The position numbers and the translations under genes are program-made. A stretch of 64,000 nucleotides of DNA from Longimicrobiales bacterium (GTDB lineage Bacteria; Gemmatimonadota; Gemmatimonadetes; Longimicrobiales; Gaopeijiaceae), in NCBI GenBank assembly GCA_965238005.1, contig OZ250165.1, forward strand, positions 992,001 through 1,056,000, in the 5' to 3' direction. Below are positions 1 to 64,000 of this stretch, in pieces. The first letter of the stretch is position 1; every line of letters begins with the position of its first letter. The notes below the pieces were generated by a model, which made no database searches, had not been told where the DNA came from, and saw nothing but the letters and a program-made list of their open reading frames with translations.

Positions 1-569
1 CCCCACCACTCAACCAATAACACCTCTCTGATTCAACTCCTTGCAGATCACCATGATCCTCGCCCAGCTTCTGGACACCCTGGACGGCGCGGACACCGGA
101 TTTCGGGATTCTATCTGTGGAAGATCTGCTTAGAGGCGCGATTCGAGATCCTTTTATCTGGGATGACGACGGACGGCTTTATGTGCTGCTGTGGCTTGAC
201 GAGGTGGCTCGCCGGTTCCACGGATGGTCATTCGACCCCGACGACATCGACTGGCTTCATCTTTCCAGCGGCTGGATGCTCGACTTCGTTCAGAGAATCG
301 CCACGGATGAAGATGTTGACCCCGACGATCCGCAGATCGACCACCCCTTGCTCCGACACGTCTATGCCCGGCGAGGTGCTCTCGCCGACATCCACGAGTT
401 GAACGCTGTCGAAAACCAACTCTGGCCGATCCTCAGGCCCGATATTGGAGCTGTCCCGTTTCAGTGGACGGGTGAACACTGAGGTTTATAGTCTGTCCCC
501 CTCGCTGGGGAGAGGAAAGCTTCCCCCGCGCAGCGGGGGAGTAAAGGGCAACTTGGCCACGCAGGTTTC

Positions 570-1421
570 TCATGCTGCCGCTCCGTGGCGACGCTCGAAG
601 TTGATGGGCGACAGCTGACCCAGTGCCGAGTGTCGCCTCCGGGGGTTGTAGAAGCCCTCGATGAAGTCGAACACGGCCATCTTCGCCTCGGCCTGGGTCC
701 GGAAGCGCTGCCGGTCGAGTAGCTCGCACTCGAGCGTCGCGAAGAAGCTCTCGCACATCGCGTTGTCGTAGGCGTCGCCCACGGAGCCCATCGAGGGCCG
801 CACACCGACATCGTTGCAGCGTAGGCCGAAGGCGATCGAGGTGTACTGGGTTCCCTGATCACTGTGATGGATGACGCATTCGGGCCGGCGCTGCCAGGTC
901 GCCATGTTCAGCGCGTCCAGGACGAGCTCGGTGCGCAGGTGCGTAGCCATCGACCACCCGACCACCCGCCTGCTCCAGACGTCGAGCACAACCGCGAGGT
1001 ACAAGAACCCCGCCCAGGTCGGGATGTAGGTGATGTCGGCCACCCACAACTGGTCTGGCCCGTCTGCGCTGAAGTCCCGCTCGATGAGATCCGGCGCGGG
1101 ACGGGCGTCCTCGTTGCGCCTGGTCGTCTTCGGGCCGCGCCGCCTCCGGCTAGCTCCCACAATCTCGGCCTGCTTCATGAGCCGGCCCACCCGCTTCTCA
1201 CCGACCCGCTCGCCAGCTTCCTTGAGGTCCGCGTAGATGCGGGGCCGGCCATAGACCCTTCGGTTCTCGCGCCAGACCGTCTCGATCCGCTCTGTGAGCT
1301 CCTCATCTCGCTTCGCCCGAGCCGAAGGCTCGCGATCCAACCAGGCGTAGTAGCCGCTGGGGGAGAGATCCAGCACACGGCACATCGCCCGCACAGGGAA
1401 GTCGGCCTGATTCGTCTTCAT
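570..1421 (-). CDS. IS3 transposase OrfB (rve/DDE core)
   Basis: Motifs WVADITY, HHSDQGTQYTS, DNAMCESFFATLECE. Confidence 0.95.
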   Translation of the reverse strand: MKTNQADFPVRAMCRVLDLSPSGYYAWLDREPSARAKRDEELTERIETVWRENRRVYGRPRIYADLKEAGERVGEKRVGRLMKQAEIVGASRRRRGPKTTRRNEDARPAPDLIERDFSADGPDQLWVADITYIPTWAGFLYLAVVLDVWSRRVVGWSMATHLRTELVLDALNMATWQRRPECVIHHSDQGTQYTSIAFGLRCNDVGVRPSMGSVGDAYDNAMCESFFATLECELLDRQRFRTQAEAKMAVFDFIEGFYNPRRRHSALGQLSPINFERRHGAAA

Positions 1422-1732
1422 GAACTCGAACCCCGTTCCGGGATCGAGTTGCTCTCCCGAGCAAACCAGGCGGCGGCTTTTTTTAGAATCTCCTGCTCCA
1501 TGCGCAGACGCTTGTTGTCACGCCGAAGCTGCCTGAGTTCCCCACGCTCCTCCGTCGTCAGCCCGTCACTGCGACGGCCTTCATCCAAGTCAGCTTGTTT
1601 GACCCAGTTCCGTATCGCCCCGTTTGAGGGCTCGAACTCCCGGGCCAGCTCCTCCACGGAGCGGCCCGACCTGACCAACTCGACCATCTGCCGCCGAAAC
1701 TCCGGCGGGTACGGCGCATGTGTTCTTGGCAT
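1418..1732 (-). CDS. IS3 transposase OrfA (HTH)
   Basis: YPPEFRRQMVELV...ELRQLRRDNKRLRMEQEILKKAAAWF. Confidence 0.95.
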   Translation of the reverse strand: MPRTHAPYPPEFRRQMVELVRSGRSVEELAREFEPSNGAIRNWVKQADLDEGRRSDGLTTEERGELRQLRRDNKRLRMEQEILKKAAAWFARESNSIPERGSSS

Positions 1733-2630
1733 CGTGGACTCCTCCTGTCTCCCTCACTACTGAGGTGTCCACCAAAGCGGGTCAACTCCATATCGCGACG
1801 GGGAGCCGAGACTCGCTCTTCTTCGAAGCTCATATCAAGAGGCCTAAGCCTGTGGCGGAAGACTACGAGGAGTCCGCCTACGAGATCTTCGGACGCAGAC
1901 TAGGCGAACTCGTCAGCGAGCGAGAGCGTCTTAAGGGCTCTAAGGAAAAAAAGGCCGCTCAGAAGAAGATTGACACTTTTCTCGTTCAGATTGGAGCCAC
2001 ACGTCCTCAGGCGCGCCCGAACGTTGGGCCGCCAGAGGACATCATGATGAAGCTCTTTCACACAGGACGCCTTCTGATCGAGGCATGCTGGCAGAGCCTA
2101 GATCAGCGCCCGAGCACCCGAACCAAAGAATTCCTGACAGAGTGTGGAGTCGACGATGAAGCGACTCAGCAAGCCTGGGCTGTGCGTCTGGCGCTCCCTG
2201 TGCTGTCGTGCCGCGAAATCTCCGCACTGAGGGATCAGATCAAGAAGGACCGCACCTGGGCTGGTGGGGCGGATCTCCATCCCACAGCTCGACGATTCAC
2301 CGTGTGGCTCCTCGCACACCGCCTTGCTCTTTCAGCCGAAGCCGTCGCGACCAAAGTCGGAGCGGGCTCGGACTGGGATGCGTTCAAGGACCTTCCAAAC
2401 CCCATCTAAGGACCAGCCCTCCCGTCCCGTCCCATGAGGGGAAAACCCACGGGTTTTCGTTCTCATTGTGGTTCTCCCGCAGTCCTTATCCTTCTGGCCC
2501 ATCGTCCGAAGACCAACGGCGTCCGAGGGCGAATCACATACTGACCGGAAGATCGCAAAATGTCATCATCAAAGAAAACACAGTCTCAGCTAAAGGCGGT
2601 TCCGGTTTGCTGGACAAGTCGGCGGCCTAA

Positions 2631-3560
2631 TCAAGCCGCCTTCAGGGTGAGCTCCTGACGGACCTGGGCCGGGGTCCGATACCCATGCCGCTCTAGGAGC
2701 CACCCGCGGTTGTAGCGTTCGATAAACGCGTCGATCTCCTGTCTGGCCTCCTCGAGACTCTTGAAGTCGTGGAGGTACAAGCACTCCTCCTTCAGCGTCC
2801 GCATGAAGCGCTCTGCGACGCCGTTGCACTCCGGCTCTCCCACGTACGAGGCCGTCGAGCGGATCCCGAGCCAGGCCAGCTCCCCCTGGAACTGATGCGC
2901 CGTGTACTGCGGTCCCCAGTCGTGCCGTAGGCCGAGCCCCAGAGCGATCTTGGGCGCGTAGTCGTCCATGTGGGTCCGTACGCCCTGGCGGATCGGCTCG
3001 AGCGCTGCCCACCGATCGCCCTTCTTCGCCACGTGCCAGCCCACCACGTCCGTGACGCAGTGATCCACCGCCACGAAAAACCAGCACCACCCATCCTCCT
3101 TCGTGTAGAACCGCGTCGCGTCCGTGCCCCACAGCTCGTTCGGCACGTCCGTCGTGATCCGGCCACTGTGGCTCCGGTCCCCATGCGGATGCTTCCCGCG
3201 TCGTACAGGGGCCAGCAGCCCATTCTCCCGCATCAGCCTGAGCACGCGGTTCTTGCCCACATGGATCCCCTTCGGCCTCAGGCGCGCCCTCACCTTTCGA
3301 TGACCCTCGCCCAGGAAGTCGCTCTGCTTCAGCACCTGTCGGATCTCCTCTACCAACTCCTCGTCGCTCAGCTTCGTCTTCGGTCCTCGTTTCTTCGGCT
3401 CTGCCGGCCCCTCGCTCTCTTCTCGATCCCGGGCCGCATAGACCGTCGAGCGCCCCACCCGCCAGGCCTCGCAGATCATCGTCAGAGGGTAGGGCCGCCC
3501 GGTCCCCGGACTCACTCGCGTCCACGCTTCAAGAGCGTCCGTAGCTCGTCCCCGTACCCC
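2631..3560 (-). CDS. IS3-like transposase OrfB (DDE); 5' limit set by the frameshift
   Basis: LWGTDAT, LRHDWGPQYT, NGVAERFMRTLKEECL. Confidence 0.9.
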   Translation of the reverse strand, partial: GVRGRATDALEAWTRVSPGTGRPYPLTMICEAWRVGRSTVYAARDREESEGPAEPKKRGPKTKLSDEELVEEIRQVLKQSDFLGEGHRKVRARLRPKGIHVGKNRVLRLMRENGLLAPVRRGKHPHGDRSHSGRITTDVPNELWGTDATRFYTKEDGWCWFFVAVDHCVTDVVGWHVAKKGDRWAALEPIRQGVRTHMDDYAPKIALGLGLRHDWGPQYTAHQFQGELAWLGIRSTASYVGEPECNGVAERFMRTLKEECLYLHDFKSLEEARQEIDAFIERYNRGWLLERHGYRTPAQVRQELTLKAA

Positions 3561-3874
3561 CTTTTTTCCAGGAGCTCTCTCGCAAGCTCCAGTCGCATCG
3601 TCAACTCTCCCAGCTTCGCCTGGGTCCGGGTCAGCTCTCGTTCTCCAGGGTCCCGGCCCCGGCGCCTCAGCCCCTGCTGACCGGTCTCCAGAAACACCCG
3701 CCGCCATTCCTCCAACTCCGGTGGTGAGACCTGCACCTCGCGGCTGACCTCCACCAGATCCTCCCCCCGCAGCAGGCGCAGCACCACCTCCGTCTTATGC
3801 TGTGCGCTCCACCGCTCGGGTACCTTCTCACGACCTTCGGTCGCCTTCTTTTCCCTCGGCTTCTGGGCCATCAC
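3512..3874 (-). CDS. IS3-like transposase OrfA
   Basis: RWSAQHKTEVVLRLLRGE HTH followed by a coiled coil. Confidence 0.85.
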   Translation of the reverse strand: MMAQKPREKKATEGREKVPERWSAQHKTEVVLRLLRGEDLVEVSREVQVSPPELEEWRRVFLETGQQGLRRRGRDPGERELTRTQAKLGELTMRLELARELLEKRGYGDELRTLLKRGRE

Positions 3875-3937
3875 GTCCCTTTCTCTCTGGACCCGCTCTC
3901 TTTGCCAATCTACTGTCCAGAGAAACCGGGGAGCTCA

Positions 3938-4161
3938 AGGCGGAGAAGCTCGCCGGTCTTGAGAAGCTCAAGGGGAGTCTGTGGCATGCGTACAGGCGTA
4001 AGTGGGCGACGGAGAGGAAGCACCTACCTGGTGCTGATGTTGCAGCGGCTGGTGGCTGGGCGAACGAGTTGACGCTCTTGAAGGTCTACGAACAACCTGA
4101 TCCGGAGACTATGCTCATGGTCGTTCTCGGGGGCGGTGAACTGAGAGAGCGGAAGGCATGA
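3938..4161 (+). pseudogene. C-terminal remnant of a tyrosine recombinase/integrase
   Basis: WHAYRRKWAT (HxxR box), AGGW and downstream Tyr (KVYEQPD); N-terminus absent at the IS end. Confidence 0.7.
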
Positions 4162-4257
4162 ATCGCTCCGCTTCTTGCACAAAAGATTGCACACCCGGTT
4201 TCGCGGTGCGATCCGTGATGCGAGAGCAATGGCTTACGCAAGCCACGAAAGACCCAC

Positions 4258-4332
4258 GGGCGGTTAGCTCAGTTGGTTCAGAGCGCCTGGTTTACACCCA
4301 GGAGGTCACTGGTTCGAATCCAGTACCGCCCA
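4258..4332 (+). tRNA. tRNA-Val(TAC)
   Basis: GGGCGGT/ACCGCCC acceptor stem, CCTGG-TTTACAC-CCAGG anticodon arm, GGTTCGAATCC. Confidence 0.97.
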
Positions 4333-4613
4333 CTTAGGAAAACACAAGTCCCTGCAAGGCTTTCCGGGTCTGCGGGGCCTTCACTTACTTGATGGACAAA
4401 ACACTGCGTGCACAGTGCGTGCACGCGCCGCCGAGGTTCGTATGACGCTTGTTTCGGAGTGTAAAACAGACATACAGAATCCACTAACATCCAAAGGCCT
4501 CCCGGTAGATTCATAAACTCCTGTAATCGCAGCGCTTTACGCGGGTACTTCCCTACCTCTTCCCGCCCACACCGACCCTTGTAATCCACTGCCATCCCCT
4601 TTACGATTATGGG

Positions 4614-5894
4614 ATGGATAATGTGATCACTCCGCCCCGCATCCGCCGGAAGGGCAAGCCCAAGGGCCGCCATCCCCACAAGCGGCTCTCGACCGCCTTC
4701 GTGCGCTCCGCCCCGCCCGGTAGACACTGCGACGGCAACGGGCTCTACCTCTACGTGCAGCGGACCGGAACCCGGAGCTGGATTCAGCGGCTCGTCATCC
4801 GGGGGCGCAAGCGCGAGCTCGGGCTCGGCAGCGTCCCCCTGATCTCGCTCGCCGAGGCCCGCGAGCAGGCGCTGGCCAACCGGAAGCTCGCCCGCACGGG
4901 CGGTGACCCGCTGGCCGAGAAGCGCCGCTCGCTGGGCATACCCACCTTCGCCGATGCCGCCAAGCGCGTGGTCGAGCAGAAGCGGGCCGGGTGGCGCAGT
5001 TCGGAGCACCCGAGGAACTGGTTTCGCAGTCTGGAACTGTACGCCTTCCCGCGCATCGGGGAGGTGCCGGTCTCGGAGGTCACGAGCGCCGACGTGCTGG
5101 AGATCCTGACGCCCATCTGGCACGCGAAGGGGCCGACGGCGCGGACGGTGCATCTGCGCATCCGCGCGGTGCTGGAATGGGCCATCGCCATGGACTGGCG
5201 AACCGACAACCCGTGCGACCGGCTCCTGCCGGTGCTCGGCCCACAGCACGATGTCGTCCGGCACCGGACGGCCCTGCCCCACCGGGAGGTGTCGGCGGCC
5301 ATCGAGAAGGCGCGGGCGGCGAACCCGGGCAAGGTGGACACGTTGGCGTTCGAGTTCCTCGTGCTGACCGCGGCGCGGGGTGGGGAGGTGCGTGGGGCGG
5401 TGTGGAGCGAGATCGACCGGGACGCGCGCGTGTGGACGGTTCCCGCGAGCCGGATGAAGACCGCGCGCGAGCACCGGGTGCCGCTCTGCGGGCGCGCGCT
5501 GGAGATTCTCGATGCGGCGCGGAAGCTGGGCGGCGGCGAGAGTCCGATCGTGTTCGTCACGGAGCGCGGGAAAGCGCTGGGCGGCGAGCGGATGCGCCGG
5601 TTGCTCGAGAGGTACCGGATCGCGGCGGTGCCGCATGGGTTCCGGTCAAGTTTCCGCGACTGGGCCGCCGAAGAGACCGATCATCCCCGGGAGGTCGTCG
5701 AGGCGGCGCTGGCGCATGTGGTGAAGAACAAGGTAGAGGCGGCGTACATGCGCTCGGACCTGTTCGAGCGGCGGCGGCGGCTCATGAACGACTGGGCCTC
5801 CTATCTGGCCAGCGATTGCCTAGACCCGACCGCCGCGACTGGCGGTGTCTTGCACGCTAACGCACTCGTTGGAGCAGCCGACGAACATCCTTAA
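4614..5894 (+). CDS. P4/IntA-type tyrosine integrase with arm-binding domain
   Basis: DGNGLYLYV, LTAARGGEVRG, PHGFRSSFRDW, LAH, AAY motifs. Confidence 0.95.
   Translation: MDNVITPPRIRRKGKPKGRHPHKRLSTAFVRSAPPGRHCDGNGLYLYVQRTGTRSWIQRLVIRGRKRELGLGSVPLISLAEAREQALANRKLARTGGDPLAEKRRSLGIPTFADAAKRVVEQKRAGWRSSEHPRNWFRSLELYAFPRIGEVPVSEVTSADVLEILTPIWHAKGPTARTVHLRIRAVLEWAIAMDWRTDNPCDRLLPVLGPQHDVVRHRTALPHREVSAAIEKARAANPGKVDTLAFEFLVLTAARGGEVRGAVWSEIDRDARVWTVPASRMKTAREHRVPLCGRALEILDAARKLGGGESPIVFVTERGKALGGERMRRLLERYRIAAVPHGFRSSFRDWAAEETDHPREVVEAALAHVVKNKVEAAYMRSDLFERRRRLMNDWASYLASDCLDPTAATGGVLHANALVGAADEHP
5755..5810 (+). repeat. Integrase 3' segment, copy 1 of a diverged direct repeat
   Basis: CGGACCTGTTCGAGCG...CTCATGAACGACTGGGC...CTGGCC recurs at 7024-7080. 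Confidence 0.85.
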
Positions 5895-6924
5895 GTCGCT
5901 GCAGTTCGTCTGCCGATAAACCATCGGGATCAAAGTGCATTACGTCATTGCGGATTCCCCGGACTTCGATCAGCTGCGTGACGAAGGTATTTCGGTCCAG
6001 ACCCACTCCAAGGCGCTGCCAGTGCTCCGGCCTCTCCAGCAGACGCATGCACTCGCCGAACGTGAGGTCGGTCACACTATGCACCTCACGCTTTTCGTCA
6101 GCGGAGTCCTTCGCGTCTTTCAGTTCCTTAGGTGAGAAGTGCCCGTTGATGAGACGACGAAGCTGATTCTCGATCTCGCTTAGAAGCAGGAACGGTTCCG
6201 TATGTTCCCGAAACATGATGCTCAGGTCAGTAGTAGTAACGATACCCGCAATCAGATTCTCGGCCCCTCGAACCAGCACTACTTCGTGGTCCACAATCTT
6301 CTGGAACGCCGTAAGCAGCGAGTCTTCTGCTCTAACCTCCTCATATCTCTCCATGCATTTCCCGACGCGTGTGGATTCCACGCCTTTGGTACGTGCCAGC
6401 AGAACCGAGCGCCAGCTGATCATGCCATCCACGCTGCGCATGTCCTGCGTAACGGGCAACTGAGAATAGTCGTGCATCGCCATGAGGCTCAGGGCCTTCT
6501 CCACCGGGTCGTCACGGTTCACGGTTACCGGCGCCCGGTTCGCAGCGGGCAGCATCCGTACACGCAGTACCGGGTCTTCGATGAGTGCTTCCGAGGCCGA
6601 CGAATCCGTCGTGTCCGTGTTCGCATCTCTCAAGTCCTTCGGGTCTTGATCGTCACCGGGTTGAGGAAGGGCACCCATGTCATCGGCGAGCCAAAACGTC
6701 AACTACCCATCGATATAAGCTGTCGCGAAATCCGGCTCGGTCGATAGGCCCGTGCGGCGAAGCGCCCCTTTCACCGTCGCAACGACGCGCCAGCCTCGAC
6801 GCTGCTGACCAAACCACTCCAGCAACTGACGGACGGTTACGGTCGGGGGCGAGTCACCGTTCTTAAGGGACTCGGCGACCCTTCTGAGCTGGGACAGCCC
6901 ATTGGTGTTAGGCGGCGTATTTAT
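5857..6924 (-). pseudogene. CBS-pair plus HEPN-like (Rx4H) protein with in-frame amber stop at 6703-6705
   Basis: Two CBS repeats (YSQLPV, GIVTTTDL) and C-terminal RNDVMH; the frame stays open upstream of the TAG (TVRQLLEWFGQQRRGW...FATAYIDG*) to a GGAG/ATA at 6924. Confidence 0.75.
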
Positions 6925-7023
6925 GGGGGACAGCTCCGTGGTGATGATTGGCGCCGAAGCGGGCAGCCCTCACGAGACAGTGATGGGCCTGCATGATAGC
7001 AATGGAGTCAATCCCGTGGATCC

Positions 7024-7080
7024 CGGACCTGTTCGAGCGCCATCGGCGGCTCATGGACGACTTGGGCGGCGTACCTGGCC
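7024..7080 (+). repeat. Degenerate copy of the integrase 3' end
   Basis: Encodes DLFERHRRLMDD versus DLFERRRRLMND in the integrase. Confidence 0.85.
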
Positions 7081-7135
7081 GCCGGGAACCATCAGCGGCT
7101 CGGACCATGATCGCGCGTTCGGCCACGCTGGCGCA

Positions 7136-7369
7136 TCAGCTCCAGCGCCCGCGCAACGTCGCGGCGATCGTCCTGTAATCCGCGGCCAAGCGTGTCATTT
7201 GCCCGGAGAGCCGTTCGACTTGCTGCCGCAAGGTCTCGCTCTGCGCGGTCTGCCGCTCGACACGCTGCTGCAAGGCTTCGACCTGCTCGGAGTGCCGCTG
7301 CTGTTCCATCTCGTACTGAGCGGACAACCTCTCCAAGGCCGCCGTCAACTGCCGTTCTAGTTCGGTCAT
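7136..7369 (-). CDS. MbeD/MobD-like mobilization protein
   Basis: MTELERQLTAALERL coiled coil, nested in the relaxase gene as in ColE1. Confidence 0.8.
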   Translation of the reverse strand: MTELERQLTAALERLSAQYEMEQQRHSEQVEALQQRVERQTAQSETLRQQVERLSGQMTRLAADYRTIAATLRGRWS

Positions 7370-7378
7370 ATAGCTCCT

Positions 7379-7873
7379 TCACTCTCTCGACAGCTTCACG
7401 GCAGGCCGCCCGCCCAAGTTCAAGGGCGGATAGTCCAGCGTGCCGGCCGGCAGCACCACGAACCGCTCCCCGTCGATCTCCCGCAGCGTCACGCCCCAGG
7501 TCGTCTCCTCGATCCCGGCCAGGATCTCTCTCGCCTGCTCGATTTGCACGTTCACGGTCGCCAAGGTCCCGATCCGGCGTTCGATGCTCCTCGACAACCA
7601 GTGCATCGTCGCCCAGCTGCCGCCGCTGATACCGAGAAAAAGGCTCAGGCCGATCACCAGGGGCCGGACCCACGCGCGCCTCAGTAGGACGCTCACCCGC
7701 GCGGTCGCCGCCGCCGTATCGGCCTCGATGGAACGCAGCGCGCCGCTTGCGGCGGCGCTCAAGCTCTCGCCGAGCCGCCTCAGCTCGCGCGTGGCCGTCT
7801 CCTCGATCTGTCGGCGGTCGGCCTCCAGCTGGCGGCGCAGCCGGGAGGTCAAGTCGTTCGGGTTGGAAGTCAT
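7379..7873 (-). CDS. MbeB/MobB-like protein
   Basis: Single TM segment, TWGV...RFVVLP; nested ColE1-like position. Confidence 0.75.
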   Translation of the reverse strand: MTSNPNDLTSRLRRQLEADRRQIEETATRELRRLGESLSAAASGALRSIEADTAAATARVSVLLRRAWVRPLVIGLSLFLGISGGSWATMHWLSRSIERRIGTLATVNVQIEQAREILAGIEETTWGVTLREIDGERFVVLPAGTLDYPPLNLGGRPAVKLSRE

Positions 7874-8609
7874 GCTCGTACAGCGCTCCTTTCAGCCGCC
7901 ACCGCTTTCCGCTGTCCGGATCGCGGGCGGTCACGTAGTTCTTGCCCTGGCGCGGCACGTCGAGGCCGACCGCCTCCAGGGCGGAGACCACGTCGGCGCG
8001 GCCTTGCACCGCGCCATGCTCGACGCGTTGCACCAGGTAGTCGCGGATCAACTCGCGCGGGTCGGCTTCCTGCTCGAGGCCGGCCCGCAGCTTCGCCGCC
8101 TCGATGTAGGCCAGGTGGCCCGGCCGCTGCGCCCTGGCCCGCGCCGGGTCGTCGGGGCGGCTCCAACCGTGCTCGTGATTGAAGGCGTTTTAGCGCCGCG
8201 CAGCGGGTCGAAGGTCTTCTGCCAGCCGGGCGGTGCGATGTTCAGGCTGCGGCCCGTCTCCAGGTCGCACTGCGCGGCGAGGACGTGCACATGGACGCCG
8301 CTGCCGCGCTCGCGGTGCAGGACCGCCGTCCACGAGTAGCGGTCCGGCTCCAGTCCCGCCCACGCCGTCTTCTCGAACTCGTCCAGCACGGCTCCGATCT
8401 GTTCCTCGGTCGGCTGGTCGTCTGGCGCCCACGCGATCACGACCGACGTGTACTTGCGCTCGAACTCCAGCGAGTCGGCGACGGCGGCCACCATGTCCGG
8501 ATTCCCGCGGAGGACTTCGACGCCCTCGCGCCTGTGCCCCTCGGCGTCCCGCTCGCCGACGAGATAGTCGACCGCCGCCCGGGCCGAGCCCCTGCCATGC
8601 CGGAGGCAC

Positions 8610-9062
8610 TTAATGTGCATCCCCGCCGTCTCCGTCGAGGCGGGCCACGGCGAGCAGCGACCGCTCGAACGACACGAGGTTGGCGATCACCGCGACGGCT
8701 TCGACCGCCGAGGCGTGCGTGTTCGCCCAGCGCGCGAGCTGGTTCAGGTTGCTGCCGATGCGCGCGATCTGCCGGGTGCGCTCGCGCTCGACGGAGCGTG
8801 CAGGCGCGGTCCACGTTCGTGTCCGCGCCATCGCTTGCCGCAGCAACTCGGACGGTGACACGCCAGCGGCGGCCGCCTTCTCCTGCCAGACGGCGTGCTC
8901 CGCCGGGGTGACCCGGGCGGCGACCAGGGCGGTGCGCTCAGCCACGCGCGGGCCGTCGACGGGGTTCGGGGGGCGGCGAAACCGGCCTGCCCGCTGCTCG
9001 GGCAGCGACCCGACAAGCCGGGGGTTCTGAAGGGGGGCGCAGCGCCCCCTCGCCAGCCGCAA
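8610..9062 (-). CDS. mobC: MobC relaxosome accessory protein (RHH)
   Basis: IARIGSNLNQLARWAN motif; true start may lie downstream. Confidence 0.85.
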   Translation of the reverse strand: MRLARGRCAPLQNPRLVGSLPEQRAGRFRRPPNPVDGPRVAERTALVAARVTPAEHAVWQEKAAAAGVSPSELLRQAMARTRTWTAPARSVERERTRQIARIGSNLNQLARWANTHASAVEAVAVIANLVSFERSLLAVARLDGDGGDAH

Positions 9063-9100
9063 CGTTAAACGTGGCGTGGCCTGGCTTAGGCACCATAAGG
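9030..9100 (+). promoter_or_regulatory. Putative oriT with ColE1-type nic (CTGG/CTTA at 9081-9088)
   Basis: CTGGCTTA upstream of mobC, with a GGGGGCGC-A-GCGCCCCC hairpin. Confidence 0.7.
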
Positions 9101-9439
9101 GTGCCAGACAGCCCCCCGGCGAGCGCGCCGGACGGCCTCCGGCAGCGGGAATCTCGGGTCGGCGGAATCTCCATACCCCTACACGGAGAAGCCCTTCTCA
9201 CGCGGTGTCAACAGCGTGAATCGAGGCGATTTCCCAAGGGTTCCAGCGCCGTCCCAGAGTCGGATCGGCCTCCGCCAGCGCCGCCTCCATCGCCCGCTGA
9301 CTGATGGCGGACAGAGACCAGGAGGCCGAACCGATCCGCTGTTTCCGGGCTCGCAGCCGCGCGTTGGTTGTAGAGGTCGTGGTCTACAGAACGGATCGTA
9401 GATAGGTTTCTCTACACGCCTCGGTCATGGAGGAGTCGC

Positions 9440-9895
9440 GTGCAGCCTGCATCTCCGAATCATAGCACAGATCTGAGGAGCCTCCTGTCAAGAGCTGCGG
9501 AGGCTGCGTCGTACTCCGGCAAGAAGATGATGGAGTCTGCCGGTCTAAGTTGGCAGTCCCTCGCTGCATGGAAGGCCGGAACCCGAAGACCCCGTGCTGA
9601 GAGCATCCATGCGGTCGGTCACGCCCTGCTGCTTCGTGGTGATAGGATCCGCCGGATTGGCCTTGAGTTGATTCGGGCGGCTGAGCAGGCGTCTGGCCAG
9701 GGGAGGCCTACACCTGCGACCGATGATGGCCCGCAGCGCGTACTGTTCGCTCCGGCACGGGCCGCAGCCGAGACCTCCCAACGGCTGCACGACGATGGTG
9801 CGGAGGGTGCTCCCAACGACCGGCATGACTCGGGAAGGGCCTCGACAACCACCGGTAACTCGGAGGGCCTGAGTCTTGGATCGCGTCACACCTGA
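9440..9895 (+). CDS. Putative HTH (XRE-like) regulator preceding the RM genes
   Basis: AGLSWQSLAAWKAGTRRPR resembles an HTH. Confidence 0.45.
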   Translation: MQPASPNHSTDLRSLLSRAAEAASYSGKKMMESAGLSWQSLAAWKAGTRRPRAESIHAVGHALLLRGDRIRRIGLELIRAAEQASGQGRPTPATDDGPQRVLFAPARAAAETSQRLHDDGAEGAPNDRHDSGRASTTTGNSEGLSLGSRHT

Positions 9896-10313
9896 GCAGC
9901 GTAGCAAGATGATGGCGGCCGTACGCTCCAAGGACACGAAGCCGGAACTGTTCATCCGCAGAGCACTACACGCCCGAGGCTACCGATTCCGCCTCCATCG
10001 CCGCGACTTGCCGGGCAAACCGGACATCGTGTTCCCGTCCCGAAAATCCGCGATCTTCGTCAACGGTTGCTTCTGGCACGGGCACGGCTGTCCGTCCGGC
10101 GCACTGCCGGCCACCCGGCGAGCTTTCTGGAAAGCAAAGATCGGCCGAAATAAGGATCGGGACGCGGAGAACCGCCGTGAGCTTGAGGCGGCGGGGTGGA
10201 ACGTCCTAGTGGTATGGGAATGCGACTTGCGACGGCCGGAGCCGGTAGAGCGCGTCGTTGCTTGGCTGGAAGCCGATCGGCCCCGCAATCTTGGACGGGA
10301 CGTAGAGCCATGA
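9876..10313 (+). CDS. vsr: Very short patch repair endonuclease
   Basis: RSKMMAAVRSKDTKPE, GKPD, FVNGCFWHGH, VWEC. Confidence 0.95.
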   Translation: MDRVTPEQRSKMMAAVRSKDTKPELFIRRALHARGYRFRLHRRDLPGKPDIVFPSRKSAIFVNGCFWHGHGCPSGALPATRRAFWKAKIGRNKDRDAENRRELEAAGWNVLVVWECDLRRPEPVERVVAWLEADRPRNLGRDVEP

Positions 10314-11494
10314 ACGGGCCAGACCGTCCGATTACCGTTGTTGATCTGTTTTCCGGTGCCGGGGGCATGTCCTACGGGTTCAAAGCGCATGGCGCGTTCG
10401 AGATGATCGGCGCTGCCGATGCGGAGATCGGAAAACCTACATCCGGCAACGGACGGCTACAGTGCAACACCACCTATCGGAACAACATCGGAATCGACCC
10501 CAAGCGCGTTGATCTCGCGGACGTTACTCCGACCGATGTGCGCGACGTGCTGGGAATCGGTACGCGCGCAGTCAACGTCTTGAGCGTGTGTCCGCCCTGC
10601 ACCGGGTTCACGCGAACCAACCCGCAGAATCATCTTCGGGACGATTGCCGCAACGGGCTCGTGTCCAGGGCCGCAGGCTTTGCCGTAGCCTTGGACGCGG
10701 ACATCGTAGTAATGGAGAACGCGCGCGAACTCTTACGCGGGAATTTCCTGCATCACTATCGCGCCTTCCGCGAGCGTCTGGAGGATAACGGCTACAGCGT
10801 GTTCGGGCGGAATTACATGCTGAACCGCTTCGGGCTTCCGCAAGTGCGCGAACGGGCCATCGTGATTGCCTCCAAGGAAGGATTGCCCCTCTACACGCTG
10901 GAGAGCATGTGGGACGGCTGGAGCGTGGAAGAAAGCGCCAAGACCGTTCGCAGGGCGCTCTCGGTCGCCTCGGGAGCGAAGGGAGCGGACCACCGTTACC
11001 CGGGGTTCGCGTCAGAAACCGTCAAACGGCGGATTGCCGCCATACCGCCTGACGGCGGCTCTTGGATGGACCTGTTGGAGCATCCTGATGCGGAGCAACT
11101 CTTGACCGGATCCATGAAGAGGATCGCGGAGGCCGGGAGATTCGGTTCGTACCCGGATGTCTACGGGCGGATGGCGTGGGACAAACCCGCCCCTACGATC
11201 AAACGGGAGTGCGCACATATCGGAAACGGCAGGTATGCTCACCCGGAACAGGACCGGCTTTGCACGGTCGCGGAAATGGCAGTTCTGAACGGCTTTCCTC
11301 ACCACTATCAGTTCAACGGGTCATCACTGGCGAACACGTATCGCCATATCGGGGACGCGGTACCCCCGCTGGTTTCCTATCAGCTCGCGCATCTCTGCCG
11401 GTGGATTCTGACGGGCGAACGACCCAGCATCCAAGAACTCGTCTTGGCTGACACAAGCTTGCGGTTGTCAGATCTCGTGCGCGACGCGGCATGA
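10310..11494 (+). CDS. C5-cytosine DNA methyltransferase
   Basis: DLFSGAGG, PPCTGF, MENA, QVRER, IGDAVPP; ATGA-coupled to vsr. Confidence 0.95.
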   Translation: MNGPDRPITVVDLFSGAGGMSYGFKAHGAFEMIGAADAEIGKPTSGNGRLQCNTTYRNNIGIDPKRVDLADVTPTDVRDVLGIGTRAVNVLSVCPPCTGFTRTNPQNHLRDDCRNGLVSRAAGFAVALDADIVVMENARELLRGNFLHHYRAFRERLEDNGYSVFGRNYMLNRFGLPQVRERAIVIASKEGLPLYTLESMWDGWSVEESAKTVRRALSVASGAKGADHRYPGFASETVKRRIAAIPPDGGSWMDLLEHPDAEQLLTGSMKRIAEAGRFGSYPDVYGRMAWDKPAPTIKRECAHIGNGRYAHPEQDRLCTVAEMAVLNGFPHHYQFNGSSLANTYRHIGDAVPPLVSYQLAHLCRWILTGERPSIQELVLADTSLRLSDLVRDAA

Positions 11495-12258
11495 CGACCC
11501 CACCGGACTCCACGGAGCAGAGATACCTCGACGAACTGCTTGCCGCGATGCGTGGCCCTTGCGAGACCACGTTCCCTACGTCCCCGGATGCCGAGACGCA
11601 GGCAGCCGAACTGGGGTTCCCGTCCGATCCCACCTTCGCTTCACCCTCGCCGTTCCTCAGCCCGCGATTCGAGAAGGAGTTCCGAACAACACTGCTCATT
11701 CACGATTACTTCCTGAGAGCGCCACTGGCGACGAACTCGTTTGAGGCGGCGTTCGTACGCGCAGCACATGCCGCAGGTCACGACATTCGGAAAGCGCCTG
11801 ACGGTCAGCGTTTTTGGGATGTCGAGATGGACGGGCTCCGAATCAGCCTGAAGTCCACCGCGGCAGCGAATCTTCGCGTCGGGTCACTGCACATTTCCAA
11901 GCTTTGCGAGGCAGCATGGATTCAGGACGCTCGCAGTGCGGCCCACCGAGAAGACAAGACCAAGCGCTTGTTCGAGGAGTATACCGCCGCAGTGGGTGCT
12001 ATCATTCAACTTCGGCTGTTCAAGAAGAAGGCCTTCTACGAAATGGTGAGGATCCCCACCTCTCTCTTGGCTCAAGTCGCGGATGTTCCTCGTTCCAAGT
12101 TCGCGCCGGAGGGCCCGTCCATTGGAATCCCGGTTGGCCAAGACCCGCCGGACTTCACGTTGAAACTCGATAGATCCGACGCGAAGGTCACGTTGGCGAA
12201 CATCGACAAGCGCGTGTGTTCGGTCGTAGGAACCTGGCAACTCGCCCGGAGGGCGTAA
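11491..12258 (+). CDS. Putative Type II restriction endonuclease
   Basis: Coupled to the MTase; WD...ISLKST resembles a PD-(D/E)xK variant. Confidence 0.6.
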   Translation: MTTPPDSTEQRYLDELLAAMRGPCETTFPTSPDAETQAAELGFPSDPTFASPSPFLSPRFEKEFRTTLLIHDYFLRAPLATNSFEAAFVRAAHAAGHDIRKAPDGQRFWDVEMDGLRISLKSTAAANLRVGSLHISKLCEAAWIQDARSAAHREDKTKRLFEEYTAAVGAIIQLRLFKKKAFYEMVRIPTSLLAQVADVPRSKFAPEGPSIGIPVGQDPPDFTLKLDRSDAKVTLANIDKRVCSVVGTWQLARRA

Positions 12259-12368
12259 GCGCCGATAGACGGTCGGAAGACGGGCTTTCTTGGCCGCTGC
12301 CCAGGACTACGATTCGACCGTCGACGACGAGGGGACGGTGGCGGCCAGCGCGACTAGCAGCTAGCTAG

Positions 12369-13969
12369 GAGTCTGCGCCGCAGAAGCACAGCTGACTGAG
12401 CCGAATGGTCATCGAGCCGTCCGCGGCGAGGCGGATCCGGGTGATTGGGAGGTTGAGGACTTGTGTCTGCGACGGATCGGGAGAGCGGAATGGATGCGTT
12501 GGGGGGGCAAGAGAGCTACGAGAGCCCTCGCGCCGGCAGATGCGGGTGAACCCTCGTGCAGTCATGCCGCCTGAAGGGTGTGCAGCCGCTTCACATTGAG
12601 TGCCAGGCACACGAGGGTCCACTCGGCCCGGACCTTCTCGAGGCCCCGGAAGCTGAATCGTCGAAAGCCCATCACTTCCTTGATCCAGCCGATGGGCGCC
12701 TCGGCCTGCGACTTTCGCCGTGCGTAGCGTCTGCGGCCATCTTCGCTCGCCAGCTTCTCCGCCATGCGGACTTTCGCCGGATATTCCTCCTTGTCAACCG
12801 TGGGGGCGGCCTTGCCCTCCCGGGCCAGCGCCACATACCCGTCGATGTCTCGCTCTTCCAGTTCCTCGAGATCCCGCTCGTTGCAATAGCCCGTGTCCGC
12901 CAGCACCTGCGCCGGCGTCTCGCCGTACGCTTGCGCCACCGCGTCGACCATGGGCACCAGCTGGCCCTGGTCGCTCGCGTTGTCCGTCACCTCGGCCCCG
13001 ACCACCAGCTGGTTCTCCCCCTCCACGACCGTCTGTGCGTTGTAGCACTGCTGGAACCCCTCCGAACTCGTCTTCATGATCCGGCTCTCAGGGTCCGTGA
13101 AGTTGCTCTGCGCCGCCTCGTCCGGCTCTCCGTACTCCCGCTTGTAGGGCCTGCCGCCCTTCGGGTTGCGCGTCTGCCCCGGCTTGCGGCCCCGTGCGTC
13201 GTCCGCCGCTCTCTGCTCGGCTTCCAGGCGCGCCTTCGCCTCCCGGATCGCCGCCAGCCGGTCCTCGCGCCGCTTGAGCTCCTCCGGCACCTCGTCTCCG
13301 CATGCTTCCTCGCCGTAGCGCTCGTCTTCCGCTTCGTCCACCGCCTCGGCCCTCTCCAACAGCCCCCGGATCTCCGCCTCCAGCCGAGGCTCCCCGGTCA
13401 CCATCCGGCCGTAGCTCATCGCCTTGCGCTTGTTCGCGTTCGCCCGAACCTTCGTCCCGTCCACCGACACCCTGCCAAGCCCCGCCAGCCCCAAGGCCCG
13501 CGCGAGCATCACCACCTCCACAAACACCGCCCGGAAATCCCCGAGATGGCGCTTGCGGAACTCGCACAGCGTCCGGTGCTTCGGGAAGTTCTCCGCCGCC
13601 AGCATCCGAAACGCGACATCCTCCTCCAGCTTCCTCGCCATCTTCCGCGACGAGAAGGTGCCCGTCGCATACGCGTAGATCAGCACCTTGACCATCATCC
13701 GAGGGTCGTACGGCGAGTTGCGCCGCCCGTCCCCCCGGTACCGCCCGTAGAACGCGCTCAGCTCCACCGCGTCCACCAGGTCGCTCACATGGTGCGCCAA
13801 ATGACCCTCCGACACCCACTCCCGAAGATCCGGAGGCAGCAACAACATCTGCTCCGGATCGTACGGTCGAAATGTCGTTCCCATTCACCCCCCTCGGTGA
13901 TCCGCAAGCCTTCCCAATGCCTTCGCTACCACCAAAGATAGCCGCCGCAGGGTTCTGCGGCGCAGACTC
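12369..13969 (-). mobile_element. IS1182-family element
   Basis: Perfect IRs GAGTCTGCGCCGCAGAA, flanked by CTAGCTAG on both sides. Confidence 0.9.
12562..13884 (-). CDS. IS1182 transposase
   Basis: YDPRMMVKVLIYAY, VDGTKVRANA, TDPESRIMK, LADTGY. Confidence 0.95.
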   Translation of the reverse strand: MGTTFRPYDPEQMLLLPPDLREWVSEGHLAHHVSDLVDAVELSAFYGRYRGDGRRNSPYDPRMMVKVLIYAYATGTFSSRKMARKLEEDVAFRMLAAENFPKHRTLCEFRKRHLGDFRAVFVEVVMLARALGLAGLGRVSVDGTKVRANANKRKAMSYGRMVTGEPRLEAEIRGLLERAEAVDEAEDERYGEEACGDEVPEELKRREDRLAAIREAKARLEAEQRAADDARGRKPGQTRNPKGGRPYKREYGEPDEAAQSNFTDPESRIMKTSSEGFQQCYNAQTVVEGENQLVVGAEVTDNASDQGQLVPMVDAVAQAYGETPAQVLADTGYCNERDLEELEERDIDGYVALAREGKAAPTVDKEEYPAKVRMAEKLASEDGRRRYARRKSQAEAPIGWIKEVMGFRRFSFRGLEKVRAEWTLVCLALNVKRLHTLQAA

Positions 13970-14162
13970 CTAGCTAGCTGTCGCGCCCCAAGAGTGGGGA
14001 CTGCCCTGACCGGAGTGGGCTCGCGCATCTGGGACGGCCCTACACCCGTCCTTTCACGGCCTAGGAGGGCCAACGACATCCGTTTCGTTGCGGCGGAAAA
14101 AATGGGGGGTAACGCTCCACATCCAACTGCGTAAGGCATTTACAGTAAACCGTTTACAGCAC

Positions 14163-14654
14163 TCATGAAAGCTGCCAGAACGGCTCGCGGCTCTTGCCGA
14201 AGATCTGGTTGATCAGGGAGGCGACGCTGTAGGCGAGCGAATAGGTGTCGAGCAGCGGATCGTCGATCGGGTTCCACTGCCAGGACCCGCCCAGCCCGAT
14301 TTCCAGGTAGTCGTCCCCTCGCCCGGCCTTCTCGAGGATCCGGCGCACGCTGTGGCAGAAGTCGTAGTCACGCTCGTAGAGGAGGAGTGGCTCGGGCATG
14401 CAGTCCAGCACTTCGTGATGAAGGACCAGAAGCGGCTCGATGTCGTTCGGATCCAGAAACCGCACGACATAGGGGAACACCTCGCCCGTCTCCCGGATCG
14501 TGCCCGTGCCTGAGAGCCGGGAGCGCCTCATCACGTCGGGCTCGACGTCCGCCAGAAATCTGGGATCGTTCCTGGCTATCTGCGGCACAACGTCTTCCGT
14601 CCTGGGGTGGGCCTGCTCCCTTGAACGGTGGGTCGCCCGGGCCGCGTGGCGCAA
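14163..14654 (-). CDS. Hypothetical protein, possibly a fragment or chimera
   Basis: Protein-like central segment with no recognised family. Confidence 0.3.
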   Translation of the reverse strand: MRHAARATHRSREQAHPRTEDVVPQIARNDPRFLADVEPDVMRRSRLSGTGTIRETGEVFPYVVRFLDPNDIEPLLVLHHEVLDCMPEPLLLYERDYDFCHSVRRILEKAGRGDDYLEIGLGGSWQWNPIDDPLLDTYSLAYSVASLINQIFGKSREPFWQLS

Positions 14655-14740
14655 GGATGACCGTGAACCTTTTCACATCCGGACGTATTCGATTGGAGAG
14701 CAGGGCACGGGGCTCTGCCGCTCGACCGGGAAGAGCCTCG

Positions 14741-15253
14741 ATGCACCGAACCTTCGAAGAGCTTGCGAGTCAGGAGATCGACAGCCTCTACCACGGGGCC
14801 CTCTTTCTCAAAGCGGGCGAGGGACAGGCCGCCGAGGACCTTCTGCTGAGCACGTTGACGGGCGCCTTTCATGCGTTCCGCAAGGTGGAGCAGGGGACCG
14901 ACGTGGCCCGATGGCTGGAGGGCCGGATGGTGCACGCCTATCTGTCCGCCGTCTCCGAAGGCGACTCGGACGGCGCTTCGGTCGAGGACCTCGAGGTCCC
15001 CTCTCCCCCGCTCGTGCGAAGGGTGGAGGTGGATCCCTTCGCTCTCCACAAGGCGGCCCGGAGAATTCCCCCGCGTGCCCGTGCGGCGCTGTGGCTCGTG
15101 TTGCTTCGCAGATGGAAGTATTCCGAGGCCTCACGCGTCCTAGAGACGGATCTAAATGACTTGAAGGATCTCCTTGGGTACCGGCACCTGCTCCTGACCG
15201 CGGTCCTCCGCGGACCGGACCAGCGGAACGGTACCAACGCAGACGTGACGTAG
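14741..15253 (+). CDS. Divergent ECF-like sigma factor
   Basis: AEDLL region-2-like and KYSEASRVL region-4-like segments; precedes an anti-sigma gene. Confidence 0.6.
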   Translation: MHRTFEELASQEIDSLYHGALFLKAGEGQAAEDLLLSTLTGAFHAFRKVEQGTDVARWLEGRMVHAYLSAVSEGDSDGASVEDLEVPSPPLVRRVEVDPFALHKAARRIPPRARAALWLVLLRRWKYSEASRVLETDLNDLKDLLGYRHLLLTAVLRGPDQRNGTNADVT

Positions 15254-15265
15254 GGCGCAGGAAGC

Positions 15266-16051
15266 ATGAATTGCACGGAAGCTAGATATGCACTTTGGCC
15301 GCCCGAGCGGCCTCGGCTGGCAGGCACGGCCGTCCTGGAAGCACGGCTGCACGTGGAGACGTGCGAGGCTTGCCAGGGCTATTTCGAGCAGGACAGGCTC
15401 CTTCTCGACGTGTACGACCGGGTGAGTCGGCAACGGACCCCCCGGCGCGTTCGCGAGCGCGTCTTCGACTCGCTGGCCCGTGAGCGGGTCAGGGCTCTCG
15501 GTGTTCCGGAAAACGTCGACGCTGGGGTCCGGTCGCTCACCCGCAGGCGGTGGGCGCTCGCCGCTGTCTCGTCCATCGCGGCGCTCTTCCTCGTCGCGCT
15601 GGGAAGCTTCCTCGTGGAGCGCTCGGCTCCGCAGGAAGAGGCCGGGCTGTTCGTCGAGGACTACCTCCGGCGGGCCGTGGGCGAGGATCGCATCATCACC
15701 TCCGACGTGAACGAGATCGGCCGGTTTTTGACCCGCGAGCTAGGGCTCTCCATCATGCCCATGGAGGTGGAGGGCCTGAGGCTGGCCGGGGCGGAGATAT
15801 GTCTGTTGGATGGGCGCCGGGGAGCCATGATTCGCTACATCGAGGACGGCCGGGAGATCTCCCACTACCTGGTTCCCAAGTCGGGAGTGGTGCAGCGCGA
15901 GCCGGCCGTTTCCTCCCAGCTCAGGTCGGGCAATGCGGTGGGACCGTCGGTGATCACGTGGGCCACGCCGCAGGTCGAGCAGGCTCTGGTGGGTGAGGTC
16001 GCTCCCGCTCGCCTCATGGAGCTCGCCAGGAACTACGCTCTGGAGGGATAG
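15266..16051 (+). CDS. Zinc-finger anti-sigma factor with TM segment
   Basis: MNC...HVETCEAC (HxxxCxxC) and a TM helix. Confidence 0.8.
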   Translation: MNCTEARYALWPPERPRLAGTAVLEARLHVETCEACQGYFEQDRLLLDVYDRVSRQRTPRRVRERVFDSLARERVRALGVPENVDAGVRSLTRRRWALAAVSSIAALFLVALGSFLVERSAPQEEAGLFVEDYLRRAVGEDRIITSDVNEIGRFLTRELGLSIMPMEVEGLRLAGAEICLLDGRRGAMIRYIEDGREISHYLVPKSGVVQREPAVSSQLRSGNAVGPSVITWATPQVEQALVGEVAPARLMELARNYALEG

Positions 16052-16097
16052 GGTCCCGCGACGAGATCCGGCTCTGTGGCTAACGCGGCGCGACGCT

Positions 16098-17627
16098 TTA
16101 CTTCGGTCCGGCTTCGGCGGGAAGCCCTCCGGCGGCCAGCTCCTTCTCCACGGTCTCCTTGATCGGGTCGATGGTCGATCCGAACCCGTAAAAGCCGCGG
16201 ATGACCCGAAGATCACGATCCAACACAACTGTATACGGCAGACCGCGATAGTTATAACGGCTTCTCAGACGCCCACCGCCCTGGCCTTGGACGTAGCTTA
16301 CGCCCCCGATCTCCTCGACGAACGCCAGAGCGTCGTCGGGATCGATGTCCTCGTTCAGTCCGATGACGGTGGCTTGCTCGGGATCGAGCTCCCGGGCGAA
16401 GGCCTCCAGGAGGGGCATCTCCCGACGGCAAGGTCCGCACCAACTGGCCCAGAAGTTCACGACCACGACCTTCCCGCGGCGGGCCTCGAGGCGCGTCCGG
16501 CCCGGGTGACCCAGTCTGGGGAGGTCGAACTCCGGAAAGGCGGCCCGCTCCGGCTCGCCGGTCCGAGAGAGGGCGTCCTCGCGGCTGGCAGTGTAGATGC
16601 GGCCACGTCTGTCGGCGCAGACGGCATCGTCCTTGGAGATGGGTCCGGACCGGACGAACCGTCCGTCCTGGTCGAAGGCCAGGACGTTGTCGGGGGGGCC
16701 GCCCGGGGTCATGGCGGCCAGGACGTAGATCAACCCGTCGGGCCCGGTGACCAATCCGAACTGCAGCACCGAGAAGATCGGGGTCACGGATCCGTCGACG
16801 ACGCCCAGGGACGGCGGCGCGACGGTCTCGCCGGGCTGCCAGCGACTCACCCACGCGGTGTCGCCTCGGGTGTCAAACGCCACCAACTCGGGTCTCAGGG
16901 CCGAAGCGTAGACGACCGATCCGTCGCCGGCGGCCACTGCCCAGCCCGTGTTGACCAGCTGCCCGAGGAACGTATCCGGCGGCTCGGCCGGAGATCCGAC
17001 CGGTGTCATCTCGCCCGTGTCGCCGTCTCGGATCCAGAGCAGGGGGTCGCTCGAGCGGATGGGCGCCAGGTGGAACTCGTAGACGCTCCGGGCCGCCACC
17101 ATGGCACCCGCGCTTCCCCCGAATGCCGGGGCCTCTACACCGTAGGAGACCCACTCCAGGGGTCTGTCGTCGGCGAAGCGGAGTCCCAACCCGTCGGCCT
17201 CCACGGCGAGCAGCGACTCGCCGTCGATAGCGACGGAGACGGGGCTCGTGAGGTTGCGGTCGTCGGGAAGGACTCCCTGCGCGACCCGCGCGACCACCCC
17301 ACGGTCGTCGAAGACCAGGATCCGTGCGCCGTCGGCGTCGGGCCAGGCCGCTCCACCGTCCCGCAGAGGCGCGGCCGCTCGGCCGTCCATGAAGAGAAGC
17401 TGGAGGCCCTCGGCTGGGGGATCCTCGTAGATCAGGAGGCGCTCGGCGGGGTCCAGACTCTCGATAAGCGTCCAGCCAGCTTGCTCGGTGACGGACGGCC
17501 CCCGGTAGTCCGGCAACGGCTCCCCGGGGGGTGGCCCCCGATCCCCGCAGCCCGTGAGAGCTACGAGTAGGAGAGCGAGGCCGGAGCCGAAGCCCCGGCC
17601 TCGTCGCATCGATGCCTTTTGATGCAT
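16098..17627 (-). CDS. Lipoprotein: beta-propeller-like region fused to a TlpA/ResA thioredoxin domain
   Basis: LTGC lipobox; VVNFWASWCGPCRREMP. Confidence 0.8.
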   Translation of the reverse strand: MHQKASMRRGRGFGSGLALLLVALTGCGDRGPPPGEPLPDYRGPSVTEQAGWTLIESLDPAERLLIYEDPPAEGLQLLFMDGRAAAPLRDGGAAWPDADGARILVFDDRGVVARVAQGVLPDDRNLTSPVSVAIDGESLLAVEADGLGLRFADDRPLEWVSYGVEAPAFGGSAGAMVAARSVYEFHLAPIRSSDPLLWIRDGDTGEMTPVGSPAEPPDTFLGQLVNTGWAVAAGDGSVVYASALRPELVAFDTRGDTAWVSRWQPGETVAPPSLGVVDGSVTPIFSVLQFGLVTGPDGLIYVLAAMTPGGPPDNVLAFDQDGRFVRSGPISKDDAVCADRRGRIYTASREDALSRTGEPERAAFPEFDLPRLGHPGRTRLEARRGKVVVVNFWASWCGPCRREMPLLEAFARELDPEQATVIGLNEDIDPDDALAFVEEIGGVSYVQGQGGGRLRSRYNYRGLPYTVVLDRDLRVIRGFYGFGSTIDPIKETVEKELAAGGLPAEAGPK

Positions 17628-17641
17628 CGACCGCATTCTCA

Positions 17642-18025
17642 CTACCGCTGCATAGAGATGCTCTCGATGAGGATCGTGTTCAGGCCACCGCGCTCGATGA
17701 CCTTTCCGGTCACGTTCACCGTGTGCTCGGCGTGACCTCTCAGATCCTTGTCGCCCCGCTCCTGGCCCATGGCCATGGTGACCGGCACGTACAGGGTTCC
17801 GTCCTCGCCTTGGAGGGCCAGCGGAACGCCGTTGTCGAAGCACACTTGGGCGCACATCCGGTGGTCGTCGCCGGACAGGTTGTAGACGGACTTACAGGAA
17901 AGGTCGACCACGTTGGCCGTGAACGAGACCTCCCTACCCTCCGCTGCCTGCATCTGTGCAGATGCAGGCTGCGCGGCCAGCGCCACAAGCCCGATGGACA
18001 GCGTGGTCAGTGCTAACTTGAGCAT
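17642..18025 (-). CDS. Secreted hypothetical protein (Cys/His-containing)
   Basis: Signal peptide; VDLSC...HRMCAQVC. Confidence 0.7.
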   Translation of the reverse strand: MLKLALTTLSIGLVALAAQPASAQMQAAEGREVSFTANVVDLSCKSVYNLSGDDHRMCAQVCFDNGVPLALQGEDGTLYVPVTMAMGQERGDKDLRGHAEHTVNVTGKVIERGGLNTILIESISMQR

Positions 18026-18102
18026 GGTAACTTACCTCCACCTCACAAGGTGAAACGGTTATTTCCCGGACCTCATTCGGGCCCGGGATCCTCAGAAAAC
18101 GA

Positions 18103-18603
18103 CTACGGGTGACCGTGGTCCGTCCCGGTTCCGTCTCCGGTCATGGCGCCGCCGCCGTGCTCATGGACGCCCATCATGCCCGGCTCTACTTCGAATTCAA
18201 ACGAGGCCGCATCGGTTCCGTCACCCAGGTTCACATAGACCGCCCATTGGCCGTCCATGCTGATCTCGGCCCGGGCCGTGTAGTCCAGGGGACCCTCCGC
18301 CTCGGCCGGGTACCTGAGGATGCCCATGGCCGGCATCTCGAGGGACACGACGTCGATGGAAACGGGGGTGCCCTCGGGAACGGCGCGATCCAGGGTGATG
18401 TGGAACTCGGTCGTGCCCATCTCCACCGGGTAGCGGTCGGGGCGCACGGTCACCTCCGTACCTCCGGGCGCTGTGCTCACCCATTTTGCCGGGTCGGCGT
18501 TGGCCTCCATCTGCCCATCGTCGCCGAGCTTCGCTTCCACGTCGCCCGATATGCATCCCCAGACCGACAGGGCGAGCACAGCGACGGCCACTGAGTTCTT
18601 CAT
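18103..18603 (-). CDS. YtkA/FixH-like lipoprotein
   Basis: WGC lipobox; MPAMG...SMDGQW; His-rich tail. Confidence 0.65.
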   Translation of the reverse strand: MKNSVAVAVLALSVWGCISGDVEAKLGDDGQMEANADPAKWVSTAPGGTEVTVRPDRYPVEMGTTEFHITLDRAVPEGTPVSIDVVSLEMPAMGILRYPAEAEGPLDYTARAEISMDGQWAVYVNLGDGTDAASFEFEVEPGMMGVHEHGGGAMTGDGTGTDHGHP

Positions 18604-18799
18604 GGCTTATCCCCGTTGAGGCACACCTTCACAACGAATGACCGCCTTGCCCGGTTCCTTGGCGGATCCGTCGGTACGGGGGTCTGGCCTCTGGCGCTAT
18701 GCGGAATGGCGACAAGCTTGGCAACTCGGTCATCACATGGCGTGGGCTCGATACCGTCGGGAGCGCGGAAAAACTTCTCAGGGATCATACTGCCGGCGA

Positions 18800-19150
18800 A
18801 CAGCCCCGCCGAGACCGATTCGATGCGGTCAGCAATTTGCTCAAACAAAGCCGGGACCTGAGTGCAGTCATGCGTCCGGCGCGCGGTCAGATCTGATGCG
18901 ACGATCTCACCTGTATCAGCATCAACAGCGAGGTGCAGCTTGCGCCAAGCTCTGTTCCTGGGCGGTTTCTGCATATGCCCGACGTGAATCCTAAGTCCTC
19001 TGCTGTCGATGAGTAGGTGGATCGGTCGCTCGCTCGGTAGCCTGCGAAAGCCAGACGGTCAGCCCGCCACGACGCTGGAGGCCGGCCTCGTACTCAGACC
19101 AATTCCGTAACCGATACTGGGACTTCGCGTGCTTGTACTGGCTTCGCTTC
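18800..19150 (-). pseudogene. IS5-family (IS903-like) transposase fragments
   Basis: YRLRNWSEYEAGLQRRGGLTVW and WRKLHLAVDADTGEIVA in different frames. Confidence 0.75.
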
Positions 19151-19390
19151 TGATGCTGGGAGCGGCTCTGTTCACCGATTGGTCCATCCGCTTCGGCGGA
19201 CTCGCCATAGAGGGTGCAGTCCGAGATCCAGCGCGCATCGCGGCTCAGATCATAACGGGCATCGGGTTTCTCGGAGCGGGTACGATTATTCAGGCGCGTG
19301 GCACCGTTACCGGACTCACGACAGCGGCAACCCTGTGGGTCGTCGCGGGCATCGGCATGTCGGTAGGGAGTGGCTCCTACGTCGAAGTCG
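19150..19390 (+). pseudogene. MgtC/SapB-family fragment
   Basis: DPARIAAQIITGIGFLGAGTI...GLTTAATLW; both termini missing. Confidence 0.8.
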
Positions 19391-19645
19391 TGGGGAGCAA
19401 CGCTGGCTCCACTGATGTAAATCGTTGTGATATACAGCGTTATGTGAAACTCCTTCGGCTCCTTGGCGGAAGGGGTCTCTATGTTGGACCCTATGTTGAG
19501 CACGGGTCGCCAGGTCCGACAGGTGGCCTCCACCCGAACGTCGACGCGAGTGCATCAAGCGCTGATCTGGCGGCCCACCAAGGCCGAAATCGTCGCCCCA
19601 GGGGGCGGTCCCAGGGGGCGGTGATTGAAGGGGGTGGTGGGCGAG

Positions 19646-20773
19646 CTAGGTCAGGTGGCTGCTGCTGGCTCCGGCATGCGTCCACTCCGTTTCGGTGACG
19701 CGAGGCTCTTCCACACTGAGGTCGCCGCCGGCAACCGCCTTGCCCGCCTCGCGCCAGGCTGCGGTCCCACCTTTGACACTCGCCACCTGCCCGATGCCCA
19801 TCTGCACCAGAAACTGGGCAGCCCGGAGTGAACGCATCCCGCCTTGGCATATGGTGATCACGAGGCGGTCCCGCGGCACCTCGTCCAGCCGTGAGGCCAG
19901 GTCTGCCTGGGGAATGTTAATCGCGTCGGGCACGTGTCCGTGTTGGTACTCCTCTGGTTCGCGCACGTCCAACATGAGCGCTTCTGGTGGACGAGTTTCC
20001 AATACATCGATACTGATCTCGTTGACCGCAGGGTTGGTAGCCAACATGGCCCACGGCACGTCGGCAACACCCCGGTTGGTCGCCTCAATAGCAGTCATGT
20101 TCAGAGGCCGGGCGGGTACGGTGTCCAAGAGGGTTGCAACAAAGGCATCGCGATTCAGGCGGGCCAATGGGTTGTACAGCCGCTCAAAGCCGATGGTGGT
20201 GTTGGGTCGGCCACACATCCCTCTGCCACATGGTCCCTCAAAGTGACCGGGGAAGACCGCCACCCAGTCAGGCAGCTCGAGCAAGCGAATCACGCTGTTA
20301 TACTGAGCAGTGGCATCACCGCCCCCAAAGTCGGGCCGGCCGACGTCACCGACAAGCAGCGAATCACCCGTCAGCACCATCGACGGCTCCGGGCTGCGGG
20401 GCGGGTTAATGATCAGGACCGAGATCAGCTCCTGGCGATGCCCGGGCGTGTGCATCACGCGTAAACGCAGCTGCCCCATCACCAGCTCTTCTCCGTCCTT
20501 GAGTGGCCGAAACGGATAGACGACCTGTGCCGACTCGTGCAGGCACAACTCGGCCCCATGGTCCGCCGGAAGCTTGCGCGCTCCCGACACGTGGTCCGCG
20601 TGCACGTGCGTATCGATCACGTAGCGCAACTGAAAGTTGCGCTCGCGCAACAGTTCTTCGTACTGCTGCGTCTCGATTGACGGATCGACGATCGCCGCCT
20701 CCTGCGACTGCCGAGACGCTACCAGATAGGACGCGCAACCACACCGTTCATCGAGGCTCTGCTTAAAATACAT
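19646..20773 (-). CDS. MBL-fold persulfide dioxygenase-rhodanese fusion
   Basis: DTHVHADH, GDVGRPD, DVREPEEY..GHVP, CQGGMRS. Confidence 0.9.
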   Translation of the reverse strand: MYFKQSLDERCGCASYLVASRQSQEAAIVDPSIETQQYEELLRERNFQLRYVIDTHVHADHVSGARKLPADHGAELCLHESAQVVYPFRPLKDGEELVMGQLRLRVMHTPGHRQELISVLIINPPRSPEPSMVLTGDSLLVGDVGRPDFGGGDATAQYNSVIRLLELPDWVAVFPGHFEGPCGRGMCGRPNTTIGFERLYNPLARLNRDAFVATLLDTVPARPLNMTAIEATNRGVADVPWAMLATNPAVNEISIDVLETRPPEALMLDVREPEEYQHGHVPDAINIPQADLASRLDEVPRDRLVITICQGGMRSLRAAQFLVQMGIGQVASVKGGTAAWREAGKAVAGGDLSVEEPRVTETEWTHAGASSSHLT

Positions 20774-20960
20774 TGCTCTATCTCCTAGCTTGAATCGCTA
20801 GCTATCGAGAAGGCGTCCGTCGCCAAAAGTTTCTGAGGTGGACTAAAAACTGCAAACCTGGCCGTTTCAATCGGGCTATGATCTGATACCGTTGAGCGAG
20901 ATCAGGGTCGGCGCTGCTCGACCTTGAGAGCCGATTCCACTCGTCTGAGTTCCCAAGAAG

Positions 20961-20984
20961 GTTACCTATCAGTGGCGCTGTACA
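20961..20984 (+). mobile_element. Solo IS481-type terminal repeat
   Basis: GTTACCTATCAGTGGCGCTGTACA; 15 nt identical to the reverse complement of 46100-46114. Confidence 0.6.
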
Positions 20985-21188
20985 GCGTACCGTTCGTTAC
21001 CGTCACCGTCTGTTGCACGCTAGAACCGAAGTTCAGATCGATCTCACCCAAGTCCAGCGCCGGCGCGCTCACTCCGATGTCGGGGAAGGGCTCGGGACCT
21101 GACGGATCGTCGTCGTCGCAGCCCACGGCCAGTGCGGAGATCAGCAGCCAGGCGGATACGCGACGTACAATGGTTGGGTCGATCATGA
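20985..21188 (-). pseudogene. Truncated lipoprotein
   Basis: AVGC lipobox; Ig-like start cut at the IS end. Confidence 0.55.
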
Positions 21189-21245
21189 TCTCACCTCTCT
21201 CGATGATTGGCTTTGTCAGTGGATTCTGGTACATGACTCGCCCCC

Positions 21246-21980
21246 TCATTGGCGGATGCTGGTGGTCGCCCATGCGAAGAACGTGTCCGAGAGTCCGATT
21301 CCCAGTGCTCCGGCCACCATCGACTTGGGCATCTCCACGACGATCGCCAGGACGTTCAGGCCCGCGAGGTCGTCCATGCCGGGGTCCGCGAACGAGAGCG
21401 TCTGCTCGTCGGCGCTTCCGACCAGCTCGCCCAGAACGCCGGAGAACACGGCATTGAGCACGCTCGTGAGGCTCTTGTCGCCGAACAGATCGATGAAGAA
21501 GGGGTCGTCACGCGGCCCCGCGAACACGGTCATGCCTTGGGCCGAGAAGGTCGTGTTGAATGCGCCTCGAGCCGACGGGGCGGCCGCGAGCATGTTGTTG
21601 GCGGTTCCGATCACTGCGGCCGGGACGGGGCCTCGCACGTCGACCATCTGGCCCGTGCCCTCTCCCGAGACCAGGATCTGGATCACCGCGTCCTCGATTC
21701 CGTCGCGCTCCCGGTCGAGCTTGAACTGGTACAGACCGCTCGGGTTGAAGGCGGCGCCCGACGTGGACTCACCCGGCGTGAGCAGTGGGCTTACGGTCAT
21801 CGCGAAGACGACGTTGTCCCCCTGGTTGAAGACGTAGAGGTCGTTTACGTCGAGATTGCCCTCTGAGGTGTCGGGTGAGTCGGCGTGGTCCGCCGCCCGG
21901 ATCACCACGTGTCCGGCGAGCAACCCCACGACCGCAAGAGCGGTCACGAGGGCCCGGTGTCGACTTTCAGATTTGGTCAT
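21246..21980 (-). CDS. DUF4331-family secreted protein
   Basis: AADHADSP, DLYVF, FAGPRDDPFF. Confidence 0.85.
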   Translation of the reverse strand: MTKSESRHRALVTALAVVGLLAGHVVIRAADHADSPDTSEGNLDVNDLYVFNQGDNVVFAMTVSPLLTPGESTSGAAFNPSGLYQFKLDRERDGIEDAVIQILVSGEGTGQMVDVRGPVPAAVIGTANNMLAAAPSARGAFNTTFSAQGMTVFAGPRDDPFFIDLFGDKSLTSVLNAVFSGVLGELVGSADEQTLSFADPGMDDLAGLNVLAIVVEMPKSMVAGALGIGLSDTFFAWATTSIRQ

Positions 21981-22119
21981 TTGGATCCAACCCTTTCCAT
22001 GCGAAGAACTAAAAACGGGCGCGAGACTTCATCGTCTCTACGCCCGTCGCCGCGAGTCGGATTGGTCTGGTGTGTGGAGAGAGCTCGGGGAGTCGCGGGA
22101 TCGCCGCCCCGTCCTCAGA

Positions 22120-22899
22120 TCAGGGCGCCGCGGACCATGCGCCGACCAGGAACGGTGTGGACGTCGGCTGGGGCGATCCGCCGGCGGGCTCCTCGGTGAC
22201 GGCCCCGAGCTCGAACTCGAAGCCTTCCGGCACCGGGCTTCGGAAGATCGCCGTCCCGTCGGCTCTCGTCTGGAAGGTGCCGAGGCTCACCGGGTCGAGG
22301 CCGGTCACGATCCCCCAGAGCTGATAGGTGCGGCCTGCCGGGGCCGGCGGTAGGTCGAACGCCGCCACCACCACCGAGCTGATGGTGGTGTTCCAGAACA
22401 GACGGGCGGACGGGGGTCGACCGGTGGCCGCCAGCGTCGCCGTTCGCACGTCGGGCCCGAGGAACGTCGCGAGGAGGGAATCGCGGGCTTCGAGATCGGA
22501 TGCCACCCGGTCGTAGGCGACTCGCAGCGTGGCGTTCTCCGTTCGCATCCGCTGATAGGCCGTCCCGAGACCCAGACTGACGATGACTCCGGCCGCCGCG
22601 AGCAGCCAGGGGAGCGCCGTCCCCCGCCCTTTCGATCCCCTCGGGCCCTGCTGCGCAGGCGATGGCGGTGACGCCGGTCGGCCTCGGGCCTCGACCAGAA
22701 TGCGCTCCTTCAGCGCCGCGGGCGGCTCGCGGGCGGGCGTCGCCCCGGCAAGGGCGCCCATGACTTCCCGATAGGACTCTACATCGCGCTCGAGCTCGGG
22801 ATCTGAGGCGAGGTGCTGCTCGAACGAGGCCAGCTCCTCGGGATCCAACGAGCCCAGGACGTAGGCCGCGGCCATCTCCGTCCAATCCCTCGGGCTCAC
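22120..22899 (-). CDS. RskA-like anti-sigma factor
   Basis: AAYVLGSL, YQLW, AVTEEPAGGSPQPT. Confidence 0.9.
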   Translation of the reverse strand: MSPRDWTEMAAAYVLGSLDPEELASFEQHLASDPELERDVESYREVMGALAGATPAREPPAALKERILVEARGRPASPPSPAQQGPRGSKGRGTALPWLLAAAGVIVSLGLGTAYQRMRTENATLRVAYDRVASDLEARDSLLATFLGPDVRTATLAATGRPPSARLFWNTTISSVVVAAFDLPPAPAGRTYQLWGIVTGLDPVSLGTFQTRADGTAIFRSPVPEGFEFELGAVTEEPAGGSPQPTSTPFLVGAWSAAP

Positions 22900-23501
22900 G
22901 ATTCCACCTCCGGGGCGTGGGGGGAGAGAGCCTCACGGAGCTTCTGCATTCCAGTGCGCACACGCGTCTTCACAGTACCCAGCGGCTCGGAGAGTCGAGC
23001 CGCGATCTCGGTCTGGCTGTAGCCGCCAAAGTAGGCGAGCAAGATGACCTCCCTCTGGGACTCCGGCAGCGCGTCGAGCGCCAGGCGCACGACGGCACCC
23101 GTTTCCCGGAGCTCGAACGCGCGATCCGGGGCTGGATCCGAAGCCGACAGGGTGACGGCCAGCCCGCTCTCGCTCCCGGCGGCAGCCCGGTCCTCCGCCG
23201 CGCCACGCCGCCGCCGGGCCCGCACCACGTCGAGCGCCCGGCTTCTGGTCACGACGGCGAGAAACGCTCCGACGGAGGCCCGACCCCGATCGTACTGGGG
23301 GGCCCCGCGCCAGATCTGCAGGAACGCGTCGGCCACGACCTCCTCCGCGTCCGCCGGCTCAGAGACGATGGATCTGGCGAGCGAGTACATCACCGCACCG
23401 TGGCGATCGTAGAGCTCGCCCAAGGCCCGATCGTGTCCCCCTCCGATCCGCTCCATCAAGTCGAGATCCGTCCCGCCTGCGTTCAACGTGCTAGTCGACA
23501 T
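22896..23501 (-). CDS. SigK-like ECF sigma factor
   Basis: LAYFGGYSQTEIA...PLGTVKTRVRTG. Confidence 0.9.
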   Translation of the reverse strand: MSTSTLNAGGTDLDLMERIGGGHDRALGELYDRHGAVMYSLARSIVSEPADAEEVVADAFLQIWRGAPQYDRGRASVGAFLAVVTRSRALDVVRARRRRGAAEDRAAAGSESGLAVTLSASDPAPDRAFELRETGAVVRLALDALPESQREVILLAYFGGYSQTEIAARLSEPLGTVKTRVRTGMQKLREALSPHAPEVES

Positions 23502-23946
23502 GGCTCGCTGGAAGCTGCAGGCACCATCTGCGGACCCTCCGTCCAGACACCAGGCCGTGCGGGAAGCGCGCGGCGGTCTCTCGGTAGGCCGGTCCCGGGC
23601 CGGAACGAGTGTGTGACGCTGGGTCCCGAGCTCGGCTCCCCACAATGTCTCGGCCGCCTCGGAAAATGCAAGCGTCAGGTCCATGGCCCCCTCCACGAAA
23701 AGCTCGCTGGTGCAGTGTGCGCCGCCAATGGGATACGGCCATCGACGGACATTGGATTGGGGAGGTGACCCGAGCTGGTTCTACTGCAACAGTCTGTTGA
23801 TGACGTGTTTTGCGGCCACGTCCGCCCAGACGCCATCTGTGGGCACTTCCTCGAGCCAGGCAGCTGCCAACTCCGAGAATCGAGGTTGCTGGTTCATCCG
23901 TTCTTTTGTGTCATCTAGATTGGCCATGACTGCCCCCCTGACGCCC

Positions 23947-24696
23947 TTAACGATAATCCGGATTAGCGAAATCGAACCTGCAACCTGCGTCCCACGCCGA
24001 ACGCTGATTGCCATGGGCTGGAATCCCACCGGCGTCTTTGATCATACGTGCCAGGTGGAGCATGTTCCATGTCATGAAGGTTGTGTTGCGATTAGTGAAC
24101 TCGTTTTCCGGACCGCCTGATCCAGCGTCGAGGTACGAGGGTCCGGGGCCCGCTTCACCGAGCCAGCCCGCATCAGCCTGGGGTGGGATGACGAAGCCAA
24201 GATGTTGCAGTGAGTACAGAATGTTCATCGAGCAATGCTTGGCACCATCCTCGTTGCCTGTGATCAGGCAGCCACCGACGCGACCGTAGTAGGCGTACTG
24301 CCCGTCGCTGTTGAGCTGTCCGGATGCCGCGTACAGTCGTTCGATCACCTTGGTACAAACCGATGATTTCTCGCCCAGCCAGATGGGTGAGGTAATGACG
24401 AGGATCTCCGACCTCATCACCTTAGCGAGAATGGCGGGCCACGCATCGTCTTCCCAGCCATGTTCGGTCATATCCGGCCAGACGCCGTAGGCGATGTCAT
24501 AATCCACCGCACGCAGCACGTCTACGGATACGCCGATTTTCTCGAGGATGGCCCTGGAGATATCGATTAGCCCCTGCGTATGCGAGAGCTCTGGTGAGCA
24601 CTTCAATGTACAGTTGATGAATAACGCCCTCAGATCCGAGAAATCCCATTTGCTTGTCGAACACATTTCCAGTTGCTTGTCGTTCAACGTTGCCAT
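23947..24696 (-). CDS. Flavodoxin-fold NAD(P)H-dependent oxidoreductase
   Basis: NCTLK.SP..SHT, SPIWLG, GNEDG. Confidence 0.85.
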   Translation of the reverse strand: MATLNDKQLEMCSTSKWDFSDLRALFINCTLKCSPELSHTQGLIDISRAILEKIGVSVDVLRAVDYDIAYGVWPDMTEHGWEDDAWPAILAKVMRSEILVITSPIWLGEKSSVCTKVIERLYAASGQLNSDGQYAYYGRVGGCLITGNEDGAKHCSMNILYSLQHLGFVIPPQADAGWLGEAGPGPSYLDAGSGGPENEFTNRNTTFMTWNMLHLARMIKDAGGIPAHGNQRSAWDAGCRFDFANPDYR

Positions 24697-24846
24697 TTCG
24701 GTTCTCCTATTGTTGTCTGGGCGTCCCGGCGAAGGGCTTGTCACTCACTCTCGTTTGCCAGCCCTGCTTCCTCGAGGACCAACAGAACAACCAGGACGGA
24801 AGCTAGCCCGCGCGGTCCGAAACAACCAAGGAATTCAGACTCCGAC

Positions 24847-25509
24847 ATGACCCGCCGTACCAACCACCTGCCGGCCGACCTGTACACGTACCTGCTCGAG
24901 CACTCGGTCCGTGAGTCTGACGTGATGCGGCGGCTCAGGGAGGAGACCGCGACGCTCGCGAACTCCAACATGCAGATCGGACCCGAGCAGGGGCAGTTCA
25001 TGGCCCTGCTGGTCGAGCTCATCGGTGCCGAAAACGCTCTCGAGGTGGGCACGTTCACGGGGTACAGCGCCTTGGCGGTGGCCTCCGCGCTGCCCGGGCA
25101 CGGGCGGCTCGTGACGTGTGACGTGAGTGAGGAGTGGACCTCGATCGCCCGGCGCTACTGGGATGAGGCGGGGGTCGGCCACAAGATCGACCTTCGGCTG
25201 GCCCCGGCCACCGAGACCCTGGCCGCACTCCTGGCCGAGGGCGGGGAGGGTCGCTTCGATTTCGCCTTCATCGACGCGGACAAGGAAGGGTACGACGCCT
25301 ACTATGAGAGCGCGCTCAGGCTCGTGCGGCCGGGTGGACTCATCGCCATCGACAACACCTTGTGGGAGGGCAAGGTGGTCGATCCTTCGGTGACGGACGC
25401 GGACAGCCGGGCGATTCGCCGCTTGAACAGCAAGCTGGCCACCGACGACCGGATCTCGCTGAGCTTGGTACCCATCGGGGACGGGTTGTCGCTTACCAGG
25501 GTCCGGTAA
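24847..25509 (+). CDS. Class I SAM-dependent O-methyltransferase (CCoAOMT-like)
   Basis: LEVGTFTGYS, FIDADK, DNTLW. Confidence 0.92.
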   Translation: MTRRTNHLPADLYTYLLEHSVRESDVMRRLREETATLANSNMQIGPEQGQFMALLVELIGAENALEVGTFTGYSALAVASALPGHGRLVTCDVSEEWTSIARRYWDEAGVGHKIDLRLAPATETLAALLAEGGEGRFDFAFIDADKEGYDAYYESALRLVRPGGLIAIDNTLWEGKVVDPSVTDADSRAIRRLNSKLATDDRISLSLVPIGDGLSLTRVR

Positions 25510-25594
25510 GCCGCGACGCCGCACAGGATCGACCGGGGAGGCGATCACCAGGGCGGCACCACTTCGTGCCGATCCGGCGCCCTCGAGGAGCACG

Positions 25595-25647
25595 GGAGTC
25601 CCTCTTCGGAGACGTATACGTATCTTTATATCGTGAGTATACGTACG
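25595..25647 (+). repeat. 53-bp dispersed repeat, copy A
   Basis: 48/53 identical to the reverse complement of 62648-62700. Confidence 0.85.
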
Positions 25648-25721
25648 ACTTGAGCAGCGACTCGAGGAGGCTCAGGACAAGCTGATCATCGCGGGGACCC
25701 GGCTCTTGCCTTCAATTCGTG

Positions 25722-25752
25722 GCCATAATACCATATAACCATAACACCATAT
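25722..25752 (+). promoter_or_regulatory. Putative TA operator (four CCATA direct repeats)
   Basis: CCATA repeated four times just upstream of the RHH antitoxin. Confidence 0.5.
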
Positions 25753-25778
25753 TGCACCGATCGCGACCGAAGGGTGGC

Positions 25779-26069
25779 ATGATCAAAATGACCTTCACGC
25801 TCGATGAGGACGCTGTGCGGCAACTCAACCGCGCCGCACTGCGCCTTTCCATGCCGAAGAGCCAGGTCGTGCGGGAGGCGCTGCGCGTATACGGCGAGGA
25901 GATCGGCCGTCTTTCCGAGGAAGAGCGTCAGAGCACGCTCGACCGATTCGACGAGGTAGTCCCGGTGATCCCGGACCGCCCGCGTGAAGAGGTGGAGCGA
26001 GAGCTGGCGGAGGTGCGGTCGTCCCGGCGGGGCGGAGGCCGCAAGACCGTGGCCGAGCCCGACTGTTGA
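25779..26069 (+). CDS. RHH/CopG antitoxin (VapB-like)
   Basis: KMTFTLDE...KSQVVREAL; overlaps the PIN gene. Confidence 0.8.
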   Translation: MIKMTFTLDEDAVRQLNRAALRLSMPKSQVVREALRVYGEEIGRLSEEERQSTLDRFDEVVPVIPDRPREEVERELAEVRSSRRGGGRKTVAEPDC

Positions 26070-26452
26070 TCGTGCTGGACACGTCGGTCCTCATCGAAGC
26101 GCTGGGTGCGGGAGGCACGCTGGCACCCGCGCTTCGCAGTGTCTTCGCGGAGGGCGAGCGTGTCGGCCTTCCCACCCTGGTCGCTTACGAATGGCTCCGG
26201 GGTCCCAGAATCCCCGAGGAGCTTGAGGCACAACAGGCGCTCTTGCCCCTGGAGGACACCGTGCCCTTCGGGCCGCACGAGGCCACCCTCGCCGCGCATC
26301 TCTACGGCGAGGTAGCCAGGCCTCGTGGGCGGGAGATCGATCTCGCGATCGCGGCGTGTGCGATCTCATGGGGCGCGTCGCTCTGGACGCTCAACGAGCG
26401 CGACTTCGCCGACATTCCGGGGCTGAAGCTCAGGCTCGCACCGGGAAGCTGA
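26066..26452 (+). CDS. vapC: PIN-domain toxin
   Basis: IVLDTSVLI, DLAIAA, LWTLNERDF. Confidence 0.9.
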   Translation: MIVLDTSVLIEALGAGGTLAPALRSVFAEGERVGLPTLVAYEWLRGPRIPEELEAQQALLPLEDTVPFGPHEATLAAHLYGEVARPRGREIDLAIAACAISWGASLWTLNERDFADIPGLKLRLAPGS

Positions 26453-26549
26453 GGGGCGGCTACGACGGAGCCTGCCCTAGGCCGTCGCACCGCCCGCGCA
26501 CCCGGCGATGACTCCGGCGGAGGCCATCCCGGCGGATGCCATACTCCGA

Positions 26550-27788
26550 CTACGTGGACATCCCCCGCGCCGCGATCCGCCAGACGGCCTCCACCCGGTC
26601 GTTCCGAATCGCATACATCTGGTCGTAGAGATTCACCACCGGGTCGCAGTGCGACACGATCAACTCGAGCTTGTCTCCGACACGGTACGTCCTCGAGGGG
26701 TCGTCGTAGCGGAGCGTTCCGAACTCGTCCGAGCCGGACGTGTAGCTCATCCCCGTCTCGCCTTTGACGATCGGCCATGGTCGATTGATCGTACACGCCT
26801 TGGCGCCCGCATCGGTCGTGACCCGTCCCTCGTACTGATCGTTGAGCACCGTCGTGAGGATCGTCAGAGAGGCCTGGAAGTCTGAGTACACCTCGGCGTC
26901 GGTCGCCCCACCGATCGCCATATACTGTGCATCCATGAAGACGTAGCTGCCCACTTGGACGTCGGTGATGCCCGGAGTCTCGTGGTCGATGTTGTATGTG
27001 CCGGTGCCCCCGCCACTGAAGATCTCCGTGTTCAGACCTGATCGCTGCATCAGGGCCAATGTCTCGGTGGCTGGCGCGAGTCGCTCGAGCGTCTGCGTCT
27101 TGCGGGCCTCGAACCCTTTCACATGCTGTGACCCGCCGTCGTAGCACAGCATGCCTCGCAGCCGGAGCCCAGGCAGCTGGTCGACCAACTGGGCCAATTC
27201 GAGAGCCGGCTCCCCCGCGTTGATGCCGGTGCGATGCCCCCCCGGGTCGACGTCGACCACGACGTCGGCCACTATGCCGGCGGCCTGCGCCGCCTCGGAC
27301 AGATCACGGGCGTTCCCAGGGGCATCGGTCGCCTGGACGAATCCGGGGCACCATTTCCTCAGACTCATCGCCCGGCTGATCTTGAACGGCGTCACATTGG
27401 TCGTCGTCAGGAGGATCTGGTCGATGCCATGCTCGAACATGGCTACCGCCTCGCTCACCTTGGCGGTGCAGATGCCGACCGACCCGCTCTCGACCTGGAG
27501 CCGGGCGATCGCGGGACATTTGTGGGTCTTCGCGTGAGGACGACTGGCTATGCCGTTACGCGAGACCGTCTGCTGCATCGTGGCCAGGTTGGCCTCGAGT
27601 GCATCGAGATCGACGCACAGAGCCGGTGTGTCGAGCTCCCATTTCGAAACGTCGAGCTCCATCACACCGGCCGAGCCGAGGGAGCGCATCTCGGCCGACG
27701 TGTACCCCTTCACCGACGTTGGAACCCAAATGGCTGCGGCACCGGCGCTCTGCAAGAAGCGGCGGCGGGACACGGAATTGCTGTTCAC
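26550..27788 (-). CDS. DSD1/D-threonine aldolase-family PLP enzyme with Tat signal
   Basis: RPHAKTHK, SGGGTGTY, SHCDPVVNLYD; N-terminal SRRRFLQ. Confidence 0.88.
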   Translation of the reverse strand: MNSNSVSRRRFLQSAGAAAIWVPTSVKGYTSAEMRSLGSAGVMELDVSKWELDTPALCVDLDALEANLATMQQTVSRNGIASRPHAKTHKCPAIARLQVESGSVGICTAKVSEAVAMFEHGIDQILLTTTNVTPFKISRAMSLRKWCPGFVQATDAPGNARDLSEAAQAAGIVADVVVDVDPGGHRTGINAGEPALELAQLVDQLPGLRLRGMLCYDGGSQHVKGFEARKTQTLERLAPATETLALMQRSGLNTEIFSGGGTGTYNIDHETPGITDVQVGSYVFMDAQYMAIGGATDAEVYSDFQASLTILTTVLNDQYEGRVTTDAGAKACTINRPWPIVKGETGMSYTSGSDEFGTLRYDDPSRTYRVGDKLELIVSHCDPVVNLYDQMYAIRNDRVEAVWRIAARGMST

Positions 27789-28149
27789 GGGACTTCTCCA
27801 GAAAGAAGCAATATCCTCCGTCTCGACGCGGCCGAGCGTCTTCACGTAGGCCGCAACACTCGAGACGCCGCTAGGATTGAGACCCGAGCGCGGCATCTCG
27901 GTACCACGGATGCTACGACGACCCGATGGATTCGACCAGGGATCTCTCCTGACGGTCGCCGCTCGGTCAGGAGGGGAAGGTGAGCCTCGACGACCGGCGA
28001 TTGGTGATGTTGATGTCGTTAGAGCCTTGCCCTCAGTGCGGCCAACGCCTGCCACGGGAAAGCCCCGATGAGCTGGCAGCTCACCGGGGCCACTGCAACG
28101 TCGCCAGATCCCTTACCGCCAGGCCTCGGACCAGGCGCGGGTTGGCTCC

Positions 28150-28620
28150 CTAGCTTGAAACGATACCGACCCTTGAGCGCTTCAGGTCTGGCTCCAGTAA
28201 GAGCTCGATCACTTGATCCGATTGCACCGAAAGCACTCTGGTCTCGATCCCGGCAGGCTCGAACACGCTCATTCCGAGACCGAACACTGGCAGGACCGGA
28301 TAGATCTTGAGCTGGACCGTGCCGTTTCCCCGGGCCAAGCCCGCGCGAATCGGCAGGTTCTTGACCGTCCAGCTGCCCACCCTGCCCACCAGGCGAAGGC
28401 GGTTGTGGGAATCGACCACGTACACGCTCACCGGGCGGGAGTGGTTGTTCACGACGTGGATCGTCGGGCCTGCCTCCGCGCCAGAGGCTACCACCCGCGG
28501 GACGACCCGGTCGAGTGTATCCGCATGAAGCGTCGTCGTCGCTACCGTAGCTACCAGCAGCGCCAACGCGGGCGTGATGCGTGAGATCATCTTCTTCATC
28601 CCCTTCATCATCCTTTTCAT
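28150..28620 (-). CDS. Secreted hypothetical protein
   Basis: Signal peptide; beta-rich mature region. Confidence 0.6.
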   Translation of the reverse strand: MKRMMKGMKKMISRITPALALLVATVATTTLHADTLDRVVPRVVASGAEAGPTIHVVNNHSRPVSVYVVDSHNRLRLVGRVGSWTVKNLPIRAGLARGNGTVQLKIYPVLPVFGLGMSVFEPAGIETRVLSVQSDQVIELLLEPDLKRSRVGIVSS

Positions 28621-28800
28621 CCTTGTCTAGAGTATTAGAGCGTCAGGACGCCTCGTCCTGTCGTTACCGAATGCTTCAGGCTGGCAATCGGGTTCCAAAG
28701 GCGAAGTGCGTCCGTCGCTGCATTGCGGTCCTCGCGATGTCGCACCAATCATTGACGTGCGCCGTTGGTACGATCCAGCGCTCCAGTCGTTGAGGGGATG

Positions 28801-29394
28801 ATGACACACGACGACCACTTACTCATGGGTTGCCTCCAGGCAGGCGACGAACAGGCCATGTCGGTGCTCCTGGCGGAGCATTGGACGTCGGTGGTGAACT
28901 ATGCTTTCGGGTTCGTGGGAAGCTGGGACAAGGCCGAGGACGTGGCCCAGGACGCGTTCGTACGCATCTGGGAGGGGAGGAAGAAGTGGTCGCGCGGCTC
29001 CTTGGGAGCCTTGGTTCACCGCATCGCCAGGAACGCGGCACTGGACGTGCTGAAGTCACCCCGCCATTCGGCCCCACGCGAAGATCCCGACACGCTCTCC
29101 AGTGAAGCCACTCCCGATCGGGACGTCGAGCTGTCCGAGCTGGATCAGGCGGTGGACAGCGCCATACGAGAGCTCCCCCCGCGTCGCAGGGAGATCTTCA
29201 AGCTGGTGCGGAAGAGCGGGTTCTCTTACGCAGAGATCGCCGAGATCATGGGGATATCCAAGCAGACCGTCGCCAATCACATGAGCCTGGCCCTTAGCGA
29301 TCTGAGGGTCATGCTTCGCCCCTTCCTGCCGGAGCCGGCAGCGGAGGGCCCGGCGTCGCACGACACCGACACGACTACCACAGGCGAGGCGTAG
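28801..29394 (+). CDS. FecI-like ECF sigma factor
   Basis: AEDVAQDAFVRIW; SYAEIAEIMGISKQTV. Confidence 0.9.
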   Translation: MTHDDHLLMGCLQAGDEQAMSVLLAEHWTSVVNYAFGFVGSWDKAEDVAQDAFVRIWEGRKKWSRGSLGALVHRIARNAALDVLKSPRHSAPREDPDTLSSEATPDRDVELSELDQAVDSAIRELPPRRREIFKLVRKSGFSYAEIAEIMGISKQTVANHMSLALSDLRVMLRPFLPEPAAEGPASHDTDTTTTGEA

Positions 29395-29441
29395 CAGGTG
29401 CCTTCACTGAATACATCCGGCCGCTAGGCGCGGAGGTCACT

Positions 29442-30425
29442 ATGGACGAGATCATCATCCGGGTCCTGAACGGGAAGGCCGAGCCGATCGAAGAGCTCCG
29501 CCTGGCCAACTGGCGGGGCGAGTCGTCCCGAAACGAACAGTACTTCAGAGAGGTTTCGGCCATATGGCAGTGGTCCGGGACGGCCTCACCGGCGAACGAC
29601 TCCCAGTCGGTCCCGCCCCCTCCATCCCTCGAGGCGATCGTAAGCCAGGGAGAAGCGCTCAGGCGACAGGACGTACGTCTCCGCTTCGCCCGGGGAATCG
29701 GGCGCAAGGAGATTCGGCCCTGGGCCGCCGCGGCAGTGATCGCAGCCGTGAGCCTGGGAGTCTGGATCGGTCGCCTGGGCCCCGGCGCCGACGAGGTCAT
29801 GGGTACCGAATACTTCGCGGGAAGCACGGAGGCGGTAACCGTGGCTCTCGCCGATGGAAGCTTCATCCGCCTTGGCCCGGGAAGCCGTGTACGCTTCGTG
29901 GAGCACGCAGAGCTCAGAGAGACGTGGCTGAGCGGGCGTGGCTTTTTCGGGGTGGAGTCCGACGCCATGCGACCCTTCCTGGTCCACACCGACCTGGGCG
30001 ATGCGCGAGTGCTGGGAACGCGCTTCGAGATTGCGAGCGGGGACGCAGAGCTGAAGGTGATCGTCGTGGAGGGGCGGGTGGCCGTCACCTCCACGAACGG
30101 ACGCGCTGCCGAGGTCTCCCGCGGGCAGGTCGCCCGCCTGGGAACCAACGGCGACTTCTCCGTGGAGACGGTCGAGAACGTGTACGACCTCCTGGACTGG
30201 CCGGGGGGTATGCTGCTTTTCCAGGGCACTCCCCTTCCGCAGGTTGTGGAGGAGGTGGCCGCCCACTTCGGAGTGGCGATTGGGCTGAGCGATCCCGCTC
30301 TGACGAGGCGTACCGTGACGGCGTGGTTCGGGGACGAGACCCTCGACGAGGTCGTCGAGTCCATCTGCCTGTTGGTTCAGGCGGAGTGCGACATCGACGC
30401 AGGCGGGGTCAGGATCGGTGGCTAG
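29442..30425 (+). CDS. FecR-family anti-sigma/sensor
   Basis: LADGS, RVLGTRF, VVEGRV. Confidence 0.9.
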   Translation: MDEIIIRVLNGKAEPIEELRLANWRGESSRNEQYFREVSAIWQWSGTASPANDSQSVPPPPSLEAIVSQGEALRRQDVRLRFARGIGRKEIRPWAAAAVIAAVSLGVWIGRLGPGADEVMGTEYFAGSTEAVTVALADGSFIRLGPGSRVRFVEHAELRETWLSGRGFFGVESDAMRPFLVHTDLGDARVLGTRFEIASGDAELKVIVVEGRVAVTSTNGRAAEVSRGQVARLGTNGDFSVETVENVYDLLDWPGGMLLFQGTPLPQVVEEVAAHFGVAIGLSDPALTRRTVTAWFGDETLDEVVESICLLVQAECDIDAGGVRIGG

Positions 30426-30464
30426 GCAGTGTTGACGGGGTGTGAGGGAGGGGGAGACCGGAAG

Positions 30465-33161
30465 ATGACTATGACATGGTGGCGGAGTCGGACCTGCGGC
30501 GCAGTGGCAGTCGTGGTGGCGTTCGCGCTGGGCGGATCGTTGTCCGGTGCCGGTGCCCAGACCGGTGGAAACGCCGGACTCCTGGCCCGGAAGGCGAACC
30601 TGGAAGTGGAGGGGGTGTCGATCATCGATGCCCTCAGGCGTCTGCAGGCCCGCTCCGCCGTCCCCATCGGCTTCAGCCCGGAGTCGATACCTCCGGATCT
30701 CAGAGTGTTCTGCTCCTGCGTCGACAAGACGGTTCAGGAAGCTCTGGAGATCCTTCTCGAAGGTACCGGGCTGATCTTCACGGGGCGGCGCAACCAGATC
30801 CTGGTCACACGACCCGGAGAACCCGACGCCCCAGTGCGAGACACGGGAGTCGTGGGGGGCTTCGTGCGTGAGGTCGAAACGGGCAACCCCATCGGTGCGG
30901 CCCGGGTTGAGCTGCGCGAGCTGCGTCTCGCCACGCTGACCGGCGCCGACGGTCGCTTCCTCATCCCCTCCATCCCTCCGGGAGCCTACACCCTCGCCGT
31001 GGACGCCCTCGGGTTCCGCAGCGAAGGGGTCCGCCGAACCGACGTCACACTGGACCGTCCCACAATCCTGGATCTAAGGCTGGCGCGAGATCCCTTGGCG
31101 ATCGCCGAGATCGTGGTCGGTCCGGGCATCTTCGGGATCGGGGGCGATGAGGCCACGTTGATGCGGCAGACGCTCACGCAGGAGGAGATGAACGCGCTTC
31201 CCCAGCTCGGTGAGGACGTCTTCCGTATGATGGAGCGCATCCCGGGTGTGGCAACGGGCGACATCTCGGCCAAGATGAGCGTGCGCGGTGGCAACGACGA
31301 TGAGCTGCTGATCATGCTCGACGGCACAGAGCTCTTCGAGCCGTTCCACATGCGGGATCTGGACGCGGTTATGGGGATAGTGGACGTTCAGACGCTGCGC
31401 GGTGTGAGCCTCATCGCCGGAGGGCTTCCCACGGAATACGGAGACCGCATGACCGGTCTGCTCGACATGCGGACGAAGCAGCCGATCGGAAACGGCAAGC
31501 GCAACTCACTCGGCTTCAGCGTCTCCAACATCACCGCCCGTAGCCAAGGAACGTTCAGCGACGGTCGCGGGGGCTGGCTGGTCTCGGTCAGGCGGGGCTT
31601 CCTGGACCTTGTTCTGGCGATGGCCCAGGACGAGAACAGCAACGACGACCTCTCCCCCCGCTACTTCGACGGCATGGGTAAAGTCGAGCTCCTGGTCGGC
31701 ACCCGCCACCGGCTCTCGGCGCACGTGCTCTACGCCGGCGACAACCTCAACCTCATCGCCAACACAGATCCTACGGACCAGGGCGAGCTGCGCACCGATT
31801 GGAGGAATGCAAATGCCTGGGTGAACTGGGCCTGGCAGCTCTCGCCTGCGGTGGACGCTTCGACGGTGTTGTCCGCCGCCTCTCTCTCGCGAAGCCGGAC
31901 GGGGTTCGTTATCGACCGGGGGGCCTCGGAGGTAGCGGACGTCGTCGAGGTGAGCGACGAAGGCGAGTTCGACTTCCTGACCCTGCGGCAGGACTGGCGC
32001 TGGGCTCCCGGTGACAACATCGTGCTCAAGTTCGGTGGCCAGCTTCGCCTCGCGCAGTCTGACTACAGGTATCGCAGCGAGATCGGTCAGGAGGTCCACC
32101 AGGGAGGCGGCACGGTCGGGATCGAGGTCGACTCCGTCCGCGTGTCCCTCCGTCCGGAAGCAACAGAGACCAGCGTCTACCTGGCGACCCGAGTGCAGCC
32201 CCACGATCGACTGACGCTCGAGCTGGGGGCTCGGTACGACTACCGCAGCCACACGGCCGACTCCGACGTGGCGCCGAGAGTCCAAGCCGCCATCCAATTG
32301 GCAGCGAATACGACGCTGCGTGCGAGCTTGGGGACGTACTACCAATCCCACGGGATAGAGGAGCTGTCCGTCGTGGATGGGGACACGGTGTTCTTCCCCT
32401 CCGAACGCGCGGAGCAGGTCGCCGTGGGCATCCAGCATGTCTTCGAGGGGGGCGTGGAGGTGCGGGCCGAGGCCTACCATCGCACCGTCTCCGATCAACG
32501 GCCGCGCTATCTCAACGTCATTCGCGAGATAATCCCCTTCCCCGAGGCCGGGAACGACAGGCTCCGTTTCCACCCCGAGCGAGGACGCGCCACGGGACTG
32601 GAGCTCCTTTTTTCGGGACCCCTCGGTGGCCACTCCGATTGGTCGGCGAGCTACGTTGTGGCGCGGGCTGAAGACAGGCTGGAGGGCCGATGGATCCCGA
32701 GGACGCTCGATCAGCGCCACACCTTGAACGCGCGCTGGCACTACAAGCCGAACAGCGACTGGGAGCTCTCGGCGGGTTGGCAATACCACACGGGATGGCC
32801 GAGCACCCCCATGGAGTTCCAGGTCGACACGCTCGGGGTCGTCCCGGCCAACAACCCGCCACCCGGGACGCGATCTTGCAGCCCCGACTCGTGCATTCAA
32901 CTGCTAGTGACCGAGCGGCCGGGCGAGATCAATGCCCGACGACTGCCGGCCTACCATCGAATGGATCTCCGTGTCACCCGGACTTTCCAGGTGGGCAGGG
33001 GCGCGTTGAGCGTCTTCCTGGACGTCTTCAACCTCTACAATCGGGAGAACCTGCGGTCCTTCGACTACAAGATCGACCTCCCGGAGGGGAGGGTGATTGC
33101 AAACAGGGGCGAAACGCTCCTGCCCATTCTGCCCTCGTTTGGTTTGACCTGGGAGTTCTGA
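30465..33161 (+). CDS. TonB-dependent receptor with N-terminal signalling domain
   Basis: Plug motif VRGG...LDG, YHRMD, terminal WEF. Confidence 0.9.
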   Translation: MTMTWWRSRTCGAVAVVVAFALGGSLSGAGAQTGGNAGLLARKANLEVEGVSIIDALRRLQARSAVPIGFSPESIPPDLRVFCSCVDKTVQEALEILLEGTGLIFTGRRNQILVTRPGEPDAPVRDTGVVGGFVREVETGNPIGAARVELRELRLATLTGADGRFLIPSIPPGAYTLAVDALGFRSEGVRRTDVTLDRPTILDLRLARDPLAIAEIVVGPGIFGIGGDEATLMRQTLTQEEMNALPQLGEDVFRMMERIPGVATGDISAKMSVRGGNDDELLIMLDGTELFEPFHMRDLDAVMGIVDVQTLRGVSLIAGGLPTEYGDRMTGLLDMRTKQPIGNGKRNSLGFSVSNITARSQGTFSDGRGGWLVSVRRGFLDLVLAMAQDENSNDDLSPRYFDGMGKVELLVGTRHRLSAHVLYAGDNLNLIANTDPTDQGELRTDWRNANAWVNWAWQLSPAVDASTVLSAASLSRSRTGFVIDRGASEVADVVEVSDEGEFDFLTLRQDWRWAPGDNIVLKFGGQLRLAQSDYRYRSEIGQEVHQGGGTVGIEVDSVRVSLRPEATETSVYLATRVQPHDRLTLELGARYDYRSHTADSDVAPRVQAAIQLAANTTLRASLGTYYQSHGIEELSVVDGDTVFFPSERAEQVAVGIQHVFEGGVEVRAEAYHRTVSDQRPRYLNVIREIIPFPEAGNDRLRFHPERGRATGLELLFSGPLGGHSDWSASYVVARAEDRLEGRWIPRTLDQRHTLNARWHYKPNSDWELSAGWQYHTGWPSTPMEFQVDTLGVVPANNPPPGTRSCSPDSCIQLLVTERPGEINARRLPAYHRMDLRVTRTFQVGRGALSVFLDVFNLYNRENLRSFDYKIDLPEGRVIANRGETLLPILPSFGLTWEF

Positions 33162-33179
33162 CCGGGACCGGCCGGAGGC

Positions 33180-33440
33180 GTGTGCACCCTCGGGGGAGCG
33201 GACCTTGACGTGCGCAGCCGAAGTGTTCCGCTACCAACGTCGGCGATCGTCACGACCGGGCCGTATCAGTTCAGTCGCAATCCGATCTATCTGGCATTCA
33301 CGCTCCTCCAGCTTGGCATCGGGTTCTGGGTCAACAGCGCATGGGTCGTCGGCATGCTCGTCCCGACGCTCCTCGTCATGTCGTATGGCGTCATCGCCAG
33401 GGAGGAGAGGTACCTGGAGAGGAAGTTCGGAGAGGAGTAA
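33180..33440 (+). pseudogene. Isoprenylcysteine carboxyl-methyltransferase-family fragment
   Basis: TTGPYQFSRNPIY...EERYLERKFGEE; both ends missing. Confidence 0.75.
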
Positions 33441-33457
33441 GCCACGAGGGCGAGCCG

Positions 33458-34021
33458 TCAGCGGCCGAATACCTTCCTGTCCGCGACCCCAAGAGCCGTC
33501 ACGAGGAGGACCGCCGCCAGGACGGACAAGGTCCACGGGTTGAGATAGGGGTACCGCATGAGCAACGGCGCATCGCCAAAACTCAGCAGGGCGCCAACGA
33601 ACGCACCGAGGATCCCGACTGGGACGTACACCGCCACCTTCCAGCTGAGGTGACGTGCGGCCACGAGCCCGATGGTTGCGCCCGCCCCCAGCACATGGAG
33701 CAGGATCGGGAAGAAGAGCATCGAGGCCACCACGCTCCAGAATATGACCCCGGCAGCGACCAATAGCCCGCCGATCCACACCTTGTCCCGCCGCACGGCG
33801 TATGCCGCCAAGAGCAGGCACGCCACGGGCACCCATCCGACGTACTGAAACCGCGGCGTCGCGGTCAGATACAGCGAGGCCGGTAACACCAAGAGCGCGC
33901 CGCCGATCAGCAGGGATGCGCGTTGCCGGACGAGTCCGAGGCCGGAGGCCACCAGGCCCACAACAATGGCAGACCAGAAGATCAGGGCAAGCCAGTACGG
34001 CAGGGAAGGCAAAAAAAGCAT
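33458..34021 (-). CDS. Integral membrane protein
   Basis: Multiple hydrophobic helices. Confidence 0.65.
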   Translation of the reverse strand: MLFLPSLPYWLALIFWSAIVVGLVASGLGLVRQRASLLIGGALLVLPASLYLTATPRFQYVGWVPVACLLLAAYAVRRDKVWIGGLLVAAGVIFWSVVASMLFFPILLHVLGAGATIGLVAARHLSWKVAVYVPVGILGAFVGALLSFGDAPLLMRYPYLNPWTLSVLAAVLLVTALGVADRKVFGR

Positions 34022-34022
34022 G

Positions 34023-34514
34023 TCAGTCTCCCAAGGCCCGCACGTCACCCAACAGCGTGAAGCTCACCTCTTCGTCCAGGACGATCTCCGAATAGTCGAT
34101 GAAGATCCGGGTCGGGTGGCCACGGCTCGCATCGAACTCCACCTGGACCTCGTGAGCGTTCCGGTCGTACGCGCCCTGTACGAGATCGAAGAGGCCGTCG
34201 ATGGTCAGGTACCATTGCACCTCGTTGGGCTCCAACACCTCTCCCGTCACGAGGTCGGTGGCTCCAGCCACGGCTCCGTCCACCACGGTGACTTGGACTC
34301 CCTCCCTGAAGGGGCAAAGGCAGACCCGCCGTACGCCGTACGTGTAGTCCTCGAGGCCCTGGGCCTCCCAGAGCGCGCGTTGCCCACCCAAGCGATCCAT
34401 CACGGGGCCGGTCGAGTCATAGACGGGTCCCAACTCAGAGCCGATCGGGTTGTCGTCACCGCACCCCACCAGCACCGCAGCCACCACTGCAAGGACAAAA
34501 CCTGTCGATTTCAT
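34023..34514 (-). CDS. Lipoprotein (DUF6174-like)
   Basis: LVGC lipobox; CLC...TIDGLFD...DEE. Confidence 0.7.
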   Translation of the reverse strand: MKSTGFVLAVVAAVLVGCGDDNPIGSELGPVYDSTGPVMDRLGGQRALWEAQGLEDYTYGVRRVCLCPFREGVQVTVVDGAVAGATDLVTGEVLEPNEVQWYLTIDGLFDLVQGAYDRNAHEVQVEFDASRGHPTRIFIDYSEIVLDEEVSFTLLGDVRALGD

Positions 34515-34704
34515 TGTGTACTCCGTATCTCAGTCCTGGCTAGGAGTTCTCATCGTGCATGGAAACGAATGAGGAGCCTCGAATGTGACGGGGGGGCCTC
34601 CGGCAAGCTCTACTCCGCCGTCACCAAGTATCGCCGCCCCGTTTCGGTTGGTGCGTCTAGTGCGGGTCCTGCTGAGCTAGTTCGCGGGTTGCGGAAGGGG
34701 ACCC

Positions 34705-35310
34705 TCAAGGGGCGTGCAAGCGAAGCCCTAGATGGACCCGCAACACGGCCGGGCCTTCGATCAACATGAGGCTCGAGACGGCCGTGCGGGCGAAGTCCAG
34801 CTCGCCCACCTTTACGATATCCCCTCCCAGGTCGAGGGTCAGAGTCCGGGCGACGCCTAGCCGCAGGCCCACCCCACCCCCGAATACCGCCGCCCAGGTG
34901 GTCGTCTCAGCCAAGAAGGAGTTCGTTCGGCTCTGCACGTTCGCTGCTACGCCCAACAGAGGGCGCGCGTACAGCGTGATGGCCGAGAGTGGCACGTAGA
35001 CCTCGGGGCCGAGCCCTAGGATCCATATCGTGTTGCCGGCTGTCTCGTCGTCGTTGGTGGTGCTGGCCAATGGAATCAGCATCCCATCCGCTCGAACCGA
35101 GAGGTTCCGCGCCACGCCGTGTGACGCCGTGAGGTCGACCCCGAAGCCGGAATCGAGGAAGTCGCTCGCGCTTCCGACCATCAGGCTCGCGCTGGCCGAG
35201 GCACCGACCGACCAGCCAGGGGCCGACTGTGCGGACGCCGGCGAGCCCGTGAGGGCAGCGGCGACCAGGATGCTCGAGAGCGGCAGGCGCGCTCGTTGGC
35301 GTTTGGGCAC
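34705..35310 (-). CDS. Outer-membrane beta-barrel protein
   Basis: Signal peptide and alternating beta strands. Confidence 0.65.
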   Translation of the reverse strand: MPKRQRARLPLSSILVAAALTGSPASAQSAPGWSVGASASASLMVGSASDFLDSGFGVDLTASHGVARNLSVRADGMLIPLASTTNDDETAGNTIWILGLGPEVYVPLSAITLYARPLLGVAANVQSRTNSFLAETTTWAAVFGGGVGLRLGVARTLTLDLGGDIVKVGELDFARTAVSSLMLIEGPAVLRVHLGLRLHAP

Positions 35311-35448
35311 TTTGGCAACTCCGAATCGGGATTCGCAGGCTCACGCTTGATACACGACGGCCCCGAGCTCATGCGACATGGCCAGGTCGTCGGCTATCAT
35401 CACCGTAGAAACGCGTGAAATCGACTCGAGTACCAATCGGGTGACGCA

Positions 35449-35934
35449 CTACCTCACAGAAACCTCTCCCGCCGCCAGCTCAACCAGCGTCGCGTGCACG
35501 ATCGTCAGCGTGACGAAATAGTCACCTTCATCGGCATCCACGACGAACTCACGGGAGACGGATTCCTCGTCGCCCCCGCCGAGTTGGAAGATCAGAGCCG
35601 GTTCCTGACATGCGTCGAAGAGGTCGAAGGCGCTCCACACCAGCCGCCCGCCGCGCTCCGTGTAGACCCGCGGCCGGAACATGCAGTTGCCGCCCAAGAT
35701 GGCGGTCTGGGCCTCGAAGTCTGTTTCGTTCATCGCAGTCAGTGTCACCTCGATCGCATTCCCGGCCAGGGAGCTGACCGCGGCGGTCATGAGGATGCCG
35801 TCAGCACGGAATTCGTCTACGACTTCGGTCTCGGGACCTGATGGCGCGGCGGGCGAGTCGCAGGCGGCTACCAGGCTCACGACGGAATACACGAGATGTC
35901 GGATGACCCCGGGCGACAGCGTCAGTCTACGCAT
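35449..35934 (-). CDS. Hypothetical lipoprotein
   Basis: VAAC lipobox. Confidence 0.6.
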   Translation of the reverse strand: MRRLTLSPGVIRHLVYSVVSLVAACDSPAAPSGPETEVVDEFRADGILMTAAVSSLAGNAIEVTLTAMNETDFEAQTAILGGNCMFRPRVYTERGGRLVWSAFDLFDACQEPALIFQLGGGDEESVSREFVVDADEGDYFVTLTIVHATLVELAAGEVSVR

Positions 35935-36159
35935 GGGGAAGCTGGTTAGAGGAGTCTGTCTTAGGTAACGCCTCGGGTCGGGAGTTTGTGACAGGGCGGG
36001 AGGTGCCACTTGGTACTACTCCCGAGCTCACGCGTTCTCAGGGTGATGCATCCTTCAACACGAGGTCCAGGTCGATGAGCGCCCCTGTCCGACTCACGTG
36101 GGTCCTATTGACGGTCGCCTACACGGCAATCGCCGTCGCCGTGTCCCGATTGTCGGCGA

Positions 36160-36508
36160 CGGCGAAGGCGTCTGTTCCTTCGTTCACGTCGACGATGCGG
36201 CCGCTGCAACCGTGCTCGCGCTAGAGCACGGGGAGCCCGGCGCTTACAACGTCGTGGATGATGACCCAGCACGTGTCCGGATTTGGTTGCCGACCTACGC
36301 TCAACTCCTTGGGGCTGCTCGTCCATTTCGGGTGCCGCAACTCGTTGGCCGTCTGGGAGCAGGCGCTTACGGACTCTACTTCATGACTCAGCAGAAGGGT
36401 GCGTCCAACGAGAAGGCCAAGAAGCGACTTCGCTGGGAGCCACGTTACCCGAGCTGGCGAGAGGGTTTCGGCTCGGAGCTGGCAGGCCAGCCGGTCCCTG
36501 AATGGTGA
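36160..36508 (+). pseudogene. NAD-dependent epimerase/dehydratase C-terminal fragment
   Basis: SFVHVDDAAAA...YNVVDD...SNEKAK; Rossmann N-terminus absent. Confidence 0.75.
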
Positions 36509-36564
36509 GAGCCAAGCCTACTCAACACTGGGCACGGAACCGGGGCAGTCTACGCGTCAGCGAC

Positions 36565-37032
36565 TTACACCCAACGGCGCACCGAGGCCTTATACCGCAG
36601 ATACTCTTCGCCGAACCTTCTCTCTAAGTACTGCTCCTCGCGCAATATCACTCCGTAATGCATGACGATCAGGATCGGAACAAGACCGGCGACGATCCAC
36701 AAGTTGGCCGCCGCCACTCCTATCCCGACATAGAGCAAGCTCAACGCTACGTAGCCGGGATTGCGCGACAACCGGTACGGACCTCTCGTCACCAGGTGAG
36801 TGGCGGGCGCGAAGGTGCTAAAACTGGTGCTGGCTCTCCGAAACTGAAGAACCGCTGAAACGACGATCACACCGCTCAGCGCGACGATGGCGAATCCAGC
36901 GATGTACTGAACACTGGCCGGCAAAACCGTGACCGGACGCAAGTAATCCATCGCAAGTCCCATAAGCAGAAATGCCAGATAAATGAGTGGTGGAAGAGCT
37001 ACGACCACGGGTCTGTCTTCTCTATTTGTCAC
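36565..37032 (-). CDS. Isoprenylcysteine carboxyl-methyltransferase-family membrane protein
   Basis: GPYRLSRNPGY, EEQYLERRFGEEY..Y...VRRW. Confidence 0.88.
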   Translation of the reverse strand: MTNREDRPVVVALPPLIYLAFLLMGLAMDYLRPVTVLPASVQYIAGFAIVALSGVIVVSAVLQFRRASTSFSTFAPATHLVTRGPYRLSRNPGYVALSLLYVGIGVAAANLWIVAGLVPILIVMHYGVILREEQYLERRFGEEYLRYKASVRRWV

Positions 37033-37037
37033 ATCTA

Positions 37038-37249
37038 GCTCCCCGCTCTAGCTCCCCGCTCTTGCTCCCCGCTCTTGCTCCCCGCTCTTGCTCCCCGCTC
37101 TTGCTCCCCGCTCTTGGGCTCCCCGCTCTTGCTCCCCGCTCTTGCTCCCCGCTCTTGCTCCCCGCTCTTGCTCCCCGCTCTTGCTCCCCGCTCTTGGGCT
37201 CCCCGCTCTTGCTCCCCGCTCTTGCTCCCCGCTCTTGCTCCCCGCTCTT
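37038..37249. repeat. Tandem array of 16 x 13-bp GCTCCCCGCTCTT
   Basis: Counted directly; GG inserted after units 6 and 12. Confidence 0.97.
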
Positions 37250-37646
37250 GGGCAGTCATATTGATCATCAAGACGCCCGTCCTCCCGACGCTTTCAGGTC
37301 CAAGCTTCCCGAACCGCCTCCCCGTAGAAGCACATAGACCGACACGATCATCACTACGGCCGGAATGATCGGCTCCTCGGGCTGGAGGGGGAACAGAGAG
37401 GGATCGTCTGCCAACAAGTGCACGTAGGTCGCCACGATCATGCTCCCCGCTCTTGGGCAGTCATATTGATCATCAAGACGCCCGTCCTCCCGACGCTTTC
37501 AGGTCCAAGCTTCCCGAACCGCCTCCCCGTAGAAGCACATAGACCGACACGATCATCACTACGGCCGGAATGATCGGCTCCTCGGGCTGGAGGGGGAACA
37601 GAGAGGGATCGTCTGCCAACAAGTGCACGTAGGTCGCCACGATCAT
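37237..37646. repeat. 205-bp tandem duplication (37237-37441 / 37442-37646) of the doxX 3' end
   Basis: Direct sequence comparison. Confidence 0.93.
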
Positions 37647-37913
37647 GATGTTGAAAACAAGCAGGGTGGCGATCCGCGTGTAGAAGCCGATCAGCAGGGC
37701 AGCGCCGACGCCGATCTCGACGAGGGGCAAGACCCAGCGATTCAGGTCCTGGAGCGGGACGTTCGCCACCGCCAGCTGTCCCGCGAACGCCGCTCCCAAG
37801 GTGGGGACGACGAGCTTCATGACGCCGGTCATCACGAATAGGATTCCCAACCCGATTCGGATCCACCGGGCGACTCGGTCGTCTCGAGTTCTGCGAATGG
37901 ACTTCAGTGTCAT
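37473..37913 (-). CDS. DoxX-family membrane protein
   Basis: RIGLGILFVMTGVMKL, EIGVGAALLIGFYTR. Confidence 0.85.
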   Translation of the reverse strand: MTLKSIRRTRDDRVARWIRIGLGILFVMTGVMKLVVPTLGAAFAGQLAVANVPLQDLNRWVLPLVEIGVGAALLIGFYTRIATLLVFNIMIVATYVHLLADDPSLFPLQPEEPIIPAVVMIVSVYVLLRGGGSGSLDLKASGGRAS

Positions 37914-37933
37914 GATCACGTGCTCCCGAAGCG

Positions 37934-39298
37934 TCACGAAACCGGCTCGAGCGTGTCCAGTATCCAGGGCATGAGTTCGGACACGGTCGGGTGGACGAGC
38001 ACTGATTTCCGATAGTCCATGCAGGGTAGACCGCTGTACATGTAAGCCGCGAACATGTTGACGATCTCGTCACCGCCGGGTCCCAGGATCGCGGCACCCA
38101 GAATCTGATCCGTATCGCCGTCGACGAGGAGCTTGGCGAACCCGAGCGTCTCTCCCATCTCCTTGGCCCGGCTGATTCGGGACATCGGCCGCGTGGCTTT
38201 CATTACCTTGTGGCCCTTCGCGACGGCCTCCCGTTCGGTCATTCCGACACGACCGAGCGCGGGGTCGATGAAAAGCCCGTACACGGGGATCCGGTCCGAC
38301 AATCTCCTGGTGCCACCGCGCATCTGGTCGAGGACGATCTCGGCGTCGTTGACCGACGTATGGGTGAAGGCACCGTGTCCGTTGATATCACCCAGGGCGA
38401 AGACACCCTCCGCGCTGGTCTGGCAAAAATCGTCGACCTCGATGTACCCCCGTTCGTCGAGCTGGATACCGGCCGCTTCAGCGTTGAGCAGGTCCGAGTT
38501 CGGGACCCGCCCAACCGCGACGAGAAAGTGAGAGCCGGTCAGCTGGCGCTCGTCGCCACCCTGTACGATGGTGACCGCAACGCCCGCGCCATCGGGGGCG
38601 ACTCTCACCGCGCTCGAGTCCAGACAGAACTCAATGCCCTCCAGTTCCAGAATGTCCTTGATGGACTCCGCAACATCGGCGTCCTCTCGAAATACCAATT
38701 GAAATCCCGCCTCGATCACGGTGACCCGCGCGCTGAATCTTCGGAAGATCTGACTGAATTCGAGCCCGATGTAGCTCCCTCCCAGAATGATCAGGTGCTC
38801 CGGCACCTCGGTCAGCTCGAGGAGTCGGCCGTGATCCAGCCATGGAACGGTGTCCAGCCCTGGCATGTCGGGGACGCGCGGGCGTGCTCCGCCGTTGATA
38901 TAGATCCGATCGGCCGTGATCATCTCGTCCCCCACGCGAATCTGCCGCGGACCCTCGAATCGGCCCCAGTCCTCGAATAGGGTCACGCTCTCTGCCGAGG
39001 AGATCCACGAAACCATCCCGGTGGTGTCGCGAACGGCGTTCATGCGCGCACGCACGGCTTCAAAGTCTATCTCGAAGCCGTTCGGATGGATGCCGTACTC
39101 CGGTGCCCGCCTCATGATATGAGCCACCTTGGCGGTGGCCACGAGTGCTTTCGTGGGGGTGCAACCCGTGTTCAGGCAGGTGCCGCCTATTCGATCTCCT
39201 TCAATGACGGCGATCGAGTCTCCGGTGGGAAGGAGATCGCCCAGTAGGGTGCCCGTTGCCTGGCCGGTCCCGAGTATCAGGTGTTGAAAGTGACGCAT
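37934..39298 (-). CDS. Pyridine nucleotide-disulfide oxidoreductase (MerA/RclA-like family)
   Basis: GGTCLNTGCTPTK, GGSYIGLE, HPTVSE. Confidence 0.9.
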   Translation of the reverse strand: MRHFQHLILGTGQATGTLLGDLLPTGDSIAVIEGDRIGGTCLNTGCTPTKALVATAKVAHIMRRAPEYGIHPNGFEIDFEAVRARMNAVRDTTGMVSWISSAESVTLFEDWGRFEGPRQIRVGDEMITADRIYINGGARPRVPDMPGLDTVPWLDHGRLLELTEVPEHLIILGGSYIGLEFSQIFRRFSARVTVIEAGFQLVFREDADVAESIKDILELEGIEFCLDSSAVRVAPDGAGVAVTIVQGGDERQLTGSHFLVAVGRVPNSDLLNAEAAGIQLDERGYIEVDDFCQTSAEGVFALGDINGHGAFTHTSVNDAEIVLDQMRGGTRRLSDRIPVYGLFIDPALGRVGMTEREAVAKGHKVMKATRPMSRISRAKEMGETLGFAKLLVDGDTDQILGAAILGPGGDEIVNMFAAYMYSGLPCMDYRKSVLVHPTVSELMPWILDTLEPVS

Positions 39299-39620
39299 GA
39301 CTGGGTCTCCGGGATGGTGGTTGTCACGATATCCATCGGCCGGCAGTGAAGCAAAGGGGTCCCGTGATGGTGAGCATGGTGCTGGTGCTGGGCGTCGTGG
39401 CCTTTGGGGCCGGCTACGTGCCGGCGGCTAGGGCCTCGAAGGTCGATGCGATGGTGGCGCCACGCGAACCGGAAGTCCGATCGATCTTCTGCGACGGGGT
39501 TGCCCAGGCGCTTGTGGCGAGAGCAGCACTGAACGAAGCTATCTGTTGGCAACCGGAACCTGCTCGCGCGCCTCAACGCACTGGCTGCTCCGGGCGGTAC
39601 TGGAGAAAGGACGACGACGA

Positions 39621-40655
39621 GTGATAGCGTTCTTCGAGAGCGATATCGTGCAGCGCGCGACGTTCCTGATCGGCGGACTGCTCCTGGGCCTGCTGACCGA
39701 GAGGGTCGTGTTGGACCGCCTTCGCAAGTTGGCGACGAAGACGGAGTTCAAGTGGGACGACCTGCTCGCCGACGCGCTTCGCGGCATCCCCACCGTCTGG
39801 CTGACGTCCGGAGGCGTCTACCTCGCGGTGGGCGTAGGCGAGCCGGACGATTTGGTCGTCTCGTTGGTCAACACCATCCTGACCGTCGCACTGATCGGCT
39901 CGGTGGTCGTGAGCAGCATGAGGGCGGTGGGAGGGGCCGTCGAGCAGGTTTCCGCCCGGTCGTCGTTCCGCTCTCCGACACTGATAGTGAACCTCGCGCG
40001 GCTGTCGGTCGGCGTGCTCGGCGTCTTCATCATCCTGCAGAACCTCGACGTCGACATCACGCCGCTGGTCACCGCGTTTGGCTTGGGCGGCCTTGCCGTC
40101 GCTCTCGCACTCCAGGACACGCTCGGCAACCTGTTCGCCGGCGTGCAGATCATCCTGTCGGGGCAGGTGCGGCCCTTCGACTACGTGCGGCTGGCCAGCG
40201 GTGAAGAGGGATACATCACCGACGTGAAGGGACGGAACACCACGGTCCACACGTTCCCGGACGGCAACCTCGTGGTGGTACCCAACTCGACTCTCGCTAA
40301 CTCGATCGTGAAGAACTACAGCAAGCCCCGCCAGGCGCTGTGGGTGAGCACCGAAGTAGGGGTGTCGTACGACAGCGACCTGGAACACGTCGAGGCCGTC
40401 ACAACGGAGGTGGCGACGGGGGTGCTCTCGGACATGGAGGGTGGTCTGTCGGACAAGCCGATCGTCATCTTCCACACGTTCGGCGCATCCTCCATCGACT
40501 TCGAGGTGCGCATGATGGTAAAGGACTTCATGAGCCGGGGCCGCGTGCGGCATGAGTTCATCAAGCGCTTGCACCGGCGGTTCGCCGAGGAGGACATCGA
40601 GATCCCCTTCCCGATCCGTACCGTGGTGATGCAGGGCCCGAGTGAACCCGCCTAG
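39621..40655 (+). CDS. MscS-family mechanosensitive channel
   Basis: GLAVALALQDTLGNLFAG, VPNS, IEIPFP. Confidence 0.92.
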   Translation: MIAFFESDIVQRATFLIGGLLLGLLTERVVLDRLRKLATKTEFKWDDLLADALRGIPTVWLTSGGVYLAVGVGEPDDLVVSLVNTILTVALIGSVVVSSMRAVGGAVEQVSARSSFRSPTLIVNLARLSVGVLGVFIILQNLDVDITPLVTAFGLGGLAVALALQDTLGNLFAGVQIILSGQVRPFDYVRLASGEEGYITDVKGRNTTVHTFPDGNLVVVPNSTLANSIVKNYSKPRQALWVSTEVGVSYDSDLEHVEAVTTEVATGVLSDMEGGLSDKPIVIFHTFGASSIDFEVRMMVKDFMSRGRVRHEFIKRLHRRFAEEDIEIPFPIRTVVMQGPSEPA

Positions 40656-40724
40656 CGCAGACCCAGTCGAAGAGCTCCTTACCCTGACTCCCTGAGATGA
40701 CCGACAACACCCTGACTTCCTGAA

Positions 40725-40841
40725 ATGACCGATCACCTGATCACGCCCCACGGCGGCGAGCTCTTGGACCTCGTCGTCGATCGCGAGCGAGGGGACGAGC
40801 TCAGGGCCACATCGTTGGACTGGCCCTCGTGGGATCTCACC
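40725..40841 (+). pseudogene. N-terminal fragment of sulfate adenylyltransferase (Sat-like)
   Basis: MTDHLITPHGGELLDLVV...WPSWDLT. Confidence 0.6.
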
Positions 40842-40854
40842 AGGGAGCGCATAG

Positions 40855-41000
40855 ATGCGTACCAAGGGAACAGTGAAGTGGTTTAACGACCAGAAGGGCT
40901 TTGGGTTCATCACGGCGGAGGACGGCAGCAAGGACTGCTTGTCCACCACAACTCGATTCAGGCGGAGGGCTTCAAGTCCCTCGCTGAGGGAGCCTCGGTG
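40855..41000 (+). pseudogene. Cold-shock protein, frameshifted and truncated
   Basis: [16 protein letters not shown]; 1-nt loss near 40939 before [14 protein letters not shown]. Confidence 0.85.
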
Positions 41001-41011
41001 GTAGCGCTGTA

Positions 41012-43126
41012 GTGTCCGATCACGCTTCGGTGGTCGCGCAGGAACTCGGAGCGGCCGTCCAGCAGGTGCGGGCGACCTCCGAGCTCCTGACCAGCGGGGC
41101 GACGGTGCCTTTCATCGCCCGATACCGGAAGGAGGCCACAGGGTCTCTGGACGAGGTGGCGGTAGCCGCCGTCCGGGACCGCATGGCGCAGCTGGCCGAG
41201 CTCGACAAGCGCCGTGACTCGATCCTGGATTCGCTCTTGGAGAGAGGTCTCCTCGACGACGAGCTCCGACGTCGCGTCGTAGGCGCCGAGACCCTGCCGG
41301 CCCTCGAGGACGTCTATCTGCCCCACCGCCCGAAGCGGCGCACCCGGGCCATGGTGGCGAGGGAGCGGGGCCTGGAGCCTCTGGCGAAGGCCCTCTGGGC
41401 GCAGACCGGCGAATGGATCGACGTGGCGGTCTTCGTGGATCTCGAGCACGAAGTCGAGGACCGCGATGCCGCCCTCGCCGGAGCCAGGGACATCATCGCG
41501 GAAGACGTCAGCGAGGACCCGGAGGTCCGCCGCGATCTGCGTCATCTCTTCACCCAGCGAGCGCTCCTCGTCTCCACGGTGGTCAAGAAAAAGCAGGCCG
41601 AGGCGTCGAAGTTCCGGGACTATTTCGAGTGGTCCGAACCCCTTTCCCGGGCGCCGTCCCACCGGATCCTCGCCATCCTGCGGGGGAGCAACGAAGGCTT
41701 CCTCCGGGTGCAGGCGAGACCCGACGAGGCCGACGCCTTGGTGAGGCTGAGGCGGCGCCACCTGCGCGGGCACGGCTTCGACGGGGAGGAGGTAGGCCGC
41801 GCCCTCGACGATGCGTACAAGCGTCTGCTTCTCCCCAGCCTCGAGCGTGAAGCGCTGAAGGGGGCGAAGGCCCGCGCCGACAAGGATGCCATCCGGATCT
41901 TCGTCACGAATCTCCGTGAGCTCCTCATGGCGCCGCCCTTTCGGAACATACGGATGCTCGCCATAGACCCTGGCTTCCGGACCGGGTGCAAGGTCGTGGC
42001 GCTGGATGCCCAGGGAGCGCTCCTGCACAACACCACCGTATTTCCCACCCAGGGTCGGGGCCGGCGCGAGGCAGCCGAGCGGGTCGTCCGGGATCTCGTC
42101 CAACGCTTCTCCCCGGAGGCTGTCGCCGTCGGCAACGGCAAGGCGGGACGAGAGACCGAAGCCTTTATCAAGGACCTGGCCCTCGGGCCCACGGTGATCA
42201 TGGTCGACGAGAGCGGTGCGTCCATCTACAGCGCCAGTGACGTGGCCCGCGAGGAGCTGCCCGAGCACGACCTGACGGTCCGGGGTGCGGTCTCCATCGG
42301 GCGTCGCCTCCAGGATCCCCTGGCCGAGTTGGTGAAGATCGACCCCAAGTCCATCGGCGTAGGCCAGTACCAGCACGACGTGGATCAGACTGCGCTCAGA
42401 TCGGCGTTGGAAGACACCGTGGTGAGTTGCGTCAACGCGGTGGGCGTGGACCTCAACTCCGCCAGCGCGTCCCTTCTCACCTACGTGGCAGGGCTTGGGC
42501 CCGTGCTGGCCAAGAACGTCGTGCGCTGGCGTGACGAGAACGGCGCCTTTCGGACCCGGCGAAACCTGCTGAAGGTACCGCGGCTGGGCGGCAAGGCATT
42601 CGAGCAGGCGGCGGGCTTCCTCCGCATTCCCGACGGGTCACACGCTCTGGATGCGAGCGGCGTGCACCCGGAGCGCTACGCCCTGGTGGAACGTATGGCC
42701 AAGGACCAGGGATGTTCGGTAGGGGACCTGCTCACCGACCCGGGGCGCCGGAGCCGCATCGTCCTCGATCGCTACCTCGGTGAGGGTGTGGGCCGCCCCA
42801 CCCTGGACGACATCCTGGATGAGCTCGCCCGTCCGGGACGAGACCCCCGTCCCGCTTTCGAGGCCTTTTCCTTCGGCGACGTCCACGCCATCAGCGACTT
42901 GAAGCCCGGCATGGTTCTGCCCGGCATCGTCACCAACGTCACGGCCTTCGGTGCCTTCGTGGACATCGGCGTCCACCAAGACGGCCTCGTCCACGTGAGT
43001 CAACTAGCGGATCGCTACGTGAAGGACCCCAACGAGGTCGTCCGCATGCGTCAGCAGGTCCAGGTGCGCGTCCTCCAGGTCGACGTCGAGCGGAAGCGCA
43101 TCGGCCTTTCGATGAAGGAGGGGTAG
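41012..43126 (+). CDS. tex: Tex/YhgF RNA-binding transcription accessory protein
   Basis: TVPFIARYRKEATG, DPGFRTGCK, GVGQYQHDV, C-terminal S1 domain. Confidence 0.95.
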   Translation: MSDHASVVAQELGAAVQQVRATSELLTSGATVPFIARYRKEATGSLDEVAVAAVRDRMAQLAELDKRRDSILDSLLERGLLDDELRRRVVGAETLPALEDVYLPHRPKRRTRAMVARERGLEPLAKALWAQTGEWIDVAVFVDLEHEVEDRDAALAGARDIIAEDVSEDPEVRRDLRHLFTQRALLVSTVVKKKQAEASKFRDYFEWSEPLSRAPSHRILAILRGSNEGFLRVQARPDEADALVRLRRRHLRGHGFDGEEVGRALDDAYKRLLLPSLEREALKGAKARADKDAIRIFVTNLRELLMAPPFRNIRMLAIDPGFRTGCKVVALDAQGALLHNTTVFPTQGRGRREAAERVVRDLVQRFSPEAVAVGNGKAGRETEAFIKDLALGPTVIMVDESGASIYSASDVAREELPEHDLTVRGAVSIGRRLQDPLAELVKIDPKSIGVGQYQHDVDQTALRSALEDTVVSCVNAVGVDLNSASASLLTYVAGLGPVLAKNVVRWRDENGAFRTRRNLLKVPRLGGKAFEQAAGFLRIPDGSHALDASGVHPERYALVERMAKDQGCSVGDLLTDPGRRSRIVLDRYLGEGVGRPTLDDILDELARPGRDPRPAFEAFSFGDVHAISDLKPGMVLPGIVTNVTAFGAFVDIGVHQDGLVHVSQLADRYVKDPNEVVRMRQQVQVRVLQVDVERKRIGLSMKEG

Positions 43127-43184
43127 GGGCGCGTCGGTCCCCTCGCCACCGAAGCGCCCGAGGCGCCTCCGTGAAACCAAGGGG

Positions 43185-43213
43185 TTGACACTTCCGTACG
43201 ATGCCGTTAGATA
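43185..43213 (+). promoter_or_regulatory. Putative sigma70 promoter for the tRNA array
   Basis: TTGACA, 17-nt spacer, TAGATA. Confidence 0.45.
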
Positions 43214-43345
43214 GGTCGCCTGGGAGTCGCGTCCCGATGCAGTCAGCCCGGCCACGGCCGTGCTGGTGAGGCGTCGGCGGCGCGATTTTTTTCGCCCTTG
43301 GGCGTGATAGAACGACAGACGGAAACGAGAAAGAGGCACGATTCG

Positions 43346-43597
43346 ATGTTGAGGCAGATCGACAAATCAGAGCGCATCCAACGGCGATGGGTCCCCGCTG
43401 TGGGCGCCCTTACGCCCGGACGGCGCCTCGTAGCGCCGCGATCGGCGTGGGCCGAGGCTGCGCTCGGGATAGGGCCGAATCGATCCGAGCCGAGGAGCCA
43501 CATGAGGCATAGCAGACAGGATAGCAACGTCGCCCAACCGGAATACCGGCCAGCGACAGGAAAGAGACGCGCAGGATGGGAGGGAACCGTGCACTGA
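43346..43597 (+). CDS. Possible leader ORF (83 aa)
   Basis: GAGG RBS; stop lies 26 nt before the terminator hairpin. Confidence 0.3.
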   Translation: MLRQIDKSERIQRRWVPAVGALTPGRRLVAPRSAWAEAALGIGPNRSEPRSHMRHSRQDSNVAQPEYRPATGKRRAGWEGTVH

Positions 43598-43623
43598 GTA
43601 CGGGCCCCGACGGGATCTGCCCG

Positions 43624-43661
43624 AACGCCCCACCTGCGCAGGAAGCGGGTGGGGCGTTTTT
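43624..43661 (+). terminator. Intrinsic terminator upstream of the tRNA array
   Basis: AACGCCCCACCTGC / GCGGGTGGGGCGTT stem followed by a T-run. Confidence 0.75.
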
Positions 43662-43808
43662 CGTTCAGCGCCCACCCGAGCTGTTTGAAAACGATGCATG
43701 CGCGCCGGCGTTCCAAGCGCCCGGCGGCGTGTGGTGCTGAAAGAAAGAGACGCGACTCCCTGGACGCACCGCACGTCGTCGGTGCGTTTGGGCGGACCAG
43801 CAGACAAG

Positions 43809-43927
43809 GGGGCTGTAGCTCAGTCGTTAGAGCACTAGCCTCACCATTCATTCGCCCGCTTCTCGCGGGCCGAAGGCAGAGGATTATCGGAACCAAGTGG
43901 TCGCGGGTTCGAGTCCCGCCAGCCCTC
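43809..43927 (+). ncRNA. tRNA-shaped Y-RNA-like ncRNA
   Basis: Acceptor, D and T arms intact; anticodon arm replaced by a long stem containing GGCCGAAGGCAGAGGATTATC. Confidence 0.7.
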
Positions 43928-43994
43928 CTGCCTCTGTCTGATCGCCGGAAACAAGCTGCGTGAGCAGCGGCATCACTAGGTCTTGTGAGTTGTT

Positions 43995-44067
43995 TGCAGG
44001 GTAGGTGAGAGGCACCTCTCCGGGTCTCATGACGCGGAAACCGTGGGTTCGATTCCCGCCCCTGCGA
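43995..44067 (+). tRNA. tRNA-Met(CAT), degenerate
   Basis: CTCATGA loop; imperfect anticodon stem. Confidence 0.65.
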
Positions 44068-44072
44068 TCTAT

Positions 44073-44156
44073 GCCCCCGTGGCGGAACTGGTATACGCGG
44101 CCGGCTCAGACCCGGCTCCCGCATTCGGGTCGCAGGTTCGAATCCTGCCGGGGGTA
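44073..44156 (+). tRNA. tRNA-Leu(CAG)
   Basis: GCCGG-CTCAGAC-CCGGC; long variable arm. Confidence 0.9.
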
Positions 44157-44223
44157 CTGGGGTCGGGGCTAGCCCCTGCCGGAAGAATGCCGGCAAGAAG
44201 CCCGGTGAGGAGGAGGGAACTAT

Positions 44224-44307
44224 GGATGGTACCGTCGCATGGGCGGCAACCGGTCTTGAAAACCGGGGCGGCGTAACGGCTGGGGGGTTCGACTCCTCTG
44301 CCTTCCT
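44224..44307 (+). tRNA. tRNA-Ser(TGA)
   Basis: CCGGT-CTTGAAA-ACCGG; variable arm. Confidence 0.75.
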
Positions 44308-44313
44308 CTTCTT

Positions 44314-44397
44314 GGAATGCGAGTCGCATGGTGCGCAAGGTGGTTGCTAGCCACTGAGGGGCTCACGCCTCGTCAGGTTCGATTCCTGGGCATTCCT
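44314..44397 (+). tRNA. tRNA-Ser(GCT)
   Basis: GGTGG-TTGCTAG-CCACT; GGAATGC/GCATTCC acceptor. Confidence 0.8.
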
Positions 44398-44403
44398 CTT
44401 TGG

Positions 44404-44474
44404 AGCGGTATGGGAGCGGTCTCCCGCCGGGTCTCATGAGCCTGGCCTGGTCGGTTCGACTCCGACTGCCGCCA
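44404..44474 (+). tRNA. tRNA-Met(CAT), initiator-like
   Basis: 1:72 mismatch; CTCATGA loop. Confidence 0.7.
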
Positions 44475-44475
44475 T

Positions 44476-44548
44476 GTGGCCGAGGTCAAACAGGTTGCGG
44501 CACCGGGTTGTGAGCCCGGGGAAGTGGGTTCGAGCCCCACCGGCCACC
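44476..44548 (+). tRNA. tRNA-His(GTG)
   Basis: CCGGG-TTGTGAG-CCCGG; C73. Confidence 0.8.
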
Positions 44549-44549
44549 T

Positions 44550-44623
44550 TGGGGTGTGATCGTGACTGGTAACGATCCGGTCTCTTAAACCGGTCCATGT
44601 GGGTTCGAGTCCCACCGCCCCGA
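44550..44623 (+). tRNA. tRNA-Lys(CTT)
   Basis: CCGGT-CTCTTAA-ACCGG. Confidence 0.8.
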
Positions 44624-44627
44624 CTAT

Positions 44628-44699
44628 AGACCTGTAGCTCAGCGGTAGAGCATCCGTCTAATACGCGGAAGGCCGAAGGTTCGACTCCTTCTGGGTCTA
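44628..44699 (+). tRNA. tRNA-Ile(AAT), unusual A34
   Basis: TCCGT-CTAATAC-GCGGA; canonical D and T arms. Confidence 0.8.
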
Positions 44700-44703
44700 C
44701 TAT

Positions 44704-44863
44704 TGGAGTGTGGCCGATGTGGCAAGGCACTCGGTTGTTAGCCGAGACCATGTGGGTTCGAGCCGAGCGGTCCAGATGTCTACCGCATATGTGGCCCAGT
44801 TCATCTTCCGCGAGACGACTGAGGATTTCCGAAGGCGACCGCAGGTCAATCCCACCGCTCCAG
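44704..44863 (+). tRNA. tRNA-Asn(GTT) with 87-nt T-loop insert (44762-44848)
   Basis: CTCGG-TTGTTAG-CCGAG; GTGGG-TTCGA[insert]AT-CCCAC-CGCTCCA. Confidence 0.85.
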
Positions 44864-44866
44864 CTT

Positions 44867-44941
44867 GGTCTTGTGGGGGAGTCAGGAGTCCCCGCCTGGT
44901 TGTCAGCCAGGAGATCGTGGGTTCGAATCCCACCAGGACCG
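44867..44941 (+). tRNA. tRNA-Asp(GTC)
   Basis: CCTGG-TTGTCAG-CCAGG. Confidence 0.88.
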
Positions 44942-44962
44942 CTGCTTTATAGGCGATTTTTT

Positions 44963-45034
44963 GCCCCCTTCGTCTAATGGCTAGGATTGCGGCCTTTCAC
45001 GCCGCAGAAGACGGATCGAAACCGTCAGGGGGTA
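44963..45034 (+). tRNA. tRNA-Glu(TTC)
   Basis: GCGGC-CTTTCAC-GCCGC; T-loop ATCGAAA. Confidence 0.85.
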
Positions 45035-45037
45035 TCT

Positions 45038-45118
45038 GGAGGGGATGCCCCGGCGGTGGGGCAGCGGCCTGTAAAGCCGTGGCCATCGAGCAGGTTGGTT
45101 CGACTCCAACCCCCTTCA
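45038..45118 (+). tRNA. tRNA-Tyr(GTA)
   Basis: GCGGC-CTGTAAA-GCCGT. Confidence 0.85.
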
Positions 45119-45122
45119 CTAC

Positions 45123-45282
45123 AGAGTGGTAGCTTAGCGGCTAGAGCACGTGGTTCGGGACCACGGTGGCGTCGGTTCGAGCCGAGGCGGAGGTATGCTT
45201 ATCCGCGGTGCGGGCTAGAGGCAGACCGCCGAGACGAGCGAGGATCGCCGAAGGCGACCGCAGCTCAATCCGACTCACTCTA
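45123..45282 (+). tRNA. tRNA-Pro(CGG) with 87-nt T-loop insert (45181-45267)
   Basis: CGTGG-TTCGGGA-CCACG; GTCGG-TTCGA[insert]AT-CCGAC-TCACTCT. Confidence 0.85.
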
Positions 45283-45353
45283 TGACCCGTCGTCCAGCGG
45301 CAGGACACTGGGCTCTGAACCCAGAGACATAGGTTCGAATCCTATCGGGTCGG
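45283..45353 (+). tRNA. tRNA-Gln(CTG)
   Basis: CTGGG-CTCTGAA-CCCAG. Confidence 0.9.
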
Positions 45354-45359
45354 TTTATG

Positions 45360-45433
45360 CACCGTGCGTCGTGCGCTGGGCGCAGGCGGGGCTCCAAACC
45401 CCGCCTTGCTGGGTTCGATCCCTGCCACGGGCT
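45360..45433 (+). tRNA. tRNA-Trp(CCA), degenerate
   Basis: CGGGG-CTCCAAA-CCCCG; weak T and acceptor stems. Confidence 0.6.
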
Positions 45434-45436
45434 CTC

Positions 45437-45507
45437 CCTCGCCGGGGGAATGGTCGGCATCGGGACTACGAATCCTGATTGCGGTGGTTCGACTCCACCC
45501 GCGAGGA
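45437..45507 (+). tRNA. tRNA-Arg(ACG), degenerate D-arm
   Basis: CGGGA-CTACGAA-TCCTG. Confidence 0.7.
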
Positions 45508-45508
45508 C

Positions 45509-45577
45509 TGCTCCAGGGAAGGATTCCCCTCCGGGCTTCCGAAGCCTGGATGTCCGGTTCGAGTCCGGATGGGGCGA
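45509..45577 (+). tRNA. tRNA-Arg(CCG), shortened D-arm
   Basis: CGGGC-TTCCGAA-GCCTG. Confidence 0.65.
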
Positions 45578-45609
45578 TACGGTTCGAGTCCGACTCAGAT
45601 CTCTCTCAT

Positions 45610-45685
45610 GCTCCCTTAGCTCAGTCTGGCCAGAGCGGCAGGCTTACATCCTGCGCCGGCGGAGGTTCGAATCCTTCAGGGAGTA
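45610..45685 (+). tRNA. tRNA-Val(TAC)
   Basis: GCAGG-CTTACAT-CCTGC. Confidence 0.88.
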
Positions 45686-45712
45686 CTGACCCGTAGCCCC
45701 TCTCGGCACTTT

Positions 45713-45747
45713 GCGGGCGTATTCAGCTTCGGCGACGCCCGCCCCCA
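45713..45747 (+). pseudogene. Internally deleted tRNA remnant (Gly-like acceptor stem)
   Basis: GCGGGCG...CGCCCGC acceptor stem with most arms missing. Confidence 0.4.
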
Positions 45748-45748
45748 A

Positions 45749-45900
45749 CTGGAAGTGGCGCAGCGGCTAGCGTACCTGCTTCGGACGCAGGGGGTCGGTG
45801 GTTCGAGCCGAGCGGTCAGTCAGTGCTCGAAGGGCACGGCGGTCTCTGCGAGACCAGCGAGGAGGGCGAAGCCCGGCGCAGCTGAATCCACCCTTCCAGA
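45749..45900 (+). tRNA. tRNA-Pro(CGG) with 79-nt T-loop insert (45807-45885)
   Basis: CCTGC-TTCGGAC-GCAGG; GGTGG-TTCGA[insert]AT-CCACC-CTTCCAG. Confidence 0.82.
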
Positions 45901-46090
45901 CTCCTGCCTTCCCCGTCACTCCGGACGGTACGGGGCCGTCCATCAACGTTCTCGCATAGCCGTCCTCATGATGTACATGGCATGTACTGTACATGTCCTA
46001 GAATGTCATTTTACAGACTCGAAATCGTTGGGTCACGCCGTGCTGTTGCCCATGCAAACTGTTGGTCTACAAGCAGTTAGATCGTGAGAT

Positions 46091-47578
46091 GGTACCTCAC
46101 CACTGATAGGTAACGCTTTTCTCACCCCTGATGGGTGACAGTCTCGACCCGTAACGTGGCGCTCCTTCGACACGCTCTTGGAGCTGCCCATGCCATGGTT
46201 GGAGACCGATCCCATGAACGAACGCAAGCGATTCATCCTCGAGGCCACCGCGAGCCTCTTCTCCCACTCCGAACTCTGCCGACGCTACAACATCAGCCGC
46301 AAGACGGGCTACAAGTGGCTCGAACGATACGAGACCCAAGGACCCGACGGGCTGCTCGACCGCTCCCATCGGCCCCATTGCTGTCCCCACGCTACTGAGC
46401 CCCACATCCTCGAGGCTGCCTTCGAGCTCCGCCGTCGTCGACCCCGGTGGGGAGCTGCCAAGATCCTAGGCCGCCTCCTCGAGGTGCACCCCGACTGGTC
46501 GCTACCCGCGCCCCAGGTCCTGCACAGACACTTCCTGCGCGAGGGCCTGGTCAACAAGCTGCGGCGCCGACGTAAATCCTCTCATCCCGGTCGACCCACC
46601 GCGCCCTTCGATGCGCCCAACTCCATCTGGTCCGCCGACTTCAAGGGGCAGTTCAAGACCCTCGACGGCGTCTACTGCTACCCGCTCACCGTCCAGGATG
46701 GCTTCAGCCGCTACCTGCTCGCTTGTCAGGGCCTCTCAGGGACCACCTACGCCGGTTCCAGACGTGTTTTCACCCGCCTCTTCCACGAGTTCGGGATCCC
46801 CGACCGCATCCGTACCGACAACGGTACTCCCTTTGCCTCCATAGCCTTAGGGCGCCTCTCCAGGCTCTCCGTCTGGTGGATCAAGCTCGGCATCCTGCCC
46901 GATCTCATCGAGCCCGCATCTCCCCAGCAGAACGGCCGCCACGAACGCATGCACAAAGACCTCAAGGCTGAGGCCACCATCCCGCCCGCCGGAAACCGAT
47001 CCGCTCAGCAGAAACGCTTCAATGCCTTCCGCATTGATTTCAACGAGATCCGGCCCCACGAGGCCCACGGCCAGAGGCCGCCCGCCTCCGTCTACGAGCC
47101 CTCAACCCGTCCCTTCCCCAGCAAGCTCTTGACCCCCGACTACCCCGCCCACTTCGAGACCCGTAAGGTCTCCATCAACGGCGGCATCCGATGGCACTCC
47201 GCCTGGGCCAACGTCTCTCATCTGCTCGGCGGCGAATACATTGGCCTCGAGGAGGTCGCCGACGATGTCTGGGCTGTCTACTTCGGTCCCGTCGCCCTCG
47301 GTTGGCTTCACGTCCGAAAAGCTGCCATCCTCGATCACGATGGCTCCTCGTCCCGTAATCCACGACGCTGAGGCCGCGTGAACTGCCCAGCCCCTCAGAC
47401 GTCGACGCGAACCGCTACCTTCGTGGAACTCCGCTCGCTTCTACTCCCCTGCGCTCCGGCGCAGCGGAAGCTTCTGACTCCACCGGTGGAGGTAACAAAA
47501 AAAACAGCAGCTTACCTGACAAGAACTGTCACCCATCAGGGGTGTGTAACTGTTGGTACCCATCAGGGGTACCGCTCA
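46091..47578 (+). mobile_element. IS481-family element
   Basis: Doubled subterminal repeats CTGTCACCCATCAGGGGTG inverted at both ends; no TSD seen. Confidence 0.88.
46190..47371 (+). CDS. IS481 transposase
   Basis: MPW..., ISRKTGYKWLERY, WSADFKG, RTDNGTPF, QNGRHERMH. Confidence 0.95.
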   Translation: MPWLETDPMNERKRFILEATASLFSHSELCRRYNISRKTGYKWLERYETQGPDGLLDRSHRPHCCPHATEPHILEAAFELRRRRPRWGAAKILGRLLEVHPDWSLPAPQVLHRHFLREGLVNKLRRRRKSSHPGRPTAPFDAPNSIWSADFKGQFKTLDGVYCYPLTVQDGFSRYLLACQGLSGTTYAGSRRVFTRLFHEFGIPDRIRTDNGTPFASIALGRLSRLSVWWIKLGILPDLIEPASPQQNGRHERMHKDLKAEATIPPAGNRSAQQKRFNAFRIDFNEIRPHEAHGQRPPASVYEPSTRPFPSKLLTPDYPAHFETRKVSINGGIRWHSAWANVSHLLGGEYIGLEEVADDVWAVYFGPVALGWLHVRKAAILDHDGSSSRNPRR

Positions 47579-48062
47579 GGGTGTCGAGGTCCACGTCGGC
47601 GCTCGGCAGGCCCTCGACCAGATCCGCGAGCTGCTCGCCATAGGAGGTGCGGATCGCCTCTGCCAGGGCGGAGGGGGCGGCAACCACGGCCTCGACGTGA
47701 CGGCCACTGCTGAAGCGGACCTCGCCCAGGGCGACCTGGTCGAGGGGATCGGAGACGGCCAGACGCAGAGTGCGACGGGTGGCGGACAGCGGCAGAACGG
47801 CTCTCGCTCGTGCGAAGTGACCCTCGATCAGACGGACCGCGTCCGGGTCCGGGGTCAGAGGGGCTTCGGCGAAAGGGAGCCTCAGCTGGGTGGCCAGCGT
47901 CTGTGCGACGGCCTCGTCGTCGACGTATCCCCGCCCTACGAGAATGTCACCGAGGCGGAGGCTCGACCCACCCTGCTCCTCCAGGGCGGCCTGGAGGTCT
48001 CGAGGCCTGAGTCTTCCGGAGTCGACGAGGAGCTGCCCGAGGGGCTTCGGTCGCGTCGCCAT
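47579..48062 (-). pseudogene. PilB/GspE-type ATPase N-terminal (MshEN-like) fragment truncated by IS481
   Basis: KPLGQLLVDSG...RLGDILVGRGYV, VSDPLD; ATPase domain absent. Confidence 0.8.
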
Positions 48063-48185
48063 GAGGTAGGGTGGAGCCTGCGGCGGGGCACCCGAATGGC
48101 GGGAGCGGCACACCTTCACAGCCCGGAGGGCGGAGGCGCTCGAGTCAGCGCGCCGACCGGAGGAGGAGGCAACCGAATCGGAGCG

Positions 48186-49082
48186 TCAGGAGTCCAGCAG
48201 CTCCAGGACGAAGGGCGCCACGCCCACAATGGAGGAGGGAAGCCGGTCCGCCTCGGCGGCGGCGCCGACCAGGAGCCCAAGGGCAGGGTTCCGTGTGTGC
48301 CCCGCGGTGAGATCTTCGAGGTTGCCGTGATCGCTGGCCACCAGCAGCGAGGCGCTCTCGGGCAGACCGTCGACGACGGCCGCCAGGAACTGGTCTACTC
48401 GCTCCAGGGCCACTACTGCCGCCTCCGCGCTCCCCCGGTGACCGGCGTAGTCGGTGGAGTAGTGGGCGTAGAAGGTGAGATCCGCGGCGGCGGCGATGCG
48501 GGCCAGGTTCACGCCAGCTTCGGCAGGCGTGATCTGAGGCACCTCGCTGTGGCCCAGGCCGTCCCTCCATCCGGTGTTGACGATCTCGCTGGATACCGCA
48601 TCCCCCGAGGCGAGCTCGGCGGCGTGCCGGCGCAGGAGACCGGCGGCGTTGGCGGCCAGGGGTGGTGCGGCCGGGAAACGGGAGCGACGCCGCTCGAGAT
48701 ATCCCTCAGGGTAGGCGTTGGCGAAGGCCACGGAGTGGCCGGCCTCCTGAGCCCTGCTCATGATGTTCCTCTCGACGAGGAGCGGGCGCAGGCGCACCGG
48801 GGCCCAGGGCCCGAAGTGACGCCCGAACGCCAGCGCCGCGTTCTCGCCGGTCATCAGGGTGATCTGCCCAGTTCCGCTCTGAGGAATGCCATCGACGCCC
48901 AAGGTGGCGTCCAGAGGGATGGCCCGGCCCCGTGATCCCTCCACCAGCGGCTCGTCGAGAGTGGGCAACCGCCCACCCAAGAGCCCCTCCAGGCCGGGGA
49001 GCCGCGCCTGGAGGAAGGGGTTGCGACGGGGATCGGACGAGCCGATGCCGACCCCGTCGAGGAAGACGAAGAGGACGGACAT
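48186..49082 (-). CDS. Alkaline-phosphatase-superfamily metalloenzyme (phosphoglycerate mutase-like)
   Basis: FLDGVG, PQSGTGQ, DYAGH, SDHGNLED. Confidence 0.85.
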   Translation of the reverse strand: MSVLFVFLDGVGIGSSDPRRNPFLQARLPGLEGLLGGRLPTLDEPLVEGSRGRAIPLDATLGVDGIPQSGTGQITLMTGENAALAFGRHFGPWAPVRLRPLLVERNIMSRAQEAGHSVAFANAYPEGYLERRRSRFPAAPPLAANAAGLLRRHAAELASGDAVSSEIVNTGWRDGLGHSEVPQITPAEAGVNLARIAAAADLTFYAHYSTDYAGHRGSAEAAVVALERVDQFLAAVVDGLPESASLLVASDHGNLEDLTAGHTRNPALGLLVGAAAEADRLPSSIVGVAPFVLELLDS

Positions 49083-49142
49083 GCTAGTGTTCCACGGATG
49101 CACCGTGCCCTCGACAGGCCGAGACACCTTGGCAACGGGACA

Positions 49143-49427
49143 CTAGAGCCCGAGACACGCGCGCGCGTCCTCCACGGCGAGCCCGGCGACGCGGACGACC
49201 TTCCTCTTGCCGCTGTGACCGCGGGTCACCTCGACGGAGCTTTTCGGAACGCCCAACACCTTCGCCATGACACGGATCAGCTCGGCGTTGGCGGCCCCGT
49301 CCACCGGGGGCGCTGCAAGGCGCACCTTGAGGGCGTCTCCGTGAAGGCCCACCACCTCCGAGCGGCTGGCCCGGGGCTGGGCGTGGATCGCGATCTCCAC
49401 GCCGCCTTCAAGCTCTCGGACCGTCAC
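49143..49427 (-). CDS. DUF167/YggU-family protein
   Basis: QPRASRS, APPVDGAAN. Confidence 0.92.
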   Translation of the reverse strand: MTVRELEGGVEIAIHAQPRASRSEVVGLHGDALKVRLAAPPVDGAANAELIRVMAKVLGVPKSSVEVTRGHSGKRKVVRVAGLAVEDARACLGL

Positions 49428-49446
49428 GAGCGGGTCTCCTAGACTC

Positions 49447-49632
49447 TCACCGTGAGCGCCGGACGGCGTCGATCAGCTCCTGGGGCTGGAGGCGCTGCGG
49501 CGGCTGGGGGCCGAACCAGGAACGCAAGAGGGAGTCGGGGCGGGAGATGTCGAAGGCCATGAATACGCCCATGAGGATGAGCGCCAGGACGATCAAGACC
49601 CGCCCGAAGGCTCGCTTCCGTCCGGAGGGCAT
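49447..49632 (-). CDS. Small membrane protein
   Basis: Single TM segment; operon position. Confidence 0.55.
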   Translation of the reverse strand: MPSGRKRAFGRVLIVLALILMGVFMAFDISRPDSLLRSWFGPQPPQRLQPQELIDAVRRSR

Positions 49633-49653
49633 GTCATCCCTGCCGAGGCCGGA

Positions 49654-50274
49654 CTACTCGACGGGTCGCACGTCCACGGGATGCACGTCCACGGGATGCA
49701 CGTCCACGGGATGCACGTCCACGGGTCGCACGTCCATCGTGACCTGAACGGCGACGTGGCCCATGTCTGCGCGATCCCGGAGGGCGTCTCGGATCCTCGG
49801 CTCCACTTTCTTGTACGCCGCTTTGACTCCGTCCCGGATCTCGAGCCGGAGCACCTTGAGGGCGTTGACGTCCGGGCGGCTCGTCTTCGTCTCCTTCCTC
49901 GCCTCTACCAGGCGGTCGGGGAGGACCTCGAAGGGGGCCATCCCCACGTCGTCGGGACGAGGAGAGTCGATATACTGAATGGCCACCGAGACATCACCGC
50001 GGGCGTGATGCGTGGGGATGTCACCCACGGCCCGGAAGTGGGATGCCAGCTTCCCGAGCTCCACGTTGGAGGCGGCCTTGGTGTAACTGCGCTCGACGAT
50101 GCCGAATATACGCCGCATGCGCTCCGGCGTTGTGGCGTCGATGTCGGGAACCTCCGTGTCGAGCTCTTTCCCGATGGCATGTCGATCCTGGCCTGCGTGA
50201 CCTTCCTCTTCCCGGCTTCGTTGCCGGTCGATGTTCTCCAGGATGCGATCAGGGTTCGTCCGAAGACCCATCAT
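49654..50274 (-). CDS. Hypothetical protein with C-terminal VDVHP repeats
   Basis: GGAG RBS; good coding character. Confidence 0.7.
   Translation of the reverse strand: MMGLRTNPDRILENIDRQRSREEEGHAGQDRHAIGKELDTEVPDIDATTPERMRRIFGIVERSYTKAASNVELGKLASHFRAVGDIPTHHARGDVSVAIQYIDSPRPDDVGMAPFEVLPDRLVEARKETKTSRPDVNALKVLRLEIRDGVKAAYKKVEPRIRDALRDRADMGHVAVQVTMDVRPVDVHPVDVHPVDVHPVDVRPVE
49661..49735. repeat. 5 x 15-bp in-frame tandem repeat
   Basis: ACGGG(ATG/TCG)CACGTCC units. Confidence 0.9.
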
Positions 50275-50535
50275 CTCTCTCCATCATCACGGGAAGCCCC
50301 GTGGTCAGTGTCCCTTGAGTCATCAACGATAACCGGTGCGGTCGGCCGAGGCCAAGAGGACTCGGGTGACACGACCTGCGGGAAATCCGGACTTGTGACA
50401 CGGGAAGATTTCCTCGGAGGGAGTCGTAGCGTAGAATGGTCGCCGTAATCCCCGAGCGGGCCGCGGACTTCACCGCGACCCCCTCTCTCGTGACCGGCCT
50501 AGAAGAGTGATCGGCGCTTCTGGGGCGTCGACCCG

Positions 50536-53500
50536 TCAGTCGCCTCCGACCTCCAGGCCCGGCACACTCGTGGGCTCGTCGGTCCACCACCACAGAGGCT
50601 CCAGATCCCGCTCGACCGGATAGATCTCGTTGAGCGTGTCCCCCTCATACAACCGGCCGTTCTTCATCACCCACCGGATGGTCTTCGTATTGCGTATGTC
50701 GTCCAGGGGATTGGCGTCCAAAATGATCATGTCGGCGAGCTTGCCCGCCTCGATGGACCCGAGGTCCTGGTCGAGTCCGATGGCTTGAGCCCCGATGACT
50801 GTGGCCACCCTGAGGGCATCGTGCTCCGGGAGGCCACCCGACTGCATGGCCCACAGCTCCCAGTGGTACCCGAGACCCTGGAGCTGGCCATGGCTCCCGA
50901 CTCCCGCCTTGCCGCCGGCCGCCACTAGGGCGGCCACGAACTTGGCGTGATCCTGGAACACGTGCTCGTCTTCATGGAACCATCCGGCCGGTCCCGGGCT
51001 CGGTCCGCCTCCACGCCGCCGGGTGGCCACGTCCACCTCGGAGTGAGGCATGAATCGGCGGAGCTTGTCGTCGTCGTGCGGATTCTCACGCGTGTAGAAG
51101 TAGTTCTCCGCCCAGGGGCCCCCGTAGGAGACCAGGAGAGTCGGCGTGTAAGTGCGACCCGACTCGACGAAAAGCTTCACGAAGTCGTCGTACAGGGGAT
51201 ATACGGGGATCGAGTGCTCCAGCCCCGAGTACCCGTCGATGGTCTCCGTGAGGTTCTGCTTGACGTTTAGGGCTCCCTCGGTGGTCGGCATGATGCCCAT
51301 CTCGCGGGCCGCCATGACGATCAGCTGCCGCTGCTTCCGGTTCCCCGCCACGTACATCTTGAGCGTCTTCGTATCGTAGTAGTCGCTGTAACGCCTCATG
51401 ATGTCCCGGGCCTCGTCCAGATCGTCGATGTTGTGCTGGAAGAAGATCCCCGGTCCGGTGGAGTAGATACGGGGGCCCAGAACGTCGCCTGAGCGGACGA
51501 GATCGGAATACGTGAGGACGTCGGTCGTGGCCGTCTGCGGATCGCGGGTCGTCGTCACCCCGTGGGCGAGGTTGGCCAGGTAGACCCACTGATCCTTTCG
51601 GTGGATTCCCCACGACGGCCGCAGGTGGGCGTGGGTATCCACGAAGCCCGGGATGATTGTCTTGCCCGACACGTCGATGACTCTCGCGTCGTCGGGCAGG
51701 GCGATGGAGCCGCTTCGCGCCACACTCACGATCCGGTTGTCGCGGACCACGACGTCGGCGTTCTCGATCACCTCGTCGCCTCGCATGGTTATGACACGAG
51801 CGCCGCGGAGGACCGCAGAGCCTACGGGCAAATCACGCCGGGCGCTGATCGTGATCCGGAGCTCTCCGGCTTGGTAGCCGTCGTCCTCGGTCTCGTCGGC
51901 GGCCTTCACGCTGTCCTCATGCGCCGCGGCCGCGTCAAGGTCGTACACGAAGTGAGCATTCCCGAGAGACCAGTGAACGGTGCGCCCTCGCCGACCCCAC
52001 GCCGGGAACTCGCCTCCGAACCTCGTGAGCTTCCGTACGGGGAAGGACGCGTCGGAGGAGTCGGCCACGTTCACGGTCGGGGCGTCACCACCCACCATCG
52101 GTACCGTGAGCGTGTAGATCTGCCCGAGGATCGAGGCCATCGCCAGGTCTCCCGTCGGGGCCATGGTGACAGCCTCGGGCGACTGGCGTTGCTCGGATCC
52201 CGGCGATTTCTCGCCCCGCACCTTCACGCGGGTCTGCTCGTCGGTGCCGTCCCAGCGAACCGACACCAGTTCGTCGGGACTCTTGAAGAGGAAGATCCGC
52301 TCCCCGCTCTCCACGAAATGAGGGCCGCTTCGGTTCTCCATGGGCATGATGAGGGTGGCGTCGCCACCTTCGGCTGGAAGCCAGACGAGCTCGTTGGCCA
52401 CCCCCGTGGCCCTGGGGCTCGAGCTGGATTCGAAGGCCCAGGCAAAGCCTCGGACCGCGACGATTCTCTGTCCATCGGGGGCCCACGCCGGCGTCACGAA
52501 GATGCTCGGTTGGCGGCTGAGGCGGACCGGATCTTCCCCGCCGTCCGCCCGGACCTTGTAGAGGTGCCCGCCCGCCACCTCCGACCAGGAGGCGTATGCC
52601 AGCCATTCGCCGTCGGGAGACCAGGTGGGCATGTGCTCGGAGTCGTCCTCCCGTGTGATTCGACGCGGGTCGGAACCGTCGGCGTTCGCCACGTACAAGT
52701 GGTCCATGGCCGTGAATGCCAGCCGCGTGCCGTCAGGCGAAGGCACCGCGTCGCGGATCTGACGGACGGTGAAAGTCGGCGCGTCGCTCACCGGATAGTC
52801 GAAATCCACTTTAGGCCCGATCTCGAGGTCGAAGCGGACGCGGAAGGGGATCTCCTCGGCATGGCTTCCGTCGTCCAAGACCGGAATCCTCCAGATCTTT
52901 CCGCCATACGACGCTACGACCGCTCGCGAGTCGGGGGTGAAGCTCATGCCCGGAAGTGCGTCCAACGCGGCCCGGGACTCTTGATCGTCGCGCTGAACGG
53001 GATAGGCCAGCCAGCGCTCGGCACCGGTCTGCAGGTCCCGGAGCACGAGTCCCGTGTGCTCGTCGTGCCGTGTGCCGTAGACCAGCCACTCCCCGTCGGG
53101 AGATAGGGTGGGTCGGATCGCGCCACCGTAGCGCGAGACCCGGGTGTAGCTTTGGCCGGTCTCCCGGTCGTAGGCGCGCAAACGGTAAAGAGGGAACTGC
53201 GCGTTGTAGTCCCAGTCCCTGGCCGAGGTCCGCTCCGAGTACCACACCCAGCGCGGGTCGGGACCGAACGCGGCACCTATGGTCTTGGGCGGGTTCTCGC
53301 CCCGGATGAGGTCGGCTCCCGAGCCCCCGTCGATGTGGAACAGGTGGAGCTTGGGCAGCCCGTCTCCCCGGAAGCCCCCCATGCTCGCCACCACGTACGA
53401 GCCGTCTGGCGACCACTCGGGTGACTCGGCCCGATTGGCCTTACCATTGGAGACCTGGGTGGTGTCGTTCCCGTCCAACGACATGATCCAGATGTTCTGC

Positions 53501-53886
53501 CCACCGTCCCGGTCCGAAGTGAACACCACCCTGTTTCCGTCTGGGGAAAAGCGGGGCTGGGCGTCGAAGGCCATGCCAGAAGTGATCTGGGTGGCCTCGC
53601 CCCCGCTGGACGGGATGGTGAACAGGTCCCCCAGGTAGTCGAAGACGATGGTCTGCCCGTCGGGACTGACGTCCACCGAAAGCCACGATCCCGCGGTCAT
53701 GTCGAAGTGAACGATCCGATTGTCCTTGCCCCCCTCCAGTGGAAGACTTCCGTTCTCTGGATTCTCTTCTTCGACCTCCTGGTCCTGAAGCGCCAGAGCG
53801 GGCATCTTTCCGGGTCCGAAGAGAGCTGCTGCCGCGAGAGCCAATGGAGCTCCCGTCCGCCATGCACGACACATCGACCCCTCCAT
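50536..53886 (-). CDS. Secreted PD40/TolB-propeller plus amidohydrolase protein
   Basis: Repeated SPDG motifs; PGFVDTHAH; GSIEAGKLAD. Confidence 0.92.
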   Translation of the reverse strand: MEGSMCRAWRTGAPLALAAAALFGPGKMPALALQDQEVEEENPENGSLPLEGGKDNRIVHFDMTAGSWLSVDVSPDGQTIVFDYLGDLFTIPSSGGEATQITSGMAFDAQPRFSPDGNRVVFTSDRDGGQNIWIMSLDGNDTTQVSNGKANRAESPEWSPDGSYVVASMGGFRGDGLPKLHLFHIDGGSGADLIRGENPPKTIGAAFGPDPRWVWYSERTSARDWDYNAQFPLYRLRAYDRETGQSYTRVSRYGGAIRPTLSPDGEWLVYGTRHDEHTGLVLRDLQTGAERWLAYPVQRDDQESRAALDALPGMSFTPDSRAVVASYGGKIWRIPVLDDGSHAEEIPFRVRFDLEIGPKVDFDYPVSDAPTFTVRQIRDAVPSPDGTRLAFTAMDHLYVANADGSDPRRITREDDSEHMPTWSPDGEWLAYASWSEVAGGHLYKVRADGGEDPVRLSRQPSIFVTPAWAPDGQRIVAVRGFAWAFESSSSPRATGVANELVWLPAEGGDATLIMPMENRSGPHFVESGERIFLFKSPDELVSVRWDGTDEQTRVKVRGEKSPGSEQRQSPEAVTMAPTGDLAMASILGQIYTLTVPMVGGDAPTVNVADSSDASFPVRKLTRFGGEFPAWGRRGRTVHWSLGNAHFVYDLDAAAAHEDSVKAADETEDDGYQAGELRITISARRDLPVGSAVLRGARVITMRGDEVIENADVVVRDNRIVSVARSGSIALPDDARVIDVSGKTIIPGFVDTHAHLRPSWGIHRKDQWVYLANLAHGVTTTRDPQTATTDVLTYSDLVRSGDVLGPRIYSTGPGIFFQHNIDDLDEARDIMRRYSDYYDTKTLKMYVAGNRKQRQLIVMAAREMGIMPTTEGALNVKQNLTETIDGYSGLEHSIPVYPLYDDFVKLFVESGRTYTPTLLVSYGGPWAENYFYTRENPHDDDKLRRFMPHSEVDVATRRRGGGPSPGPAGWFHEDEHVFQDHAKFVAALVAAGGKAGVGSHGQLQGLGYHWELWAMQSGGLPEHDALRVATVIGAQAIGLDQDLGSIEAGKLADMIILDANPLDDIRNTKTIRWVMKNGRLYEGDTLNEIYPVERDLEPLWWWTDEPTSVPGLEVGGD

Positions 53887-54011
53887 TTCTCGGTACGTCC
53901 CCTGCGTTGGACTCGCCTTGCGAGCCCGGGGGGGCCAGAATAATCGGAGGACCACGTCAGTATGGCAAAAGAGAGGAGCTTGAGGGGAGCGTGGAGGACA
54001 TCCCTCCCGAC

Positions 54012-54257
54012 ATGGGTGAGGACGCGACCCAGGAGGCTCCCTTTCCGAGCCTGCTCAGCCGTTACGTCCAGGTCTTCGTTTCGCCCGGAGCCCTGTTCGA
54101 CCGACTCGTCGAGCGACCCGCGTGGGGTGGTGCCATGGTCCTGGGGGCGGCGTTGGTACTGGCGGGTGCGGTCCTCGTGCCGGCGGAGCTTTACGTGGCC
54201 GCGTTCCGCCAGCGTCTGCTCTCTTGCTCCTCATTCCTGTCGGCATCGCTGCCGTGA
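54012..54257 (+). pseudogene. YIP1-like membrane protein fragment
   Basis: VFVSPGALFDRL...PAW; abrupt end. Confidence 0.5.
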
Positions 54258-54322
54258 TCGCGATCTTCACCGGGTGAGGGACGATCGTCTGGTAGACCTC
54301 CGCGCCTGAGACGGCGACCGAG

Positions 54323-56158
54323 GTGACGAAGCGGAGCCTGGCCGGGCGAGCCATCATCGTGGTGGCCGCGGCTGCTGCCCTCTTCCACCTCTACGCCGCC
54401 GGGATCTCGCCCTTCACGGCGCTCGTGCAGAGGCCGGTCCACCTGGCCCTCATGGCCGCCCTGGGATTTCTCGGCGTCGGCATCCGCTCCGGGGAACCAT
54501 CGCGAGAGGGGCGTCCCAGGCGACGACTGCGCACCCTGGTCTCGTGGACTCTGGGGTCCGCGGTGGTGGCGTCGTGCATCTATCTGGTCACCCAGCACGA
54601 GATGCTGGTTCTCCGCTCGGCATCGCCGACCACCTTGGACCTGATCACCGGGATCGTGACCATCGTGGTCATCCTCGAGCTCGCCCGTCGATTCACCGGT
54701 TGGGGGCTGGTAGTGGTCTGCCTGATGGCGTTGGTCTACGCGATCTCGGGTCCGTACCTGCCGGGTGCGCTCGCCCATCGAGGTTACGGCGCAACCCGGC
54801 TCGTGGAGCACCTCTACCTGTCCACGGAAGGGGTCTGGGGCATCCCACTCGGGGTCTCCGCCGACTTCGTCTACCTCTTCGTCCTGTTCGGCGCCGTTCT
54901 GGATGTGGCCGGGGGAGGAGCCCTCCTCATCAGCCTCGCCGACCGGGTGGCGGGGAGGACCCGTGGCGGTCCCGCCAAGACCGCCGCGGTCGCCAGCGCC
55001 CTCATGGGCTCTCTGTCGGGGAGCGCCGTGGCCAACGTCGCGACCACAGGCACGTTCACGATCCCCCTCATGCGGCGCGCCGGCTTCAAGCCGTTCTTCG
55101 CGGGAGCCATCGAGGCGGCTGCGAGCACGGGCGGCCAGCTCATGCCCCCTATCATGGGAGCCGGGGCCTTCATCCTGGCCACCTGGACCAGCATTCCGTA
55201 CACCCAGGTCGCTGTGGCCGCAGCGATTCCGGCGGCGCTGTACTACGTGGCCCTCCTCATGGCCATCCACTTCAGAGCCGGGAAGACCGGGTTGGAGCCT
55301 TCAGGCGGAGCGGGCGGTGAGCCCGTCCTCCCGCGCATCCATCTCCTGTTGCCGCTCGTGGTCATCGTCGCCGTCCTGGTCATGGGGCGCTCACCCATGC
55401 GGGCGGCGTTCTGGGGCGTCGTTTCGGCCTGGGTGGTGACGTGGGTCCGCAAGGACACACGTCTTGGCCTCCCATCCTTGAGCCGAGCGCTGGAGTCGGG
55501 AGCCAGGGGGTCCGTGCAGGTGGCGGTGGCGTGTGCCGCCGCAGGCATCGTGGTGGGCGTGGCCTCCCTCACGGGCATTGGCCTGCGCATGTCGGAGCTG
55601 ATCGTCACCCTCTCGGGGGGACACCTGCTCGGAGCGCTGGTGCTCACCGCCCTGGGCTCCATCGTGCTGGGGATGGGCCTCCCGACCACCGCCGCCTATG
55701 TGGTCCTGGCGGCCCTGGGCGCTCCCGCTCTCACGCAGCTGGGGGTGCCGCTGCTGTCGGCACACCTCTTCATCTTCTACTTCGGCTGCATCTCGAACGT
55801 GACGCCGCCCGTCTCGCTGGCGGCATATGCCGCCGCGGGCATCGCCGACGCTCCGGCCGTCAAGACGGCGCTCACGGCCATGGTACTCGCATCCGCCGGC
55901 TTCATGGTGCCGTTCATGTTCGTGTACGTTCCGGAGCTACTCCTGCAGGGCACATGGGTGGGCATCACAGTGGCGTTCGGCACGGCGTGCGCGGGAGTGA
56001 CGGCAATCGCCGCTGCAGGAATGGGGTTCGCGCGCCGATCCTTGAGCCCGCTGGAGAGAGTCGTGCTAGCCGCCGCCGCGATCGCGCTCATGATGCCGGG
56101 ACTCGCAACGGACGGGTTCGGAATGCTTGCTTTGGCGGTTATCGTTTCTAGGAAGTAG
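54323..56158 (+). CDS. TRAP transporter fused permease (4TM/12TM)
   Basis: GGPAK, SGSAVAN, ASTGGQLMPPIMGA, GMGLPTTAAY, TPPV. Confidence 0.95.
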   Translation: MTKRSLAGRAIIVVAAAAALFHLYAAGISPFTALVQRPVHLALMAALGFLGVGIRSGEPSREGRPRRRLRTLVSWTLGSAVVASCIYLVTQHEMLVLRSASPTTLDLITGIVTIVVILELARRFTGWGLVVVCLMALVYAISGPYLPGALAHRGYGATRLVEHLYLSTEGVWGIPLGVSADFVYLFVLFGAVLDVAGGGALLISLADRVAGRTRGGPAKTAAVASALMGSLSGSAVANVATTGTFTIPLMRRAGFKPFFAGAIEAAASTGGQLMPPIMGAGAFILATWTSIPYTQVAVAAAIPAALYYVALLMAIHFRAGKTGLEPSGGAGGEPVLPRIHLLLPLVVIVAVLVMGRSPMRAAFWGVVSAWVVTWVRKDTRLGLPSLSRALESGARGSVQVAVACAAAGIVVGVASLTGIGLRMSELIVTLSGGHLLGALVLTALGSIVLGMGLPTTAAYVVLAALGAPALTQLGVPLLSAHLFIFYFGCISNVTPPVSLAAYAAAGIADAPAVKTALTAMVLASAGFMVPFMFVYVPELLLQGTWVGITVAFGTACAGVTAIAAAGMGFARRSLSPLERVVLAAAAIALMMPGLATDGFGMLALAVIVSRK

Positions 56159-56164
56159 CGAGAG

Positions 56165-57166
56165 GTGCACTTGGACAGCGGCCTGGGGGACAGGATCGAG
56201 TCGACCAAACACACCGCGAGGCGTAGTCCGGCTCGCAGCCTCGTCTTAGGGCTCGTGGCCCTTCTGGCCTCGGGTTGTAGCGGTGAGAGCTCCGGCCCGG
56301 CTCGATTCCTGAGCATCGGGACGGGGGGGACCGGCGGGATCTACTATCCGCTGGGTGGAGCCATCGCCAGCCTCTTGTCGTTGGCGGACTCCACCCGCAC
56401 GTATACCGCAGAGGTCACCGGTGGCGCGGTGGAGAACATCAACCGCATCCGTGCGGGCCAGATCGACCTGGCGTTCTCCACGGCCAACACGATCTACGAT
56501 GCGTACTTCGGCAGCCCGGACTTCGGCGAGCCCATGGAGGACCTTCGGATCGTTGCGCCCCTTTATCCGAACTTCACCCATATCCTCGTCTCCGCCAACT
56601 CGGAGGCACAGTCCGTGGCGGACTTCCGGGGACTGAAGGTCTCGGTGGGAGCGCCGGGCAGTGGAACGGAGCAGATGTCGCGGAAGATCCTCGAGGTGCA
56701 GGGCCTCACCTACGAAGACGTGGAGGTTCGCTACCTCACCTTCACCGAGTCGGCGGTAGCGCTGAAGGATCGCGCCATCGACGCGGCCATCATGAGTGTG
56801 GGGTATCCGGCGGCCGCCGTTCTGGAGGCGACCACGACGGGGGGGGTACGGCTCCTGCCCCTGGCCTCTGATCGCATCCAGGAGCTCATGAGGCTATACC
56901 CGTACTTCGACGCGGGGGAGATGCCCGCCGGAGTGTATCCCGGCGTGGACGAGTCTCTTCCGACGGCGGTGCTGCTGAACTGGGTCGTGGCGCCCGAGCG
57001 GCTGTCGAACGACGTCGTAGTGAGTGTGCTGAACGTTTTGACGGAGGAGCGTGTCACGTTGGAGCGGGTTCACAACATGGCCCGCCAGATCGATCTCGAT
57101 TACTTGCAAGATTCTCCCATTCCGTTTCACCCCGGGACGGAGAGATGGTGGATAGAAGGACGATGA
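56165..57166 (+). CDS. TAXI-family TRAP solute-binding lipoprotein
   Basis: IGTGGTGGIYYPLGG, GAPGSGTE, PFHPG. Confidence 0.93.
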   Translation: MHLDSGLGDRIESTKHTARRSPARSLVLGLVALLASGCSGESSGPARFLSIGTGGTGGIYYPLGGAIASLLSLADSTRTYTAEVTGGAVENINRIRAGQIDLAFSTANTIYDAYFGSPDFGEPMEDLRIVAPLYPNFTHILVSANSEAQSVADFRGLKVSVGAPGSGTEQMSRKILEVQGLTYEDVEVRYLTFTESAVALKDRAIDAAIMSVGYPAAAVLEATTTGGVRLLPLASDRIQELMRLYPYFDAGEMPAGVYPGVDESLPTAVLLNWVVAPERLSNDVVVSVLNVLTEERVTLERVHNMARQIDLDYLQDSPIPFHPGTERWWIEGR

Positions 57167-57227
57167 GCGAACGTTCTGCCTTGCTATCCGTCCGGCCGGC
57201 GTTCACGGCGGGTTACCGACTGGGGCG

Positions 57228-58355
57228 GTGAGCCCTTTGGGTGAGCCCGCCGTCCTCTCCTGCCAGCGGGAAGCCTTCAGCCTTCCCGACGAAGTCCACT
57301 ACCTGAACTGCGCCTACTTCAGCCCCCTTCCCAAGGCCACCGAAGAAGCCGGCATAGGCGGGATCCTGCAGAAGCGTAGACCCATGGTGGTCCAGGCCCC
57401 GGATTTCTTCACAGAGAGCGATCGTGCACGTGAGCTGTTCGCCCGCCTCGTGGGAGTCTCCGAACCGAACCGGATCGCGATCATCCCGTCCGCTTCGTAC
57501 GGAGTGGCGGTGGCGGCCCGCAACCTTGCGGTGGAGCAGGGGCAGAACATCGTGCTGCTCCACGAGCAGTTTCCCGGCAACGTCTACGCGTGGAGGCGGA
57601 AGGCCGACGAGTCGGGAGCCCAGGTCCGCACGGTCGTGCCGCCCGACGGCCCGTGTCGCGGCTCCGCCTGGAACGAGCGCCTCCTGGAGGCCATCGACGT
57701 GGACACGGCGGTTGTCACCGTGCCCCACGTCCACTGGACCGACGGCACGGTCTTCGACCTTCCGGCCGTGGGGGCACGGGCTCGGGAGGTGGGCGCCGCT
57801 CTGGTCGTCGACGCCACACAGTCGGTGGGCGCCATGCCCTTCGACGTGGGGGACATCCAGCCTGATGCCCTCATTGTAGCCGGCTACAAGTGGCTCTTGG
57901 GACCCTACTCCATCGGCGCGGCCTACCTGGGATCCCGCTTCGACGACGGCATTGCTCTCGAAGAGACCTGGATCGGGCGCGAGCGGAGTGAAGAGTTCCA
58001 GCACTTGGTGGATTACCAGTCGACCTACCAGCCCGGTGCCATCCGGTACGACGTCGGGGAAAGATCGAACTTCATCCTCGTCCCCATGTTCGTTGCCTCC
58101 CTCGGCCTGGTCCTGGAGTGGACTCCGGAGGGGGTACGGGACTACTGCCGCCGGCTCGGGGAGACGCTCATCAGGGAGGCGGTCTCCATCGGATTCTCCC
58201 TGGAGCAGGACGAGTGGCGTGCGGCGCACCTATTCGGCCTGCGCATGCCCGAGGGCCTCGAGCTGACGGCCTTAAAAGCCGAGCTGGAGGCCCGGAAGAT
58301 CTTCGTGTCGCTGCGGGGGAGCGCCCTGATCGACGCCCTGAGGGCCGTGGTCTAG
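57228..58355 (+). CDS. Class V PLP aminotransferase / cysteine desulfurase-like, C-terminus apparently shortened
   Basis: YLNCAY, VDATQSVG, GYKWLLGP. Confidence 0.88.
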   Translation: MSPLGEPAVLSCQREAFSLPDEVHYLNCAYFSPLPKATEEAGIGGILQKRRPMVVQAPDFFTESDRARELFARLVGVSEPNRIAIIPSASYGVAVAARNLAVEQGQNIVLLHEQFPGNVYAWRRKADESGAQVRTVVPPDGPCRGSAWNERLLEAIDVDTAVVTVPHVHWTDGTVFDLPAVGARAREVGAALVVDATQSVGAMPFDVGDIQPDALIVAGYKWLLGPYSIGAAYLGSRFDDGIALEETWIGRERSEEFQHLVDYQSTYQPGAIRYDVGERSNFILVPMFVASLGLVLEWTPEGVRDYCRRLGETLIREAVSIGFSLEQDEWRAAHLFGLRMPEGLELTALKAELEARKIFVSLRGSALIDALRAVV

Positions 58356-58535
58356 GTCGACTTCCTGTATCACGACCCGGTCATCGCCCGCTCCGCGTTG
58401 ACCCGGATTTAACGCTCGGTCCCCCAACGAGGTCTCCCTTGTCATGGGGAGAGACGGAGGGGGCCGCGCGCACGGCATGTCGCCGTCGCTCGGAACACGT
58501 CCATCGATCACCCGAATACGGACGAGGAGAGAGCG

Positions 58536-59209
58536 ATGTGTGATTGGGGATTGAAGACCACGGTGCTGGTAAGCGTCCTCACAGCCGGAGCCTGCGGCGG
58601 GGGGGGCGGGCTCGATCTCGAGGGCCCCGCCGCCCAGCAGCTCTTCCAGCAATACAGCGGAACCTGGGAGCTCGATGTCCGCCAGAGCGAGACCCCGGGC
58701 CAGAAGCTAGGGGAAGCCAACCGGGGGCTCCGGGGCGGTGAGGACCGAGGCGCCGGAGGGCCCGGCGCGGGTTGCGGCGGTACCGGCCGAGGAGGGCGCG
58801 GCGGCATTGGCGGCGGAGGCGGTGGTGCCCGGGGAGGTCCTGATGGCGGACAGCCTCCCCAGAGGCCATGCAGATGGGAATGGCCCTCGCTCGTGAAGTC
58901 GCGACCACCCTCGAGATGCGACTGGACTCAGTGTCGGTACGCGTCACACCGAGTGGGGGAGTCGCGTACGAGCTCGCCAGCGACGGCGAGGTGAGCGAGC
59001 AGGAGCTCTCGGGCGGGAGTGTCCTCGAGCGTCGCGTGCGCTGGGAGGAGAACGAGCTGACGATCCAGCGGGAGATCTCCGGCTTCTCGGTCACGGACCA
59101 CTACGAGGTGGCGGCCGATGGGAGGGAGATGGTCGTGCTTCGCACCATCAAGCTTCCCCGGCGGTCGGCCGTGAAGGTGAGGCTCGTGTACTCGAGGGCC
59201 GTATCATGA
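58536..59209 (+). pseudogene. Gly-rich lipoprotein, frameshifted near 58860
   Basis: AGAC lipobox, YSGTWELD; continues in the 58868-59209 frame. Confidence 0.6.
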
Positions 59210-61642
59210 GGGCCCCACAGATGGCGGGAGCTGACGTCGGCCTGCGTAGGGGCTGTCTGCCGGCCCTGGCCTTTACCCTCACCTTCACGCTCGCCTTCCT
59301 GATGCCCCTGAACGCACGAGGCCAGAGCGTGGACCTCATCGGGACCGTAGTCGACTCCCTTACCAACGAGGTTTTGCCCAACGTCTCGGTGGCTTTGGAT
59401 GAGTCGTCGTACAGTGCGCTCACCGATGCGTTCGGCCGGTTCTCCCTGGTGGGCCTCCCCGACGGGCCCATCCAGCTCACCATCGAGCATCTCGGCTACC
59501 GCACGTTCGTGCTCGAGCTTGCCGAGGCACCGACGGACCCGCTGAAGGTGATGCTGGCACCGGACGCCATCGAACTGGGTGGAATCCGCGTGCGAGCACA
59601 GACACCGGTCATGGACGCCAGCCGCGGGATCAGCCAGGTCTCGATCTCTCCGGAGCAGATCCAGGCTCTGCCGTCCTTGGGCGAGGCAGACATCTTCCGC
59701 TCGCTCCAACTCCTACCGGGCGTGAGCGGCACGAACGACGCCACCTCGGGACTCTTCGTGCGGGGCGGGACGCCTGACGAAAATCTGGTGCTCCTGGACG
59801 GCATGACCGTCTACCACGTGGACCACTTCTTCGGCATATTCAGCGCCTTCAACGCCGACGCCATCAAGGACGTGCAGCTCTACAAGGCCGCGTATCCGGC
59901 CCGCTACGGCGGGCGCACGTCCAGCGTGGTAGACATGGTCGGGAGGGCGGGGGATCCCCAGGCGTTCCGCATGAGTGCCGGCGTGAATCTGCTTAGCGGC
60001 CGCACCACCTTGGAGATTCCACTCGGGGACGCTGCCGCGCTCATGGTCTCCGCCCGGAGGTCATATACGGACATCATCCAGAGCGGCCTCTTCAACAACC
60101 TCTTCGGTACGCTGACCGACGCGGACGAGGCGGCGGCCCCACAACAGGCTGCAGGCTTCGGCGGCCGTCGCGGGCGATTCCAAGTCCAGGAGGCCGTCCC
60201 TTCGTTCTACTTCTACGACGTGAACGCCAAGCTGACCTGGACTCCGACGTCCCGCGATGTGGTGGCGGTGAGCTTTTACGGCGGGGCGGACAATCTGGAC
60301 CAGTCCTCCACGGGCCAGGCCATCCAGTTCGGTGGCAACGCCTTCAACACGCCGAGCCGTCAGGAGATCACCGACTGGGGGAACCGCGGCGTCAGCGGCC
60401 GCTGGTTCCGGCATTGGGGAGGCCGCTTCAGCTCGGACGCCCAGATCGCCGCCAGCGAGTACTTCAGCGATGGCACCCGGGAGATCACGTCCGATCGGTT
60501 CGCCGGCGGATTCCTGGAGGAGAACCGGGTCCAGGATCTGAGCATTCGACTGGACAACTCCTGGAGGGCTGGGCGGTCCTCCACCGTCGAGTTCGGGGCT
60601 CTGCTGACTTCGAGCGACGTCCGTTACGGCTTCGAGCAGCTTCAGGGGGACTCGGTCCGCGGGAGCTTGGCTCGGGAAGGCGATGCGCTCCAGACCAGCG
60701 GGTACGTGCAGCACGTCTGGACGGGTCCCGTCGGCGTCAAGGTCACCGCGGGAGCCCGGGGCACCCACTACGACGCTACGGGCACCACCTACTTCGAGCC
60801 GCGAGCGGCGCTGGAGTTGCCTCTCGGCTCGAATCTCAAGGTCAAGAGTGCCTGGGGCCGGTACAACCAGTTCATCAAGCGGGTGGAGAACGAGGACATT
60901 CTCGAGGGGAGCCGTGACTTCTGGGTGCTCTCCGACTCCGTTCTCCCTCCCGCTCTCGCCGAGCATTTCATGGGGGGGTGTCAGCTACGAGACCCAGGGT
61001 TTCCTCATCGACCTCGAGGGCTACTACAAGGATCTCGATGGCGTGACGCAGTTCTCCACGCGCTCCCGTCGAAGGCCGGGACAGGCCTTCAACGACCTGT
61101 TCTTCTCGGGGACGGGTGTCGCAAAGGGGGTGGAGCTACTCGTTCAGAAGAAGGCGGGTCCCCTCACCGGATGGGTGAGCTACTCGCTGAGCCGGGTCGA
61201 GTACGATCTGGACAACTTCAACGACGGGGAAGCGTTCGCGGCGAGCCATGACCAAACCCACGAGCTCAAGGCAGTGGGTATCTATCAAGCCGGACCCTGG
61301 ACGTTTTCCGGTTCTTGGGTCTACGGGTCGGGCCGGCCGTACACGGCGCCGGAGAGCGAATATGGCGTGGAGCTACTCGATGGAACCTCTTTCAGCTACG
61401 TCCACGTGGGAGGCAAGAACGCCGAGCGCCTCCCCGCCTACCATCGGATGGATCTGGGCGCGACCCGCCGATTCGAGTCCGACCGCTTCTTCTACGAACT
61501 GAGCGTCTCCGCGTTCAACGCCTACGGGCGCAACAATGTGTGGTACCGGAAGTTCGACCTGAGCGAGAGCGCGGTTGTCGTGACGGATGTGACCACCCTT
61601 CCGTTCACACCCAGCATCGGATTCCGGATGGGGATCAAGTAG
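59206..61642 (+). pseudogene. TonB-dependent receptor with +1 frameshift in a G7 tract (60972-60978)
   Basis: Plug motif VRGGTPDENLVLLDG; barrel resumes in the 60683-61642 frame (GGVSYE...YHRMD). Confidence 0.88.
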
Positions 61643-61651
61643 GAGACACAG

Positions 61652-62518
61652 ATGAGATCATATGTAATCTTGGCTCTGGCGATCGTCGGAGCCCTGGCGG
61701 CCCAGGCCTGCACCGACTCCAATCCGGTGGCCCCCGACGGCGACATCCTCGTGGTTCGGGCGTTCCTCTTCGCCGGCGAGCCGGTGACCGATATCCGCAT
61801 CACGACCACGGTCCCGTTGGTGTCTGAGGACACCCTCGGCATACCCGTGAGCGATGCCATGGTCTGGCTGGAGCGCGGCGATGCTCGCTTCGACTTGATC
61901 GCCACTTCGGGAGCGCCGGGAGCGTATCACTATCCGGGCGCTGATCTGGTAGTCGAGTGGGGCGACGTCTTCGAGTTGGGGGTCTCCCGTGGTTCCGAGA
62001 GCCTATCAGCCACGACGGTCGTGCCGTCCCCCCCGGAGGGATTCGCCGTGTCGTCCGATGTCTTGGATGTGGTGGATCTCACCGCTGGGTTCGGTGGATC
62101 CGGTGGGCGCCGCGGCGGCGGCGGCGGCCCGGGCGGGCTGGCCTTCGGGGGCGTCATCGTCCGCTGGATCAACCCTGAGCGGGACCTGTTCTTCGTGGTG
62201 GTGGACAACCTCGAGATCCATCCGGAGCAGATCCCGGCCCCGGAGTTCATCGGACAGGCGAGGCGTTTTGTGTCGGTGCCCACACCGGCGGACAGCACGG
62301 TGATCAGCCAACTTTCCCTCACGCACCTCGGCGAGCATCGGATTCGCCTGTACCACGTGAATCAGGAGTACGCAGATCTCTATGAAGGTCGAGTGCAGGA
62401 CTCCCGCGACCTCAACGAGCCACCCAGCAACATCCGGGGTGGGTTGGGCGTGTTCTCGGCGTTCGCCTCACAGGAAGGGCGGTTCACGGCTCGAATGCAG
62501 ACAGTGGAGGTGAACTGA
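61652..62518 (+). CDS. DUF4249-like lipoprotein partner of the TBDR
   Basis: AQAC lipobox; SNIRGGLGVFSA. Confidence 0.75.
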   Translation: MRSYVILALAIVGALAAQACTDSNPVAPDGDILVVRAFLFAGEPVTDIRITTTVPLVSEDTLGIPVSDAMVWLERGDARFDLIATSGAPGAYHYPGADLVVEWGDVFELGVSRGSESLSATTVVPSPPEGFAVSSDVLDVVDLTAGFGGSGGRRGGGGGPGGLAFGGVIVRWINPERDLFFVVVDNLEIHPEQIPAPEFIGQARRFVSVPTPADSTVISQLSLTHLGEHRIRLYHVNQEYADLYEGRVQDSRDLNEPPSNIRGGLGVFSAFASQEGRFTARMQTVEVN

Positions 62519-62647
62519 GCCGAGGGCCGAAGGCCCGGCCGCTTGCCCGGGTTGCCATCGAGCCGCTTCATCGCGGCGGGCTTCGGCTTCCGAACCTCTC
62601 ATACCTCTGGGACCTGTCCGAGTCCTTCGGCGATCAGTATTCGGGCC

Positions 62648-62700
62648 CGTACGTATACTCACGATGTAAAGATACGTACACCTCTGCGAAGAGGAACTCC
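62648..62700 (-). repeat. 53-bp dispersed repeat, copy B
   Basis: Inverted copy of 25595-25647. Confidence 0.85.
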
Positions 62701-62850
62701 GAAGGGCGGATACGCGAAAGAGGCCTTGCGGAGGATTGCCGGTTCGAGCTCGTTCTTCTCCTGGGTGTCGGAGCCCATGGGTCTAAGCAAGCGAGGCCTG
62801 GATGAAGACCGCGCCGGCGCAGCCTTGAGAAGTGATCATCGACGCATTCC

Positions 62851-63828
62851 TCAAAAGTCGATGTGCTGGATTTCATCCATCTCCTGAGCGGCTTCGAAGA
62901 TCGTGCCCGCCACGGTCAGGTCCTGGATTGCGATTCCAGAGCTGTCGAAGACGGTGACCTCAGTATCGGAAATCCTGCCGGGTGATTCTCCACGCGTGAC
63001 CGACCCCAAAGCACAGATGTCATCGACTGAGTCAATGAGTCCATCGTCATAGGCATGCTGAAATTCGCCGATGTTGATGGATTGTTGGGGGTAATCGGCA
63101 AACAGGCGCGCGTGTTTCAATATGGCCGTATCGAGTTCGTGCTTGCCCTTGTCATCGGCGCCCATCGCCGAAATATGAGTTCCTTCTTCGATCCATTCAT
63201 TCCAAACAAGTGGTGACTGCGACGGGGTAACGGTGACGACGATATCTGAGCCACGCACGGCATCTTCCGCGCTCATGAATCGGATGTCGATGTCCACGTC
63301 CACTAAGCGGTCACCTATCCAGCTGGCGCGAGCTTCAGATCGAGTGAAGATCTTGATCAAAGAAAGCGCCCTGACCTCGGCCACTGCTCGAATTTCGTGC
63401 TCGGCCTGATGACCGGCACCGATGACGCCAAGAACTGTCGCATCGGAACGAGCCAGGCTGGAGACTGCGATCGCGTTCCCGGCAGCAGTCCTGTAACCGT
63501 TCAGATAGGATGCGTTCACCAATACTTGAGGAAATCCGGTATCGGGATCGAGCAGCAGGATCGTCGAACCATGGGCAGGCAGTCCCTTATCGAAATTGCC
63601 GGCCCAGTACGTACCGCACTTGAAGCCAACCAGTTCATTGTCAGCGTAACTACCCGATTTAATGGCAAACGCCTCACCACTGTTCAGGCCGTTGCCGATG
63701 GCGACATCGAACACCCGCGCGCGATCACCTGAGACCGCTTCGAATGCTTCCCGAACTGCATCGAAAGCGAGTTGACGGGTCACGATTTTCCGGACCGTCG
63801 CCTCGGAGATTACCGCCAGTTTACCCAT
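62851..63828 (-). CDS. Ornithine cyclodeaminase / mu-crystallin family protein
   Basis: RTAAG, IGAGHQA, GTHISAMGAD, FDSSGIAIQD. Confidence 0.93.
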   Translation of the reverse strand: MGKLAVISEATVRKIVTRQLAFDAVREAFEAVSGDRARVFDVAIGNGLNSGEAFAIKSGSYADNELVGFKCGTYWAGNFDKGLPAHGSTILLLDPDTGFPQVLVNASYLNGYRTAAGNAIAVSSLARSDATVLGVIGAGHQAEHEIRAVAEVRALSLIKIFTRSEARASWIGDRLVDVDIDIRFMSAEDAVRGSDIVVTVTPSQSPLVWNEWIEEGTHISAMGADDKGKHELDTAILKHARLFADYPQQSINIGEFQHAYDDGLIDSVDDICALGSVTRGESPGRISDTEVTVFDSSGIAIQDLTVAGTIFEAAQEMDEIQHIDF

Positions 63829-64000
63829 CGCTTACCTCCTCGACCCAAATCGTTTGGTGATTGCCTCGCCCCCGTCCGGATCGGCGACGCGGTAATCCTG
63901 ACATGTGATCATCGATGCATCCCCTGGAAAGGAGTCCGGGCTGACGCTAAATGGGAGACGTGCTGATGGGATCCCCGAGGCAGGTCTCCCTCTACTGAGT

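Follow-up and report, generated by a model that had tools for sequence, protein, structure and literature searches.

Transfer RNA T-loops, which large integrating elements are known to use as landing sites, are among the most conserved genomic sequences. In the window analysed here, a stretch of 64,000 nucleotides from the genome of a Longimicrobiales bacterium, three tRNA genes are interrupted in the T-loop by short structured inserts, referred to as INS, which raises the question of what kind of sequence INS is and how it came to lie at this position. The reading preferred in this study, held with moderate confidence, is that INS is a mobile DNA element, small, non-coding and non-autonomous, with T-loop-like sequence as its target, and that it survives only in dispensable sites. 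Readings of INS as a recombination site, as an intervening sequence acting at the RNA level, or as a structured RNA useful to the host were weighed against it.

Split tRNA genes in an accessory tRNA array

The inserts are located in an accessory tRNA array, for which the following features were identified.

43809 to 45901, + strand: accessory tRNA array with about 20 tRNA or tRNA-like genes (ARAGORN, Rfam)
44704 to 44761, + strand: 5' part of tRNA-Asn(GTT), ending at the T-loop sequence TTCGA (direct reading, ARAGORN)
44762 to 44848, + strand: INS copy 1, 87 nt, inside tRNA-Asn (covariance model R1, 84.8 bits)
44849 to 44864, + strand: 3' part of tRNA-Asn(GTT), comprising AT, the 3' strand of the T-stem and the 3' strand of the acceptor stem (direct reading, ARAGORN)
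45123 to 45180, + strand: 5' part of tRNA-Pro(CGG) number 1 (direct reading, ARAGORN)
45181 to 45267, + strand: INS copy 2, 87 nt (covariance model R1, 91.5 bits; direct reading; pair counts)
45181 to 45185, + strand: GCCGA of INS copy 2
45186 to 45230, + strand: hairpin 1 of INS copy 2
45231 to 45235, + strand: GAGAC of INS copy 2
45236 to 45266, + strand: hairpin 2 of INS copy 2
45267, + strand: terminal A of INS copy 2
45268 to 45282, + strand: 3' part of tRNA-Pro(CGG) number 1 (direct reading, ARAGORN)
45749 to 45806, + strand: 5' part of tRNA-Pro(CGG) number 2 (direct reading, ARAGORN)
45807 to 45885, + strand: INS copy 3, 79 nt, with a shorter hairpin 1 (covariance model R1, 58.2 bits)
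45886 to 45901, + strand: 3' part of tRNA-Pro(CGG) number 2 (direct reading, ARAGORN)

Direct reading of the sequence indicated that inserts of 87, 87 and 79 nt interrupt one tRNA-Asn(GTT) gene and two tRNA-Pro(CGG) genes at TTCGA^AT, and that all three inserts are flanked by GGTTCGA on the 5' side and by ATCC on the 3' side. When the inserts were deleted in silico, ARAGORN called tRNA-Asn(GTT), tRNA-Pro(CGG) and tRNA-Pro(CGG), each spanning the junction; with the inserts left in place, it returned only truncated or false calls at the three split tRNAs. Both the splits and the restoration of a normal tRNA upon removal had been claimed in the initial annotation and were borne out by these analyses, as was the claimed lack of an extended target duplication, none being present at the three sites. 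Because such split genes are missed or mis-called by tRNA finders, an element of this kind would affect tRNA gene annotation.

Neither target duplications nor terminal inverted repeats were seen by direct reading of the window inserts. The hallmarks of classical MITEs are accordingly absent from INS, whose ends, GCCGAG... and ...GCAGCTCA, form no inverted repeats and are not accompanied by a target site duplication. The window inserts also carry no integrase gene and no direct repeat of the tRNA 3' segment. The insertion point is position 58/59, or 57/58 if INS is read as A-GCCGAG...NTC, an ambiguity of 1 nt that arises from the A common to both junctions. Intact Asn(GTT) and Pro(CGG) genes are present elsewhere in the genome of the window (G000), and the three split tRNAs of the array, which are redundant, are most likely pseudogenes now.

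A covarying two-hairpin structure

The three window inserts have a common plan consisting of GCCGA, hairpin 1, GAGAC, hairpin 2 and A, and INS length across the family ranges from 79 to 104 nt. In an analysis of 93 genomic copies, 97.3% of the pair cells were paired and compensatory changes were found in 13 of 13 pairs; the covariation score was 0.508 as compared with 0.123 after shuffling, a value of 0.508 was reached by 0 of 500 shuffles, and slid registers scored at most 0.046. An independent metagenomic set of 82 matches was 97.1% paired, with 11 of 13 pairs compensated and a score of 0.448 versus 0.100 after shuffling. The shared architecture and the covarying hairpin 2 that had been described from the three inserts were confirmed, with both hairpins covarying strongly and far beyond chance in genomic and metagenomic copies alike. 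Single-sequence folding energies of the inserts were similar to those of shuffled sequences, both as RNA (z from -1.19 to +0.78) and as DNA on both strands (z from -1.26 to +1.01), so the support for the structure comes from covariation and not from folding energy.

On the given strand, 21 predicted G:T pairs were counted versus 7 A:C pairs, although sequence cannot separate DNA folding from RNA folding. C(GNA)G triloops, which are exceptionally stable in DNA, are present in 52 of the 93 genomic copies. There is no ORF inside INS. The novelty proposed for the inserts is in agreement with a cmscan search of positions 43500 to 46500 (E up to 5), in which no curated Rfam family matched the inserts and only tRNA-type models were placed on the flanking tRNAs.

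Two further structural features were examined in the sequence adjoining the inserts. An extended closing stem showed no consistent compensation in 12 Cys-type units. In 37 of 90 copies, the T-stem directly adjoining the insert retained at least 4 of its 5 pairs, as compared with 25.2 +/- 3.3 for shuffled pairings, which is a modest effect.

Family size and taxonomic range

A covariance model search of the genome of the window identified about 10 clear INS copies together with about 21 MITE-borne variants. Within the same taxonomic family, INS was found in 20 of 36 genomes, and many genomes of this family, including complete ones, are without it; none of the 134 genomes sampled from other families of Gemmatimonadota contained INS. 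Metagenomes yielded 79 distinct copies. Two matches in a sister family (f3, 31 and 35 bits) were rejected as chance matches that lack T-loop flanks and read like coding DNA. In a pattern scan of a genome collection, 3 true INS copies were found among the 80 loci listed, all of them in Gemmatimonadota MAGs. Among the matches listed, most non-INS loci scored only 18 to 30 bits, and L149 (37.4 bits) and L206 (28.5 bits) were chance matches in coding DNA. True INS was found in none of 80 pattern-selected loci of viral contigs. As far as sampled, the INS family is restricted to part of one Gemmatimonadota family.

The copies group partly by genome and not by tRNA type. Those in the genome of the window are, by eye, only about 80-85% alike mutually, and for this reason they do not document a very recent jump. 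Full-text literature searches found no published description of such a small T-loop-homing element in bacteria.

Insertion sites

Complete tRNA genes, as recognized by removal of the insert, hold only 3 of the 93 genomic copies, namely the three in the window, and among the 71 metagenomic copies that could be tested, no more than 3 restored a tRNA on removal. The majority site of INS, which the initial annotation had not recognised, is the T-loop of a partial tRNA or tmRNA 3' copy located just 3' of an intact tRNA on the same strand. The order in such composite units is intact tRNA, spacer, T-arm-like piece, INS and tRNA 3' copy, and simple insertion does not account for the origin of this arrangement. 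TTCGA is found directly 5' of 54 of 91 copies; directly 3' are ATCC (55 of 91) or CTCC, the tmRNA-type T-loop sequence (12 of 91), and all 12 tmRNA-type copies tested lie outside the tmRNA gene. The boundaries are sharp, with copies at unrelated loci aligning from GCCGAG to ...NTCA and their flanks sharing only GGTTCGA and ATCC. Head-to-tail INS dimers, in which ...TCA is joined directly to GCCGAG, were also found.

The initial annotation had asked whether a covariance model would place INS always at tRNA position 58/59. Most copies are at T-loop sites, and a few are at non-tRNA sites with GA^AT in common. They include a MITE with INS at CTCGA^ATGG, the INS-free sister MITE family of which reads CTCGACTGG; an IS91-like transposase ORF with INS at CGAGA^ATCC, which is exactly in phase once INS is removed; and a look-alike site in an anticodon stem-loop fragment at CCTGA^ATGG. 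Housekeeping genes make up the ORFs adjoining 11 orphan copies. INS is missing from several tRNA scars in the genome of the window that include a T-loop.

The upstream tRNA is on the same strand as INS for 43 genomic copies and on the opposite strand for 2, and the corresponding numbers in the metagenomes are 40 and 0. This sense orientation, which also holds in the IS91-like ORF with its exactly restored frame, is consistent with the possibility that INS is an intervening sequence or a tolerated expansion at the RNA level, which would be cut out with re-ligation, cut to leave a two-piece tRNA, or protrude from the elbow of the tRNA, the three tRNAs staying functional. Direct reading shows that an insertion at 58/59 does not disrupt the five-base motif of the T-loop, which would make it structurally tolerable, and the conserved unpaired motifs and covarying helices are also compatible with a role in RNA. 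Nevertheless, this explanation is considered improbable. The asymmetric target could itself give the orientation bias, INS was not encountered in any single-copy tRNA or tmRNA gene, and the complete tRNAs that hold it are all redundant. INS falls short of the size of known self-splicing introns, neither an intron nor a ribozyme from Rfam was detected at E up to 5, and a search for the EndA-type tRNA splicing endonuclease (PF01974), positive in 4 archaea used as controls, gave 0 matches in the genome of the window. An empty allele in a variant strain, described below, also argues against it. The spliced intervening sequence that had initially been offered as one of two options thus gained no positive support.

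Empty sites and gain or loss of units

In run X2, the kind of which is not on record, one contig joins position 44760 to position 44848 and skips exactly 87 nt, with the joint entered as 'between: not known'. This contig, which lacks the tRNA-Asn insert, represents a SNP-bearing variant with a depth of 8.5. At tRNA-Ser(GCT), the genome of the window is empty, and G002, from the same genus, has about 137 additional nt there, with INS at the end of this block and an 18-nt repeat of the tRNA 3' end flanking it; the tRNA 3' copy following INS in this unit is still identical, and the adjacent trailer has diverged. tRNA-Pro(GGG) is likewise empty in the genome of the window and carries about 230 nt ending in INS in both G001 and G002. 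The comparison with empty alleles that the initial annotation had proposed was therefore successful in part: empty alleles were found at tRNA-Asn, tRNA-Ser(GCT) and tRNA-Pro(GGG), but no orthologous array was found in G001 or G002, both of the same genus, or in G011, the array DNA matching only inserts in G001 and G002.

The identity of the tRNA 3' copy despite the diverged trailer could also be understood if INS were a structured RNA useful to the host, such as a processing signal, a decoy for T-loop-binding factors or a small RNA, residing in tRNA-like scaffolds of tRNA operons, with the array copies being incidental. An intergenic position between Pro(CGG) and Ser(CGA) is occupied in at least seven genera, with the unit in conserved synteny in G000, G011, G023, G024, G034, G035 and G036, which could also mean that a useful feature has been retained, and 97% pairing is maintained across about 170 copies. 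This explanation is nonetheless very improbable in our view, given that units are present or absent between genomes of the same genus, that many family genomes, complete ones included, have none, that copies are also located in a MITE and in a transposase gene, and that the extended closing stem is inconsistently kept.

INS units at the borders of gene blocks

Co-oriented INS units were found to delimit blocks of several kb, each series of which is anchored at an intact tRNA or tmRNA. In G034, tRNA-Cys is followed by a unit, 3.6 kb, a second unit, 4.9 kb and a third unit; in G011, tRNA-Arg is followed by a unit, 5.6 kb and a second unit; and in G018, tmRNA is followed by a unit, 8.9 kb and a second unit. 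The blocks in G034 and G011 are without a Pfam integrase. Tandem units without an ORF, with periods of 142-156 nt, were observed as well. It is conceivable from these arrangements that INS is a folded recombination site similar to attC or to the attP of CTX phage, in which case the tRNA or tmRNA T-loop would be the primary site, gene blocks would be stacked downstream of the tRNA, and the 87-nt inserts would be empty minimal cassettes. As predicted by this explanation, the tRNA part 3' of the crossover point follows each unit, and the covarying structure and the abundant GNA triloops are in agreement with it. It is regarded as unlikely, however, in view of the lack of a dedicated recombinase among the enzymes found, integron integrases that do not track INS, a large serine recombinase in the G018 block, and blocks that consist of several genes in both orientations. 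In addition, units 2 and 3 in G034 consist of tRNA-Cys from the anticodon loop onwards and a shared arm of about 110 nt, and for this reason they resemble an ordinary island att site that merely carries INS.

A broader form of this proposal, which we consider rather unlikely, is that INS is the folded single-strand site of a previously unknown integron-like gene-capture system at tRNA and tmRNA genes, with the window inserts as cargo-free cassettes. Each block would then start with a spare tRNA 3' end, end in a co-oriented INS unit and be stacked behind the intact tRNA. If the units were recombination sites for stacked blocks, they would represent a new bacterial route to collecting foreign genes.

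Candidate mobilising enzymes

Under the preferred reading of INS as a mobile DNA element, an enzyme acting in trans would be expected. The Y1 HUH transposase domain PF01797, for which the control searches were positive in 6 of 14 genomes, gave 0 matches in the genome of the window and was present in 1 of the 36 family genomes (G019, itself without INS). The T-loop-targeting non-autonomous element suggested in the initial annotation fits the sharp ends, the empty alleles and the GA^AT sites, but the REP/RAYT or IS200/IS605 partner suggested with it does not fit this result.

Other candidates were rejected. The right end of the single TnpB element is unrelated to INS. The IS91-type Y2 transposase does not track INS, being present in 11 of 20 INS-bearing versus 5 of 16 INS-free family genomes. 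Integron integrase, above the cut-off in 14 of 61 genomes, is absent from most INS-bearing genomes (within the family, it is present in 8 of 21 genomes with INS and in 1 of 16 without; another 5 genomes belong to sister families that lack INS); the sites have no integron integrase next to them, and no GTTRRRY core was found at the INS ends by direct reading. A co-occurring nuclease or transposase had been anticipated, and of the Y1 HUH, TnpB, Y2 and integron integrase genes searched, none tracks INS. A half-element profile search for an autonomous version revealed no gene in the genome of the window with a left half on one side and a right half on the other.

Proposed mechanism and implications

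As a mobile DNA element, INS would integrate in one orientation, without target duplication or terminal inverted repeats, into the target (T)TCR^AAT(CC), of which the tRNA or tmRNA T-loop at position 57/58 or 58/59 would be the commonest genomic form; precise loss of INS may also occur. To judge from its sequence features, INS probably acts as folded single-stranded DNA, on which the recognition marks would most likely be the two hairpins, each following a conserved pentamer (GCCGA and GAGAC), together with the terminal ...NTCA, which resembles the target TTCGA/TTCA. The cuts made by a candidate trans-acting enzyme may lie 3' of TCR(A) in the target and 3' of NTC(A) at the INS end. A cell would not survive insertion into the T-loop of a tRNA that it needs, and therefore surviving copies would be expected only in dispensable targets, such as redundant array tRNAs, partial 3' copies of a tRNA or tmRNA that lie next to intact genes or border islands, and a small number of look-alike sites.

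If this reading is correct, INS would account for the origin of insert-bearing partial tRNA copies next to intact tRNA genes. It would also suggest a candidate enzyme that recognises a defined folded structure and cuts at TTCR^AAT.

Comparison with known systems

Group I introns are known from the anticodon loops of bacterial tRNAs and from the T-loop of tmRNA, those in the latter having a mean size of 293-414 nt and a catalytic core (PMC11915505). Like INS, they occupy a fixed place within a tRNA-like T-loop, and their removal restores the gene; unlike them, INS is 79-104 nt long, has no Rfam match and does not follow the -1 U and terminal G rule. Rickettsia palindromic elements, Correia/NEMIS and ERIC are, like INS, short structured non-coding repeats able to sit in genes, RNA genes included. 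INS is set apart by its pair of distinct hairpins, its T-loop-like target and the lack of a target duplication. Inverted-repeat ends are typical of Correia/NEMIS and ERIC, and some of these repeats cause duplication of a short target. We know of none of these palindromic repeats that targets T-loops.

Islands and phages with tyrosine integrases that use the T-loop of tRNA or tmRNA genes share with INS the sublocation, a direct tRNA 3' repeat downstream of an intact tRNA, and tandem stacking. Unlike these, the window inserts are only 79-87 nt, with no integrase and no tRNA 3' repeat, and the blocks in G034 and G011 are without a Pfam integrase. Williams reportedly defined, in 2002, sublocation classes for islands and phages integrating in tRNA and tmRNA genes, the T-loop region included.

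Integron attC sites and CTX phage attP resemble INS in that structure is kept more than sequence, imperfect hairpins carry unpaired conserved bases, the sites close gene blocks at their 3' end in a common orientation, and one end of the folded site is where recombination takes place. INS differs from attC in lacking the GTTRRRY core and an adjacent integrase, in its multi-gene blocks, and in a primary site that would be the tRNA T-loop.

The miniature derivatives of the IS200/IS605 family (PATEs) and REP/REPIN elements are mobilised by Y1 HUH transposases (TnpA and RAYT). INS differs from them in that the defining PF01797 domain was not found in the genome of the window or in 35 of the 36 family genomes, in that only 1 nt separates hairpin 2 from the end, and in that the target is tRNA T-loop sequence. 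In common with INS, these elements are small and non-coding, have neither terminal inverted repeats nor target duplication, carry conserved bases 5' of the hairpin foot and a right end that resembles the target, and insert in one orientation 3' of a fixed short sequence, features that point to folded single-stranded DNA.

The tRNA array and its three interrupted genes

The two-hairpin inserts of about 80-90 nt (INS) that split tRNA T-loops lie in a tRNA array bordered by a tex-like gene on one side and an IS481-family transposase gene on the other:

43809-45901, one strand (+), array of about 20 densely packed tRNA genes
44762-44848, + strand, INS in tRNA-Asn(GTT), 87 nt, from sequence reading
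45181-45267, + strand, INS in the first tRNA-Pro(CGG), 87 nt, from sequence reading
45807-45885, + strand, INS in the second tRNA-Pro(CGG), 79 nt, from sequence reading
46178-47371, + strand, IS481-family transposase gene directly 3' of the array, with HTH, rve and LZ_Tnp_IS481 domains

The initial annotation had described three inserts at TTCGA^AT whose removal restores a tRNA, and this was confirmed both by reading and by ARAGORN, which after in silico excision called tRNA-Asn(GTT), tRNA-Pro(CGG) and tRNA-Pro(CGG) across the junctions. Each insert is preceded by GGTTCGA and followed by ATCC. The reported lack of target duplication also held on sequence reading of all three junctions, at which no inverted ends were seen. 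Each junction is flanked by A on both sides, so that the element has two possible readings: GCCGAG...NTCA, with insertion at 58/59, and AGCCGAG...NTC, with insertion at 57/58; copies in TTCA|AAT loops fit only the latter.

The split genes are redundant, because intact Asn(GTT) and Pro(CGG) genes exist at other loci of the same genome and no counterpart of the array was found in two genomes of the same genus. On the view that insertion destroys the tRNA, all three are most likely pseudogenes.

Other irregular genes were observed in the array (all + strand). The tRNA-Pro(CGG)-like gene at its head (43809-43928) is interrupted in its anticodon loop (position 33/34) by 46 nt that lie outside the INS family; its anticodon stem is poor, and the whole stretch scores 46.7 bits with the Rfam tRNA model. 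ARAGORN called a tRNA with a two-base anticodon (tRNA-???) at 43994-44069, where the Rfam score of 28 bits is slightly below the tRNA threshold. A degenerate tRNA-like stretch at 45509-45609 contains two successive T-arm-like pieces, TCCGGTTCGAGTCCGGA then CGGTTCGAGTCCG, and resembles the doubled T-arm pieces that precede INS elsewhere, but without INS.

Size and taxonomic range of the family

The first search, with a profile of the three window inserts, found more copies in the same genome, and nine of its copies were used to train a covariance model. The training copies score 46.6-96.9 bits; one truncated copy and about 21 shorter variants (26-32 bits), the latter lying immediately within the right end of a MITE family, were also recovered. 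Running such a model on related genomes, as had been proposed, revealed a family: at E ≤ 1e-3, matches were present in 20 of 36 same-family genomes, 0 of 12 genomes of one sister family and 2 of 12 of another, counts for the sister families that take in two unpublished genomes (G037 and G056). The two matches in the last family are weak and, judged by their sequences, look like chance.

In a phylum-wide sample, INS was found in 1 of 16 further same-family genomes and in none of 134 genomes from eleven other families. Among the 80 pattern-selected loci listed, at least three were true INS, all titled Gemmatimonadota MAGs, while two other pattern matches that were read proved to be coding DNA; none of 80 viral loci held a true copy. 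The metagenome scan gave 82 model matches, 79 of them distinct. Rfam covariance models gave no match to the inserts, and full-text literature searches found no description of such an element.

Secondary structure

The covariation described for hairpin 2 was upheld, and seen in both hairpins, in the two copy sets. Across the 93 genomic copies, pairing holds in 97.3% of pair cells, 13/13 modelled pairs show double changes, and the covariation score is 0.508, compared with 0.123 ± 0.010 for shuffles and ≤0.046 for slid registers; the metagenomic set gave 97.1%, 11/13 pairs and 0.448 versus 0.100, both alignments having been fitted to the model, which biases these values in its favour. Despite this bias, the slid-register controls argue for real helices, as does the variety of pair types.

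On the given strand, 21 G:T pairs were counted versus 7 A:C pairs. Hairpin 2 ends in a triloop in 69/93 copies, and in C(GNA)G in 52/93; in DNA, C(GNA)G loops have unusual stability, and they are seldom among the loops that RNA prefers. Single-sequence folding energies of the inserts showed nothing out of the ordinary.

Genomic setting of the copies

The proposed check, whether matches always fall at position 58/59 of tRNA genes, came out negative: complete tRNA genes hold only 3 of the 93 genomic copies, namely those of the window, and of the 71 metagenomic copies that could be tested no more than 3 restore a Pro-like tRNA, with imperfect 3' ends. A typical unit begins with an intact tRNA and a short spacer; next come a T-arm-like 5' piece with GGTTCGA at its end, then INS, and last a copy of the same tRNA's 3' end from A58. 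Such units were found behind tRNA-Pro (three anticodons), Cys, Arg, Ser, Gly, Val and tmRNA, and the one between tRNA-Pro(CGG) and tRNA-Ser(CGA) is present in seven genera. Of the copies with an intact tRNA or tmRNA within 400 nt upstream, 43 have it on their own strand and 2 on the opposite one (40 and 0 in metagenomes). The 3' flank is ATCC in 55/91 copies and CTCC (tmRNA type) in 12/91; none of the 12 tested tmRNA-type copies is located in a tmRNA gene.

T-loop targeting stands for most sites, which are T-loop-like (5' flank TTCGA in 54/91 copies), but not for all, since INS also occupies a MITE, a reading frame and the anticodon stem-loop of a tRNA-Pro fragment, sites that have GA^AT in common. 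The MITE site is CTCGA^ATGG, and a sister MITE family without the insert reads CTCGACTGG. In the IS91-like transposase ORF of a relative (G009; L052 and L104, on two contigs), a 94-nt INS lies in the C-terminal part, and the upstream and downstream frames meet exactly at its boundaries. Head-to-tail INS dimers abut directly.

The MITE family with ends CTAGTGTGGTGTCCCAGAAGT comprises 280-bp and 127-bp forms in about 20 copies (e.g. 2352612-2352891 and 1563899-1564025 on contig C1 of the window's genome), with a short module resembling INS immediately within the right end; the 127-bp form differs from the 280-bp form by a deletion between two CGAGCC repeats. A second abundant repeat (window ~49090-49170 and many genome sites) ends in ...GGCCGAGACACTTTGGTAACGGGACACTAG, which aligns with the end of the first MITE and lacks INS at the matching position.

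Among targets, T-loops of real tRNAs are the most frequent (27 GGTTCGAATCC sites in the window's genome), yet surviving copies occur only in spare or partial genes. The near-absence from complete tRNA genes would follow if a tRNA is lost by insertion. The sites are far from fully occupied, because the same genome has several T-loop-bearing tRNA scars without INS. Partial tRNA-Ser(CGA) 3' copies (e.g. C1 429684, 436997 and 4450183) and similar scars from Lys, Ile, Gln, Arg and Pro tRNAs were all free of INS; these scars point to many past island integrations.

Gain and loss of INS, and the possibility of an intron

Empty alleles were sought in related DNA and found at three loci. At tRNA-Asn, a contig from a sequencing run of unrecorded kind (X2) joins 44760 to 44848 without exactly the 87 nt, a joint known from its two sides, between which extra letters may lie. 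Substitutions near the joint indicate that the contig stems from a variant strain and is not a product of RNA splicing in this one. At tRNA-Ser(GCT) the window's genome lacks the unit, where same-genus G002 has an extra block of ~137 nt with an 18-nt stretch of the tRNA 3' end repeated at its borders; at tRNA-Pro(GGG) it is likewise empty, where two same-genus genomes (G001 and G002) carry ~230 nt ending in INS. The groups in an approximate tree of the copies partly follow the genome and do not follow tRNA type, and the copies of the window's genome can be aligned only from GCCGAG to NTCA.

An intron removed at the RNA level would be compatible with the strict sense orientation of INS and with the fact that removing it restores the IS91-like frame exactly. 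This explanation has no positive support and is judged unlikely: no splicing endonuclease was found in the window's genome, Rfam gave no ribozyme or intron match, INS was never found in an essential gene, and tRNA-Asn has an empty DNA allele. The group I introns of tmRNA T-loops, at ~300-400 nt in the parts of PMC11915505 consulted, are distinct from INS (79-104 nt), and T-loop inserts are not among the unusual tRNAs listed in the consulted part of PMC7609411.

Composite units and gene blocks

Simple insertion alone does not account for the composite units. Some have a short T-arm half ahead of INS; Cys-type and tmRNA-type units have an inverted copy of the tRNA 3' end within the 5' flank. In relative G034, units 2 and 3 contain the anticodon loop of tRNA-Cys and all that follows it in the tRNA, together with a shared ~110-nt arm; they resemble the att site of an island with INS in it.

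Behind tRNA-Cys, tRNA-Arg and tmRNA (L250 in G034, L248 in G011 and L249 in G018) lie gene blocks of 3.6-8.9 kb, delimited by units in the same orientation. Neither the G034 nor the G011 blocks were found to contain a Pfam integrase; a large serine recombinase is encoded in the G018 block. These units and blocks leave room for a bolder reading, in which INS itself would be the recombination site of a tRNA-anchored gene-capture system; we regard it as unlikely. One of the blocks encodes an Abi_C protein.

Nature of the element

INS is most simply explained as a small mobile element, non-autonomous and with T-loop-like sequence as its target. Of the alternatives put forward in the initial annotation, the mobile element fits the data, the intervening sequence does not gain support, and a REP-like partner is not supported, the Y1 transposase that defines IS200/IS605-REP not being found in the window's genome and giving hits in 1 of 36 family genomes, one that lacks INS. 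TnpB, IS91-type Y2 and integron integrases were rejected as partners, as none tracks INS presence. The window's genome has an integron-type integrase (C1 3441723-3442649, +; TIGR02249, 326.6 bits, over the cut-off), with no clear INS copy next to it. INS was not assigned to the IS200/IS605-REP family, because Y1 was not found there, the other candidate enzymes do not track INS, and no autonomous form was seen in the window's genome.

INS shows neither target duplication nor inverted ends, and has a conserved pentamer before each hairpin, a right end similar to the target and loops of a DNA-favoured type. Together these features resemble the logic of the single-strand transposons of the IS200/IS605 and REP type.
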